This document shows positions 1-64,000 of a DNA stretch of 64,000 nt, piece by piece (position 1 is the first letter of the stretch; the number at the start of each line of letters is the position of its first letter). The notes under the pieces were generated by a model. That model had not been told where the DNA came from. It worked only from the letters and a program-made list of their open reading frames with translations, and searched no databases. The translations under genes were made by a program, and so were the position numbers. The stretch is from Candidatus Heimdallarchaeum endolithica (lineage in GTDB: Archaea > Asgardarchaeota > Heimdallarchaeia > Heimdallarchaeales > Heimdallarchaeaceae). The stretch spans positions 1,664,001-1,728,000 of the forward strand of contig CP084167.1 in NCBI GenBank assembly GCA_021513715.1, given 5' to 3'.

Positions 1-785
1 TTGTAAAATTACTAGAAGAAAGACTACCAAAACTTAAATTTCTATTAGGAATTAACGCTCAAAAACTTGTTTTAAATGACGAGGGATACGTAACAAAAGT
101 AATTACTACAGAAGGAGAAGAGTTAGAAACGGATCTGGTTATTGCTGCAGCTGGTGTAGCACCAGAGGTCACATTGGCAAAAGAAGCAGGATTAGAAATT
201 GGTGAAACAGGAGCTATTGTAACAGATGAAGAATTAAGAACATCAGATAAAAACATTTTAGCTATAGGAGATTGTGCAGAAACTCTCCATCTAGTTTCGA
301 AGAAACCAGTTAATTCTGCACTAGCTACATGTGGAGTAAGAATGTCAAGAGTCGCTGCAATGACTATTGCAAAACCAGGAACACTAAAATTCCCAGGAAC
401 TCTTAACAACTTTATAGTACCGTATATTGACATCAGAGTAGGGTCAGTAGGCTTAACTGAAACAGCTGCCAAAGAACTAGGATTTGAAACTGCCTCTGCT
501 AAAATAAAAACATTTGATAAACCTCATTATATGCCTGATAAAACAGATTTTTACTTCAAGTTGATTGTAGACAAACAAACAGATAAAATTCTAGGTGCAC
601 AAGCAATAGGTTCAGATTACACTATAACTAACCTCAATATTGTAGCCTTAGCTTTACAAAAAGAAATGACTTTTCAAGAACTATTAGAAGCAGACCTAAG
701 TTATGCCCCAGCAGTCAATGAAACAATTTATCCTGTCACTCAAGCTTTAGAATTTATTGCAAGAAAAGTGTTAAGAAAAAGATAG
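1..785 (+). CDS. FAD-dependent pyridine nucleotide-disulfide oxidoreductase (NADH oxidase / CoA-disulfide reductase family), 5'-truncated by window
   Basis: Frame is open from base 3. Motifs ILAIGDCAE (FAD binding), KILGAQ and C-terminal DLSYAP (Nox/CoADR dimerisation domain). Confidence 0.85.
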   Translation, partial: VKLLEERLPKLKFLLGINAQKLVLNDEGYVTKVITTEGEELETDLVIAAAGVAPEVTLAKEAGLEIGETGAIVTDEELRTSDKNILAIGDCAETLHLVSKKPVNSALATCGVRMSRVAAMTIAKPGTLKFPGTLNNFIVPYIDIRVGSVGLTETAAKELGFETASAKIKTFDKPHYMPDKTDFYFKLIVDKQTDKILGAQAIGSDYTITNLNIVALALQKEMTFQELLEADLSYAPAVNETIYPVTQALEFIARKVLRKR

Positions 786-904
786 AATTTTTTTACAATT
801 ATCTTTTGTTAAAACAGATTATTTCTTTTTTTCAAATTATTGATATACTTTATAGATTCTGAAAAACATTTATATCTATAAAAAAAATCAATTAACTGAT
901 TACA

Positions 905-2065
905 ATGACAGAATTAAAAAAAACCCCCATGTGGAAAATCCATGAAGAAGCAGGAGCTCGCATGATTGATTTTTCAGGTTATTACCTTCCTGTTTCGTAT
1001 ACTGGAATAGATAAAGAAATTATGGCTACAAGAGAAAATGTCTCAATTGTAGAAGTCTCTGATATGGGCCGTTACGAGATTAAAGGAAAATATGCTTACA
1101 AGATTATGGAAATGGTTACTCCAAGAGACATTCAAGGAATGTCTGACATGAAATGTGGATATACCTATTACCTTAATGAAAGAGGAGGATACAGAGACGA
1201 TACCATAATTGGAAAATTAAATAATGAACACTTCTTCAACGTATGTAATGCTGGGTCACAGACTAAGAAAGTCTTAGCATGGGTAAAAAATTTTGTTAAA
1301 ATTGTTGAAGATCTTACAGGAGAACCACATGAATTCATTGATTGGACAGAAAAAACAACAATGTTTGCTGTTCAAGGGCCAAATTATAAAGTTATTTTAG
1401 ATAACTTAGGTGTTCCAGACACTGGACGATGGAAAATAATAGAAGCAGAAGTCGAAGGAGCTAAATGCTTATTCACTGGAACAGGGTATACTGGAGAGAT
1501 GGGCTTCGAAGTAACGATATTCGATTCAACAGTTGAAAATCCAGAAAAAGGAATCAAAGTTTGGAATGCAATACTAAAAGCTGGAGAAGAAGTAGGAATT
1601 GCTTTATGTGGGCTTGGAGCAAGAGATGCTCTACGTATTGAAGCAGGTTTACCATTATATGGCGAGGATATACACGAGGATGTTAATCCTATTGAAGCAG
1701 GATATGACTTCCCAGTATTTATGAAAGTAGATAAGGAACCATGGTTCTTTGGAAAGGAAGCTATCCTAAAAGCTATGGAAGAAGGAGTTAAAATTAAGCA
1801 TGTAGGAATCATCCTGTTAGAAAAAGGTATTCCTAGAGCTGGATATGATATTCTTAATCAAGATGGAGAGAAAATAGGTTATATGTGCAATGGAGTTAGA
1901 TCACCTGTCTTAAATGCAGGAATAGGAATGGGATATGTTGACATAGAATATTCAAAACCAGATACAGAAGTCTTTGTGCAAATAAGAAAGAAGCAAGTTC
2001 CAGCAAAAGTTGTAAAATTGCCTTTTTACGACACTTCAAAATGGGGATGGAAGAGAAATAAATAG
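905..2065 (+). CDS. gcvT: Glycine cleavage system T protein (aminomethyltransferase)
   Basis: LKKTP, TGYTGEMGFE, GLGARDALRIEAGLPLYG and C-terminal VVKLPFY; adjacent to gcvH/P. Confidence 0.97.
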   Translation: MTELKKTPMWKIHEEAGARMIDFSGYYLPVSYTGIDKEIMATRENVSIVEVSDMGRYEIKGKYAYKIMEMVTPRDIQGMSDMKCGYTYYLNERGGYRDDTIIGKLNNEHFFNVCNAGSQTKKVLAWVKNFVKIVEDLTGEPHEFIDWTEKTTMFAVQGPNYKVILDNLGVPDTGRWKIIEAEVEGAKCLFTGTGYTGEMGFEVTIFDSTVENPEKGIKVWNAILKAGEEVGIALCGLGARDALRIEAGLPLYGEDIHEDVNPIEAGYDFPVFMKVDKEPWFFGKEAILKAMEEGVKIKHVGIILLEKGIPRAGYDILNQDGEKIGYMCNGVRSPVLNAGIGMGYVDIEYSKPDTEVFVQIRKKQVPAKVVKLPFYDTSKWGWKRNK

Positions 2066-2179
2066 ATGACTTTTCTTTTTTCTAATTATCTTTTTTTTAA
2101 ACTTTTGTAGTCTCTGAACAAAATTTATAAACTTAGATTCACTTTTCTTAACAATTAACATAATTTTGAGGAAATAGAA

Positions 2180-2602
2180 ATGACAGAAGAAATTGTGATA
2201 AAGGACAAATATGTTATAAAAAAAGAGCCATTCAAATACACAAAAACCCATGAATGGGTACTTAAACAAGAAGATGGAACTTGGCTCTATGGAATCACAG
2301 GATATGCTGCCACAGAGCTTGGAGAGCTCGCTTTTGTAGAGTTTCCAGAAGTAGGAGACACTTTTGAAGCTGAAGAATCAATGGGTGTTATTGAAGCTTT
2401 AAAAACAGTATCAGATTATTATGCACCTTTTGATTGCGAAGTTGTAGAAATACATGAAGAACTTGAAGACGATGCAAATATCATCCATGAGGATTGTTAT
2501 GGTGAAGGCTGGATACTAAAAGTCAAACCAACAAATGGTACTGACACACTTATTACAGCTGAGGAATACGCTGAAATTGTTAAAAAGGAAATTGAGCATT
2601 AA
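2180..2602 (+). CDS. gcvH: Glycine cleavage system H protein
   Basis: YTKTHEWV, GITGYA, lipoyl-lysine motif IEALKTVSD, CYGEGWI. Confidence 0.97.
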   Translation: MTEEIVIKDKYVIKKEPFKYTKTHEWVLKQEDGTWLYGITGYAATELGELAFVEFPEVGDTFEAEESMGVIEALKTVSDYYAPFDCEVVEIHEELEDDANIIHEDCYGEGWILKVKPTNGTDTLITAEEYAEIVKKEIEH

Positions 2603-2604
2603 AG

Positions 2605-4002
2605 GTGGGGGTGTTCTTGTCTAATTTTTCTCACCCTTATATTGCCAATTCAGAGCAAGATAAAAAAGAAATGCTCGCTGAACTTGGTTTTAACAGCATT
2701 GATGAACTTTACTCAGATATTCCTGAAAACATTAGGTTCAAAGGCGAATTAAAAGTCCCTCATTTCCAGAGTGAATTTGAAGTAAAAGAACATATAGAGA
2801 AACTTTTGTCAAAAAACATCTCAACACGAGAATACAGATCATTTTTAGGGGGAGGGGTACTAGATGTTTACATTCCAGCAGCTCAAGATGAACTACTGAG
2901 AAGAACAGAGTTTTATAGCGCCTACACCCCTTATCAACCAGAAACAAGTCAAGGAACATTACATACATTATTTGAGTATCAAAGTATGATTTGTGAATTG
3001 CTAGCAATGGATACTGCCAACTGCACTATGTATGACTGGGCTACGGGTCTAGGTGAAGCTGCTTTAATGACTGCAAGAATAAAGAAGAAAGGTAACAAAT
3101 TTTTGTATACAGCTGCTACTGCACCAAATAGGAAAGAAGTGTTAAAAAATTACGTTTCTGGAGCTAAACTTGAACTAATTGAAATACCTTATGACAAAGA
3201 AACTGGAAAAATGGATAAAGAAAAAGCCATAGAACTTATGAGCGAAGGAGTAGTAGGAATATACTTTGAAAATCCCAACTACTTTGGAGTAGTTGAGGAT
3301 GAAATTGAAGAAGTAATAAAAGTTGCAAAAGAACGAAAAATTGTTGTTGTTGCAGGTGTCGACACAAGTTCTCTTGGCATAATTGAAGCTCCAGGCAATT
3401 ATGGAGTCGACATAGCTATCGGAGACGCTCAACCCATTGGAGCTGGCCCATTAAATTTCGGTGGACCTTTAGCTGGAGTTTTTGCAATGAAATTTGATAA
3501 GAAATGGACAAGACAAATGCCCGGAAGAATAGTAGGAATTACACTTACTCCAAAGAAAGGTAAATGGGCATTTACTAACACACTTCAAACAAGAGAACAA
3601 CACATCAAGAGATTTAGAGCAACAAGTAATATTTGTACAAACGAAGCTCTAATGGCAATGAGTACAGCTTTTCATTTAGCATTACTAGGTCCTCAAGGTA
3701 TAAAAGAAACTGGAGAGTCAATGTATTATAATGCGCATTACCTAAAAGAAGAACTTGAAAAAATAGGTGTAAAAACAGTCTTTAATTCAGAATTCTTCAA
3801 CACGTTCTTAATAGATCTTAAGATACCTAAAGACAAAAAAGAGGAATTTACTAAATTTATGTTAGAGCGAAAGATATTTGCAGGGATACCATTTTCTTTC
3901 GATGGAGAGAACTATGACTATTTAATTACTACGTCCTATTTGCTAAAGAAGAAAGACCTTGACGATTACGTTAAGGCAATAGTGGAATGGAGGAATGAAT
4001 AA
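2605..4002 (+). CDS. gcvPA: Glycine dehydrogenase (decarboxylating) subunit 1 (start may be TTG at 2617)
   Basis: EFYSAYTPYQPETSQG, FGGP, LQTREQHI, ATSNICTN. Confidence 0.97.
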   Translation: MGVFLSNFSHPYIANSEQDKKEMLAELGFNSIDELYSDIPENIRFKGELKVPHFQSEFEVKEHIEKLLSKNISTREYRSFLGGGVLDVYIPAAQDELLRRTEFYSAYTPYQPETSQGTLHTLFEYQSMICELLAMDTANCTMYDWATGLGEAALMTARIKKKGNKFLYTAATAPNRKEVLKNYVSGAKLELIEIPYDKETGKMDKEKAIELMSEGVVGIYFENPNYFGVVEDEIEEVIKVAKERKIVVVAGVDTSSLGIIEAPGNYGVDIAIGDAQPIGAGPLNFGGPLAGVFAMKFDKKWTRQMPGRIVGITLTPKKGKWAFTNTLQTREQHIKRFRATSNICTNEALMAMSTAFHLALLGPQGIKETGESMYYNAHYLKEELEKIGVKTVFNSEFFNTFLIDLKIPKDKKEEFTKFMLERKIFAGIPFSFDGENYDYLITTSYLLKKKDLDDYVKAIVEWRNE

Positions 4003-5542
4003 AATGACTTACAAGCAAGCAACATATGATGAACCTTTAATTTTCGAATTAGGAAAACCAGGAAGAAGGGGACATCTTCCACCAAAAACAGATGTACCAC
4101 CTAGAGAAATTACTATACCCTCAAATATGAAAAGAAAAGAACTCCCACAATTGCCAGAGATGCATGAAGGAGAGGTTGTACGGCACTATCTACATCTTTC
4201 GCAAATGAATTATTGTGTAGACACTGGAATCTATCCTCTTGGTTCTTGTACAATGAAATATAATCCTAAAATCAACGAAGCATTGGCTAGAAATGAAAAG
4301 ATGTGCTATATTCACCCATATCAACCTGAGGAAACAGTACAAGGCATTTTAGAACTTATTTACAACCTTCAAAAAATCTTATCAGAACTAGCAGGTTTGC
4401 CTTATTGTACACTTCAGCCTGCAGCAGGAGCAGCAGGAGAATACCTGGGGTTAAATCTTATTCGAGCATACCATCATGATCGAGGAGACTATGACAGAAT
4501 AGACATTATTACTCCAGACTCTAGCCACGGAACAAACCCAGCAAGTACAGTAATGAATGGGTTCAATATTATTGAAATTGAATCAAATAAGGATGGACAA
4601 GTAGATCTAGAAGCACTAAAAGCAGTTGTATCTGAGAAAACAGCAGGTTTCATGATTACAAACCCGAATACTCTTGGAATATTTGAATCACAAATTGAAG
4701 AAATAGCTAAAATTATTCATGAAGCTGGTGGTCTACTCTATTACGATGGAGCAAACTTTAATGCAATAGTAGGAATGATTCGTCCTGGAGAAATGGGTTT
4801 TGATGTCCTTCATTTCAACTTACATAAAACCTTCTCAACTCCACACGGTGGAGGAGGGCCAGGTGCTGGAGCTGTTTGCTGCTCAGAAAGATTATCATCT
4901 TATTTGCCAGTACCTGTTGTAGAATTTGATGCAGAGAACAACCGTCATTTCTTAAATTATGACATTCCTAAAACAGTAGGTAAAACCCATGGTTATTATG
5001 GTAATATTGCTATAGCTCTCAGGGGATATGCCTACATTTGTGCTCTTGGTGCAGAAGGATTAATTGAAACGTCTAAACAAGCTGTTCTTAATGCAAACTA
5101 TGTTATGAGAAAACTGGAAGAAATTGATGGACTAGTCTTGAAATTCAACAGAGAACTACCTAGAAAACACGAATGTGTACTTGATGCAACACCATTAAAA
5201 CATGAAATTGGTGTTGGAGCTATGGATATTGCTAAAATGCTAATTAGTAGAGGATATCATGCACCAACAGTTTTATTCCCATTAATTGTACATGAAGCTT
5301 TAATGATAGAGCCAACAGAAAATGAGAACAAGGAAAGCTTGGACAGATATATAGAAGTATTTAAAGAAGAAATCGCAAAAGCGAGAGAGGATCCACAATA
5401 TGCTCATGATGCTCCATATAATACTGCTGTTGGAAGAGTAGACGATGCTTGGGCAACAAGAAACCTAATTTTATCATGGAAAATGATTAAAGAATTAGAA
5501 AAGAAAGGTCAATGGCCTCCAAAATGGCCTGAAGATCACTAA
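3995..5542 (+). CDS. gcvPB: Glycine dehydrogenase (decarboxylating) subunit 2
   Basis: YPLGSCTMKYNP, HGTNPAS, PLP lysine motif HFNLHKTFSTPHGGGGPG, MIEPTE. Confidence 0.97.
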   Translation: MNKMTYKQATYDEPLIFELGKPGRRGHLPPKTDVPPREITIPSNMKRKELPQLPEMHEGEVVRHYLHLSQMNYCVDTGIYPLGSCTMKYNPKINEALARNEKMCYIHPYQPEETVQGILELIYNLQKILSELAGLPYCTLQPAAGAAGEYLGLNLIRAYHHDRGDYDRIDIITPDSSHGTNPASTVMNGFNIIEIESNKDGQVDLEALKAVVSEKTAGFMITNPNTLGIFESQIEEIAKIIHEAGGLLYYDGANFNAIVGMIRPGEMGFDVLHFNLHKTFSTPHGGGGPGAGAVCCSERLSSYLPVPVVEFDAENNRHFLNYDIPKTVGKTHGYYGNIAIALRGYAYICALGAEGLIETSKQAVLNANYVMRKLEEIDGLVLKFNRELPRKHECVLDATPLKHEIGVGAMDIAKMLISRGYHAPTVLFPLIVHEALMIEPTENENKESLDRYIEVFKEEIAKAREDPQYAHDAPYNTAVGRVDDAWATRNLILSWKMIKELEKKGQWPPKWPEDH

Positions 5543-5725
5543 ATACTTTCTCCTTATTTTTTATTTTCTTTAATTTTATATTTGCTTTAATTAAGCTTGT
5601 ATCCTATTTAATTTTCAACTGTCGAAAAAAGTCTATAGCGTACTCTGACAAAATTAATAACAGTAAATAAAAATGGGGTATGAGAGTAAAAAAATAATAT
5701 GAAAAAAAACAAAAAATAAAGAATG

Positions 5726-6730
5726 TTAATTATCATAGAATTGTAAATAGAAATAACTGCTAGTATCACCATCTTCAAGAACTGGAGTAGAAACAGATTT
5801 TACATAAGGTTTAATGTTGTCAAAAATCGTTTCTAATGCAAGATCAAAATTTTTCCAAGAGAATGAGGACTTATCCCAAAATTCTTCCATGAAGTATCCT
5901 GTTAATGCTCCATGTTTATTATTTTCATCAGGCATGTTAGAAAAAAAAATTGGCCTAGTAGTTGAATTACTTTCACAAGCTGCAAACATTAGTACGTTTT
6001 TTGAGGCTTTAATAGACATGATTTCATTCATTTCATCAGCATGGCAAGTGTCCATAAAAAGAAACAATTTCGAATCATAGGTAGTAGCAGAATCGGCACA
6101 AGCAAATTTCTCAAAAAGCTTTTTTAAGTTAAAATCATACAAATCAGTTCTATCGTAGGCTGTTACAAAGTGTCTAGTTTGTGTTACTTCGAAACCGTGA
6201 CCTGAATAAATAAAGAAGATTAAATCATTTGGATCAGAATTTTCGACAACTTCAGCAGTGATATCATAGATATTTTGTAATGTAGCTTTGTGATAATCAA
6301 ATTTAAAAGAAGTACTCTCAGGTGCATCAAATAAAGATTCTTGATTAACAGAGTCTTTTTGGCCTAATAGATGTATATTAAATTGAAAAGACTTATAATT
6401 CTTTTTTAAATGATTAAAAAATGCTGAAGCCCACATACACCAGAGAACAGCGTCTTCCCACGCACCAATACATTCTACTCCATTTTGATCTTCTCCCATA
6501 CCGATAATAATGAACTCTGCGTCTATCTTATGATCTGTTGCATCAGGATAACTAATATAGGGAATAGTTACTCCATTTGTACCTCCACCATCTCCTGAAC
6601 CAGGGTCAAGTTCAAATCCTTTAATTAAGTTGTTACTATTTGTTATGGTTATATTTAAACAAGAACCTAATATGGTCGTTAAAACAAACATTGAAATAAT
6701 AAGTCTTTTATGAATACTATTTGTTTTCAT
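5726..6730 (-). CDS. Secreted caspase-like (clan CD, C14/C13-type) cysteine peptidase
   Basis: His-Cys dyad motifs FFIYSGHG and LFMDTCHA, plus MFAAC and GALTGYF; N-terminal basic and hydrophobic signal peptide. Confidence 0.8.
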   Translation of the reverse strand: MKTNSIHKRLIISMFVLTTILGSCLNITITNSNNLIKGFELDPGSGDGGGTNGVTIPYISYPDATDHKIDAEFIIIGMGEDQNGVECIGAWEDAVLWCMWASAFFNHLKKNYKSFQFNIHLLGQKDSVNQESLFDAPESTSFKFDYHKATLQNIYDITAEVVENSDPNDLIFFIYSGHGFEVTQTRHFVTAYDRTDLYDFNLKKLFEKFACADSATTYDSKLFLFMDTCHADEMNEIMSIKASKNVLMFAACESNSTTRPIFFSNMPDENNKHGALTGYFMEEFWDKSSFSWKNFDLALETIFDNIKPYVKSVSTPVLEDGDTSSYFYLQFYDN

Positions 6731-6797
6731 AGCGAGAATAAGAATATTATTTATATATATATATATCTATTTGATTGATGTAAACATTTATTAGTGT

Positions 6798-9597
6798 ATG
6801 AAAGTTTTCAATGATGGGTTAATGATGACTTTTAAAAGAAAAATAGTTTCTTTAACAATATTATTTTTTGTGTTATTATCTTTTATTTCAATTAAAAATG
6901 TTATAGTTACACATGGTTCCTCCTTTTATGAAACAAATAAAGCTAAACAGGATACTTCTCATAACATTACTAGTAAAACATTTTTCAACAATAGTAATTA
7001 TAAGGTTTTATGGAAATTAATTTACCCAACTCCACAATATGGGGATATTACATTTGTTGATATAAATAATGATAATAAGTTAGATGTTTTAATAGGTCCT
7101 CTTCATCCAGGTTTATTTGCGATCAATGGAATAAATGGTTCTATTTTATGGACTAAAAATTTTACATCATTGGATTTTTGGTTTCCTTATGTTTGGTGTT
7201 ATGGTGCTAACCTTTTTGATTTAGACAATGATAAGGAACTTGAAATTATTTTAAGCGTGGGTTTAAATAGAACAGTATATGCTTTTGAGAAAGACTCTAC
7301 AAATATATGGTCTTATAGTCCTCCAAGAGATAATATTGGTAATGCTGTACTTGGAGATACAAATAATGACTTAGAGCAAGAGGTTTTAGTTTCTTATTCT
7401 TCTTTGAAAAACGATAAACAGAGCAACCCAGGAGGAATTGTTAGCCTTTCTCCTAAAAATGGGAAAGAATTATGGAAATATGAAGATTATCGAATCAGAG
7501 CTTCAACTATAGTAGTTACTGATTTGAATGATGATGGTTGTGATGATGTTATAGTTAAAACCTATTTAAATAGTCTATTAGCGGTCGATGGAAAAACCCA
7601 TACTCTACTTTGGGAATATAGTTTTGTGAAAAAAGATTCTAAGAATAATGCTCTCAGTAATCCAGTAATTGCTGATGTAGATGGGAATGGAAAACTAGAA
7701 ATTTTTGCAGGAGCTAATGACGATTTCTTCTATGCTATAGATGCTGAGACAGGAAAAAAGATTTGGGAGTATATGACGGGAGGTAATATAGGTAATCGTC
7801 CAGCTTTAGGAGATTTAAATTGTGATGGTGTTTTAGATGTAATATTTACAAGTGAAGATGGAAAATTATATGTGCTTGATGGTTTAAAAGGAAAACTTAT
7901 TTGGTCTTTTAAATTCGGAAAATCTCTTAATTCTCCAGACTGTGATTGCTTTTACATTACCTATTCAACGCCTCTAATAGGCGATCTCAATAATGACAAT
8001 GGACTTGATGTACTAATTGGTGGGTGCGAATCTTACTATGCTTTAAATGGTAAAACAGGTGAAGTGTTATGGAAATTTGAAAATCCTTCACTAATAGAGA
8101 GAGACGAAGCAGTTGATGTTGTAGATACAGGAGCCATTGTTGATTTAGATAATGATGGAGAAAATGAAGTTATTCTTGTTTGGTCAGGACTAGGTGTATA
8201 TGCCTACGATTTTCATGAAGGTGTCTCTGGGAAAAGAATTTATTGGGGTACCGCTCGGGGTAATTCCTTACAACGAGGAAGCTCTTTAGCAGTAGACCAA
8301 GATAGTGATTGCTTATCCGATTATAGTGAGCATTTCTATGAGACTGATGCTGCTGAAAAAGATACAGATCATGATTTTCTTCCTGATGGTTACGAAATTT
8401 CTTGCCTTTATACTTCTCCTACAAGTATCGACAGTGATAATAACGGAATTAATGATGGAGATGAAGACTTTGATGGGGATGGGTTAACGAACAAAAAAGA
8501 ATTTCGACGCCATACTAACCCCTTTATTTTTGATTCTGATACGGATGGAATAAAAGATAAGTTTGACTTTTTTCCTTATTTAAATGACTATATCGTTTAT
8601 TCTAAAATCCTTGGAATTACTTCTTTGTTCGGTTTTTTATTGTATAGTTACAAAAACTACAAGAAAAAAGGTAGAGTTTATAAAATAGTAAACTACATTT
8701 ACAGTAAAATATGTAAATTTATTAAAAAAGGTAAAATCTTTTTCCATAAAGCCTCTGACGATGTTTTCTACTTTCTTCTTGTCAACAAAGGGTTAATAAT
8801 AGCTAAATCTATTCTTGCTTTTATTTTATCTAGTATAATAATTGGTCCTTTTTTCATCCCTTCGTGGAAGGAAAGAATGTATCTTAAGAATACAGAAGCA
8901 CATATTACACTTAATGAAACGGGATCAAATATCAATTATGGTTATATTGATAACACTGGAGAATGTGTAGGGAAATATTGGTTTAGAACCAAGGACGGAA
9001 CATTTTATGCAATATATTATTATACAGGAAGTTATCCATATAGAGATTTCTATAATCCAGGAGAAGGATTTACTTATTCATCAGGAGATTTGGGATTGAA
9101 CATAATTGAAGAGATTCCTCCTGAGGATGTAAAAGAAATAAAAGCAGCGCTTAGAAGACCTTGGTTTTTTACTATTAGGATTAATAGCTATAAGTGTAGT
9201 TTTTTGTTTAACATTCTATATAATACAAAGGATCATAAGCAAAAAAACTGAACGAACGTTTAAAAATACACCTTTTGAAGAAATGATAAGTAATTACCTT
9301 GAGGAAGTAAAGAAAATAAGTTTTAGTAAACAAGAAAGTTTTGCAATGCAAGAATTATGGTTTGACCTAATAGATTACTACTGGGATAAAGGTTTAAATT
9401 ACTATGTTAATATTGAGAAAGAGGAATTACTTGATAAAAAAGGAGCGCAAAAATATTTCATCAAAGATGGTATTCAAGTTAAAGATGTTATTAGATACCT
9501 TGTTCTTTCTGATCTCGAAGCTCAAAAAACTAAATTACCTATCCTTATCAGAACCAAGAGATTAACAAAATCTAAACTGGAAAAAATAACTAGTTGA
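6798..9597 (+). CDS. Membrane-anchored FG-GAP/PQQ-type beta-propeller protein with Ca-binding DxDxDG repeats; frameshifted near 9241 (ORFs 6798-9251 and 9283-9597)
   Basis: Signal peptide; repeated DxNxDGxxDV/EI and G...W blades; DSDxDG repeats; two TM segments. Removing one A from the A7 run at 9241-9247 joins the two ORFs in frame. Confidence 0.75.
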
Positions 9598-10186
9598 TAA
9601 CATTTTTCATATCTTTTTTCTTTGTAAGGTTCAATCAACTCACATTGATAAAAAATAAAAAAAGCGGATTACGAAGATAATTGTTCACTTTATCCACATT
9701 GGTAAGAGCAAATAAAAAGTGATACACGAGGGTAAATGATGAAACATAAATAAATCCAAACGTAACATAGAGAAACTAAGAAAAATTTCAGCATAAAAAC
9801 TTTGTAAAAAAAAGGGAGAAAAAATTATAAAATAACTCACAATTACACGCATAAAAGTAGAAAACTATATTAAACTATTATTCGTAAGATGCAGAGATTA
9901 GGTTTAACTTACTGTCACACCTAACTCTCTTTTTATTTTTTCTTACCACACTGTTATCCTCCCTCACCAGTCTTTAAATTTCCTTATCTGGAGAAAAATT
10001 TATGAATCATCCTACTTTTTTCTCCTACTCAAAGATGATAACCTTTTTGTTTTTTGTGTGACTTCTTAATTCCAATTCTTTTTTCTCTTACTCAAAAGTG
10101 TAACCCATATCTATTAAGTAAACAATCCAAAATAGTTAACAACAAGAACTTTATTATTGATTATTTTTCCCTCTTATTGAAGAGAA

Positions 10187-13162
10187 ATGTCAATGGAAAA
10201 TGTCCCAATGAAAAAAATTGATGAAGTAACATGGGAGATACCAACATCATATAAAAAAGGGATGAAAGTCCCAGCAAGACTGATATTAACACCAGAATTG
10301 AAAAAAGGAGTAGAACTTCGAGTAGTAGAACAAATAACTAATGTAGCAACATTACCGGGAATAGTAAAATATGCAATAGCTTTACCAGACACTCATGCAG
10401 GCTATGGCTTCCCCATTGGGGGAGTAGCTGCAATGGACATGGAAGAAGGAGTTATCTCACCGGGAGGAGTTGGTTTTGACATAAATTGCTTACCTGGAGA
10501 CACTTTAATTCTTCATAGTTTAGGTTATAGAAAAACCATTAAAGAATTTGAACCGGATTGGCTTAACACGGAATTATGTGTCTTCAATACATCCGAAAAT
10601 TCTATGGAAACAGCGTCTGTTGCCTATTTTCTTAAAAAAAGAGACACTGAAGTTTATACTATTCGCACTTATTGTGGTTACACAATTAAGGCAACTTCAG
10701 ATCATCCTTTGCTTACTCCAGATGGCATGATTGAAACTCAGAATTTACATGTTGGTGATAAATTAGCCATTTATCCTTTTGAGGGTGTAGATTATGAAGA
10801 ACCAAAAAATGAAACAATTCTAACTGAAGAAGATATTTTAAAACTTGACCTAGGGTTCGATAATCAATCTATTGTGAAGGAGTTAAAGAAAAGAGATTTA
10901 CTTCCCCTTACTCTCAATAATCCTAAGCTACCATACCTGCTATCTATTATTGGTTTTATCCTTGGTGATGGAACTGTAATAGTTTCATCAACAACAGAAG
11001 GAAAGAAAGGTTACGTTACGTTTTATGGAAAGCCAGAAGATTTAGATGAGATACGAGAGGATGTAAGAAAACTTGGATGGTCTCCCTCAAAAATTTACCA
11101 TCGTACGAAAAAAGCACCTTTCTTCAAGAATGGATATGTAAAAGATATTATCTCTGAAGAATATTCATTCAAGCAAGTATCACGTTCGTTTGTAAGTTTA
11201 ATTGCAGCACTAGGCTTTCCTGTAGGAAGCAGAGTCTCTCAAGATTGGTTTTTACCAGAATGGTTGATGAAGGTTCCAAAATGGATGAAACGATTATTTT
11301 TAGCTTCACTTCAAGGGGCAGATATGAGTACGCCAACAACATTAACATCAAACGAAGGTACATTTTACATGCCTTATATCAAAATTCATAGAAAAGAATC
11401 ATACGAACAATCAGGTCTTCAATATATTAAACAACTTCAACAACTTTACAATGAATTCAATGTTAATACATCGATTTCAGAGCCAGTTTTACGGTATACC
11501 AATGAAGAAGGAACAAAAAGCTATGCTATAATCATTTACATAAAAGGTGATTCACAAAACTTGATCAAACTTTTCTCTACTATTAATTTTAGATATAATA
11601 AGAGAAAACAGTGGTTAGCTAATGCTGCGACAGCATACTTAAAACTTAAAGAAAAAGAAATCGAATCTCGTAACACAGCAAGAAAAGAAATAATAAAGTT
11701 GAAAGAAGAAAATAAAGGCATAACAGAAATTTCTAAATTAATGAACGATAAATACGGAGTAAACAGACGTTTTGTAGAAAGAACAATCTACGATGGTGTA
11801 GTTGATCATTCAAGGCCATCTAAAGCGTTTTTCTCATTTGAAGCATTTTTGGGTGCGAGTTGCGACAATTTGGAAGAGAGTGGTGTTATCTGGGATAAAA
11901 TAGTATCAATAGAAAAAGAAGATTTTGATGATTATGTCTATGATTTTACAATTAACCATGAATCACATAACTTTATTGCAAATTCAATTATAGTTTCAAA
12001 CTGCGGCGTCCGTATGCTCTCTACCTCTCTCTCCGAATCAGAAGTTCGACCAAAAATTTCAGAATTAGTGAATAAACTTTTTAGAGCAGTTCCTGCAGGT
12101 GTTGGTGTAAAAAGCACTCTTCGTCTTAATGATTCACAGTTTAATGAAGTTCTAGAGACAGGAGCCACATGGTGTCTAGAAAATGGATATGCTTCTAAAG
12201 AAGATGTAGAGAGAATTGAAAGTGAAGGACGCCTTCCTCATGCTGATGCGTCTAAAGTAAGTCAAAGGGCAAAACAACGTGGTCGCAGTCAGTTAGGTAC
12301 ATTGGGTTCTGGAAACCATTATCTTGAGATTCAAGTTTTAGAAGAAGGGGATCTCTTAGACCCAGAAATAGGAAAAGAACTTGGACTTACTCATGCTAAA
12401 CAAATATCTGTTATGATACATTGTGGTTCTAGAGGTTTAGGTCATCAAGTGGCTTCAGATTACTTAAAAACCTGTGTTCAAGCTATGGATAAGTATAAGA
12501 TCCCTGTTTTGGATCAAGAGCTTGCTAGTGTACCTATTACTTCTAAAGAGGGTGAAGATTACTTTGCAGCTATGAACGCAGCAGCTAACATGGCTTTTGC
12601 TAATAGACAAATAATTACGCATAACGTTAGGAAAGTATTCGAAGAAGTTTTCAAAAAAGACAGTGATGAGCTAGGATTAAAGTTAATTTACGATGTTGCC
12701 CATAACATTGCTAAAATAGAAGAACATGAAGTTGATGGAAAGAAAAGAAAGCTTGTTATTCATCGAAAAGGTGCAACTAGAGGCTTTCCACCAGGACACC
12801 CAGAAATTCCTAAAGCTTATCAAAAAATTGGACAGCCAGTAATTATTGGAGGTTCAATGGAAACAGGTTCTTATCTTCTTGTTGGAACACAAAAATCGAT
12901 GGAGATTACTTTTGGTTCAACTGCCCATGGAGCAGGAAGAGTGATGAGTAGAGCACAAGCTAGAAGAGTCAAAAGAGGAGAAGAGATACAAAGACAACTG
13001 TCTGATAAAGGAATATATCTCAAAGGAGCCTCGTATAAGGGTATTGCAGAAGAAGGCGGTCATGCTTACAAAGACATAGATGCTGTAATCCACGCATTAA
13101 AGGTAGCAGGAATATCTCATCCTGTAGCAAGATTAAGACCAATAGGCAACATTAAAGGATAA
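10187..13162 (+). CDS. rtcB: RNA-splicing ligase RtcB, containing an intein
   Basis: PDTHAGYGFPIGGV, GFDIN/CGVR, GTLGSGNHYLE, HCGSRGLG, HRKGAT, STAHGAGR. Confidence 0.97.
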   Translation: MSMENVPMKKIDEVTWEIPTSYKKGMKVPARLILTPELKKGVELRVVEQITNVATLPGIVKYAIALPDTHAGYGFPIGGVAAMDMEEGVISPGGVGFDINCLPGDTLILHSLGYRKTIKEFEPDWLNTELCVFNTSENSMETASVAYFLKKRDTEVYTIRTYCGYTIKATSDHPLLTPDGMIETQNLHVGDKLAIYPFEGVDYEEPKNETILTEEDILKLDLGFDNQSIVKELKKRDLLPLTLNNPKLPYLLSIIGFILGDGTVIVSSTTEGKKGYVTFYGKPEDLDEIREDVRKLGWSPSKIYHRTKKAPFFKNGYVKDIISEEYSFKQVSRSFVSLIAALGFPVGSRVSQDWFLPEWLMKVPKWMKRLFLASLQGADMSTPTTLTSNEGTFYMPYIKIHRKESYEQSGLQYIKQLQQLYNEFNVNTSISEPVLRYTNEEGTKSYAIIIYIKGDSQNLIKLFSTINFRYNKRKQWLANAATAYLKLKEKEIESRNTARKEIIKLKEENKGITEISKLMNDKYGVNRRFVERTIYDGVVDHSRPSKAFFSFEAFLGASCDNLEESGVIWDKIVSIEKEDFDDYVYDFTINHESHNFIANSIIVSNCGVRMLSTSLSESEVRPKISELVNKLFRAVPAGVGVKSTLRLNDSQFNEVLETGATWCLENGYASKEDVERIESEGRLPHADASKVSQRAKQRGRSQLGTLGSGNHYLEIQVLEEGDLLDPEIGKELGLTHAKQISVMIHCGSRGLGHQVASDYLKTCVQAMDKYKIPVLDQELASVPITSKEGEDYFAAMNAAANMAFANRQIITHNVRKVFEEVFKKDSDELGLKLIYDVAHNIAKIEEHEVDGKKRKLVIHRKGATRGFPPGHPEIPKAYQKIGQPVIIGGSMETGSYLLVGTQKSMEITFGSTAHGAGRVMSRAQARRVKRGEEIQRQLSDKGIYLKGASYKGIAEEGGHAYKDIDAVIHALKVAGISHPVARLRPIGNIKG
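10487..12001 (+). mobile_element. 505-aa intein with LAGLIDADG-type homing endonuclease domain in RtcB
   Basis: Begins CLPGDT; block B ATSDHPLLT; endonuclease motifs IIGFILGDG and FLASLQGADM; ends VYDFTI...HNFIANSIIVSN/C. Splicing restores DINCGVR. Confidence 0.93.
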
Positions 13163-13192
13163 AAACCTTTTTTCTGATTTTTTAATTTAGTT

Positions 13193-14251
13193 TTAAGGTT
13201 TAGTTCTTAGATCAACAATATTTACGCTTAATTTCATTTTTTTAGCCCAAGAAGAAATACGCTTTACAGCTTCATCTGTACTTTCAAGTTGAGCCCCAGA
13301 AGCAGGTTTGTGTCCTCCTCCATTCATTGTTTTTGCAAGTTTATCAACTCGCAAAAAATCTATCTGTTCATCTGTTAACTTCTTACTCAATCTTAGACTT
13401 ATTCTTGTAATATCAGGATACTCGGTTAAATATGCTGTCCCTTTTGCTCCTCGATACATCACTTCGTGAGCGATATAAGTAATATTATAATGCGAGGGTC
13501 TATCAATTAATATAACAAAATCTGCTATTTCTATTTCTTGGGAAACATCATGTGCTTTTTTTCTTCCATATCTTAAATTACTGATCTTCTTATGAATGAA
13601 CTCAACATTAGGATCGTTAAAATCCCAAAGTCCTATCCATCCTTTTTTTGATAGAATATCTGTTAATATGGCGTGATCTTCTAATGTAAAGGCTGTTTTA
13701 CACGCATCCTCTAAGAACCATATTTTTGTGTCTTCATTAAAATCGTCTAAAGATGATTCCAATTCAATTGGGGGTGGAATCGAGTAGCTTGCAGTATCAG
13801 TAATTTCTGTCATTTTGGCCAATTCGATCATATAATCAGGGAGAACAGAAGAATAATTTTTAGATAGTAAATAAGAGGTGCTTAATCCTCCTGCTTCAAA
13901 AAATATCTTTCGTGCATTAATTAATTTTCCAACTGCAGAAATGTGATGATCAACATATAGTTCCATCTCATTAAGATTAAACGGTTCTAAATCTACAATT
14001 GCAAACCAGTTAGCTTTCTCAAATTTTTCTCGAAGATTGGGATTATTAAGCAGTGAATAATCGATTGGTAAGTAAACTAGTTTTTGATTTTTCTCAAAGA
14101 GTTTCTTAACAATTGCACCTGAAACTATTCCATCACAACAATTGTAATGATAAGCTACTTTCATAGTTTTCTTTTTTTTAAGTTCAGAGAGGACTTTATT
14201 TCTGTATTCTTTTCTTTGCTTCTGTATATCAGATATTTCCATTTTGCTCAA
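13193..14251 (-). CDS. DHH-family phosphoesterase (NrnA/oligoribonuclease-like) with DHHA1 domain
   Basis: CDG, IVD, YVDHH, ITDT and C-terminal GGGH..ASG motifs. Confidence 0.8.
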   Translation of the reverse strand: MSKMEISDIQKQRKEYRNKVLSELKKKKTMKVAYHYNCCDGIVSGAIVKKLFEKNQKLVYLPIDYSLLNNPNLREKFEKANWFAIVDLEPFNLNEMELYVDHHISAVGKLINARKIFFEAGGLSTSYLLSKNYSSVLPDYMIELAKMTEITDTASYSIPPPIELESSLDDFNEDTKIWFLEDACKTAFTLEDHAILTDILSKKGWIGLWDFNDPNVEFIHKKISNLRYGRKKAHDVSQEIEIADFVILIDRPSHYNITYIAHEVMYRGAKGTAYLTEYPDITRISLRLSKKLTDEQIDFLRVDKLAKTMNGGGHKPASGAQLESTDEAVKRISSWAKKMKLSVNIVDLRTKP

Positions 14252-14257
14252 CTTCTA

Positions 14258-15031
14258 TCAACTAATATTTGCAAATTCTTTGAAGTTTCTTGATAATACT
14301 TCTGAAACTTCATCCATTGATAAGTTTTTTACTTCAGCTATTTTTTCCATAATTTGAGGGATAATAGCTGGTGAACCTATTATTCTTTCTCCTTTTATCC
14401 AATATTTTACATTTCCGTCTGATTCAGTTAATAATTGCTCTAATTCCACCTTTTCTAGAACAAAACGATGTGTACTGCCTCCTAAAATTGAAGGATTAAT
14501 TGAAAAGAATACACCTTTATCTCTAAATTTGTAAAGTATTTTTTTCGGACCAGAATACCAATGTATCAAAATGTTAGAGGGAGGAATAGAAAAAGAATCT
14601 AGGAGCTCATACACTCTTTCTTCTGCTCCTTTTGAGTGAATGTTAATGGGAATTGAATATTGTTCTGAGAGGTTAAGAAAGAATCTAAAAACTTCTTCTT
14701 GAAGAGGATAATACTGCTCTTTCTTAATAAAATGGTGATCTAATCCAATTTCTCCAAAAACCAGAGGAGAAACAGTTGCTACATGGTAAGAAATTTTGTT
14801 GATCTGTTCTTCAGGCATATTACGCTTTACTTCCCACGGATGAATGCCAAAACCAGGAATAATCTGTTTGTATTTTTTTTGTAGTTCAATTGCTTTTTCA
14901 ATCTCTGTATATTTCATAGATACTCCTACAACATATTCCAAACCAAGATCTAACCATTGTTTCATAAAATTATCAATATCTTTGTAAAAGTAATTAATAG
15001 GTAAATGGCAATGAGCATCGTGAAATTGCAT
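14258..15031 (-). CDS. tatD: TatD-family metal-dependent nuclease
   Basis: DAHCH, GIHPW, GEIGLD, IHS, HWYSG, LTESD. Confidence 0.92.
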   Translation of the reverse strand: MQFHDAHCHLPINYFYKDIDNFMKQWLDLGLEYVVGVSMKYTEIEKAIELQKKYKQIIPGFGIHPWEVKRNMPEEQINKISYHVATVSPLVFGEIGLDHHFIKKEQYYPLQEEVFRFFLNLSEQYSIPINIHSKGAEERVYELLDSFSIPPSNILIHWYSGPKKILYKFRDKGVFFSINPSILGGSTHRFVLEKVELEQLLTESDGNVKYWIKGERIIGSPAIIPQIMEKIAEVKNLSMDEVSEVLSRNFKEFANIS

Positions 15032-15096
15032 AATAAAAATTTATCATAGAGTTTATTTATTTGTTTGGTAAAGTTTACATTAAGAGGAATAAAATT

Positions 15097-15285
15097 ATGT
15101 CAAGTTTAGAAGAAAGAGTTAAGAAACTAGAGAAAGAAGTAGAACGTTTACGTAATTTGCTCGAACAACATCTTCATCAACATGGATGGCGCCCCCAACC
15201 AATAAAACCTAAACCGAACATCCCTCCAAAGCATCCTTTTAAGCCAAATCATGATGATTTACACGAACCTTTTAAAATAGATTAA
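15097..15285 (+). CDS. Small coiled-coil protein with His/Pro-rich tail
   Basis: MSSLEERVKKLEKEVERL heptad pattern after a GAGGA SD-like sequence. Confidence 0.55.
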   Translation: MSSLEERVKKLEKEVERLRNLLEQHLHQHGWRPQPIKPKPNIPPKHPFKPNHDDLHEPFKID

Positions 15286-15392
15286 AAGAAAATCCATAGT
15301 AAGGATCGCCAATTGGTTTTGTAAAAACTTTGTTTTTCTATAAGAACAAACTCTTTATATTTAGATTTTTTAAAAGAATATTGATGTAACTA

Positions 15393-16217
15393 ATGCCACA
15401 GAAGAAGAGAGATTTTGCTAAGATTGTTCGAAATATGATTAGACAAAGTGAAGTAGTTTGTGAAGTAATAGATGGACGTTTTCCATCACTATCCAGAGTT
15501 AGAAAATACGAAAATATGGTATTAAGAAATCCAAAAAAAAGTCTTGTAATAGCAATGAATAAAATTGACTTAGTTCCTGACAAAGTAGTAAAAAAGTGGA
15601 AGAAAATACTCAAAGAAGAAGGATTAAATGTTATTGCGGTAAGTGCGAGAGAGAGGTTAAGCACCTCTATATTAAGAAAAGAACTGCTTAAAGTTGCTCC
15701 ACCAGAAACATACTTTGTAACTGCTTGTTTTATTGGTTTACCCAATACAGGCAAAAGTTCACTTATTAATATTCTAAAAGGAAGAGCTAGCGCTCCAGTT
15801 GCTCCAATTCCAGGTTACACAAGAGCAGAACAAGTATTAAGAATAACTACAAGATTAAGAATTTTTGATACACCGGGAGTACTTACAAAAAATATTAACC
15901 CCAATGAGAGAATATTACTAGGTACTTATAGATGGGATCAGCTTGCAGATCATGTTAAAGCTTCTTGGGTGTTGGTTCAAGGAATAGAGAAGTATAACCC
16001 AGGAATTTTAACTGAAGTCTATGGAATAGAGTACCGTTCTCCTCCTGAATTTATTGAGAAATTCGCTGAAAAAAGGCATAGAAGAAAAAAAGGAGGAGTT
16101 TTAGATATTGAAGCAGCAGCTTCGATATTCATGAATGAGTATATTCAAGGAAAAATTCCGATATGGGAAGACCCTGAAACGTATTTAAAAGAGAGAGAAG
16201 AACAAGAAGAGAGATAA
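15393..16217 (+). CDS. Circularly permuted ribosome-biogenesis GTPase (YlqF/RbgA/Nog2-like)
   Basis: G4-G1-G3 order: NKIDL, GLPNTGKSSLIN, PGYTR, DTPG. Confidence 0.92.
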   Translation: MPQKKRDFAKIVRNMIRQSEVVCEVIDGRFPSLSRVRKYENMVLRNPKKSLVIAMNKIDLVPDKVVKKWKKILKEEGLNVIAVSARERLSTSILRKELLKVAPPETYFVTACFIGLPNTGKSSLINILKGRASAPVAPIPGYTRAEQVLRITTRLRIFDTPGVLTKNINPNERILLGTYRWDQLADHVKASWVLVQGIEKYNPGILTEVYGIEYRSPPEFIEKFAEKRHRRKKGGVLDIEAAASIFMNEYIQGKIPIWEDPETYLKEREEQEER

Positions 16218-16425
16218 AGATAATAAACATAGAGATTAGTATATCAATTATAGATCAAACGCTTAACAATTCAGTTTTTAAAAAAATAGTTATTTGTTTT
16301 TTAATTTTACAAATTTACAACTAACAAATTTTTTTGTAGTTTTATAAATCGTTTAAATCCTTCTTTTAATTAGACAATAAATATTTACATAATACGATTG
16401 TTTTTTTTTATTAGGAGATAGTTCA

Positions 16426-16790
16426 ATGAAAAAAAATATGTGTTCTTATTGTTAATATTGTTGGGAAATTGAATAATTCTTCTTGGAGCACATTCTGGAA
16501 CTAGCGAAACAACTATTCGTGCATTTTTAATAGAAAAAATAGAGATTACCGATAAGTTTGAAGGAACTACATCTACTCAATACAGAATACAAATTGGAAT
16601 TCTTTTTGTAAGGATAGATGACTCTTCTGGTGCTACTTTCGATAATGACAAAAACTGTGGAGATTTAAGAACATTTCCAAAAGATTTTGATAACTATAAT
16701 GGAGGTGGTGCCGATTTTTATGGTAATAAGTTATGTACCTTATATACTAAACATGTGATTTTTGTTCTTCTCTTTTCTTTTTCAAAGTAG
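16426..16790 (+). pseudogene. Degraded gene for a small secreted protein
   Basis: AGGAG then ATG AAA AAA. A frameshift in the A-run gives a KKK-YVFLLLILLG signal peptide, then an in-frame TGA, then about 105 open codons to TAG at 16790. Absent from the ORF track. Confidence 0.5.
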
Positions 16791-16825
16791 AGGAAAAATA
16801 AAAGAAGAGAAGATAGATTCTCTTC

Positions 16826-17068
16826 TTAACCTATGATTTTTAATTTTCCCTTGATAATAAGTATTGCACTACACCCAGAGATAATAATACTAAGGATTGC
16901 ACCTGAAAACCAATACCAGTTAACATCTCCAGACTCTGTAAATGCCAAAAGAATAAATATCAAAAAAAGAACGTTAAAAACAGTTGAAACTAGTAATATA
17001 TTCAGAAATATGTTTTTAAATTTCGGCTTTTCAACGCTAGTTTGAAAATTATTATCCTTTTCTTCCAT
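16826..17068 (-). CDS. Small two-TM membrane protein (paralog of 19580-19834)
   Basis: Two hydrophobic helices; shares KP.F.NIFLN and ISG...ILIIKGKLKI.G with the paralog. Confidence 0.7.
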   Translation of the reverse strand: MEEKDNNFQTSVEKPKFKNIFLNILLVSTVFNVLFLIFILLAFTESGDVNWYWFSGAILSIIISGCSAILIIKGKLKIIG

Positions 17069-17113
17069 ACTAAATAAAATAGAAAAATGATTTTTATTTT
17101 TTGTTACTAAGAA

Positions 17114-17223
17114 TAGTACTTCCGAATTATCTCAAAAAGTATGAATTGAGAACACACCAATGATAGTATGAACGCCTATAATTTTAACCTATAGAAATCG
17201 GTCAACTTATTGCGGAAGTACTA
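17114..17223 (-). mobile_element. 110-bp MITE, copy 1
   Basis: TIR TAGTACTTCCG...CGGAAGTACTA; 6-bp TSD TAAGAA (17108-17113, 17224-17229); reverse complement of copies 2 and 3. Confidence 0.95.
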
Positions 17224-17408
17224 TAAGAAGATGAAATTAGAAATATCAGGATAATTGGTTTATGTCTTTGAATTCACTAACATAAAACAAACCATTTTCA
17301 TGTTTAACTATGTAGATATCTGTTTTTAACACGACCAAGCGAGATGCTTTTACAAAATTTTCTAATTGATTATTACATAAAGGTTTTAACCTTAAAAAAG
17401 AAAAAAAA

Positions 17409-19353
17409 CTATTTTTTCCTTCTTCTAATTAACGGATAGGAAAAAATAGCAACTACAAAAAATATTATTGTAAACGGAACTGTAGTTGTATTTTCCTCGT
17501 AAACACCTGCTCTTTTTAACCATTCAATAGATGTATCAAGGTTATAGTCATACTTCATAATGTCGTTATAATACCAATATGATTGAATAGGATAAATGGG
17601 GCTTTGAGATATTAAATATTCTCCATCGTGGATCTCTCTGTTTATTTCCTCTCTATCTATTGCATATGATATTGCTTTTCTTACAGCAAGAGCCTTTGAA
17701 TAGTTTTCATATCCTGTCTCATTTAAGAAGATAAAGTTATCATCACCTCCAATAAAGGGTCTTCTAAGGTTGAATATCATAAAATTCATGTAGTTTTTCA
17801 GTTTTGACTGAATTTCAAACTTAGGGTCATCTTGCATGCTTTTTCTCTCATCTATGAAAGTGTCCATTTCTCCTAATAAATCAAGTCTTCCTGCTTTAAA
17901 CTCTTCAAGTATTGTATTTAAATCTTGAATGAAACGTACATTGATAGTTTTAATATCTAGATCCTGTTCTGTCCCATCAATAGCTCCAACACCAAACCAG
18001 AAGGGAGAAGCCCTCAAAACTGCAACTGTATCTTTTTCATGATAGTCTAGCATGTACTTACCACAACCAAATGCAGAATTTCCATATGTAGACCACTGCG
18101 GAGTGTTAAAAACACCATTATACAGTCCTTTCATTGGAACACCCCCAGTGGAGTAAGTGACTGTTTCATCTGTTGTGTTTAAGAAAAATTCTGGTAATAG
18201 TTTAACTGTTAGTGCTTCCAAGAATTGTGTGTATTTTTCTTTCTCTTCTGTCTCAGGATCACCATCTATTTCTATCCAGAATGACAAAGGATCATTAGAA
18301 TCAACCCATACATTGTGAATCCAGCAATAATCATCTGCATCTCCATTAAAACAGGGTTAGCATAAGCAAGTAAAGTGAATACTGCATCTTTAGCAGTTAC
18401 TTGTTGGTTGGTTCCATCACTAAACTCACCATCATCACTTTTCATGAGTATAGATGGATTTACAATATTTCCATTTTCATTAATTAGTGGGTCAGAACTG
18501 CTATCTCTTCCAGTAATGTTAAAAGATGGATTCCAGTAGACATCATCACGCAGAGTGAATTTGTATAAGAGTTCATTGTTTTCATCTTGTTGCCAATCAA
18601 AAATTAAACCAGTTTTAATGGGTTCAAAACCAGGAGACATCTGGATTAATGGTTCTGTAACTAGGGAAAAAATGTAGGAATTAGATGAATCATGTTGCAC
18701 GAATGGGTTTAAATTTACCCACAAATCAGTATAATCATTTAATTCTTCAGTTGAGGTTTGCCCTTCGTGTAAGGAAGTGAATTCCATATAAGGTAGGGAT
18801 TCAACAACACCCCACAAAGCATTATATCCATCTAATGTAGCCCAATTAGCAACATATGATCGTGGGCTGAAGAATGGCAGCATTGGTAAGACTTTATCCA
18901 TTATTAATTGTTGCCATTCATAATAGTGTTGTTGTCTTTCTTCAAGATCCATGACGAGAGAGCCTTTTTCTAACATCTTTCATTATCGTCTCCATAAGGA
19001 ATCTCTGTGTTTATACCAAAATAATTTAGAGAACCATTCTCACAAAATAGTTCTTTCTGATCATATATTGTTCCTCCACCAGTTAAACCTAAGAATGCAA
19101 GATCAAAGTCATAAGTAATAGTAAGAGTACCTATAAAGACTATCCACTCTTCATTCTTAATATTAACTTTAATACCCAATTTGTCCAAATATTGGGCAAT
19201 GTAAAGACCGTAATCAGGAAGATAACCACTACCACTAACCTTAAGGGTTAATACAGCAATTGTATCGGTTTCAGCTTTTGTATTTAAAATAGAAAATGAA
19301 CTGATTATCAAAAGAGTAGAGAGCAAAATAAGATTGAATAATTTTTTTTTCAT
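17409..19353 (-). pseudogene. Family-5 (OppA/DppA-like) ABC substrate-binding protein split by two frameshifts
   Basis: Signal peptide; YKFTLRDDVYW, VTAKDAVFT, VRKAISYAIDREEI; C-terminal TM plus RRRKK. One extra A near 18978 and one extra T near 18349 (coding strand) restore a single ORF. Confidence 0.8.
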
Positions 19354-19579
19354 TTTTTATACCTCTATTTTATTATCAGTTGATGTAAGGTTAAAATTGC
19401 CATTTATTTTGGAAACCTTTTTTCTTTAGAATATAGCATTTTAACCAACATATCGTCAACTTATATCCAAAAACACTTATAATAATATCGACAAATAGCT
19501 GATTTTTTGAAGAGAATCATTTTTATATAGAAAAAAATCAAGTGTATTTTAACAAAGTAATCTAATATAAATTGCAGAA

Positions 19580-19834
19580 TTAACCAACAATTTTTAGTTT
19601 GCCTTTTATAATAAGGATACTACATATTCCAGAGATTACCAGCATAAATAAAGCTCCGATAAACCAATCAAAATTTGTTGTATCTTTTAGATATTGCAAC
19701 AAGAAGATGACAAAAAGAGTACTAAATACTGCATCAAACAAGACCATATTCAAGAAGATGTTACTAAAACTAGGTTTCTGGGAATCGTTTCCTAATGAAT
19801 CCTTCTTTAACTCATTCATAGTTTTCACTCTCAA
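19580..19834 (-). CDS. Small two-TM membrane protein (paralog of 16826-17068)
   Basis: Clear similarity to 16826-17068, same orientation. Confidence 0.7.
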   Translation of the reverse strand: MRVKTMNELKKDSLGNDSQKPSFSNIFLNMVLFDAVFSTLFVIFLLQYLKDTTNFDWFIGALFMLVISGICSILIIKGKLKIVG

Positions 19835-20008
19835 AGGAAAGGTTTTTCGTTTTTTTCTCTATAAAAGAGAATAACTATTAATTATTTTCTGTGAAAATTT
19901 TAATGAAATATAAAAAATTATTGCTTAATGTCATTAAACTAATGTTAAAAAAAGAAAAGCAATCAGAGTTTTCTTTTTATGTAAAGTATATCCAAAAAGA
20001 TCAATATT

Positions 20009-21211
20009 TCATTTTTTTAGTGTTTTAATAATTGTAACAGGAAGACGAAAAATTACTTTTCTCAAAAACTTTCCATAGTCTAATATTCCCATTATCATCT
20101 TACCCACTAAGTCAGCTAATTTATCATCTTTTATAGCCAAATTGACAATTAGCTCCATTCTTCTCAAAGTTTTATATAGAAAGTTTTGAAGAAATAGACC
20201 TGTTTTGCTTAAATCTTTTCCAAAATCTTTTATCCACTTTTTCTGATAAGCTTTCAACGCTTTACCATATTGTTTATTGTTGTATATAGCTTCTGCAGCA
20301 AATTTTCCTCCAGAGATACAATAATATAGTCCCTCACCTGTTACTGGACTTACAAATCCTGCAGCATCACCTACTAGCAAGAGTTTATGAAAAACGGATT
20401 TTTTTACAGGTTTCTTAAAAACCAGTGTATAGGACTTTGCTTTGGCTAATTTGATGTCAGAAGGAATAAGATTCATTTCTTTTAGCTGTTCAACAAATCG
20501 TTCATATACATTTTTTGGCCCATCCTCTTTAATATCGATCCATGTAGCTCCAATACCGATGTTGATGTAACCTTTTTTGATGAAATACCACCCATACCCT
20601 TTAGGAACAACTCCAAAAAAGATTTGTAAGCTAGTTTCTTTTATTCCTAAATCAGTTAATAATTTCTGTTCGATTTCAGTTTCTGAATTAACACATATAG
20701 CGAGGTAACCCTCTGGCCAGCGAGATCTAATTCCCAGAGAACGAATTAACTTATTATTTTGAACGCCTGTAGCAAGAATAACATAATTTGCACTAATTAT
20801 TCTTTTTTCGGTGACAATAGTGTATGTATCATTATTGGAATCATGTTTTATTTCTAGAACTGCTTCACCATCGAAAATTGAAACGCCTTGTTCTTGAGCG
20901 TCACGAGCCATAGCTTCATCAAACTGTTCTCTAATAACAAAATATCCTTTGTTGCCCCTATTAATGAAATGTTTAAGAGACGGTGAATAGATAGTAATAT
21001 TGTCTATTGAACAATTAATAGACTGTTTGGCTTTTTCACCTAATAAGGATAAAGTTCTATGAGATAAAGCTCCACCACAAGGTTTGTCTCTGGGATAAGC
21101 CTTTTTTTCAAATAAAATGGTTTTCAATCCCATTTTTGCACAATAATAAGCTGATGAAGAACCAGCAGGTCCTCCTCCAATAATCGCAACATCATATAAT
21201 TCGTTTGACAC
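20009..21211 (-). CDS. Geranylgeranyl reductase-family FAD oxidoreductase
   Basis: DVAIIGGGPAG, PRDKPCGG, GYGWYF, LLVGDAAGFVSPVTGEG. Confidence 0.9.
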   Translation of the reverse strand: MSNELYDVAIIGGGPAGSSSAYYCAKMGLKTILFEKKAYPRDKPCGGALSHRTLSLLGEKAKQSINCSIDNITIYSPSLKHFINRGNKGYFVIREQFDEAMARDAQEQGVSIFDGEAVLEIKHDSNNDTYTIVTEKRIISANYVILATGVQNNKLIRSLGIRSRWPEGYLAICVNSETEIEQKLLTDLGIKETSLQIFFGVVPKGYGWYFIKKGYINIGIGATWIDIKEDGPKNVYERFVEQLKEMNLIPSDIKLAKAKSYTLVFKKPVKKSVFHKLLLVGDAAGFVSPVTGEGLYYCISGGKFAAEAIYNNKQYGKALKAYQKKWIKDFGKDLSKTGLFLQNFLYKTLRRMELIVNLAIKDDKLADLVGKMIMGILDYGKFLRKVIFRLPVTIIKTLKK

Positions 21212-23379
21212 ACACTCAAAAAAAACTAATATTTAAAAAAATTTGCTGTAACCAAAAGTAATTTCTAATTGATTATTGATTCATGTTTTGTACAATAGAT
21301 TAATCACTGTTGGGCAGGGTATTACAAAAACATTTACTTATATAATTAAAATTGAGGTAAATGATTATGTTGAATTGAAAGTGAAACTTTCCTCTACTAG
21401 GGATTAAAATGGAATGCAGTTGCAAAGTTACATACGGAATCGTTTACTCTTGTACAACTAAATTATATATCAGAGACACTACACAAGACCTTGAATTCTT
21501 TATTGAATCTGATGATATACTGACATCCTCGTTTATCTATGACCCAATCTTCTGGTTTAGTCCAACGGAATAAAACAGCAGAGGTGATATAAATTAAGAA
21601 GAGATTAGAGTTCTACATTTTTTTCTTTTTTTTATTATTTGCTTATAGTAGCAGCATGAACTTGAGCATAATTAATAGTCGTTATAGAATTGAAGGCGAC
21701 AATTATAATGAATTAAAACATGAAAGGTCTTCATTTATCACAGACAACAATTTTAGGGATAGTAATTATAAAGAAAAAAAGAAACAAAACTTAAATAATA
21801 ACCAGCTGAATAAAAAAATAAAATTAGAAATAAGTTTTGATATTGTTTTTGATAAAGATTGGATAGTTAATGAATCAATTACAGTTGTAGGAAAAACTAT
21901 ATTACTAAAAGGAAATCTAATTGTAAACTCAACAGGGAATATCACAATAGAGAATTCTATTTTAATATTTAACTCTTCGTGGATAGTTAATAATGGAAAT
22001 CTTGTAGAAGATGCTTTACAGATTAGAATTCTTGGAGGTAAAACTATTTTTATTAATACTACAATATCAGTTTTAGTTCCATTTGTAGAATTAAGTTATA
22101 ATCAAATACGTAATAATTACTTTACGATAAGCGCAGAAAAATCTTCCCAGTTGTACTTTATAAACAGCGAATTGAAACATTTAGGAATTATAGATAACAT
22201 AAATAGTGGGATAAATGTTAACCAAATAAGTGAGTTAAAACTAGAAAATTGTAATATTAACGCATTATGGGGAATTCTTTATGCTAATAATACAGACAGG
22301 GTTGTAATCAATAATTGCAAATTGAACTCAAGATTGAGGGGTGATATGAGATTTGGAACAAATTATACCATGGTAACTCTAAATGGTGGAATTGAACATA
22401 TAATTACACACAACAATTTCTTTAGAAATGAGGAAACAAATTCTATAGAATATTCAGAAGAAAAAATAGACAGGCTTGTTATCTTGAATTCGAAGAACAG
22501 TATTATTTCAGAAAACACATTTAAACAAGCAAGATCTTATGATAATTCCTTTGGTCTAAATGTTAGAAACTGCACTTCAACGATAATTAATAACAATAAA
22601 GGGCCATCAATGCACATGCATTTAAAAGGTTCTAGAAATATTACAATAACACAAAATCACTTTGGGCAACTAAAGGTTCATAATACCTACGAATTGTTAC
22701 TTAAATTCAACATAGCTGAAAATCTGGAACTCGCTAACTGTTCTTATATAAACGTCAATTACAATATTTTTAATGCTACAAAGGAAAGAATCTATGATAT
22801 AGGATCTTGCGTTTTTCTAATGGGTTCAAATGAATATATTAATATTTCATGTAACATTAATGCAGCACCTATTTTGGAAAGTTCATTTTATACAATAACA
22901 GCAGAAATAAAGAACAGTTTCTTTTATATGAATAATCAAGTTGGCCCCATATATATAATTGATTATCCAGATTTCTATGAGAAAGTGTTTAATTTCTCAA
23001 TAGAAAATAAAAGAGAAATAGTAATAGAATACCCAAAACTATCAGTAAATCAATATTACAGTTATAACAATCAAGGTAATTTCTATTCAGCCGATATACA
23101 AGCAAGTTTAGAAAATATATTAGAAGATTTTAACAACGATGGTATAGGAGATGCATCTTTTCCAGTATCGTCCGTTCCTATAATAATGGATGAAAAGCCA
23201 TTAATGTTCCCCATTACATTTAATAATAATTTCGATCAAAAAGCCCCAACTCTTAATCATAAAAATTATTTTCCAGGTGGCGATAATTCTATTTATGATA
23301 CCATCTATGCTAGTGTAACTGACAATTTTATGTTGGCAACAATCGTAGTAGCTTATGATTTAGGTTCATCTGGTTCATG

Positions 23380-23749
23380 AGTTGAAATTTTACGTAATTT
23401 CTTCAGGACTCTCCCCAACCAATCAACAAACTTAGCGAAAGTTGTGAAGACTAGCTTAAGAGAACATGAAAGACACAGTCTTAATTAAGTTCTCTAAGGG
23501 GTTCATCTCCTTACCCCGGGCACTCATAACTCCCAAAGGGAAGACCGGGTGTCGTAGGAATGAAACCTACGTCTTTAAGCATCTAGCTCAAGACACTACA
23601 TAAATGAGAATTAAATATATAAAGATAGCTGAAAAGTTGTTACACTCCCCAATATTTTGTATGTTTTATTTATGCAAATGTGTTTCTGGTTGTTATTGGT
23701 CTAATAACTCCACAAACTAAAAATTTAGTTTTTTACGTAAAAAAGTATC
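23380..23749. mobile_element. 370-bp non-coding insertion element with subterminal inverted repeats and a structured core
   Basis: TCATG direct repeat at 23375-23379 and 23750-23754; both ends read CATGAG-N6-TTTTACGTAA inward; no ORF; precise removal repairs the host gene. Confidence 0.88.
23424..23596. ncRNA. Putative multi-stem structured RNA inside the 370-bp element
   Basis: GC-richer than flanks. Stems: GCTTAA/TTAAGC (23454/23575), GAGAAC/GTTCTC, AAGAC/GTCTT, GGGGT/ACCCC or AAGG/CCTT, CCCGG/CCGGG, TCCC/GGGA, CGTAGG/CCTACG. A minus-strand TTTATATA box lies at 23616-23623. Confidence 0.6.
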
Positions 23750-24037
23750 TCATGGACTTTTAAGACTATGATAAAGGACGAATTTACAGGAGAATTTATT
23801 GCAAAAATTCCTAAATTGACACAAGGGATAAATAAATATTATTTTATTGTATGTGATATTTTTGGGAACAAATTGAAAAGCGAAATTTATACTTATAAGG
23901 TTCCGACCATTACTTCACAGACTTCATGGCAAACCTTGAATTCCTTTCTAGGAGTATTACTTTTAATTTTTTATCTGAAAAAAACTAAACTCAAAAGGGC
24001 TCAAAAATGTTAAACATTTTATTTTTTTCTCTTAGAC

Positions 24038-24147
24038 TAGTACTTCCGCAATAAGTTGACCGATTTCTATAGGTTAAAATTATAGGCGTTCATACTATCA
24101 TTGAGGTATTCTCAATTCATACTTTATGAGATAATTCGGAAGTACTA
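24038..24147 (+). mobile_element. 110-bp MITE, copy 2
   Basis: Same TIR; TSD TTAGAC (24032-24037, 24148-24153); 4 substitutions versus copy 1. Confidence 0.95.
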
Positions 24148-24188
24148 TTAGACAGAACAATAAGAATGAAAACTCAAACTCTTCAAAG

Positions 24189-24293
24189 TTAAGATGAATT
24201 GCGTAGTAAGCATACTAAAAGATTCATATAATATAATGAAGAAACAGCAGACTCTCCTCCAATAATCACAACATCATATAATTCATTTGTCAT
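24189..24293 (-). pseudogene. Truncated duplicate of the 5' end of the geranylgeranyl reductase gene
   Basis: MTNELYDVVIIGGESAVSS versus MSNELYDVAIIGGGPAGSS; nucleotide similarity of 24241-24293 to 21159-21211 extends into the upstream region. Confidence 0.8.
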
Positions 24294-24383
24294 AAACCCA
24301 AAAAAAGTTATGGAAAAATTGTTATAAATAAAAATTAATAGTTGATCATTGTTTCACAATTTTATGTTATAGTTTTTGTTAGA

Positions 24384-24983
24384 TTAAGATAAATGATCGG
24401 TATTATTGAATTGGCTAATATAAAAGAGACCATTCTCATAAACTATCTTTGAGATTGAACTTGGTTTAGGGTAAAATCGCCAAAAGTTGGATGGGTGAGT
24501 TCTAGTAATATAAACAAATATCAAATTTATTACTGCTCCATGAGTAACGAGAACCACAACTTTTTCTTTTTGTCTTTCAAGTCGCTTAAACAATCTGTGA
24601 ATTCGATCTAAAACTGTGTAAAATGTTTCTCCATTCGGGATAATAAAATCGTGTGGATTAGAAAACCATTTTTCTTTTTCTTCTCCAATAAAGATTTCAT
24701 CAAAGGTTTTTCCTTCCCAGTCTCCAAAAGACATGTCCAATAAATAAGGTTCTTCTTCAAAAATGGCTTTAGGGTGATATTCTTTTATTTTCTCTGCCGT
24801 TACTCTTGTTCTAGAAAGCTTACTATAGTAAATAGCTTCTATAGGAACATTAGCAAGAACTTCACCTGTTTCTTCTGCATGCTTAATTCCTAATTCTGAT
24901 AAAGGAATATCTTTTCTTCCTCTAAATCTAACAGCTCCAACATTATACTCTGTTTCTCCGTGTCTTACTACATATATTTCCAT
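24384..24983 (-). CDS. Histidine phosphatase (phosphoglycerate mutase / CobC-like)
   Basis: VRHGET, FGDWEG, PNGET, LVTHG. Confidence 0.92.
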   Translation of the reverse strand: MEIYVVRHGETEYNVGAVRFRGRKDIPLSELGIKHAEETGEVLANVPIEAIYYSKLSRTRVTAEKIKEYHPKAIFEEEPYLLDMSFGDWEGKTFDEIFIGEEKEKWFSNPHDFIIPNGETFYTVLDRIHRLFKRLERQKEKVVVLVTHGAVINLIFVYITRTHPSNFWRFYPKPSSISKIVYENGLFYISQFNNTDHLS

Positions 24984-25173
24984 TTTTAACGCATTTATTC
25001 AAAATATATAATAGAAAAATGTTTCTCAAGGGTAACAAACAAAAACTATCATTATTTGTTTATCAGTTTTTATATTTATCATCTGATATTAAGATTTATA
25101 GTCATACGATAGTGGAAAGAATATTTTTATATGTGCGAATGAACTTTTACACTATTAAGGAGACTGATGCAAG

Positions 25174-25854
25174 TTGCACCTTACTGAACATTCATTTTTT
25201 GATTTAATAGACATTGTTCATTCAAATGATCGTTGTGTTGAATGCGGTGCTTGTATTGCCGTATGCCCTTTCCAAGCGATAATTTCTAAAGATTTTATCA
25301 TCAACGAAGAGCAATTAAAAAAAGGCAAAAAAATAGAATTACAAAATTCATTTCATATTTTTTATGGGGTAAAAGAAATAGTAGAAAAAAGGACAGAGTT
25401 CAGTAACAAAGTAGTAGCAAAGTCAAAGGGTAGATGGAAAGGAATTTTCAGTAGGAAAAAGAAAACAAAAAAATTTGAAATAGCCAAAGATATCATCTCT
25501 ATTTATGTATTATCTGATGCAGGAGTGCCAATGTTTACTTATCCACAAAATGAAGAGCAAGAAGTTTTGATATCAGGGATATTTGGAGCATTAACTCTTT
25601 TAATTAATTCAATGTCAAGAGGAAATCAATTTTTAAAAGAAGTAAATTATTCAAATATGACACTAATGCTAGAACAAAGAGAAGGATTAATTGTAGCATT
25701 ACTAGTAAAAAGATCTAAAAACGAAATAAGAGATAAATTAAATAGTTTTGCTGATGAACTTGCTAAAGAAACAGTGATTTTTGAAAGAGGTCAAATAGAA
25801 GAAGTCCCAAACCAAGACAAAATGATGGATTTAATTACAAAAAACTTTCAGTAA
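25174..25854 (+). CDS. 4Fe-4S-motif protein fused to a longin/roadblock-like C-terminal domain (start uncertain)
   Basis: CVECGACIAVCP; C-terminal IYVLSDAGVPMF...LISGIFGAL...LKEVNY...IVALLV pattern. Confidence 0.55.
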   Translation: MHLTEHSFFDLIDIVHSNDRCVECGACIAVCPFQAIISKDFIINEEQLKKGKKIELQNSFHIFYGVKEIVEKRTEFSNKVVAKSKGRWKGIFSRKKKTKKFEIAKDIISIYVLSDAGVPMFTYPQNEEQEVLISGIFGALTLLINSMSRGNQFLKEVNYSNMTLMLEQREGLIVALLVKRSKNEIRDKLNSFADELAKETVIFERGQIEEVPNQDKMMDLITKNFQ

Positions 25855-26099
25855 ATATCAATAATTTCTTTTTTTTTATTTTAATTTTTACTAAATAATA
25901 GAAAAACACTATTGCAAAACTTCAAAAAGTTCAATTTTATAGTGAAAATAGTGAATTTTTTAGAAAAAAAGTTAAACTTTACAATTCTGAAAAATAAAAA
26001 TTACATCTAGTATCCTTCATCTTTCATGTATTTAGTAAAATTAAAAATCTTATGTCAACAATAATTAAGTTAAAATTCAGAATGAATAAATAACTCTAT

Positions 26100-26528
26100 A
26101 TGGGAAATTATCGTTTACTTGAAAATGAAACTACTGGAGATTTTGCGTTCGAAGCCTATGGTTCATCACTAGAAGAATTGTTTAAGTATGCTGGTTTAGC
26201 TACAATGAGTGCAATGGTTGATCTTAGCCAACTTCAAGGAAAACAAGAATATTCGTTTGAAATAGAATCACCTAATCTTAACATGCTTTTTTATGAATTT
26301 CTTTCAGAACTTATTTTTGTTAAAGACGTAAAAATGGTTTTTTTCACTGATTTTGAAATTCAGATAAGAGAAAACAGTGGTTACAAACTTCATTGCAAAG
26401 CAAAAACAACACCAATAGATAATTTAAAACAAGACCACTTTACTGATGTAAAAGCTGCAACAATGCATCATTTAATAGTAGAAAAGCAAGGTGAACAATG
26501 GTATTGTAAAGCCATTCTTGATCTCTAG
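26100..26528 (+). CDS. Archease (RtcB activator)
   Basis: TGDFAFEAYG.SLEELF, FLSELIF, DVKAATMH, C-terminal ILDL. Confidence 0.92.
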   Translation: MGNYRLLENETTGDFAFEAYGSSLEELFKYAGLATMSAMVDLSQLQGKQEYSFEIESPNLNMLFYEFLSELIFVKDVKMVFFTDFEIQIRENSGYKLHCKAKTTPIDNLKQDHFTDVKAATMHHLIVEKQGEQWYCKAILDL

Positions 26529-26594
26529 TTTTTGTTACAAATATTATTTTTCAAAAATTCAGCCCACTATTTATAAAAAAAATATATAGGGATA

Positions 26595-27077
26595 TTATAC
26601 AATCCTTTGTTTTCCTCCAGGAGGATTAATGAAAAATACAGTTAATAATAATAAGAATATCCCTAAAGATTCCTTAAATGTCACATTATTTACTATATCT
26701 TGGGGTAATCCTTCCCTGAATACTGTAATTGCTTGAAATCCAAAAAATATTACAAGTAGTTGTATAAAGAAATAAATTAAGATGGTTATAAATGCTCCTC
26801 TGATTAGGTATCTCAAAAGTTTTCTGTCTTCATCTCTTCTTACCCTACTTAACAAATAATCAGTTACTAATAGTGATGAAGCTGTTAACACTATCGCACC
26901 AAAAAGTGGGAAAGCGATTACTAAACTAATATATCCTACTTGGTTTAGTTGCACAATTTCGCTGAGATAATAATAGTGAGGCAACTGTGCTATCATTGAT
27001 ATTCCAAATAAAATTAATATACTGGGTAAAGCTGCTTCTTTGTTCCAAAATCTTGATTGTTCACTCATAACTTTCAT
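26595..27077 (-). CDS. Hypothetical four-TM membrane protein
   Basis: 160-aa ORF with four hydrophobic segments. Confidence 0.6.
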   Translation of the reverse strand: MKVMSEQSRFWNKEAALPSILILFGISMIAQLPHYYYLSEIVQLNQVGYISLVIAFPLFGAIVLTASSLLVTDYLLSRVRRDEDRKLLRYLIRGAFITILIYFFIQLLVIFFGFQAITVFREGLPQDIVNNVTFKESLGIFLLLLTVFFINPPGGKQRIV

Positions 27078-27147
27078 TCCTTAACATTAGGGATGTTTTT
27101 GCTATAATCAACAGTGTTTTTTTTAACTTTTCTGTTCAAGTTTCTAG

Positions 27148-28710
27148 TTAATGCATATCTTCTTCAAAAGAATATCCTTTCTCTATTCTAAATTCACAGT
27201 AATTATATCCTGTTCCATGACATTTTGTTTCTGTTACAATTGGTGGGTCTTTCAATAATAATGCAAGTCTTCCAGCTATGTATCCTGAAGTAAAGTCACA
27301 TAATGTTTCTCCTTTACTTTCTCCATCTTCAGTGAGATTTATTCCTGAAGAATAGGCATTTTCATAGATTCTAATGTACATTTCATCTTCGTCTTCACCG
27401 TCAATAACTTCAACAAAAGAATATTCTCTTTTTAATATGTTTGTAGGATGAGTGAGATAAAGTTTTAAAATTTCAACTGCTTTCTTTAGTGATTCAATAG
27501 GCAAACTTTCTTCTTCTAGTACATCATATATTATTGTTTTACCTGGTCCAATTACACCTAATTCTCTTCCAGCAGAATATAAGAGTGCTCCACAGAATTT
27601 ATCTCTAAACTTTAGAGACATTATTTGCTGCTGTAAAATACTTATATGTACATAATCTACATCATTAGGACGTAAAGCATTAGTCATGAGTAAAGATTCA
27701 AATCCATTTTGACTTGTCTCATGAATCAACTCAAAAAACATTTGCTTACGATACTCTGATTTTGGCAAATCTCCTAAATATTGAATGTTTTTTTTACTTT
27801 CATCAATTTCTTTTACTTTATATGGAGCTTTTCCTGGTTCTTTACCCAAAAACACTTCAATTTCAAATTCGCAATAGGGGTCACCAAGTCCTTTACACTT
27901 TGTTTCCACAACAGAGGTAGCAGAACCAGTCATTGCTTCAACTGTACCAGCAATTTTTCCAGCAGTAAAATGACATAAAGGTTCTCCTACATTTATTACA
28001 CCAGAAACAGTACAAAGGTCGTGAATTCTGAGTGTTGCTTTATAATTTTCAATACTAGCTATATCACAATGAGTAGCTTGGTAAATTGGAATATCATTAT
28101 TATGGCTATATAATTTAGCCAACGCTATTAAGACCTCTTGAAAACGTTCTTCAGGATTTACTGCTTGAACATTAGGATTTAACACTGTCAGATAATAAGG
28201 ATCAGCACCATAAATTCCTAATTCCCTTCCGCTTTGGTAAAGTAACTGAGGAACTAATGGATCTAACGCAAGTAATGAAAGAACAACTTGTTGATATACG
28301 CTAATATGACAGTAATCTCCAATAGTTTTTCGAACAATATTCTGAGAGATGAGAGAAGAGATTGTGTTTTTTGTCAAAACCATCATACTTTCTTTTCTCT
28401 GCGTTTTTTTATCAGTAGCCACCATTAGAGGAAGAATATGGCTCCATAATTTATCCTTAATATCGTCTTCAGTTATCATACCCTTTGCAATTACGCTGTC
28501 ATTCATCATAATAACAGGTACTGACATTACATTATACTGAGAAGCAATCTCTGGTTCTTCTGTTATATCTACTTTTGTTACACTCACAAGATTTTTTAAA
28601 GAGGTTCCTGCTACTTGCTCTACAACATGCTCTACTGATGGGCATGCGAAGCATGTAGGACTAGTAAATAATAACAATCGAACCTTAGATTGCATATCTT
28701 CTTCTGACAT
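27148..28710 (-). CDS. Thioredoxin-like domain fused to two V4R domains
   Basis: TSPTCFACP and VMSVP (cis-Pro) at the N-terminus; two copies of LC.FT.G.IAG...ETKC.G.G..YCEF. Confidence 0.85.
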   Translation of the reverse strand: MSEEDMQSKVRLLLFTSPTCFACPSVEHVVEQVAGTSLKNLVSVTKVDITEEPEIASQYNVMSVPVIMMNDSVIAKGMITEDDIKDKLWSHILPLMVATDKKTQRKESMMVLTKNTISSLISQNIVRKTIGDYCHISVYQQVVLSLLALDPLVPQLLYQSGRELGIYGADPYYLTVLNPNVQAVNPEERFQEVLIALAKLYSHNNDIPIYQATHCDIASIENYKATLRIHDLCTVSGVINVGEPLCHFTAGKIAGTVEAMTGSATSVVETKCKGLGDPYCEFEIEVFLGKEPGKAPYKVKEIDESKKNIQYLGDLPKSEYRKQMFFELIHETSQNGFESLLMTNALRPNDVDYVHISILQQQIMSLKFRDKFCGALLYSAGRELGVIGPGKTIIYDVLEEESLPIESLKKAVEILKLYLTHPTNILKREYSFVEVIDGEDEDEMYIRIYENAYSSGINLTEDGESKGETLCDFTSGYIAGRLALLLKDPPIVTETKCHGTGYNYCEFRIEKGYSFEEDMH

Positions 28711-28959
28711 AGTTACCGCGTTTCCAAATTTCTTAATAGTTATTATTCGTTTATATTGAAAAAGATTTCTTCAATGCAAAAAAAATCTAAAAGAGAAATA
28801 ACAAACTCATCTATCATTGAAATAACTCAATCATTATAGAAACAAGCGAGACGTGTTTAAAACAAACATTTATCCAATATTAGTTTAAGAAAATTGAACT
28901 TTTTAGATAAAATTTTATTAATGACTAAAAAAAATGCACAAATGATTTGGTGAAAAAAC

Positions 28960-30165
28960 GTGACAGATATAACCAAAATTGAACGAGTTGCAAAGTTGTT
29001 AAAGAGAGAAAGAAAATTGCGCTTGGCAAGATTAAATGATGTGTATATGAAACCCATCGAAGGACCGACTGATCGTCTTGTGACCAGTGAAAAAAAAGAT
29101 TATATAATGTTAGGAAGTTATTCATATCTAGGTTTAATTAATCATCCTGAAATCAAAAAAGCTGCAAAAGAAGCGATTGACAAGTATGGAACAGGAGCTG
29201 GAGGAGTAAGATTACTTACAGGAACACTAGATTTACACAAAAAACTTGAAAAAAAAATAGCAGAATTCAAAAATACAGAAGATGCTGTTGTATATTCAAG
29301 CGGTTATGTTACTAATGAAGCTATTTTATCTAGTATTTTCAGTAAAGGAGATCTTATTGTCATTGATCGTTTTGCTCACGCGAGTATTTATAGTGGATGT
29401 ATCCTATCAAAAGCAGAATGGACAAGATTTCAACATAATGATATGGAAGATTTGGAAAGGATATTGAAAGAGAATAGAGAAAAATACAACAATATTGTTA
29501 TTGCAGTTGATGGTGTTTATTCTATGGATGGAGACGTAGCCAATATGCCAGAGATTATTGAATTAGCTAAAAAATATGATGCTTTTACAATGGTTGATGA
29601 AGCTCATGCTATAGGCGTTTTAGGTGAAACAGGGAAAGGTGTCGAAGAATATTTTGGGTTAAAAAAGGATGATATAGACATCAAAATGGGAACACTAAGC
29701 AAGACTATCCCATCAGTTGGAGGTTATATTGCTGGAAAAAAGGAACTAATGACTTTCTTAAGATACAGTTCTAATCCATTTATATTCTCTGCAGCTTTAC
29801 CCCCACCTAGTGCTGCAGCAGCTTTAAAAGCTTTTGAAATAATTGAAAATGAACCAGAGAGAGTTAAAAACGTTCAAAACAAAGCTAAAGAATTTATTAA
29901 AGGAGTAAAAGAACTTGGATTTGATACGTTAAGGAGTAAGGACACTGCAATAATCCCAGTAATTATAGGAACAGAAGTGAAAACTTTTCGTTTTGCGAAT
30001 AAAATGGAAAAACAAGGGATTATTGTTCCTCCAGTTGTCTATCCTGCTGTTCCTCGTGATGGAGGAAGATTGAGATGTTGTGTTATGGCAACACATACTG
30101 ATGAAGATATGGATAGGATATTGAAAGCTTTTGAAAAAGTAGGTAAAGAATTACAAATAATTTAA
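28960..30165 (+). CDS. PLP-dependent alpha-oxoamine synthase (BioF/Kbl/SPT family)
   Basis: GSYSYLGL, HASI, DGVYSMDGD, VDEAHAIG, GTLSKT, RLRCCVMATH. Confidence 0.9.
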   Translation: MTDITKIERVAKLLKRERKLRLARLNDVYMKPIEGPTDRLVTSEKKDYIMLGSYSYLGLINHPEIKKAAKEAIDKYGTGAGGVRLLTGTLDLHKKLEKKIAEFKNTEDAVVYSSGYVTNEAILSSIFSKGDLIVIDRFAHASIYSGCILSKAEWTRFQHNDMEDLERILKENREKYNNIVIAVDGVYSMDGDVANMPEIIELAKKYDAFTMVDEAHAIGVLGETGKGVEEYFGLKKDDIDIKMGTLSKTIPSVGGYIAGKKELMTFLRYSSNPFIFSAALPPPSAAAALKAFEIIENEPERVKNVQNKAKEFIKGVKELGFDTLRSKDTAIIPVIIGTEVKTFRFANKMEKQGIIVPPVVYPAVPRDGGRLRCCVMATHTDEDMDRILKAFEKVGKELQII

Positions 30166-30257
30166 ATCTCAACTTTTTCTTTTTTTTAGCAAAGAATTTA
30201 AGGTTTATAAAAAAGAAGAAAATTTGATTGGTTTTTTAAGAATTGCGTCAATTTTTA

Positions 30258-30420
30258 CTATTGACACTTCAGACTTAATTGTGTTAGGTAGAACGCATAA
30301 CTAAAGTTATTTTTTATTTATAACCCTCATTCCATTGACTGCTTCTACTCCTGTGATAGCTGACATTAAATATTCAACATTGCAATATCTGGATTAAACT
30401 TTTTAAATAATTTAACACAT
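30258..30420 (-). pseudogene. Remnant of a CheY-like receiver domain
   Basis: With one T restored it reads VKLFKKFNPDIAMLNILMSAITGVEAV, a degenerate PD...LDI.MP..TG.E motif with the phospho-acceptor Asp changed to Asn. Confidence 0.55.
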
Positions 30421-30628
30421 AAAGTTACACAATAAGACTGATAAACCAGAAAATATTTGCTCACACAAATTTCGACAATTTAATTATGTATTATTCAAAG
30501 AAAATATCCAATTTGATGAACCTTTTTCAATTCACTTTTTGTTTTTCTCATACTTTAAACCAGAAAGTTATTATTTTAAATTTGTTAAAGATCAAATTTT
30601 AACTCATATTTTTATTTTAAAGTATTTG

Positions 30629-30829
30629 ATGACAAAAGAAAAGATTAGAGAGATACAAGAACACACAGAACTTAACCATAAACGCATTGTTTTGCTTGTA
30701 GATACTATTAGAAACAATTTAGCCACAATTCAATTAGCTTCTCTTCAGTGTGATAAAATAAGTGAAACAAGTATCTCTGATTCTATCACGCCTATTATTG
30801 AATTTGTAGATTATATTGAAAAAAGCTGA
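30629..30829 (+). CDS. Short HisKA/DHp-like fragment
   Basis: LLVDTIRNNLATI resembles the D.IRNPL..I helix of archaeal sensor proteins; no catalytic domain. Confidence 0.4.
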   Translation: MTKEKIREIQEHTELNHKRIVLLVDTIRNNLATIQLASLQCDKISETSISDSITPIIEFVDYIEKS

Positions 30830-30862
30830 AAAAAATTAAAAAACTTGAAAAGACAATTAAAT

Positions 30863-31729
30863 TTACAAAAAAAGTGATCGTAATTTGTAAATGATATTGG
30901 AAATTGAAAGAACTCTTTTTCTACACAGAGTTGCTTTTTTTGTAAAAAGGTTAACGTAAGCAAAATATCCATTTACTAGAGGCCCAGGATTAATAAGAAT
31001 TGTGCTTTTCTCAATTTGAATAGTACTTACTTCATGAACATGCCCACAAAAAACAAAGTCAAACAACGACGTTTCGAAAATAAGAGAGGCAATTTCCTTG
31101 TTTCCGGCATGGTAGTTTCTCATAGGAATTAAATCAACATGTGTATTCTTGGGGGGTTCATGAAAAAGGCCAATAAACAATTTTCTTTTGTTCTTTTCTT
31201 TAAGGAAAAGAGCTTGCTCTTTTAATTCTAACAAATCTTTTCTTATGGTGCTTATTTCTCTAACTGTCGGTGTTTGAATGGAGGAATATTCAGCTTTTTG
31301 ACAATATCCATACCCTAGCACTAATAAATTTTCATGCTCTACAATTTTTGATTCAATAAAAATTAAATTCGAACTTTCCTTGGTTTGCTGTTTAATATAA
31401 GTAATAACTTCAGGAGTATCAGTATTTCCATGTGTGAAAAATATTGGTTTATTTAACGCTCTAAAAAAGTCCAAGATTTTCTTTGTTGAACGTAATTGAA
31501 ATTCAACAAATTCGCTGTATTTTTTTCCAAATACAAGTTCCATATATTTTTCTCGACTAATTTTTTTATATTTGATAATTGATTGAAAGATAAGAGGGAT
31601 ATAAATAGTCCCTGCTATGTCTCCTGCAACAAAAATCACATCAACCTCTTCTAACTTTTTTTTTAATTTTCTTAATAGTTTCAATGAACCATGAATGTCT
31701 GCTAGAACAATAGCTTTCAATTTACTCAC
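30863..31729 (-). CDS. Calcineurin-like metallophosphoesterase
   Basis: ADIHG, AGD, HGNTD, HEPP, CGHVHE, INPG. Confidence 0.9.
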   Translation of the reverse strand: MSKLKAIVLADIHGSLKLLRKLKKKLEEVDVIFVAGDIAGTIYIPLIFQSIIKYKKISREKYMELVFGKKYSEFVEFQLRSTKKILDFFRALNKPIFFTHGNTDTPEVITYIKQQTKESSNLIFIESKIVEHENLLVLGYGYCQKAEYSSIQTPTVREISTIRKDLLELKEQALFLKEKNKRKLFIGLFHEPPKNTHVDLIPMRNYHAGNKEIASLIFETSLFDFVFCGHVHEVSTIQIEKSTILINPGPLVNGYFAYVNLFTKKATLCRKRVLSISNIIYKLRSLFL

Positions 31730-33254
31730 CAGAAATAGAGAGTAACTCTTTTTCTATATTTTTTAGTAGATTTCCAGCTTTTACTTGTTCAATAACCCAA
31801 TAGACGTCATCATCATATCTTCTATCGTCTGCAATAGGTGGTATTTTTTTTCTAATATAATCATATATCTCTTTATTCACTGGTGAAAGATCTCTTTCAC
31901 CTCGAAACTCTAAAGCTTGACAGGCAGTAAAAATTTCTATTGCTATCATCTGCAAAACTATTTCTCTTATTTTGTAAGCTTTTTTACTCGAAGTTAACCC
32001 CATACTTACATGGTCTTCTTGGTCTGCAGAAACAGGAGTATTATCAATTGTTGCAGGACTGCTTAATACTTTATTCTCAGAAGATAATGCTGCATCAGCA
32101 TATTGAAGAATCATAAGACCAGAATTTAACCCTGGATTTCCAGTTAAGAAAGCAGGAAGATTTGATAAGGAGGTGTTTAACAATTGATTAACACGCCTCT
32201 CAGATATTGTTCCTAGTTCTGTCATCGCTATTGAGAGAAAATCCATGACAAGAGAGATAGGTTCTCCATGAAAGTTTCCACCAGAAAAAGCATGATTTTC
32301 ACTTACTGAAATTAGAGGATTATCTGTTACTGAGTTTATTTCAATTTCAACAACATCTTTTGCGTATCTGATTGTATCGAGAATCGCTCCATGGACCTGA
32401 GGAGAACAGCGTATAGAATAGGGGTCTTGAACTCTAGGAGCTTTAATTTTTTCTATATCACTATCTTTTATAAGTTTCAAAACAGTTTTTGCAAAATCAC
32501 GTTGTCCTTTATGCGCTCTATTTTCCATTATAAATGGTGAAAAAGCATCAGTATTTCCATGAAAAGCTTCTAGAACCAAAGCAACACTAATTGCTGAATG
32601 CTTCATAATACTTAACGCATCATAAACTGTATGAGCAGCATAAGAAGATAAAACATGTGTCCCATTTACTAATGAAAGACCTTCTTTAGCAACAGGATTA
32701 ACTGGTTTTAATCCTAAAATATTCAACAATTCTTTTCCATCGTAAGTTTTCCCATTATACTTTGCTTTTCCCTCACCCATTAAAATGCTAGCAATGTATG
32801 ATAAAGGAGCAAGATCACCACTAGCTCCTAAAGAACCAACACTTGGAACTAAAGGAATAACCTCATTATTAACTAGTTCTATATATAGATCAACAGTGGA
32901 TAGCCTTATTCCACTACTACCTTTACAATAAGAATTAATTGCAATAACCATTGCCCCCCTAACTATTTCATCAGGAAGAAAATCTCCAAAACCAATACTA
33001 TGGGAACGAATTATATTTTCTTGTAAAGTAGATTGTTCTTCACTAGAAATGAGCACATTCGCTAGTTTTCCAAAACCTGTGGAAACACCATAAATAGCTT
33101 CATTCCCTGAAATTAATTCTTCAATTATCTTTCTTGATTCTATGATTCTTTGTTTACTTTCATCACTTATTTGAATTTTATATCCTTTTCTTGTTATTTT
33201 TATTAAATCTTGAATTGTAAGTGAATTCCCATCAAGGACAATAATATTATTCAT
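31722..33254 (-). CDS. hutH: Histidine ammonia-lyase
   Basis: YGVSTGFG, RSHS, MIO motif GASGDLAPL, QDPYSIRC, GGNFHG, QEDHVSMG. Confidence 0.96.
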   Translation of the reverse strand: MNNIIVLDGNSLTIQDLIKITRKGYKIQISDESKQRIIESRKIIEELISGNEAIYGVSTGFGKLANVLISSEEQSTLQENIIRSHSIGFGDFLPDEIVRGAMVIAINSYCKGSSGIRLSTVDLYIELVNNEVIPLVPSVGSLGASGDLAPLSYIASILMGEGKAKYNGKTYDGKELLNILGLKPVNPVAKEGLSLVNGTHVLSSYAAHTVYDALSIMKHSAISVALVLEAFHGNTDAFSPFIMENRAHKGQRDFAKTVLKLIKDSDIEKIKAPRVQDPYSIRCSPQVHGAILDTIRYAKDVVEIEINSVTDNPLISVSENHAFSGGNFHGEPISLVMDFLSIAMTELGTISERRVNQLLNTSLSNLPAFLTGNPGLNSGLMILQYADAALSSENKVLSSPATIDNTPVSADQEDHVSMGLTSSKKAYKIREIVLQMIAIEIFTACQALEFRGERDLSPVNKEIYDYIRKKIPPIADDRRYDDDVYWVIEQVKAGNLLKNIEKELLSISGE

Positions 33255-33599
33255 GATTAAAGTTTTTTCATTACTAATTTAAAAATTTGGATAGAAGAAG
33301 TTGAACTTAAGAAAAATTGAATTAACTAAATGAATGAAATTTTTTAGGATCGATATAATTTGAAAACAAATTCATTATTTTTGAAATTTGGAAAATCGTT
33401 TCAGTCTTTTCAAGCATTATCAAAAAAGATTCCATTATTACTTTTTTTTCAACAAAAATTAAGGAATAAAATAGTTAACTCTTCTTTTTCTTCATTTAAT
33501 AAAGTAAAAGTCTTTTTAACTGAAAAGACCAATATAATATCTTAAAAAAAAACATTTTGCAAAAAAAATAAATTATAGCTTTTACACTTTAAAATTAAC

Positions 33600-34907
33600 A
33601 TGCTCCGACATGAAAAAGAAGGAATAATTATAGCAAATATAGCCGATCTTTTTTTAGGTGAAGTAACAAAATATGAACCATCCTACCCTAACGAAAAACC
33701 AGACGCTCTTGTAATAAAAGATGGAAAAATAGAAGCTATTGGTGAAACTGGGAGAATATTAGCAGACTATAACAGAACAGATTATGAATATATCAACTGT
33801 AATAATGAACAAAGTGTTTGCCCAAGTTTTGTAGATTCACATACCCATCTTGTTTTTGCGGGGAATAGATCTCATGAGCTAGAAATGAAAATTAAAGGAA
33901 TAAGTTATAGTGAAATAGCAGCAAAAGGGGGCGGAATAAATTATACAGTAAGAGAGACAAGAAATGCATCAAAAAAGGAGTTAAAGGCTGCTGCATTAAA
34001 GATATTAGATAAAATGCTACTACACGGAACAACAACCATTGAAGCAAAATCCGGATATGGGTTAAACCATGAAAGTGAACTAAAAATACTTGAAGTAATT
34101 AATGAATTAAATGAAGAACATCCAATTGAAATAGTTCCAACATTTTTAGGTTGTCATATTAAACCCGAAGACTTTATGGGAAACACATACGAATATATTG
34201 AAACAATGATGTATTTGCTCCCCGAAATTAAAAAAAGAAACTTAGCTGAATATGTAGATATATGGACAGATTTAGGAGCATTTACTGTTGAAGAATCAGA
34301 ATTTTTTCTTAAAGAAGCTGTAAAACAAGGCTTCAAAATAAGAGTGCATGCAGACGAGATGGATAATGTGGGTGCGGGAATAATGGCAGCCAATTTGGGA
34401 GCAGTATCAGCAGATCATTTACTAAAATCAGAAGCAATAACTGCAGAAGCGATGGCTGAAAAAGAAGTAGTCGCAAATTTGCTTCCTGGAACACCATTTG
34501 TTTTAATGAGCAGAAAGTATGCTAATTACAGAATGTTTCGGGATGCAAATTGCACTGTTGCACTGAGCACAGATTTCAATCCAAATTGTTATATATTAAA
34601 CATGCAAACAATTCTAACACTTGGAACATATATGATGAAAATGACACCAAAAGAAGCCCTAAAAGCAGCAACTTTTGGAGGAGCAAAAGCATTGAACAGA
34701 GAAAAAAGGATTGGGTCAATAGATTTAGGAATGCAAGCAGATGTTTTAATCTTAGATGTACCATCAATAGACGATTTAGTTTATCAATTTGGAACAAATA
34801 ATGTTTCTACTGTGATTAAAGAAGGAAAAATACTGGTGAAAGATAAAGAAATAATACTGAAAAAAAATGAACCAAAAAAAAAGATAAAATACGAACTTAA
34901 AATTTAG
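33600..34907 (+). CDS. hutI: Imidazolonepropionase
   Basis: DSHTHLVF, GGGI..TV, EAKSGYG, HADE, SADHL, TDFNP. Confidence 0.95.
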   Translation: MLRHEKEGIIIANIADLFLGEVTKYEPSYPNEKPDALVIKDGKIEAIGETGRILADYNRTDYEYINCNNEQSVCPSFVDSHTHLVFAGNRSHELEMKIKGISYSEIAAKGGGINYTVRETRNASKKELKAAALKILDKMLLHGTTTIEAKSGYGLNHESELKILEVINELNEEHPIEIVPTFLGCHIKPEDFMGNTYEYIETMMYLLPEIKKRNLAEYVDIWTDLGAFTVEESEFFLKEAVKQGFKIRVHADEMDNVGAGIMAANLGAVSADHLLKSEAITAEAMAEKEVVANLLPGTPFVLMSRKYANYRMFRDANCTVALSTDFNPNCYILNMQTILTLGTYMMKMTPKEALKAATFGGAKALNREKRIGSIDLGMQADVLILDVPSIDDLVYQFGTNNVSTVIKEGKILVKDKEIILKKNEPKKKIKYELKI

Positions 34908-34909
34908 GT

Positions 34910-34960
34910 TGTCGAACAAAACCTCGACACTAAATCTAGTTGTCGAAAATTTATTCGACA
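34910..34960. promoter_or_regulatory. Two TGTCGA-N8-TCGACA palindromes, 31 bp apart
   Basis: 34910-34929 and 34941-34960 have identical arms and the same spacer length; between the hutI stop and the thermosome promoter region. Confidence 0.65.
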
Positions 34961-35220
34961 GGGAAAAAAAGTCAAGCACTGAAAAATTTTTAAATAAAAC
35001 ATTTAGAGCAACCTTTTCTCTTCGAATTCCCTAAAAATTGTATAAAGTTGACTGACAGTAAATTTTATATATCAGTCTAAGTCGAATTTTTACGGAAATT
35101 GTTTCTCGTGTGATAAAAGACAAGTGAAAAAACACAATTAAACAATTATCAAATAAATATAATTCTAAAATAATTATAATCTATAACACAGAGAAATAAA
35201 AAATTAAAGGTGAAAAAAAA

Positions 35221-36891
35221 ATGTATGGGCAAGGCCAAGTACCAGTGATAGTCCTAAAAGAAGGAACAGAAAGGACAAAAGGAAAAGATGCACAGAGAAA
35301 TAACATAATGGCAGCACAAGTAGTTGCTGAAACAATTAAGACTACCCTAGGACCAAAGGGTATGGATAAAATGCTCGTTGATGGGCTAGGAGATATTTTA
35401 ATATCTAATGATGGTAAAACTATTCTTGACGAGATTGATGTCAAGCATCCTGCAGCAAAGATGATGGTTGAAGTAGCTAAAGCTCAAGACCAAGAAACAG
35501 GTGATGGTACTACTTCAAGTGTTACTCTTGCAGGTGAACTACTAAAGAACGCTACTGATCTTTTGGACAAACAGATTCATCCTTCAATAATTGTTGAAGG
35601 TTACAAAGCAGCTGCTGAGAAAGCAGAAGAAATCCTACAAGAATTAGCCACACAATTTGATCCTTTTGGCGACGAACAAATTTTATTCAAGATAGCAAAT
35701 ACTTCATTAAACAGTAAGTCAGTATCTGGTGCTAAAGAGCACATTGCACAGCTAGCAATCAGCGCCGTCAAAAAAGTTGCAGACGAGGATAATGGTAACC
35801 ATGTTGTTGAACTTGATAATATTAAGATTTTACAAAAATCAGGTAAGAGTTTAGCTGAGTCTGAACTTATTGAAGGAGTAATTGTTGATAAAGAAGTTGT
35901 TCACCCTGGCATGCCAAAGCAAGTTAAAGATGCAAAGATTCTTTTACTTAACCAAAACATTGAGATCGAAAAAGGAGAATTTGATAAAGAGATTAGAATT
36001 AGTGATCCCCTACAGATGCAAAGTTTCTTAGAAAATGAAGAAGCTATGTTAAAAGAAATGGTTGAGCAGATAGCTGCTACAGGAGCCAATGTTTTAATCT
36101 GTCAGAAAGGAATCGATGACATGGCCCAATATTTCCTTGCAAAAAAGGGTATTATGGCTATTCGTCGAGTTAAAAAATCGGATATGGAGAAACTTTCACG
36201 TGCAACTGGAGGAAAAGTCATTAGCAATTACAAAGACGCTAAAGCTGAAGATCTGGGTTACGCTGGACTAGTTGAAGAAGTCAAAATTGGTGATGATGAT
36301 CACGTTTTTGTTCGTGAATGCAAGAATCCTAAAAGTGTTTCTATTATTCTCCGTGGAGCCACAAAATACGTCACTGATGAAGCTGAACGTGCTCTTCATG
36401 ATGCTCTATGTGTAGCTCGTAATGCTGTTGAAGACAAAACCTATTTACCCGGCGGAGGAGCGACCTATCTTGAGCTTGCTAAACGACTAAGTGTTTTCGC
36501 TGAAGAGTTCAAAGATAAACGTCAAATGGCAGTTAAGGCTTTTGCTCAAGCTCTTGAAGTTATTCCTACTACTTTAATTGAAAATGCAGGTTTAGATCCT
36601 ATTTCAATCATGAACGAATTAAAAGCTGCACATGCTTCTGAAAATAATGTTTCTATGGGTCTAAATCTTTTGAAGAATGGTCAAGTTCTTGACATGTTCA
36701 CTGAAGGAATAATTGAACCTCTTCGAGTAGTTAGTCAGGCTGTTAAGTCAGCTTCTGAATCAGCTATAATGATTCTAAGAATCGATGATGTAATTGTCGC
36801 CAAGGCTTCCGCTCCACAAGGCCCACCTGGTGGAGGTATGGGTGGCATGGGTGGCATGGGTGGCATGGGCGGCATGCCTGGTATGATGTAA
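35221..36891 (+). CDS. ths: Thermosome (group II chaperonin) subunit
   Basis: [26 protein letters not shown]-repeat tail. Confidence 0.98.
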
Positions 36892-36993
36892 TTTTTTTCC
36901 CGGTAATTTTTTTATTAATTTTTATTTTCCATTTTCTTGCTTTATTTATTCATTGGGAAAATATTTTTATTGTTCCTCTCCCACAACGTAGAT

Positions 36994-37296
36994 ATGACCA
37001 AGAGAAATAAATCAAAATTTGATCGTATTACTTGGATTGTCACAGAGTTGATTATTGGCTTTGCTGCCGCAGGTTATGGAGTTTATGGTTTATTTAAAGG
37101 TTTACCGGAACAAAAGATTGTCCACATAATTATTTCTTCTATTGGTGGGGTTTTATTATTACTTGCTTTTAGTCAGATTCTTATATTAAGAGTTAAAAAG
37201 AAAAGAATTAAAGAAATCAAGCATTGCCCCAAATGTGGGGTTGAAGTCCAAAAAGGGGATGAACACTGCAGAAAATGTGGAGAAAAATTAAATTAA
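36994..37296 (+). CDS. Two-TM membrane protein with C-terminal double zinc ribbon
   Basis: Two hydrophobic helices, then CPKCG...CRKCG. Confidence 0.75.
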   Translation: MTKRNKSKFDRITWIVTELIIGFAAAGYGVYGLFKGLPEQKIVHIIISSIGGVLLLLAFSQILILRVKKKRIKEIKHCPKCGVEVQKGDEHCRKCGEKLN

Positions 37297-37298
37297 TA

Positions 37299-37703
37299 TT
37301 ATTGCTTGCTCTTTTCCTCTTTCCAAACTTTTAGAAACTCGGGCATTTCTTCGAAGTTTACAATTGGTATTGATACAGGCCATCTAGCATCACTTACTTC
37401 ATCAGCAAATTCAAACTCTTCCTTTGGACTTGTTCTATATCTTATAAATGATCCTGCAGGAGGTTTATCACTTTCTATCCATACAACTATTGGAAGAGCT
37501 CTTAAGTTGTAGTATCCTAAGCTAGTATTAAACATGAAAAAAATATTCTTATTCTCTTCTTTTTCATAAAAATATCCTATGTAACCTGTCATTCTATCTG
37601 TTAAAGTTGAAGCTATAAGCTTTATTATATCTGATAATCCCTTAAGTTTTATTGACGCAGCTTTTTTTATATTATCTACAATTTCATCCATATTAACCAC
37701 CAA
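37299..37703 (-). CDS. Hypothetical protein downstream of atpK
   Basis: 134-aa ORF in the same direction and 19 bp from atpK. Confidence 0.6.
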   Translation of the reverse strand: MVVNMDEIVDNIKKAASIKLKGLSDIIKLIASTLTDRMTGYIGYFYEKEENKNIFFMFNTSLGYYNLRALPIVVWIESDKPPAGSFIRYRTSPKEEFEFADEVSDARWPVSIPIVNFEEMPEFLKVWKEEKSKQ

Positions 37704-37722
37704 AAATAAAAAAATAAGAAGT

Positions 37723-38031
37723 TTAGAAGATTAATAGAATAGCTACAAGTAGACCATAAATTGCTACTGCTTCAATAAGCACGATGAACAAGAAGATTTT
37801 ACCAAAAATCTCTGGTTTTTCAACTAGTGCGCCTATACCAGCTGAACCTGCTGAACCCATTCCGAGACCACTACCAATACCTGCCAGACCTATTGCCAGA
37901 GCAGCTCCTAGAGGTCTCATATCTCCTTCTTCACCTAGAGGAATTTTTTCTGCAGCGAATGTACCTTTTGAAGTTAAAATGATAAGCGCAACAATTGCTA
38001 GTAGTCCAATAATCAGATCATTTTTTTTCAT
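37723..38031 (-). CDS. atpK: A/V-type ATP synthase proteolipid subunit K (c), single hairpin with N-terminal hydrophobic leader
   Basis: GAALAIGLAGIGSGLG, EKPE loop, ion-binding Glu in IEAVAIYG. Confidence 0.93.
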   Translation of the reverse strand: MKKNDLIIGLLAIVALIILTSKGTFAAEKIPLGEEGDMRPLGAALAIGLAGIGSGLGMGSAGSAGIGALVEKPEIFGKIFLFIVLIEAVAIYGLLVAILLIF

Positions 38032-38126
38032 AATATTTCCCTTTTTCACGTGTTTAAAATTACAAATCATCGTTTCTTTATTAGTTTTTTGTATTGGATA
38101 CTTTTTAATATAGAATATATTATTTA

Positions 38127-38236
38127 TAGTACTTCCGCAATAAGTTGACCGATTTCTATAGGTTAAAATTATAGGCGTTCATACTATCATTGGCGTGTTC
38201 TCAATTCATACTTTTTGAGATAATTCGGAAGTACTA
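38127..38236 (+). mobile_element. 110-bp MITE, copy 3
   Basis: Same TIR; TSD TATTTA (38121-38126, 38237-38242); 1 substitution versus copy 1. Confidence 0.95.
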
Positions 38237-38290
38237 TATTTAATAAAAAGGTTTTTTAAGAATATTAATATTGTATATTTTATATAACAA

Positions 38291-39301
38291 AAGCATGTCC
38301 AAAAATTCTTTTTCACCAACTATACAGTCCGAAGGAGCAAAAGGTAGTTGTAACAGAGAAGAGAACTGTACAAGGTAGAGAGGATGGTGGAGGGTAAGCG
38401 ATCAAGGATGGGGGAAGAGAGAGTTTGAGGAGACCAAAGACGTGTTCAATACTACTACGATACTCGGGGTGATGATTATGATAAACGATACAGACCAGGG
38501 TAGAGACGATGAACTTGAACTATTGGTCCAAGGAGAGGAGGAGAGGGATAACGAGCATTACTTTTTTGGGGGAATAACAGGAAAAAAGAATGTTGTCTAA
38601 GAAGACCGACGATATTTTCTGTCCAGTAGGCACAGTCACCATAGAATCTCAAGAAAGGTCTTAAGAGTGCAGAAGGAAGTTTCTGCCATAGTAAACCGAA
38701 GACTTTACTATCGTGAGTGTTACTAGCAGAATGTGCTAGAGAGACTATAGCTCTGGAGGGTAAACCAACTATAAGGTGTATCTTCCAGAAAAGTTTAGTT
38801 GGAGGTTTTCTTTAGTGCTCCCCTTGACCACTTGAGAAAACGCCAAACAGAAGCTTGACGAATTTTAAACCCTGAACTATCCACCGCCATAGCTTTCAAC
38901 TCTTTTTTTCTCACTATTTCTCCCCCTAAATCTATTATCCACTGCTCTAAGATTTTACTTTCTGTCGCTCTCCACACAGCATGAAAAGTGGATTTAGAAG
39001 GAATCTTCTTCATCCACCCCTCTTCTATCAAAAAAGCGCATAGAGACAACTTTTCTTCTAACTTCCTCCAAGCAATTCCTTCTATTCTAGCAATGATCGC
39101 TAAAGCCAGTATCACCCACCTTTCTGCTATTCTTTTTCTCCCTCTCTTACTTTCTCTCGGTTCCACTTTCACCAGTTTCTTAAGGAAAGGTTCATTAATG
39201 ATTATAAATTCTCTTACGCTGTGGAGTTTTATGATCTGAAAGAAACTCATAATTCCGACATAAACCCCCATATCAATAAAAATTAATTTTTGGACATGCT
39301 T
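38291..39301 (-). mobile_element. 1011-bp IS5-like insertion sequence with frameshifted DDE transposase
   Basis: 17-bp TIR AAGCATGTCCAAAAATT; 6-bp TSD TAACAA; transposase fragments (about 39271-38320) carry AVDSSG, FWKIHL, GDCAY and YRSSIEHVF across at least two frameshifts. Confidence 0.92.
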
Positions 39302-39368
39302 TAACAAGTAAGAAAGCAAAGCTATAATAAATGGGAAAACTTTATGATTATTAAGAAAAGATTCTATC

Positions 39369-39986
39369 GTGAGTAAAATGTTTGGAAACTTTATGAAATG
39401 GTTATTAGGAACTCAAAAATCAAGCCGAGACCATATAGTAAATCTTAAACTAACAATTCGTAGACTGGAAAGAGCTCAGAGAAAACTTGAAAGAGATGAA
39501 TCAAGAATTCAATTAAAGATGCGTACAGCAATTCAACGTGGTGATTTAGAAGGAGCCCGCCTTTATGCTACAGATATTGTTCGTTCTCGTAAATGGGTTT
39601 TAGGTTATCAGCGTTTAGTTTCTCGTATTAATGGTCTTATTTTTAAATTAGAACGAGCTGATTCTGCAGCTAATTTAGCTGCTGAAATGCATTCCATTGC
39701 AGGAGCTCTTCGACAAGCTAACGCTCAATTAAATGTTCCTGATTTAGATCATGTTATTCAAGACATGGAACGAAGTATTGATGGAATTGAGGATTCAACT
39801 GAAACAATTGAAGACGGAATTGATGATCTTCTTATTGCTGACACTGACCCTGCTGAAGTTGACAGGTTAATCGATCAAACTGCCACTGAAATGGGTGTCA
39901 GTGTAGGAGGAGAACTCCCTTCAGTAAGTGCTGTTGCTACAGACGATCTTGAGGAAGAGATTCAAAAATTAAGAAAAAAAGAGTAA
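39369..39986 (+). CDS. ESCRT-III protein, Vps2/24/46 class
   Basis: Snf7-family coiled coil, G..EGARLYA..IVR, amphipathic N-terminus, MIM1-like DDLEEEIQKLR. Confidence 0.9.
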   Translation: MSKMFGNFMKWLLGTQKSSRDHIVNLKLTIRRLERAQRKLERDESRIQLKMRTAIQRGDLEGARLYATDIVRSRKWVLGYQRLVSRINGLIFKLERADSAANLAAEMHSIAGALRQANAQLNVPDLDHVIQDMERSIDGIEDSTETIEDGIDDLLIADTDPAEVDRLIDQTATEMGVSVGGELPSVSAVATDDLEEEIQKLRKKE

Positions 39987-40000
39987 TATGAGGTGTTTAT

Positions 40001-40660
40001 ATGGGTATGAAAAACTGGTTATTTGGAACCAAACGCAAAGATGATGCAGAAGCTTTAGCTACACTCAAAGCTCAGATTAATCGTTATGAGCACGAGTCTC
40101 GTAATTTGGAGCGTCAAGCTGATGAACAAAAGTCTTTAGCAGCTAAGATGTTGAAATCAGGTAATAAAGCTGGGGCCAAGCAAGCTCTTAAGCGCCGAGC
40201 TATTTACATGAAACGTTTAAATCAAGTCCAAAACATGTTAATGAACCTTCAGAGTCAAATTGACAGCATTCAGACAGCAACTTCTACCGTTGAAACAGTA
40301 AAAGCAATGGAGTTAGGCACTAAAGTTGTTAAGACTAAAATGCAAGAAGTTGATGTTGAGAAAACTGAACGTGTTATGGATGAAGTTATGAGTCAACGTG
40401 ATGAGATTGAAATGATGACTGAAGCTTTATCTGACACTGCATTAAGCGAGAGCATTTTAGATTATGAGGATGATGTAGCAATTGATGATCAACTTGCTCA
40501 GTTAGAAGCAGAGATGAATCTTGGTAAGACAGAAGAATTACCAGATCTTTCAGATCTTCCTTCTACGCCAACAGAAAAACCAACAGAAAAAGAAGAAGAT
40601 ACTTCTGACCTTGAAGCTGAATTAGCGTCTCTTAAGAAAAAATTAAGCGATGACAAATAA
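40001..40660 (+). CDS. ESCRT-III protein, Vps20/32/60 class
   Basis: WLFG N-terminus, GNKAGAKQALKRR, VE.VMDE, MIM2-like LPDLSDLPSTP. Confidence 0.92.
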   Translation: MGMKNWLFGTKRKDDAEALATLKAQINRYEHESRNLERQADEQKSLAAKMLKSGNKAGAKQALKRRAIYMKRLNQVQNMLMNLQSQIDSIQTATSTVETVKAMELGTKVVKTKMQEVDVEKTERVMDEVMSQRDEIEMMTEALSDTALSESILDYEDDVAIDDQLAQLEAEMNLGKTEELPDLSDLPSTPTEKPTEKEEDTSDLEAELASLKKKLSDDK

Positions 40661-40899
40661 TAATCAAATTCTTTTTTCAATTCTTTTTTTAAATAATATT
40701 CGAATATTGATTTTTTTTCTATTTTTTTAATGATACCATATAAGTTTTGAAATGATAACTCTAGTCTTTTATAGGATCCACTTTTTTGCTTTTTTCATGT
40801 ATAAAATTGATTTTAGAAACGAACAGTTTTTTAACGATAATGATGTTACTAGTTTAGTAATTCAATTAATATGATTATTCAATTAGAGAGGTTGAAGAA

Positions 40900-42045
40900 T
40901 TGAGCGCACAAGGACTGATTGAACACGCACGCAAATTTGCAAAAAAAGCTTATGAACTTGATAAAGCAAAACAGTACAATGAAGCAATACCACTTTATCT
41001 TGACGCAGCAGAAGCTCTAATGAAAGCAATAAAATTTGAAAGGAACCCACAAGTAGGAAAAACATTAAAGAAAAAAGCTGAGATGTACATTGAACGAGCA
41101 AAAGATCTAAAAGAAATTATTGAGAAAAAAGCTGAGAAGGGAACAGAAACAGGTTCAAACGAGGAATCTGACAAATTAGAAGGAGCAATTAGCGATATAA
41201 TAGTGACAGAAAAACCATCAGTTACTTTAGATGATATTGCTGGATTAGAAGAAGCAAAACAGAATCTCAGAGAAGCCATAGTTTTACCCCTTGTAAGACC
41301 AGACCTGTTTAGTGGCGCAAGAAGACCATGGAAAGGGATTTTACTCTTTGGTCCGCCAGGTTGTGGAAAAACTCTTTTAGCAAAAGCAACAGCAGCAGAA
41401 GTAGAAGCTACTTTTTTTAATGTCAGTGCAGCAGCAGTTATATCAAAATGGTTAGGAGAATCTGAAAAATTAGTTCATACTCTATTCAAAATTGCGCGTG
41501 AAAAGCAACCAAGTATAATTTTCATTGATGAAGTAGATGCTCTTACTGGTTCACGTGGAGGTGAACATGATGCCATGCGCAGAGTTAAGACAGAATTATT
41601 AACATCTATGGACGGTTTGTCTAGTTCTGCTAAAGATCGTCTTGTTGTTATTGGAGCAACTAACCTTCCTGAGTCAATTGATGGAGCTTTTCGCCGTCGT
41701 TTTGAACGTCGTATTTACATTAAACTTCCTGATTTTGAAGCACGTAAAGCTATCTTTCAATTAAATGTGAAAGGAGTGGACTTAGCTTCAGATGTTGATT
41801 TTGAATCTCTAGCAGAGATTACAGAAGGTTATTCTGGAGCAGATATTGCTATGGTTTGCCGCGATGCTATTATGACCCCTATTCGTGAACTTGATTTATC
41901 CGGAAACATTCATGACCCCAATATTAAAGCCAGACCAGTCACGCAAAAAGATTTTCTTGAGTCTATTCAATCAGTTAATCCTTCTGTAAGTGCAGATGAA
42001 ATCAAGAAATATGAAAAATGGAATGAAGAATTTGGTTCTGCATAA
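40900..42045 (+). CDS. vps4: Vps4 AAA+ ATPase with MIT domain
   Basis: MIT (A...D....Y.EA...Y), PWKGILLFGPPGCGKT, SKWLGESEK, FIDEVD, RRRFERRIY, C-terminal EFG. Confidence 0.96.
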   Translation: MSAQGLIEHARKFAKKAYELDKAKQYNEAIPLYLDAAEALMKAIKFERNPQVGKTLKKKAEMYIERAKDLKEIIEKKAEKGTETGSNEESDKLEGAISDIIVTEKPSVTLDDIAGLEEAKQNLREAIVLPLVRPDLFSGARRPWKGILLFGPPGCGKTLLAKATAAEVEATFFNVSAAAVISKWLGESEKLVHTLFKIAREKQPSIIFIDEVDALTGSRGGEHDAMRRVKTELLTSMDGLSSSAKDRLVVIGATNLPESIDGAFRRRFERRIYIKLPDFEARKAIFQLNVKGVDLASDVDFESLAEITEGYSGADIAMVCRDAIMTPIRELDLSGNIHDPNIKARPVTQKDFLESIQSVNPSVSADEIKKYEKWNEEFGSA

Positions 42046-42057
42046 AGAGGTGATTAT

Positions 42058-42858
42058 ATGGCTACAATGGAAAAACAAAAAGATAATGAATTCGAGCAAA
42101 TTAATCTTGAAAAATTAAAAGAAGAAAAAAAAATATCAGAGGATAAACTTAAGCTTATTGAAGCTAGTATTAAAGGATTAAAAGTTTCAGAAGAAGAACT
42201 GAAGTCCACGAAACCTATCGTTAGAGAGGAAGCAAGATTAGAGCTAACAGAAGACACAAAGATTAGGCTAATTAAAGAATTTGAGCAAAGTTTACCTGAT
42301 TGGGTTAACAAGCCTTGGATGTATGTTACTCCAAAAAAGGCAAACCAAGTTGAGTCATGGTTAGATAGTTGGTCATCAGTCATGCTTGATTACACAAAGA
42401 GATTCGTCATCCATATTGTAAATGTCAATTCTCTTAGAGAGACTTATCCTTTTAGCAATAAGAAAATAAAAAAAGAACTAACAATTGATCAGATTCGTGA
42501 TATCATCGATTTTCTTGAAACAAAGGGATTTGCTCTTTGGATAAACGATAGAACTAAATTCTTTGAAAAACTTTTGGCAAAAATACTTGGAAAGCCTTTA
42601 ACTAAAAAGATTCGTGCAAAGATTGAATGGAAAACAAAGGAAGAATTTGCTGAAGATTTACTTAAATGGATGATTGAAACAGGAAGAGTGGTTGAAGTTC
42701 ACTCTTTATATGACTTAACAAGATATGAACAACCTTGGTCTTCCTTACCTTCTGATGATTTAATCAACGTATGTAATTTACTTGTAGAAAAAGGATCAGC
42801 TAGATGGTTAAATAGAGAAAAAACAATAATTGCTTTCGAAGCGACCAAAGTTTTTTAA
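42058..42858 (+). CDS. vps25: ESCRT-II Vps25-like protein with N-terminal extension
   Basis: P......QVESWLDSWSSVMLDY, PFSNKKIKKEL, W.T.EE.A..L.KW, V.SLYDL. Confidence 0.8.
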   Translation: MATMEKQKDNEFEQINLEKLKEEKKISEDKLKLIEASIKGLKVSEEELKSTKPIVREEARLELTEDTKIRLIKEFEQSLPDWVNKPWMYVTPKKANQVESWLDSWSSVMLDYTKRFVIHIVNVNSLRETYPFSNKKIKKELTIDQIRDIIDFLETKGFALWINDRTKFFEKLLAKILGKPLTKKIRAKIEWKTKEEFAEDLLKWMIETGRVVEVHSLYDLTRYEQPWSSLPSDDLINVCNLLVEKGSARWLNREKTIIAFEATKVF

Positions 42859-42940
42859 TCTTGATTTTTGGTTCACCACCTTTTTTTGTGTTATAATGCT
42901 ATGTTTAAAAATTATATATGAAATAGACTTTTGAGATAAT

Positions 42941-43339
42941 ATGTCTTTAGACGATGAAGAATTACAAAGAATTAGAGAAAGAAAAGCACAGCAACTTAAA
43001 CAGATATTAGAGCAAAGAAAATCTAAAATGGAACAATTAAAGCAAGAGGAAACAGCACCAAAAGGAATTACAAAAGATGACAAATATCGCTTAATGAACT
43101 ATTTTCTCACAGATGATGCTTTCACTTACTGGAAGAGTTTATATGAAAATCCAGAAAAGCATAATACTGCTGAAACAATTTTCATTAATCTGCTCTATTT
43201 AATCAAAATTGGCTTTATGGAAGGTAAACTTATTTCCCTATTAGGTATTAAAAAATTGGAGAGAAAAATCGATAATATTCCTTCTAAAATCACAATTAAG
43301 CGAAAAGGAGAAAAAGAGAAATCTAAAATTTTGGATTAA
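42941..43339 (+). CDS. PDCD5-like protein
   Basis: DEELQRIRERKAQQL N-terminus, LT.DA, KITIKRK. Confidence 0.7.
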   Translation: MSLDDEELQRIRERKAQQLKQILEQRKSKMEQLKQEETAPKGITKDDKYRLMNYFLTDDAFTYWKSLYENPEKHNTAETIFINLLYLIKIGFMEGKLISLLGIKKLERKIDNIPSKITIKRKGEKEKSKILD

Positions 43340-43415
43340 CAATTAGTTTTTAATTATTAGGTTACATTTATTTACTATAATGAAAATAAAGTATTAAAAA
43401 GGAGTTGGTGGATAA

Positions 43416-43652
43416 ATGAAGTTAAGTATTGTCACCGCAATAGGAGGAGGTCTTTTAGAATTAGATGTTGACAGCCATCAAACAATTGCACAACTTAAAA
43501 GAGAAGTTTCAAGAATGAAAAAAATACCTGCAAATACTGTTATTTTAGTTCATCATGGTCAACAATTAGATGATGGTGAAACAATTAAGAGTTGTGGCTT
43601 GCAAGAAGGAGATAAACTCTATCTAATTGCAAGAACTAAAGGTGGATTTTAA
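43416..43652 (+). CDS. Ubiquitin-like protein (precursor ending GG-F)
   Basis: TIAQLK, IP....LVHHGQQLDDGETI..CGLQEGDKLYL, RTKGGF. Confidence 0.93.
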   Translation: MKLSIVTAIGGGLLELDVDSHQTIAQLKREVSRMKKIPANTVILVHHGQQLDDGETIKSCGLQEGDKLYLIARTKGGF

Positions 43653-43728
43653 GTTCTCTTATTTTAAAATTTTTTTAGAAGAATAGAAACTATTTTATTG
43701 CTTGTAAAAGATTTTTTTGTGAAAGTAG

Positions 43729-44733
43729 ATGTCTAAAGAAGGTAGATACGCAAGACAGACTCTCATACCTGGTTGGGACCAGAAGAAGCTTAACAAATCA
43801 ACAGCTATTGTTGTTGGTGTAGGAGCTATAGGATCTTATGTGGCAACTATTTTAGTTTCTTCAGGAGTAAAAAACCTTATTCTAATTGATTTTGACACCA
43901 TTGAAATCTCTAATCTTAATCGTCAGTTACTATTTCGGGATAAAGACATAGGAAAATCAAAATCTGAAATTGCAGCTATAAGATTGTCTGAATTGAATCC
44001 CGATATTAACATTAGTTTTTATCATGAGAAGATGCAAAATGTACCTATTTCTATTTATAAAAAGTCAGACATAATCGTTGCTTGTCTTGATACCTTCATT
44101 GGAAGAAGATGGATAAACTCACTTGCTGTTAAGATAAATAAACCTTTAATTTTAGGGGGAATGTTTGCTTTTTTGGGAGATGTTCAAGTTGTTTTACCAA
44201 AAAAAACTGCTTGTTTCGAATGTCAACCTTTAGTAGCAGAAAGAGAACTTGCTCAAGCATGTACTCCCTTCGGTGAAGAAAGAGAAAAAGATAGAAAAGA
44301 CAAAGAAGAAGAAGCAAAACTACCTTCCGTAGCCACATTGTCTGCGATTATTGGGGGGATTATGGCACAAGAAGCCTTGAAACTTCTTTTAAACATAGGC
44401 GAACCAATTAAGAATTATCTGTTTTATGACGGATTACACAATGCAACAACGATAATTGAACTTGCAAGAAGAGAAAAGGATTGTCCAACTTGTGGAGAAT
44501 TATATGAACTAGAGCAAGTTGAATTTGTAGTAAACAAAAATAACACAATAAAAGAATTATTGGTTCAATTAGGATTACAATTTGGACTTGAGAATCCAGA
44601 TATCATGATTAAAGGAAAAATACTCCCTCATGATTCAAAAATCCAAGAACTAGGTATTAGAAACAACATGAAAGTGTTTGTAATGGATAAGAATTTAGCC
44701 TCACCAATCAAGTTGAAGTTAAAAATAGAATAA
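43729..44733 (+). CDS. E1-like ubiquitin-activating enzyme with C-terminal ubiquitin-fold domain
   Basis: RYARQ, GVGAIG, DFDTIEISNLNRQ, CFEC, catalytic ACT, CPTC. Confidence 0.92.
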   Translation: MSKEGRYARQTLIPGWDQKKLNKSTAIVVGVGAIGSYVATILVSSGVKNLILIDFDTIEISNLNRQLLFRDKDIGKSKSEIAAIRLSELNPDINISFYHEKMQNVPISIYKKSDIIVACLDTFIGRRWINSLAVKINKPLILGGMFAFLGDVQVVLPKKTACFECQPLVAERELAQACTPFGEEREKDRKDKEEEAKLPSVATLSAIIGGIMAQEALKLLLNIGEPIKNYLFYDGLHNATTIIELARREKDCPTCGELYELEQVEFVVNKNNTIKELLVQLGLQFGLENPDIMIKGKILPHDSKIQELGIRNNMKVFVMDKNLASPIKLKLKIE

Positions 44734-44743
44734 AAAGAGAAAA

Positions 44744-45469
44744 TTAAGTATGTGATAAACCAGGAAAATAGTATTTTGTTCCTTCAGCATAGGAACTATC
44801 AACTCTTGCTATACCACTTTCTTCGAAAAACGATAAACAACGATTAATTCTTTCTTCTGCCCACCCTGTCCGAAGTAACAGATCTTCTTTTGTTACAAAA
44901 CCTGTTCTAGAGGCCATATTTAATATCACATCATGATCTGGGCTAAACTCAACAGGTGCAAATTCAACTAATTTTACACCAGATTCTAAAACTTTGAAAG
45001 GTGGGATTAATTTTGAATTTATTAATTTATCTAGTGAACGATATAAATCATCAATTGTAACTAGTTTTCCTGGTCTTGCTTTATTTAGTTGGGTAAAAAG
45101 TTCTCCTACAGACATAATTCCTCCATTTTCTTCTATAAGTTTTTGACCTAAATCCATTATTTCGTTTGCTAAAACATCATAGAAGCCTTTTCCTGTCAAT
45201 CTGTCTTTTAGAGTTGGTGCTTCTTTCCATTCATATCTACCTATTTCCGTAGGCAATCCGAGCTCTTCTCGAAGGCCAGCTAATTTTTCATAATATTCTT
45301 TATTTTCAACAATCTTATCTCCATATTTCTTTTCAAATTTCTTTAGTTGTTTTTTTACTTGCTTAATATTTTCCAGCATTTGTTCTAATTCTTTTATCAT
45401 TAATTCGGCTTCTTTAACTTGGAAAGCTGATTTCACTTTTAATTTCTTTTCAATATCTCTCAAGCCCAA
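44744..45469 (-). CDS. ESCRT-II Vps22/36-like (EAP30) protein
   Basis: F..KYG..I, FYDVLANEI, NGGIMS..EL, FSPDH.VIL, GW..ER....L, YYFPGL. Confidence 0.88.
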   Translation of the reverse strand: MGLRDIEKKLKVKSAFQVKEAELMIKELEQMLENIKQVKKQLKKFEKKYGDKIVENKEYYEKLAGLREELGLPTEIGRYEWKEAPTLKDRLTGKGFYDVLANEIMDLGQKLIEENGGIMSVGELFTQLNKARPGKLVTIDDLYRSLDKLINSKLIPPFKVLESGVKLVEFAPVEFSPDHDVILNMASRTGFVTKEDLLLRTGWAEERINRCLSFFEESGIARVDSSYAEGTKYYFPGLSHT

Positions 45470-45540
45470 CTTTAATCACTATTTTTTATTTGTCAGTGAG
45501 ATATAAAAAATATACTATTTAAATTAGCAATTATTCAGAG

Positions 45541-45849
45541 CTAAAAAAGAAGAGGAAGCCTTCTAATCCATTCTTTAATTGAATTTGTGAGTTTTTTAGA
45601 TTCATTTGGAGGAAGAAAAGCAGCTAGTTTATTCTTATATTTTTTGTATAGCTTCTGATAAACACTATCCATTTCATCAACAATTGTATCATTTACTAAA
45701 TTGATTTTCTTAACAAGGTGCTTTATTTCTTCTAGTTCCTCTAAAATATATGAGCAGTCTATTTTTATTTCTAAGAGATCCATCAATTCAAATAAACTAT
45801 CCTTTGCTTTATTATAGGTATTTTCCAAAGATTTTCTCCTAGAAATCAT
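45541..45849 (-). CDS. Hypothetical helical protein within the ESCRT-I/II operon
   Basis: 102-aa ORF with GAGGAG SD, co-oriented between ESCRT-I and Vps22/36. Confidence 0.6.
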   Translation of the reverse strand: MISRRKSLENTYNKAKDSLFELMDLLEIKIDCSYILEELEEIKHLVKKINLVNDTIVDEMDSVYQKLYKKYKNKLAAFLPPNESKKLTNSIKEWIRRLPLLF

Positions 45850-45886
45850 GGCTACTCCTCTAAAAAGGGTGGATAAAAAGATAGAG

Positions 45887-47305
45887 TTACATATCTTTTA
45901 GAATCCGTCTAAATTCGTTTAACCATCTTGATGCTTGAAATTCTAGTTTATCACAATCATCTTCATTTATTATCTCATTAGGTTTATAATTTGAGAGAAT
46001 ATCTTTCCAGTTTTTCATATCTTCCATCATCCAATGATCTTGCGGAATAGAAGGAAATGAATGTAACACATGAATTAGTTCTTCTACATCAGATAACAAT
46101 AGATCAGCACGCGCAACAGATTTAAGTCTTGTTAGATCAATTAATTCAATTGCAGCAGAAACAAAATCTGCTGTTTTTGCAGGCATTTTCTTCAAGGATT
46201 CAAATGGTATCATCTCTACATCTTTCGCTCCTGTTCCCTCTGCCATTTGTAACAATCTCATTCCTTTATCAAACCTATTAAACAGATTTTCTCTTTCAAC
46301 AAATGAATCAAGATCAAATCCGCCTAAATCTTCTAATTTCATTCTTGTTTTGAATACTGTTCTTATTAATGATCTTAGCTGTTTCTTATATGCAACTTGT
46401 TCAATTTCGCCATTTTCATATCCCCTTGCCAGATTATCTAGTGTTACAATTGCTGCATATAAATCAGCTTCAAAATCCAATCTTTTTTCCAAATCAATAG
46501 GCATTACTTGTCCTCCAACATTTTCTAAATAAGCTATTTTTTTATTTGTCTTATAACTTTCCACTGAATATTTCCTATATAGTTTCAAGTAATCAACACT
46601 TGAAAGATCTCCATCATCAAATTTCTCATTTAACAGCTCTAATAAATCATTTGATGCTCTTGAACTTGCTTTTAGATCATCTAATACTGAAATTGTAAGT
46701 TCTTTTAATGAATGAGAAGGTTCAGCTTTTTTGATAAGAGCAGCTCTTTTTTTCTCTATCTGCTTATTTAATTCGTTTATTTGATGCTGATATGCTTCTA
46801 TTTCAGCTTCTATAGTGCTTTTTTCAATTGATGTTTGGCTCCTTTCGTTAAAGGTTGGAACACTTTGTTTGCTCACAGTATGATGAGAAACTGTTCTTGG
46901 TTCTATAGGTTGAACTACAGACCTAGACACACTCCTAGCTGTAGACATATGTTTAGTCCTTAACGGTCTCGCAGGAACATTAGCGAACAATCGTCGAACA
47001 TCATTTATAACTTGATATATATGATAACGTGGTTTCCATTGAGCTAGTATTTGTAAACTAAGAAAATCATTATCATCAACATTAGGATGATTTACTTTAG
47101 GAGTGATCTCAACTTGAGGAGGAATCCTTGGGAATTCTGGAGAAATATATATTGTAGCATAGACAGTAATATTAGTTCCTTGAATTATTCCTACAGGTCC
47201 TTTCCACTTTCGCAAATTGCCTCCAACTGGTTCAAAACCTTCAACATTATTATAAATTAATTGCATCTCATTAGCAAGAATCTGATCTAGAGAAATTTGT
47301 CTCAC
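45887..47305 (-). CDS. Fused ESCRT-I protein: UEV + coiled coil + Vps23/37-like + Vps28
   Basis: E2 fold FPRIPP..HPNV...LSLQIL..W with the catalytic Cys replaced by Ser; steadiness-box-like YLKLYR; Vps28-like ADLYAAIVTLDNL..YE and FVSAAIELIDL. Confidence 0.85.
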   Translation of the reverse strand: MRQISLDQILANEMQLIYNNVEGFEPVGGNLRKWKGPVGIIQGTNITVYATIYISPEFPRIPPQVEITPKVNHPNVDDNDFLSLQILAQWKPRYHIYQVINDVRRLFANVPARPLRTKHMSTARSVSRSVVQPIEPRTVSHHTVSKQSVPTFNERSQTSIEKSTIEAEIEAYQHQINELNKQIEKKRAALIKKAEPSHSLKELTISVLDDLKASSRASNDLLELLNEKFDDGDLSSVDYLKLYRKYSVESYKTNKKIAYLENVGGQVMPIDLEKRLDFEADLYAAIVTLDNLARGYENGEIEQVAYKKQLRSLIRTVFKTRMKLEDLGGFDLDSFVERENLFNRFDKGMRLLQMAEGTGAKDVEMIPFESLKKMPAKTADFVSAAIELIDLTRLKSVARADLLLSDVEELIHVLHSFPSIPQDHWMMEDMKNWKDILSNYKPNEIINEDDCDKLEFQASRWLNEFRRILKDM

Positions 47306-47448
47306 CTTTACTCTTCTATTATGTTATAAACTTCAAAGTTTAAAAAATATTGCATTTGAAAAAAGAGTTTCTTTTTGCGTATCTAAAAGATTTAATAAAA
47401 AACTTGATTGCAATTAGAAATAAATTTCATATTTAGGAACAAAACTTT

Positions 47449-47991
47449 TCATTTTTTATTTTTCACTAAAAGCGTAGCTAGTTGTACAAATGCTTCTTGA
47501 ACATGTTCTCCAGTAAGAGCACTTGTTTTTATGAAATCCAAACTATTAATTTTGTTTTGCAATGATTTACATTCATCATCAGAAACAGCGATTTTGTCTT
47601 CTAAATCATTTTTATTTCCAACTAAAATAGTTAGGGTATTCTTTCCACAATTCTTAACAAGTTCAGAGTTCCACTTTTCTAGATCAGTTAGTGTGGAATT
47701 TCTAGTTAAATCAAAAACCATTAACGCTGCTTTTGCTCCTTTAAAGAAAGTATGTCTTATAAACCTAAATCTATCTTGCCCTGCTAGATCCCAAATTGAA
47801 AGAGCTACAACTGTATTATCTTTTAACGTAACGAATTTCTCACTTGGTTCCATACCTATTGTCATCAGATAACTTTGTTCAAAACGATTATGAACGAAAC
47901 GTTGTACTAGAGATGTTTTTCCTACAGCTGCTGCACCTAACAGGAGTATTTTAAAATTAAAATCTGGACGAATTGAACGCATTATTCTCAA
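47449..47991 (-). CDS. Rab-like small GTPase
   Basis: GAAAVGKTS, TIG, WDLAGQDRF, GNKND, TSA; no C-terminal Cys prenylation motif. Confidence 0.93.
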   Translation of the reverse strand: MRIMRSIRPDFNFKILLLGAAAVGKTSLVQRFVHNRFEQSYLMTIGMEPSEKFVTLKDNTVVALSIWDLAGQDRFRFIRHTFFKGAKAALMVFDLTRNSTLTDLEKWNSELVKNCGKNTLTILVGNKNDLEDKIAVSDDECKSLQNKINSLDFIKTSALTGEHVQEAFVQLATLLVKNKK

Positions 47992-47994
47992 CTT

Positions 47995-48291
47995 TTACAT
48001 TTTTTTTGCTTTAACAAGTTCTTCTTTTAAACTCTTAAGATAGTGTTGTTCAAACCTTTCTTCTGCTCGTTTAATTGTGGTAAGAGAGATGCAGAGGTCT
48101 AGTATAAACTCGTATTGCTCTTTCTTCTCTTTTTGTGGTTTAAATGCTTTAAATTTCTTTAACAAATGTTCTGCTAACTTTGATGCTTCTTTTTTTGTCA
48201 ATGTTCCTTGTTCATATAAATTAATAATTAACTCCATTTTTTCGATGGTAACATCATTATTAATTTCTTTTAGCGACAAGATTTTACTCAT
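47995..48291 (-). CDS. Hypothetical protein immediately upstream of the GTPase
   Basis: 98-aa helical ORF ending 3 bp before the GTPase start. Confidence 0.6.
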   Translation of the reverse strand: MSKILSLKEINNDVTIEKMELIINLYEQGTLTKKEASKLAEHLLKKFKAFKPQKEKKEQYEFILDLCISLTTIKRAEERFEQHYLKSLKEELVKAKKM

Positions 48292-48508
48292 ATACTATCT
48301 ATTCATTTTTTTCTGTTAATATATGTTTTGCTGTTAAACTGTTTAGAAAATTACTACTGGGGTTTATAAGCAAATAAAAATCAAATACTTTCTTATTGAA
48401 TCTTTAGTAAGAGAATTAAACAAAAACAACCTCAAAAAAGTAAAAAAATAAAAATAGAACTATTTTTTGGGTGAAATATAAATTTAAAAACAGAAAAAAA
48501 ATTTAGGG

Positions 48509-49219
48509 ATGATGACAAAAAAAACAATACTTGCTTGTTTTGCTCATCCAGATGATGAATTAGGTTGTATTGGAACCTTAGCAAATCATGCGAAAAATGG
48601 AGATAGGGTTGTAATTGCTTGGACAACTAGTGGAGAAATGGCTTCTTTTTTTGAAGGAATGAGTTTTGACGAGGTAAAAGAGATAAGAGAAAAACAAGGA
48701 AAAGAAATTGGTAAAATTATTGGAAGTAATGTAGAAACTATTTTTTTAGGTTATGGCGATACAGAAGTTATCCCCACAAGAGAAAATGCAATTAAAATGG
48801 CCAAAATTATTGCTAAAATCAAACCAGACGCTGTAATTAGCTGGGGATTCAATAACAGGCACCCAGACCATAGAGGAACAGTACAGTTATTGTATGACGC
48901 TATGACATATGCTAGAATCCCAAGAATAACAAACCCTGACCCCCCGCATAGACCGCCATTTCATATTCCTATGTTCTTATATTATGAGAAAATCAGCCCT
49001 TTGCGAACAGTTTACGTTGATATCAGCGAGACCTATCCTCAAGTGGAAAAAGCATTTAAGCTTTATGCTGATTTCTATGGATGGTCAGTAAAAGATTGGA
49101 TTCATGTAAGAAGAAGAACAGATGGTATGGATTGTGGAGTAAAATTTGCAGAGAAATTTAATGTTTTTTCAAGATATGAACCCTATTCATCACTATTACC
49201 TATAAATAATGATGAATAG
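48509..49219 (+). CDS. PIG-L/LmbE-family deacetylase
   Basis: AHPDDE, TSGE, HPDH, AEKF. Confidence 0.92.
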   Translation: MMTKKTILACFAHPDDELGCIGTLANHAKNGDRVVIAWTTSGEMASFFEGMSFDEVKEIREKQGKEIGKIIGSNVETIFLGYGDTEVIPTRENAIKMAKIIAKIKPDAVISWGFNNRHPDHRGTVQLLYDAMTYARIPRITNPDPPHRPPFHIPMFLYYEKISPLRTVYVDISETYPQVEKAFKLYADFYGWSVKDWIHVRRRTDGMDCGVKFAEKFNVFSRYEPYSSLLPINNDE

Positions 49220-49257
49220 ACAGAATTAAAAAAAAACAGCGTTAATATTTTCTTTTT

Positions 49258-49890
49258 CTATTTATCATCAGTATTTTGCTTCTCTTCTTTTTCTTCGTCA
49301 TTTTCTTCATTGTCTTCTTCAAAAAAGTCATCATCAAACATTAATACACTATCTAAAACTGAATCAAGTGAAGGTCTTTCAGGAGGAGTTAGAGGTATGT
49401 CTCCTTTATCAGCAACAGAAATATCTAAAGATGAAAGATCAGCTCTCGCTCTTCTTCTTGCCGTAGGAGATGTACTTACATATTGGATATTTTTTAACAT
49501 TGATTTAACTGAACTGATTTCTTCTTTCAAGTCTTGCAGAGAACTGAGCGCATTAATTTTTTCTAAAAGTTCATCTACTTTTTCTAACTCTTTTTTAGTT
49601 TTCTCTTCAAACTTTTTACTTGTTTCAGTTATTTTTGCAAATTGACCATCAGTTATATTTATTCGTCTAGAAATTGAGGGTTCAGTGGGTTTAAAAAATA
49701 ATGCAGGAGAAGCTTTTAGTTCTTCAAGAGAACCAAATTTTTCGCTATGGTGAGCCTTGATTGACGCAAGAATAGCAGTTATAGGATTTCCGTATTCAGT
49801 CATTAAATCTTCAATCATATCCCATATTGCTACAGGAATTGGTACTTCTATTATTCTAGCTATTCTTTGCTTCTTTTTTTGAGAATACAT
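49258..49890 (-). CDS. Hypothetical coiled-coil protein with acidic C-terminal tail
   Basis: Central heptads, PPERP, DDDFFEEDNEENDEE. Confidence 0.65.
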   Translation of the reverse strand: MYSQKKKQRIARIIEVPIPVAIWDMIEDLMTEYGNPITAILASIKAHHSEKFGSLEELKASPALFFKPTEPSISRRINITDGQFAKITETSKKFEEKTKKELEKVDELLEKINALSSLQDLKEEISSVKSMLKNIQYVSTSPTARRRARADLSSLDISVADKGDIPLTPPERPSLDSVLDSVLMFDDDFFEEDNEENDEEKEEKQNTDDK

Positions 49891-50126
49891 TACTTTCTAC
49901 CAAACTAATTAGTGTTTTGAGTATTTAATTAAAGACCGCTAATTTACAATCTCTGATAATACTTCTCCGTATATAAATATACTTTTTAATCTACTAAAAC
50001 AAAAAATGACAAATATTAAACAATAAGAAACATTTTCCCTTAATTAAAAAACATAAACAGTAAGAATAAGAAGATAAAGTAGAAAGGAAGGATCCTTTCT
50101 CTCTCTCCCTTTAAATTTAATTTATA

Positions 50127-50399
50127 CTATGCAGTGTCTGTTACTTTGCTTTCTTCGTGTAGGAAATCAAAAGTTTCACGTAACTCAGGAGCTAAGTAAT
50201 AATAGACTGACCGCATATCAGATAGATTAGACATTTTCTTTAGAATGCCTTTTTCTAGAAGGCGCCTAATACCATAACGAACAGTTCGTTCTGGTTGTTC
50301 TACAGATGCTAAGATCTGTTTCTGTGTCATTGGTCCTTTTTCGTCCAATACTTTTATTATATCTTCTCCGCCTCGGGGTAATTTTCGTCTTTTCATCAT
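50127..50399 (-). CDS. Winged helix-turn-helix transcription regulator
   Basis: GPMTQKQI, PERTVRYGIRRL, DMRSVYY; GGTGA SD. Confidence 0.88.
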   Translation of the reverse strand: MMKRRKLPRGGEDIIKVLDEKGPMTQKQILASVEQPERTVRYGIRRLLEKGILKKMSNLSDMRSVYYYLAPELRETFDFLHEESKVTDTA

Positions 50400-50695
50400 G
50401 ATTCACCTTTTTTTGTTCATCTAGTGTTTCTACACTAGCTTTTACACGTGCATATTGAGCGTAACTCAATCAAACTACTGGGTTTATAAACTTTTGCCTA
50501 GTCCGAGAGCATATCTACTAATACAATGAATACGTATCATCGCTGCGTATGTTTAAACACACGCACAACTCGGACATAGGAAAACGCCCAAACCCCAAGT
50601 TTATTGAAGTTACTGTTGCTCAGTGTATACTTTCCTCATTTAAATATATAATAATTTCTATATAACAAAACGAAAAAATTAGAAATATTTTTATT

Positions 50696-51598
50696 TTATA
50701 AGCTGTTTATAAAATAATTTAATCTTTGAAGAGCGAGTCTACTTTCAGGTAGCATTTTTCCAAAAAGAGTGAAACAATGTGTCATTTCTTCCCAGATATC
50801 GATTTTTATATCTACTCCAGATTCAAGAGCCTTTTTTGCAAATCTCACAGAATCATCAAGCAATATTTCAGAAGTTCCAACTTGAATAAATATCGGAGGT
50901 AATCCATGAAGTTCTCCAAACAAAGGAGAAACTAAAGGATTTCTGGGATTCTGCCCTTGTAAGTACATCTCTGCTGCAAACTCCAAATTCTTTTTTGATA
51001 ATTGGGGATCCTCATCTTCTTTAGTCAAAATAGATTCACCTGATAAAGTTAAATCAGTCCAAGGTGAAATACATATAGCTGCTCGAGGAAGAGGTTTTTT
51101 TATTGATTTCAGGTTAAGCATCGTAGATAGAGCCAAACCCCCTCCTGCAGAGTCACCCATTAGAATTACTTTATCTGGTTCAAGTTCCATATCACTTATC
51201 AATTCCAAATATGTTTTTGTTGCATCTTCAAGAGCTACTGGAAAAGGATACTCTGGAGCTAAACGATAATCTAGAAGTAACACTTGTGTTTCTGTCAGCA
51301 TTGAGAATCTTCCTGCAAAAGCTCTATGCGTTTTCGGAGATCCAATTACATAAGCTCCTCCGTGTAAGTATAAAATTGTATATTCAGATTTCATATAACC
51401 AATTTTAGTTGGATATAACCATTCTGCATATAAATTGTTTATTTGAGTTTGTTCAACACTTATTGTTTTTGGGACTTTTAAAATTGAAAGAGTTCTTTCT
51501 AAAATATGTCTTTTTCGTTCTACACTTCTATCTCCAGAAGATTTTACAGGCAGAGAACGTAAAAGGTTTAACAAAATTTTTGCTTTACGACTAACCAC
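50696..51598 (-). CDS. HSL-family alpha/beta hydrolase (esterase)
   Basis: LHGGAY, YRLAPE, GDSAGG, ISPWTD, EILLDD. Confidence 0.93.
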   Translation of the reverse strand: MVSRKAKILLNLLRSLPVKSSGDRSVERKRHILERTLSILKVPKTISVEQTQINNLYAEWLYPTKIGYMKSEYTILYLHGGAYVIGSPKTHRAFAGRFSMLTETQVLLLDYRLAPEYPFPVALEDATKTYLELISDMELEPDKVILMGDSAGGGLALSTMLNLKSIKKPLPRAAICISPWTDLTLSGESILTKEDEDPQLSKKNLEFAAEMYLQGQNPRNPLVSPLFGELHGLPPIFIQVGTSEILLDDSVRFAKKALESGVDIKIDIWEEMTHCFTLFGKMLPESRLALQRLNYFINSL

Positions 51599-51716
51599 AA
51601 TAATAGGAAATTATTACACAGAACATAAATGTTTTCTTTAAACATTTATGCAAAAAAACAACATATAACCTATAGTTAAGAAAAGATTTAAAGTTTAATA
51701 AAAATTAAAAACATCA

Positions 51717-52682
51717 ATGCCTCAAAAAATAGAAGATGTCTATGGAAATATAAAACAGTATATTAATAAAACGCCGGTAATGACATCTACAACACTAAAT
51801 AAATTAACTGAATCAAGTTGCTTTTTAAAGTGTGAGAATTTCCAAAAGATGGGTGCTTTCAAAATTAGGGGGGCAGTTAATGCTTTACTAAATTTAACTA
51901 AAAAACAAAAAGATAAAGGGGTAATAACACACAGTTCTGGAAATCATGCTCAAGCTTTATCACTTGCAGCTTCATTTTTTAATGTTAAAGCTACAATTGT
52001 TATGCCTGAAAATGCACCAAAGGTTAAAATTGAAGCAACAAGAAATTACGGTGGAGAAGTTATTTTTTGTGGGAACAAACCATTAGATAGAGAAAAGAAA
52101 ACAGAAGAATTAATTAAGCAACACGATTATACATTAATTCATCCTTCAAATAATTGGAACATTATTCGTGGAGCAGGAACAGCATCCTATGAATTGATAC
52201 ATGAGACCCGAGATCTAGATTATATTTTTGCTCCTGTGGGAGGAGGAGGGCTATTAAGTGGAACATCTTTAGCAGTTAAAGAATTATCTGAAAAAACAAA
52301 GGTGATTGGTGTTGAACCAGAAAACGCTGACGATGCATTTAGGTCAATAAGAGATAATAGGATATATCCATCAACAAATCCTAATACAATAGCAGATGGC
52401 CTTAGAACTTCATTAGGAAATATCACTTTTCCTATAATCAGAGACAATGTTCATAAAATCATTCTAGTATCAGAAGAGGAGATAGTCAAAGCTATGGAGT
52501 TTCTATGGACTCGAATGAAATTAGTTGTTGAGCCCTCAGGTGCTGTTTCATTAGCAGGATTATTAAAACAAAAAGAAAGTATAAGAAACAAACGTGTAGG
52601 AGCAATCATTTCAGGTGGAAATATTGATTTGACCGATTTCTTTGCCAAATTCAAGGGAGTGGAAAACAATTCAAAACAGTGA
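51717..52682 (+). CDS. PLP-dependent serine/threonine dehydratase / serine racemase family
   Basis: KCENFQKMGAFKIRGA, SSGNHAQ, GGGGLLSG, VEPSGA, SGGN; no ACT domain. Confidence 0.92.
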   Translation: MPQKIEDVYGNIKQYINKTPVMTSTTLNKLTESSCFLKCENFQKMGAFKIRGAVNALLNLTKKQKDKGVITHSSGNHAQALSLAASFFNVKATIVMPENAPKVKIEATRNYGGEVIFCGNKPLDREKKTEELIKQHDYTLIHPSNNWNIIRGAGTASYELIHETRDLDYIFAPVGGGGLLSGTSLAVKELSEKTKVIGVEPENADDAFRSIRDNRIYPSTNPNTIADGLRTSLGNITFPIIRDNVHKIILVSEEEIVKAMEFLWTRMKLVVEPSGAVSLAGLLKQKESIRNKRVGAIISGGNIDLTDFFAKFKGVENNSKQ

Positions 52683-54208
52683 AAGTTATGGAAGAATCTT
52701 CAAAAAAGCCAATTGCATTTATACCTACACCAAAAGAGATAGCTTCTCTAATGGTTTCTTTGATAACAAAATCTAAAACTGACAGTATATTAGATCCAGG
52801 ATGTGGAAAAGGTATTTTCATTGAATGTTTAAAGGAACAAAACTTCACCAACATAACAGGGGTAGAATTAAACAAAGAGTTGTACAATTTTTGTAAAAAT
52901 AAATTATCGCAAAGTATTATCATTAACAACGATTTTCTAGATTTAAGCGAAAATAACAAATTTGATGTAATCATTGGTAACCCTCCTTATACCCATTATA
53001 ACTCTCTTCCTACAAGTATGAAAGAAAAAGTTTATTCAATTACGAAAACAAGAGAAACAGATATCTATTATGCTTTTATCATAAAAGCTGTAAAATTATT
53101 GAAGGATGAAGGCGAACTTATTTTTATTGTACCATATAGCTTTTTTTATAATACATTTGCAAAAACAGTAAGAGAGATTCTTGCAAAAAATGGATTCTTT
53201 GAACTAATAATAGATTTAGACGAAGTAAATTTATTTGAAGGGGAGTTGCCAGAAACAATAATATTTAAGTTTAAGAAGGTAAAGGAGAAAAGAGATACAA
53301 TCATTCTAAAAATTAAAACAAGACTAGCAAAACCAGCACGAGTCACTGAAAAAGCATTAGAGAGTTTAGAAAAAAGGAGAGAAAATGAACTATTTTCCTA
53401 TTTCATAAAAAAGTTTGATTATAAATCAGAAACATGGTCAACTTTCCCATATATTGAGGTCAGTTTTTTTAACAGACTATCAGAATTAGCTTTTGTTGGA
53501 GTAGGAATGGTTTCAGGTTATGATAAAGCCTTTAGACTAGAAGAAAAAACAATCAAATTACTAAATGATGAAGAACAAAAAAGAGTTTTTCCATTTGTAA
53601 AAGGAGAAAACTGTAAGGGTTATTTTATTCAGGGATGCGTATATTATTTCCTACTTGATAGCAGCATAAAATCAGAGGAAGAGCTAAGTAAAAAATATCC
53701 AAATTTTTATTCTATAATTTTGTCTTCTAAAGAGAATATGATTAAAAGGTATTTACCTAAAAACAGAAAATGGTTTCATTGGCAAGCTCTTAGAAACTAT
53801 GAAACATACAGAAAGAGATTAGATGCGCCCAAGATTTTTGTTCCTACATTAGATAGAAGTAAGATAAACCGTTTCAGTCTTACCTATGAGAAATTCTTTC
53901 CTTCAGGAGATGTTATTACAATCATTCCTTACAAAGATGTTGATCCTTTTTTTCTTCTAGGTTATTTGAATAGTGACTTCTTTAGGAGATATTATTTTTC
54001 ATATGGAGGAAAAAGAGGAAACAGAGTTTCGTATACACAACGGTTATTATCCAACGCTAAAATACCCAAATTTTCTGAGAAAATAAGAAAAATAATTTCA
54101 TCTGAATCCAAAAAGATCTTTAATCAAAAGTCATTTCAAGATTGTAGGGAAAAAATAGAAAAAACCATACTCAAATCTTTCGAGGAAAATCTTTTTGATT
54201 CAGTATAG
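52679..54208 (+). CDS. Amino (probably N6-adenine) DNA methyltransferase, TaqI/Eco57I-like, with C-terminal TRD
   Basis: TP..IA..M, LDPGCGKG, IIGNPPY, D.YYAF, FLLGYLNS. Confidence 0.88.
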   Translation: MKVMEESSKKPIAFIPTPKEIASLMVSLITKSKTDSILDPGCGKGIFIECLKEQNFTNITGVELNKELYNFCKNKLSQSIIINNDFLDLSENNKFDVIIGNPPYTHYNSLPTSMKEKVYSITKTRETDIYYAFIIKAVKLLKDEGELIFIVPYSFFYNTFAKTVREILAKNGFFELIIDLDEVNLFEGELPETIIFKFKKVKEKRDTIILKIKTRLAKPARVTEKALESLEKRRENELFSYFIKKFDYKSETWSTFPYIEVSFFNRLSELAFVGVGMVSGYDKAFRLEEKTIKLLNDEEQKRVFPFVKGENCKGYFIQGCVYYFLLDSSIKSEEELSKKYPNFYSIILSSKENMIKRYLPKNRKWFHWQALRNYETYRKRLDAPKIFVPTLDRSKINRFSLTYEKFFPSGDVITIIPYKDVDPFFLLGYLNSDFFRRYYFSYGGKRGNRVSYTQRLLSNAKIPKFSEKIRKIISSESKKIFNQKSFQDCREKIEKTILKSFEENLFDSV

Positions 54209-54241
54209 TAATTATTTTAAATAAAAACACATTGTGCCTAT

Positions 54242-54883
54242 ATGACCTCTAGAACTTCAACAAACGGTCTATTTTTAGTCATTGAAGGAATCGATGGTGT
54301 AGGTAAAACTACTCAAGCGAAGAAGCTAGTTGAGTTCCTAAAGTCCAAGAAATTAAAAGCCGAATATACTACTGAGCCCACTCATTGGAGTATTTATGGA
54401 AAAAAATTGAGAGAAAGTTTTTTTGCTCCAGAAAGATTATCAGTTGAAGAAGAATTTAGACTTTTTTTGGAAGATAGAAAAGAACATATTGCGAAGGAGG
54501 TTTTACCTCTTATAGAGCAAGGAATAATAGTTGTATGTGACAGGTATTATTTTTCATCTGCTGCATATCAGGGATCTAGAGGATTAGATTGGAAATATAT
54601 TTTACAAGAAAATATGAAAGTTGTTTTTTCTCCAGACATAACATTCTTAATTGACATCCCTGTAGAAAAAGCAATTGAAAGAATTGCTAATGGACGAGCA
54701 GGAAAAATTAATACATTTGAAAAAAGAGAAAATCTCATCAAAGTCAGGAAAATCTATCAAGAAATTGCCCAAGAGTTCAGTGAGTTAATAACAGTTATAG
54801 ACGGAAATTACAGTATAGACACAGTTCACGAGTTAATAATTGAACACTTAAAACCTAAACTCTTTGAAAAAAACTTAATTTAG
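54242..54883 (+). CDS. tmk: Thymidylate kinase
   Basis: EGIDGVGKTTQ, TTEP, CDRYYFSSAAYQG. Confidence 0.96.
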   Translation: MTSRTSTNGLFLVIEGIDGVGKTTQAKKLVEFLKSKKLKAEYTTEPTHWSIYGKKLRESFFAPERLSVEEEFRLFLEDRKEHIAKEVLPLIEQGIIVVCDRYYFSSAAYQGSRGLDWKYILQENMKVVFSPDITFLIDIPVEKAIERIANGRAGKINTFEKRENLIKVRKIYQEIAQEFSELITVIDGNYSIDTVHELIIEHLKPKLFEKNLI

Positions 54884-54962
54884 GTAATCTCGACGTCTAG
54901 TCTTTAAATTTCTTAAAAAGTTTCAAAAACAAAGCATTTTTAAATAAAAAGGAATGATGCTA

Positions 54963-55060
54963 TTTGAGGACTAATGAGTATAGGTGAATTTGTTCCGAAC
55001 TTGCAGTAGCAACATTGTTTTACTTAGGAGTAGGAACAACACCTCAAAGAGTCTTTTTTT
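54963..55060 (+). ncRNA. Putative structured RNA / leader upstream of proS
   Basis: Nested pairs AGGTG/CACCT, TTGTTCC/GGAACAA, TTGC/GCAA, TACT/AGTA and TTTGAGG/CCTCAAA, followed by T7. Confidence 0.5.
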
Positions 55061-55094
55061 CTATGAGAAAAAATATGAGAAGGATGTGAAATAG

Positions 55095-56531
55095 ATGTCA
55101 GTTTTTACAAAGAAAAAGGATGAACAATTCATGGCATGGTATCTTGATGTCATTCGAAGAGCAGAAATTGTAGATACTCGAACAGGAGTCAAAGGTGCTA
55201 ATGTACTCATGAGCAATGGATATGAAATTTGGAAAAGGATGCAAAACATCTTGGATGAGAAATTCTATGGAACCAATCATAAAACTATGATATTCCCTTT
55301 ACTAATTCCTGAAAAATTCTTAATGATGGAAAAAGAACACTTTGCAGGATTCGTTCCAGAAGTAGCTCTCGTTACTCACGCAGGAGAAAAAAAATTAGAA
55401 GAAAATTATGCTTTAAGGCCAACATCTGAAACTATAATGTATCACTTGTATAGTCAATGGATCAGAAGTTACACAGATCTACCTTTAAAAGTAAATCAAT
55501 GGTGCAATATTATTAGAATTGACACAAAAGACACTAGACCTTTACTTCGTGACAGAGAATTCTACTGGACAGAGGCCCACACGTGCCATGAAACAGCAGA
55601 AGAAGCAGAAGAACAAGTGAAAGAATCAATGTGGATTTATTCAACATTCTTTGATGAATGTTGCTTACCTTATTTAGTACTCAAGCGTCCAAAACATGAC
55701 ACTTTTCCGGGAGCAGAATATAGCGTAGCTTATGATTGTCCTCTCCCAGATGGAAAAAGTCTCCAAATAGGAACTACACACAATCTCGCACAAGGATTTA
55801 GCAAAGTATTTAAAATCAAATTTCAGAAAGCTGATGGAAAACATGATTTTGCTTATCAAACTTGTTATGGATTATCCACGAGAGTTATAGCTGCCGTAAT
55901 TGGTGTTCATGGTGATGATCGAGGGTTAATTTTACCTCCATATCTAGCACCAACCCAAGTAGCTATTATTCCAATTATATTCAAAAGCAAAGAAGAAAAA
56001 GTGCAAAAGATTAGTAAAGAATTATATGAGAAAATCAAGTTGTCTGGTATAAGGGTAATATTAGATGACGGGCCTAAAACTAGTGGTTGGAAATTTAATG
56101 AATATGAGCTTCGAGGGGTACCAATAAGAATAGAAGTAGGCCCACGAGATGTAGAAAAAGGTTCTGTGGTTATTGTTCGTCGTGATACAAAGGAAAAGAT
56201 CGAAGTCAAAAATGAAGATATGATAGAAGAGATACAAAAATTGTTTAAAGCAATTACTATAGAATTAAAACAAAGAGCCAAGGCCTTATTGAAAAAATCT
56301 GTTTCAACACTAGAAACTTTAGAAGAAATTGAAGAGAAATTCAGCACAAAAAAACCTGGTTTCATCAGAACAAACTGGTGCGGAAATAAGAAATGTGCTG
56401 AATATGTAAAAGAAAACTTCCGAGCTAATATTCTTGGTACAAAGTATGGTGAAGTAGAGCAAGTTTTTGGAGATTGCCCTGTTTGCGGTGAAAAAGCTAA
56501 ACATGTTGTGTATCTTTCAAGAACTTACTAG
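55095..56531 (+). CDS. proS: Proline-tRNA ligase (archaeal/eukaryotic type)
   Basis: LRPTSET, R.REFYW.EAHT, QIGTTHNL, GLILPP, C-terminal Zn site and terminal RTY. Confidence 0.97.
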   Translation: MSVFTKKKDEQFMAWYLDVIRRAEIVDTRTGVKGANVLMSNGYEIWKRMQNILDEKFYGTNHKTMIFPLLIPEKFLMMEKEHFAGFVPEVALVTHAGEKKLEENYALRPTSETIMYHLYSQWIRSYTDLPLKVNQWCNIIRIDTKDTRPLLRDREFYWTEAHTCHETAEEAEEQVKESMWIYSTFFDECCLPYLVLKRPKHDTFPGAEYSVAYDCPLPDGKSLQIGTTHNLAQGFSKVFKIKFQKADGKHDFAYQTCYGLSTRVIAAVIGVHGDDRGLILPPYLAPTQVAIIPIIFKSKEEKVQKISKELYEKIKLSGIRVILDDGPKTSGWKFNEYELRGVPIRIEVGPRDVEKGSVVIVRRDTKEKIEVKNEDMIEEIQKLFKAITIELKQRAKALLKKSVSTLETLEEIEEKFSTKKPGFIRTNWCGNKKCAEYVKENFRANILGTKYGEVEQVFGDCPVCGEKAKHVVYLSRTY

Positions 56532-56639
56532 TTCTTCACTTTCCTATTTTATTTTTAAAATCTGTGACAAACGATAGATTTTTTTGTTTGAAAGATAGTT
56601 TTTTAATATTAATACAGTAATTAAGAAAGGAAGAGTAAA

Positions 56640-57020
56640 ATGTCAATAAGTTTACCACCAGAAAAGAAAAAAGAATTAATTAAAATATTAAAACAAATTT
56701 CACAAGGTTGTGAATTGGAAGCTTTAGCAGTTGTAACAGATGAGGGAATTAAAGTAGCTTTTTTTGCTGAGAAAAGTGCAGACCCTGATTTACTCAGTGC
56801 TGTAAGCTCTGCTGTTCTTTCCACCGGAGAGATGGTTACAAAACAGCTTTCTCACGGTTTTTTGGAACAAGTATTAATCCGTGGTGCTAAAGGATTTACA
56901 ATCTTATCTAATTTAGATAACTATCTTTTAATTGGAGCTTCTAAGGATTTACACAGCGTTGGTTTAGCTATACAAGTAATAAGAAGACATAGCCCCACAA
57001 TCTCAGAATTGTTAAACTAA
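56640..57020 (+). CDS. Roadblock/LC7 (MglB/LAMTOR-like) protein
   Basis: LAVVTDEGI, LSAVSSAVLS.GE, GFLEQVLIRG..G. Confidence 0.9.
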   Translation: MSISLPPEKKKELIKILKQISQGCELEALAVVTDEGIKVAFFAEKSADPDLLSAVSSAVLSTGEMVTKQLSHGFLEQVLIRGAKGFTILSNLDNYLLIGASKDLHSVGLAIQVIRRHSPTISELLN

Positions 57021-57056
57021 AAAAATAAAATAATAGAACTGATTAGTAAAAGAGAG

Positions 57057-58043
57057 TTAATAAAAGAGGAAACTCTTCTCTATTTCCTCTTGGCTAAAAC
57101 CAGCATTAATTCCAACAATTATTCTAATAAGGTCAGAGATTTCTGCATACTTCATTTCAAAAAAGGCAATTAATATCTCAATATCAGTTGAGGATTTTTG
57201 ACGAAATATTTTTTTCCATTTTTTGATTTGGAAACGTTCAACAGCAAATTCTATGTCATGTAAAGGGATATCATCTTTTCCCATGTAGTCAGCAAATATT
57301 CTTTTGTATACTCCAAAGTTGTACATGCTTAAGACTTCAGGAATAGAATTTGATTCTAATGCTTTAGCAATAAATGTTGTTGGTTTAATATAACGATAGG
57401 GAGCAATCCCAAGATTAATACATCTACACACCCATATTATATTCTTCAAATTAACGTATATATCAAATTCACGGGAAATTATAGGGAGAATATAATATTC
57501 AAACTGATCTATTGCTGCGTCAACTGGTACAAAACGTCCTGTTTTCTGAAATTCAGAATAACCTTGTTCTAGTAATTGTTTAAAAGTTTGAATTTTTTCT
57601 GACTTAATGATATCAGCAATTGATGAGGAGGAAGTAAGAACTTTTTCATAATATTCATAGCTATATTTTCCCACAGGAGAAACTCTTTCTAATATCTCTT
57701 CATGAGGTTGTTTCATAAAAAGTCCACGGAGAATATATCGGATATTCTCTGCATGAAATCGTTGAGAATGAAGATCGATTATTTTTTTTGCTCTACTTGA
57801 ACCTTGTTTATAAAAAGTGCTTACAGTTCGAGCAAAATGATTTTTTAATTGTTTTGCAACTTCTGGCATCTCTGTAACGAAATTTATATCTTGAACGATT
57901 GAACCATATTGTGTTTGCCGAAAAGCAGCTTGTAGTTCTTTAAGATTAGAGGAGGATAGAAGAAAATTTATCTGGCTTCGGCTAAGTACCTTGCCTATTA
58001 TTCCATGAGCTCTTCCATATAGATATCCATCTCCTGAGAACAT
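57057..58043 (-). CDS. atpC: A/V-type ATP synthase subunit C (Vo d homolog)
   Basis: YLYGRAHG, T.YG, ENIRYILRG, EI.DL.RI..GI; coupled to atpI. Confidence 0.85.
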   Translation of the reverse strand: MFSGDGYLYGRAHGIIGKVLSRSQINFLLSSSNLKELQAAFRQTQYGSIVQDINFVTEMPEVAKQLKNHFARTVSTFYKQGSSRAKKIIDLHSQRFHAENIRYILRGLFMKQPHEEILERVSPVGKYSYEYYEKVLTSSSSIADIIKSEKIQTFKQLLEQGYSEFQKTGRFVPVDAAIDQFEYYILPIISREFDIYVNLKNIIWVCRCINLGIAPYRYIKPTTFIAKALESNSIPEVLSMYNFGVYKRIFADYMGKDDIPLHDIEFAVERFQIKKWKKIFRQKSSTDIEILIAFFEMKYAEISDLIRIIVGINAGFSQEEIEKSFLFY

Positions 58044-58044
58044 T

Positions 58045-61000
58045 TTATTCACCAGCAACAGTTGTGTATTGAATAAATTTGGTTTTCTCTAGTAATGGAG
58101 TATATTGGACACCTTCTCCTTTGTAGAATTTGGAAAAGAATTCTACCCAATGCAACCTCAGTGTCTGTAAGAATGAGAACATTCCTTCAATAGGTACAAT
58201 TACAACAAGTCCCCAAACAATGCCAACAAGCCAATAAATCCAAGAGGAAGCTAAAGCAGAGACGTTATGAGTATCAACACCAGCTAAAATATATGGAAGA
58301 CCACTCAAAATTGCATGGACTAGTAACATAGCTAAAATACGGCTAAAGGATAGTGTATTAGAGAATAGAGCAATGAGATGGTCTATAGCTTCCATGATCC
58401 CTTCTGTTCCTTCATGGAGATATTCGAAGAGGAAAACTAGAGGAATTGAAACTAAGGCAATAATTGTAAATATTGTAGAATAGGGTTTCGGTATACTAGG
58501 AAGTGCATTTCCTCCAATAAGTCGTGAAGTAGCGCCAGCACCCATTAAATTATACAAAACTGCAAAAAGTCCTACGTAAAAAATAGAAAGTATAATTGGA
58601 GAAACCCATGAAGCAACACCGTGACCATATTTTTTGTTTTCTATAAATCTTAACCAAATACCAAGTTGTATAAGTACAAAACCGATAGAAATGGAAAACA
58701 ATAAGAATAAGGGCACTTCTTTTGTAGGCTCAATTAAAGGCAACCATTCAATATGCAAAACATTTTCATAAATATGAGGTAGAAATACTTCATCACCTAG
58801 AAGTGCTCCAAATAGGAAACCGAAGATAATTGAAGAAAAACCAGAAAGAGTAAGTAACTCAGAACCTTTATACAGAAATCCAGACATTGATTCATCAGGT
58901 TCAATATTCTTTTTGTTTTTCTTATAAGTTAGAAACAATCCAATCAAGAAGAGAAGTATTCCATGTCCCACATCAGCGAACATTATACCAAATATCAAGG
59001 GAAAAGTAAATTGTATAATTTTGAAGGGGTCAACTTCATGAGTTGAAGGGATACCCATTCCATCAACTATTCCTCGAAAAACTTTAGTAACCTTATTTCC
59101 ATGTTTTGTCATAGAAGGATTCGTTAATGGTACTTTTTGTTTTTCAGACATAGTTATTGGAAAATCCAATTTTTCGGTTTCTTTCTTTAAGTCTTCAACC
59201 TTATCTTTAGGAACCCAACCCCAAATTGTTGTAGTAGTTTCATCAGTTTTACATTTTTCTTCTGTTTCCAACCTTTTAATTTCTGTTTCTATTAACTCTT
59301 CTAGTGCGAAGATTTTGTCTTCTACTTTCTCCCTAATTTCATCCAATTCATGTTCTTTATGTTCTATTTCAGTCTGAAGATTCGTGAGCTGACTTTCAAT
59401 AGATTCTGAAGATATCATGCTATAGTCAATAGATAACAGCTCAAAGGAATATTCTTCTAGAATTTGTTGTATAGACTTCTTATAGTCTATTAGAGACAAT
59501 ATATAGACAAAGACTGTGTCACTTTTTTCTGGTTGATCAACCTCAATGAAAACTAATTGCCCATCAGAAACTTCATTTAGGAAAAACTTTACAGCCTTAA
59601 CATTCTTTTTTGGGATATTCCCCAAAAAGGTGCAAGTTTCAAAATCTGGATCATCCAAGTATGGTTTAACATCAGAGCTTAAATAGGAATAAATAGGAAT
59701 GTATGTTTTTAATTCTGTTTCCTTCGCTTTTAATTCTTTAAGTTCGGAACTAAGATTTTCTATTTTTTCTCCATAATCTGCAATAAATTGCTCAACAAAA
59801 GATATAGCTTCATCATAGTTATCTTTTACAGCAATCTTAGAATCAGATATTGCTGGAGGAATAGATAATCCAAGGGCTTGTTTGTATCTGCTAATTTTGG
59901 AAGATAGTAAAGTTAAATTCTGTCTTTTTTGTTTTATGTCGTTTAAAATATCTTCTGACTGTCTTCCTATCTTCTCTTGATGAAGGATACCAGTGTTATG
60001 AATAAAGGAGATTAACTTACGTGTGTGCTCCTTTGGGACTTCCATTTTAACAAACTCTACATCCTTTGGAAATAAAGCTCCTCCCTTACTGTTACCTAAA
60101 TGATGATAAGGAGGAATTTCTTTTTCAATTGTTTTTTCTTCTTTCAAAGTCAAAGAACCACGATCCTTGGAAATTTTTTTAGATTTTTTATATTTCAGAG
60201 GAACATCCCTCAATTGAGTGAGTTTAACAGGAAAAGGAAGCTCTTTGAGTTCCTTTTCGAGAATAAGATAATCATTGGGTTTAATCCAACCCCAAAGGGT
60301 AAAATTAGTTTCAGTTGTTCGACCCTGTTCTAGAATATCAAATAATTCAAGCATGAGATTAATAGAAGTAAGAAAATGCAAAAGAGTCTCACGATGTTCA
60401 TCACGCAATTCTGAAATTTGAGATAAAATTTCATCGTGCTTTTCGTGCAGAAAGTCATGTACGTTAGCTACTGTAAGCTTGCTAGTTTCTTCATCACTGA
60501 ACATGTCGGCAAAAACAGAAAGCTCAAAATCTATTGAGGAAAAATAGAAATCTTCAAGAATAGTCGAAACCTCATCTTGATATTCTTGAGGGGTGAGAAT
60601 AAAAACCAAACGAAAATCAGGGTCAGATGATTCAATACTCCAAAAGTAATAAAGACCTTTAGTTATCTCATCGATATAGAAGGAGATAACTTCCTCATAC
60701 GAATGATGAATTTCTCCAACGATAGAAAAGGTGGAAGGTCCAGGAGAAAGTAAATCTAAAGAGATATCAGCATTCTTAAATTTATGCCGAAAATAATGAA
60801 GTTTATCAGCAATTAGATGTTTCTTTGTTAAAGAACGATTTTCTTCAAAAAGAGAGATATAAGAAGTTTCATGTGTGTCTAAGAAAGATTTTAGTTCGGA
60901 GAGAAATCTAGAAGCATCAAAAACATCAGAGTAGTTTTTTTCCGAATATAAATAAACATTAGAAAGATCTAGATCTAGTTCTTGTGAAATGGTAGTAAAA

Positions 61001-61173
61001 CGCTTTAACAAATCAGAAAAAAGCTGGCGATTATCTTCAATTTTAGCTAATTCTGAAGGAGATTGAGTATCAATTTGAACAAAATCAAAACAATCTAAAT
61101 AATGTAATTTGGATACAAGAAGAAGGGAGTCGGAGGGTGACACCTGAACCTTTGAAAGTACTCTTTTTGCCAT
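58045..61173 (-). CDS. atpI: A/V-type ATP synthase subunit I (Vo a homolog) with duplicated soluble N-terminal domain
   Basis: EVDP, FGIMFADVGHG, SNTLSFSRILA (essential Arg), LRLHWVEFFSKFY; about 1042 aa with two WGW-terminated N-terminal units. Confidence 0.93.
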   Translation of the reverse strand: MAKRVLSKVQVSPSDSLLLVSKLHYLDCFDFVQIDTQSPSELAKIEDNRQLFSDLLKRFTTISQELDLDLSNVYLYSEKNYSDVFDASRFLSELKSFLDTHETSYISLFEENRSLTKKHLIADKLHYFRHKFKNADISLDLLSPGPSTFSIVGEIHHSYEEVISFYIDEITKGLYYFWSIESSDPDFRLVFILTPQEYQDEVSTILEDFYFSSIDFELSVFADMFSDEETSKLTVANVHDFLHEKHDEILSQISELRDEHRETLLHFLTSINLMLELFDILEQGRTTETNFTLWGWIKPNDYLILEKELKELPFPVKLTQLRDVPLKYKKSKKISKDRGSLTLKEEKTIEKEIPPYHHLGNSKGGALFPKDVEFVKMEVPKEHTRKLISFIHNTGILHQEKIGRQSEDILNDIKQKRQNLTLLSSKISRYKQALGLSIPPAISDSKIAVKDNYDEAISFVEQFIADYGEKIENLSSELKELKAKETELKTYIPIYSYLSSDVKPYLDDPDFETCTFLGNIPKKNVKAVKFFLNEVSDGQLVFIEVDQPEKSDTVFVYILSLIDYKKSIQQILEEYSFELLSIDYSMISSESIESQLTNLQTEIEHKEHELDEIREKVEDKIFALEELIETEIKRLETEEKCKTDETTTTIWGWVPKDKVEDLKKETEKLDFPITMSEKQKVPLTNPSMTKHGNKVTKVFRGIVDGMGIPSTHEVDPFKIIQFTFPLIFGIMFADVGHGILLFLIGLFLTYKKNKKNIEPDESMSGFLYKGSELLTLSGFSSIIFGFLFGALLGDEVFLPHIYENVLHIEWLPLIEPTKEVPLFLLFSISIGFVLIQLGIWLRFIENKKYGHGVASWVSPIILSIFYVGLFAVLYNLMGAGATSRLIGGNALPSIPKPYSTIFTIIALVSIPLVFLFEYLHEGTEGIMEAIDHLIALFSNTLSFSRILAMLLVHAILSGLPYILAGVDTHNVSALASSWIYWLVGIVWGLVVIVPIEGMFSFLQTLRLHWVEFFSKFYKGEGVQYTPLLEKTKFIQYTTVAGE

Positions 61174-61658
61174 TAATTTCTCACCAGAATAGTAAGCACG
61201 ATAGTTTAACAAAAAAAAAGAAGAACAATTTTAAAATCTTCCTACTGAACATAAGACAAAAAAGATAGTGATCTTATAACTAAAAAATATGAGTAAATAT
61301 TGGAGAAGAAACAAGAAAGAAAAGAATGAACTACAAAAACAAAGAAGAGAGTTAAAAAATTAAAAAAGAGATTTGAAAAAAAGAATTGTTTGGTTTAAAA
61401 ATCAGTGAAATTTTTAAATTTTATTCGAGAATAATTTATTTTAAATGGAAAAACAGTAAAAAAAGAGAAATAATAACAAATATGCAAATAATCCAAAAAC
61501 AAAAAATGGAAGATGAATTCATTTAAAAAGAATGACCTAAGAATAACAAAAAGTTTAATAACTTTCTAAAGGTAACTAAGGTCAGTAACCAAATAGGTTA
61601 GATTTGTAAAGACAAGTCGAAAAAAAATTGAAAAAACCAAACAATAGGTGAAAAATTT

Positions 61659-62795
61659 ATGGAAGAAATAGTATCTGATAAACCGTTGGTAATAGACAAC
61701 GGAACAGGATTCACAAAAAATGGATTCGCAGGAGAAGATCAACCAAGAAGTGTGTTCCCAACGCTAATAGGTTATCCAAAATACCAAATAATAATGACTG
61801 ATGTTGAACATTACGTGAGAGAATACTATATAGGAGAAGAAGCACTAAACTTGAGAGGAGTGCTAAAACTAGTATACCCAATAGAACATGGACAAATAGG
61901 TGACTGGGACGCTATGGAAAGAATCTGGCATTACACCTTCTATAACGACCTAAGAGTTAATCCTAACGAGCATCCTATTTTGCTCACTGAACCTCCTCTG
62001 AACAAGAATGTAAACAAGGAAAAAATGGCAGAATTAATGTTTGACACCTTTAATGTTCCGGCTATGTATATTAGCATGCAAGCTATTCTTTCGCTTTATG
62101 CTTCAGGTCGTACTACAGGTATTGTAGTAGATAGTGGAGATGGTGTCACACACATAGTTCCTGTTTACGAAGGGTTCGCAATTAGCCATGCTATTCGAAG
62201 AGCAGATATTGGTGGACGTGACATTACAGACTATCTACGTCGGCTATTAAGACAAAGAGGATATTCATTAACAAGCAGTGCAGAAAGAGAAATTGTTCGT
62301 GATATTAAGGAACGTCTGTGTTACGTAGCTTTAGATCCTGAAAAAGAACTTAAACTTGCAGAAAAAGTTTCAGGTATGGAAAAGACTTACACATTACCAG
62401 ATGGAGAAACACTAAGCATTGGCGCAGAGCGCTTTATGGCTCCAGAATTATTCTTCAACCCTGGAGCAATAGGATCAGAAGAACTGCCTATGGATGAACA
62501 AATATATCAATCTATCACTGATTGTGATGTCGATCTTAGAAGAGATCTTTATTCCAACATCGTCCTTTCTGGTGGGTCAACAATGTTCCCAGGTTTGAAA
62601 GAGAGATTACACAAGGAACTAACGGAACTAGTACCAGAGACTATGGAAGTAAAAATCATTGCTCCTCCAGAAAGACGTTACAGCGTATGGATAGGAGGAA
62701 GCATACTAAGTAGTCTGAAAACATTTACAAAACTGTGGGTAACTAAGAAAGAATATAAGGAAACTGGGCCTACAGCCGTTTATAGATGCATTTAA
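61659..62795 (+). CDS. Asgard actin (lokiactin-type)
   Basis: [65 protein letters not shown]. Confidence 0.98.
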
Positions 62796-62879
62796 CTTAA
62801 TTTTTTTCTCTTTCTTTTCCTTTTTAATTTTAATTTTTATTTATAATTTTTTAATTATAATTTATAATTTTTTAATTTT

Positions 62880-62931
62880 CGGCTGTAGGTTAGTTTCCTT
62901 ATTTATATTCCATCTTAGTTACCCACAATTT
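62880..62931 (-). repeat. Inverted imperfect copy of the actin 3' coding end (62728-62778)
   Basis: Perfect blocks CGGCTGTAGG (10 bp), AGTTTCCTTAT (11 bp) and TCTTAGTTACCCACA (15 bp) are complementary to the actin CDS in colinear order. Confidence 0.9.
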
Positions 62932-63440
62932 TTTTAATTGCTACATAGCTATTTCTTTTTTAAATGCTTTTTAGACTGCTTCTTGTTATGTTATTTTTGT
63001 TTTTTCTACTCTCTTTTTCTATTTGTTAGTGTTTGTTATTATTGTTTTTTTCTTATTTTTTTTTGGTCCCCCACGGTTTTCTCTTCTAAATTAATTCAAA
63101 CATTACCAATTTGTGTACTAATTTCACCTTCTAGAACTGTTATTTTTTGCTTTACTAATTTTTGAATAGTATTTTTGTACACACCGCCGCTCATTGCAAC
63201 AAGTTTCAGACGATTTCTTCACCTTCTTCCTTATATCTATTTCATTTAAGATGAATATTTTGAGATATTTTTTCCTTCAACACGATCAATAAACTTTTGT
63301 ACTTTCTTCCTTTTTCTTTTTCCATTTTTTGTTTGCTTACCTCTTTCATCTATTTCTCCAAAATTTTTTGTTATATTTTCTGGGTCATGATGAGAAAACT
63401 TTATTTTATTCTTTGAGTATACATTCTTTTAGGGGGTATA

Positions 63441-64000
63441 TTGTTGGACGTCAATTTACTCAGATCTTATTTATCTGAGCCTAGCTATCGCGCTGTTTTA
63501 TCAGAGATTATTCATTCCCATCGTAGCCGTTCTATTGACGAACTTTCTTCTCTTTTTCCTTCTTTAACTAGTAACTACTCTTTGACTAAAATTCTTAAGA
63601 AGTTTGTAGATATCGGTATAATTAAACGCAAGAAAATTTCTCTTGGTGCTCAAGAGCGCGAATTTTATTTTCCCAACAGGGAGCTCTTACGTAGCAATTT
63701 TTATCAAGATTTGCTTTTAGAATATGAAGATCTAAACTATCCATCTAAACTAGATCTGGAATTTACTTATCTCTGGGAAGATTGGCCCCAGTGCCTTATT
63801 GACAATTATTCTTTAACACTATATATTGTCACCAGTACTTACTTACCTGAAAACGTAGATATTTCACACTTAACAAAGCTCCTTACTGTTTGGGCTTTAA
63901 AATATGCTAATCTTTCTATTGAAAATATTCAGATTTCTAATATTGTTGATACTAAAGCAACCCCTGTTAAAACTAACAATTTAATAGTTATTGGCTCTGG
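63441..64000 (+). CDS. Hypothetical protein with N-terminal winged-helix-like domain, 3'-truncated by window
   Basis: GGGGG SD then TTG; open to the window end: MLDVNLLRSYLSEPSYRAVL...SIDEL...LTKILKKFVDIGIIKR...FYFPN. Confidence 0.7.
   Translation, partial: MLDVNLLRSYLSEPSYRAVLSEIIHSHRSRSIDELSSLFPSLTSNYSLTKILKKFVDIGIIKRKKISLGAQEREFYFPNRELLRSNFYQDLLLEYEDLNYPSKLDLEFTYLWEDWPQCLIDNYSLTLYIVTSTYLPENVDISHLTKLLTVWALKYANLSIENIQISNIVDTKATPVKTNNLIVIGS

Follow-up and report, generated by a model that had tools for sequence, protein, structure and literature searches.

A protein-free mobile element of Candidatus Heimdallarchaeum endolithica, probably a standalone omega-RNA derivative of TnpB-only elements

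The mini-element and the gene it interrupts

The window, the whole stretch of 64,000 nucleotides analysed here, belongs to the closed 3.33-Mb genome of Candidatus Heimdallarchaeum endolithica, whose sole same-genus neighbour is Ca. H. aukensis. Within it, a protein-free mini-element splits a host gene in two. The features, numbered by position in the window, are the following.

21656 to 23376, plus strand: 5' part of the host gene, encoding a large protein without a Pfam family (open reading frame and orthologue)
23754 to 24013, plus strand: 3' part of the host gene, continuous with the 5' part in H. aukensis
23377 to 23753, minus strand as sense: whole mini-element, including both AT core dinucleotides (copy counts and empty site)
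23733 to 23753, minus strand: left end, consisting of the AT core, a 7-nt spacer and the subterminal motif TTTTTTACGTAA, common to resident TnpB-only elements
23624 to 23732, minus strand: spacer, poorly conserved (22-58% identity in diverged copies)
23616 to 23623, minus strand: archaeal TATA box (TTTATATA), conserved across copies and of predicted activity
23377 to 23595, minus strand: predicted omega-RNA (right-end RNA) scaffold of about 219 nt (matches to covariance model R1 and consensus fold)
23522 to 23527, minus strand: AUGAGU, 5' strand of a predicted pseudoknot, pairing with the terminal ACUCAU
23500 to 23508, minus strand: AGAUGAACC, conserved scaffold motif, near-invariant across genera and the same in 24 of 26 copies
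23377 to 23397, minus strand: right end, with the subterminal motif TTACGTAAAA, the terminal ACUCAU (3' strand of the pseudoknot) and the AT core (alignments)
23752 to 23755, minus strand: predicted transposon-adjacent motif, CCAT here and VCAT as the family pattern, of putative function
23357 to 23376, minus strand: predicted guide, host flank that a transcript would enter past the right end, its length of about 20 nt assumed (TnpB right-end RNA architecture; PMC10711439)

The orthologous site of H. aukensis is empty, and there a 681-aa open frame reads ...GSSGSWTFKTMIK. The initial annotation had described a beta-helix gene that is split by the element and whose frame is restored by its removal. 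The empty site agrees with the split and the restored frame, whereas the beta-helix label was not sustained, no Pfam match having been obtained for the host protein at E<=0.01. The insertion and the end motifs had been correctly noted, as had the lack of any open reading frame in the mini-element. The net insertion was found to be 375 bp (23377-23753 including both AT).

Across 43 junction pairs, 27 from copies and 16 from related TnpB elements, AT was the sole sequence constant on both sides. The flanking bases beyond it are not duplicated, as seen at empty sites such as TTG-AT-ATG and TGC-AT-AAT, and a 4- or 5-bp target duplication is ruled out by these sites. The flanking TCATG repeats of the initial annotation thus reduce to AT. 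The target of the mini-element is near-palindromic, YCATGR. The mini-element is mobile and multi-copy: BLAST detected 18 full copies in its own closed genome (16 near-full and two more diverged), plus several remnants, and eight full copies in H. aukensis. CAT is terminal at the right end in 27 of 27 copies, and ACTCAT in 17 of 17 aligned RNAs. Several remnants retain only 92 bp of the right end, and some end at an internal CATG. Longer elements with the same internal sequence were not found in the two Heimdallarchaeum genomes or in eight metagenome contigs, the partial matches being remnants or nested insertions.

At the left end, 19 of 27 copies have the same base after AT as the target (p 0.02), a match that is missing from the 16 TnpB elements and could be a trace of post-cutting repair. 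The first inner base or bases match the target flank at L004, L009, L015, L026, L033, L035 and L038, and at L035 the match extends to seven bases. A separate 110-bp MITE with inverted ends AGTACTTCCG lies at 24039-24150 of the window, with 20 close and six distant copies in the genome, and a 1.05-kb IS encoding a 307-aa protein is present in about 70 copies genome-wide. The genome paper describes repeats and transposases as abundant; TnpB is absent from its main text (PMC8813620).

The structured RNA and its predicted promoter

Besides the two Heimdallarchaeum species, covariance model R1, built from the minus-strand RNA at 23595-23377, was found to match in 14 further genomes, each from a member of the Heimdallarchaeaceae. 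Among the 24 R1 loci examined, 15 lie directly 3' of a TnpB gene, seven are protein-free and two lie at contig ends. The TnpB at those 15 loci measures 463-492 aa where intact and is 35-46% identical to the resident TnpB. The tnpB-linked RNAs that reach their end finish in AACTCAT, followed by variable flank, and the seven protein-free relatives, of about 350 bp, carry a left end and a TATA box. The R1 score reaches 52 bits for RNAs directly 3' of tnpB in other genera, and the right-end RNA of the resident 483-aa elements scores 16-32 bits with filters off. The mini-element RNA has the same orientation as the RNA 3' of tnpB in relatives, and in three RNA subtypes AUGAG, GAUGAA, GAGU and ACUCAU show little or no variation. 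By sequence comparison, the mini-element RNA is thus almost certainly a homologue of TnpB omega-RNAs. The Rfam search returned no match to a curated model (best E 2.4), and no match to the core pattern was found in viral contigs.

The GC-richer multi-stem core of the initial annotation was confirmed: it folds well (z -5.7 on the plus strand and -3.9 on the minus strand) and has 42% GC, compared with 28% in the spacer. Single-sequence folding, with z of -3.4 on the plus strand and -2.2 on the minus strand, does not decide the strand. The consensus fold is -45.7 kcal/mol on the minus strand versus -36.7 kcal/mol on the plus strand, and on the minus strand most substitutions retain pairing via G-U. 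The minus strand is taken as the RNA sense because homology and consensus fold decide the strand. A plus-strand IscB-type RNA with a 5' guide was rejected, the homologues following tnpB in the minus-strand sense.

In 17 RNAs of three subtypes, AUGAGU and ACUCAU are 99% paired. Compensatory pairs were observed as AUGAUU/AAUCAU in resident TnpB elements and as AUAAGU/ACUUAU in L239. The predicted AUGAGU/ACUCAU pairing fits a TnpB omega-RNA pseudoknot, and a pseudoknot at the corresponding position is required for IS607 TnpB activity (PMC10711439). The ACTCAT at 23522-23527, earlier noted as matching the left element end, is therefore present as described and best read as part of an intramolecular pseudoknot, close to the kissing loops that had been raised as a caveat. 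Few pairs co-vary within the mini-element family (4 of 56), and across genera the pair test scores no better than its shuffles, there being hardly any variation in the pairs.

The 9-mer at 23500-23508 had been read as a loop that matches its own target. It is indeed identical to the host sequence at 23363-23371, and this identity is at chance level: among random CATG sites, a 9-mer match within 30 nt was obtained for 11% with the RNA core and for 26% with the whole element. The loop reads GGTTCATCT in 24 of 26 copies, and the flanks of the copies are unrelated. The 9-mer match to the flank belongs only to the copy studied, the other copies sharing 3-7 nt. The loop is thus invariant over insertions at unrelated sequences, an outcome that the initial annotation had itself named as refuting its reading, and it is the reverse complement of AGAUGAACC. 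The AAGG/CCTT stem that had been drawn to close it breaks in diverged copies and is on the strand opposite to the RNA.

The minus-strand TATA box at 23616-23623 is present as annotated and starts 29 nt before the first RNA hairpin. In seven of seven protein-free relatives, from four other genomes, the spacing is 27-29 nt, and in one genus the tnpB promoter is joined straight to the RNA. A sigma-70 promoter scan is ill-suited to archaea. In the diverged copies L017, L018, L035, L038 and L074, the RNA is 74-94% identical, compared with 22-58% for the spacer. These patterns suggest that the RNA is probably transcribed as an omega-RNA.

Resident TnpB elements, the flank as proposed guide and the possible mode of movement

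The mini-element and the resident TnpB-only elements have a common end grammar: CAT, seven bases, a T-run and TACGTAA or a variant of it. Families with these ends comprise a 1.87-kb element that encodes only a 483-486-aa TnpB, a pair with a 504-aa TnpB and a 445-448-aa TnpB family. In the TnpB sense, they have flank-CAT on the left and TCAT-flank on the right, which fits the minus strand of the mini-element. The same grammar bounds a second protein-free family of about 360 bp, whose right end matches that of the 445/448-aa TnpB elements over about 160 nt (76-81% identity). This second family is located at G000:C1:2939786-2940150 and six more sites and inserts behind TCAT. In H. aukensis (L036:1501-1800), a mini-element carries, at an internal CACTCAT site, a nested TnpB element from the 445/448-aa family.

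Resident and cognate TnpBs retain the RuvC D, the alternative E and D, and TnpBs of the clade resemble Cas12f/TnpB structures. Intact TnpBs of the same clade are present in the genome, their own RNAs scoring just 6-32 bits with R1. Neither the two Heimdallarchaeum genomes nor the eight metagenome hits yielded a TnpB gene with exactly this RNA subtype; the nearest RNAs linked to tnpB, at up to 52 bits, come from a sister clade whose identity to the resident TnpB is about 43%. The mini-element RNA may thus be orphaned in its own genome, and, judged from these comparisons, the chances that one of the genome's TnpBs uses it today are about even.

Upstream of the element, C occupies position -1 in 25 of 27 copies, and T at -2 was observed in 1 of 25 mini-elements, versus a background of 35%. 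In sites tallied by hand and not fully independent, families whose right tip reads TCAT have T before the upstream CAT at 1 of 55 sites (35% expected, p ~2e-9), and the family with a TGAT tip is preceded by TCAT at 9 of 10. Such apparent avoidance of the element's own tip fits the pattern that a TAM would need to spare the occupied site; the bias could instead come from the transposase. The flank beyond the right end differs between copies. Since the RNA is probably homologous to TnpB right-end RNAs, guidance would be expected from this flank, and for cutting rather than insertion. By analogy with TnpB, the mini-element RNA would therefore match its own target after all, through the flank.

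The best explanation, with a probability of roughly 0.82, is that the mini-element is a non-autonomous, TnpB-less standalone ('ghost') omega-RNA derivative of Heimdallarchaeaceae TnpB-only elements. On the minus strand it would be laid out as left end, TATA box, scaffold, right end and flank, with the flank serving as the presumed guide of a predicted transcript. From the TATA box, transcription would begin near 23595, pass the right end and continue into the flank; a TnpB acting in trans would bind the scaffold and take about 15-20 nt of flank as guide; and it would cut the empty site left by excision (VCAT plus flank, CCAT here), repair from the sister chromosome then restoring the element. 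The occupied site would be spared because the right tip reads TCAT. Restoration of an element by cutting of the empty allele and repair has been demonstrated for IS605 and IS607 TnpB. In this form, two proposals of the initial annotation are supported: that the element is non-autonomous and mobilised in trans, and that it carries, with a promoter of its own, a structured RNA belonging to an RNA-guided system.

It is improbable that the RNA, of the same origin, is now a passenger in a MITE-like deletion derivative that spreads by its ends and whose RNA the genome's TnpBs do not use. The lack of a cognate TnpB element in the genome and the remnants reduced to the right end are consistent with such a passenger, but RNA and TATA box are far better conserved than the spacer in diverged copies, the upstream bias is present in the mini-elements themselves (1 of 25) and the exact spacing of promoter and RNA recurs in relatives.

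As to movement of the standalone omega-RNA element, searches of the genome for IS110, IS607 TnpA, tyrosine integrase and Cas1 gave no element-linked enzyme. No IS607 TnpA over the cut-off was found in the genome or next to any element, and no second gene or transposase upstream of about 25 TnpB elements of the family. The genome has one Xer-like integrase, and its Cas1 matches are CRISPR-level. Its two serine recombinases reach 24-42 bits where the IS607 TnpA cut-off is 110; the catalytic domain comes first in these proteins, which are encoded by genes of the host. This pair of small host enzymes, whose catalytic motifs are intact, was detected in 28 of 30 genomes of the family and in 0 of 52 other genomes of the class, a pattern that amounts to one family-level coincidence. 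Both are family-restricted and syntenic (L050:3229-3951 and L051:4349-5098). Two genera in which no TnpB of the clade was found have a recombinase orthologue that has lost the catalytic motif (L208, L209). At 29 serine-recombinase loci, no TnpB neighbour was found and the gene was never inside an element. For one recombinase, a fold predicted from its sequence alone reached pLDDT 52, too low to be of use. Two neighbours of copies, a serine recombinase at a distance of 2.4 kb from a partial one and a Y1 gene beside another, were set aside as accidental; in the latter case (L052, G000:C1:925129-925880), the mini-element copy splits the sole IS200/IS605 Y1 transposase gene of the genome, following codon 2.

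At one locus (G000:C1:2922001), the segment between an internal ATGAGT and the right tip was observed to be inverted in two metagenome assemblies (L081, L078). The dinucleotide core, the inversion and the CATG-ended remnants fit a serine-recombinase crossover. Movement by a crossover of this type at AT, like that of IS607 at GG, with the enzyme encoded elsewhere, has perhaps one chance in two; of all parts of the system, the enzyme behind insertion at AT has the best claim to novelty. A further-reaching and rather unlikely proposal is that an undescribed transposon family ceded its transposase to the host, so that a conserved chromosomal serine recombinase would move the elements via AT and promoter-bearing ghosts would supply the resident TnpBs with many guides. 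If true, host-mobilised ghosts would parallel, in prokaryotes and in a lineage near the eukaryotes, the arrangement of Fanzor and its ghosts.

A conventional DDE-transposase MITE with a 2-bp AT duplication, for which the RNA would be a separate matter, is very improbable. The ends are roughly symmetric (GAG...CTC), the target is near-palindromic, DDE-linked TnpB and Fanzor elements with inverted repeats are known, and the left-end base match of 19 of 27 copies would suit it. However, that match is missing in the 16 TnpB elements, the tips of the two ends are poorly matched, the genome's abundant IS families have other ends, and crossover chemistry is the better fit for the internal inversion and for deletions whose ends lie at internal sites containing AT. 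No autonomous IS with matching terminal repeats was found, the repeat catalogue showing these ends only on TnpB-only and protein-free elements. The initial annotation's IS110/IS1111-type bridge or seek RNA element, with loops pairing target and donor DNA, is scarcely credible: it would account for the subterminal inverted motifs, the short core, the internal structured RNA and the one 9-mer match, but the loop is constant over unrelated targets, the 9-mer match is expected by chance, the IS110 recombinase (PF02371) has no match in the closed genome and the mini-element RNA appears homologous to tnpB-linked RNAs.

Comparison with known systems

The former bridge-RNA candidate turns into an OMEGA system that is well delimited and open to experiment. 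Sequence allows predictions of RNA boundaries, pseudoknot, guide start and TAM (VCAT) across a large Asgard TnpB clade that is uncharacterised. Protein-free copies are at least as numerous as TnpB copies and arose in at least two RNA subtypes and in a second TnpB family. These genomes are thus a natural test of why standalone omega-RNAs persist, for which the literature gives the reason as unknown (PMC10691335).

With IS110/IS1111 elements, the mini-element has in common a structured non-coding RNA within a small element and subterminal inverted repeats; unlike them, it has neither a target-specifying loop nor an IS110 recombinase, and its RNA is probably homologous to TnpB scaffolds. Similar to the IS607 family (IS607, ISXfa1, CboIStron), it shows a dinucleotide at both junctions and at the empty site, an upstream motif that includes the core, short subterminal motifs and, in its TnpB relatives, a right-end RNA with a pseudoknot. 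However, its core is AT instead of GG, its ends are nearly symmetric and no IS607 TnpA over the cut-off accompanies it.

An Asgard TnpB clade has been described as aCas1-associated, Cas1H-Asgard (PMC10691335). In Thorarchaeota, relatives of the cognate TnpB (36-41% identity) terminate with the described GTTCACTCA and adjoin a large divergent gene. In most of the loci examined (L181, L182, L184; Thorarchaeota-like), a protein of 1,500-1,700 aa is encoded divergently beside TnpB; it had no match among Pfam or PDB sequences and is possibly the described aCas1. Unlike in Cas1H-Asgard, this 1,500-1,700-aa partner has no homologue in the genome or the family studied here.

Closest in kind are the protein-free RNA elements. 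For IS200/IS605 OMEGA systems, omega-RNAs that stand alone and PATEs that bear an omega-RNA have been published (PMC10691335; bioRxiv 10.1101/2023.03.14.532601), and they too are protein-free, mobilised and equipped with transposon ends, their omega-RNA being thought to be used in trans. The mini-element differs in that inverted, AT-rich motifs set around a duplicated AT form its ends, in place of subterminal hairpins with TAM/TEM; these ends are also unlike the IS605 ends of the genome, whose sole Y1 tnpA is split by a copy. The Fanzor1 ghost Spu-1 of Spizellomyces punctatus (PMC10432273) likewise has protein-free copies, inverted ends, a conserved C or CA before the left end and, at the right end, an omega-RNA that has diverged but can still be used, with no transposase found. 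The TnpBs here also share with Fanzor an alternative catalytic Glu before the zinc finger. Unlike ghost Spu-1, the mini-element is archaeal and has a 219-nt scaffold with its own TATA box, as against about 75-90 nt, and the RuvC-I motif is DLG in the TnpBs here and DPG in Fanzor. Overall, standalone omega-RNAs, PATEs and Fanzor ghosts were known already; what is new here is a probable archaeal case with its own predicted promoter and symmetric ends around an AT core.
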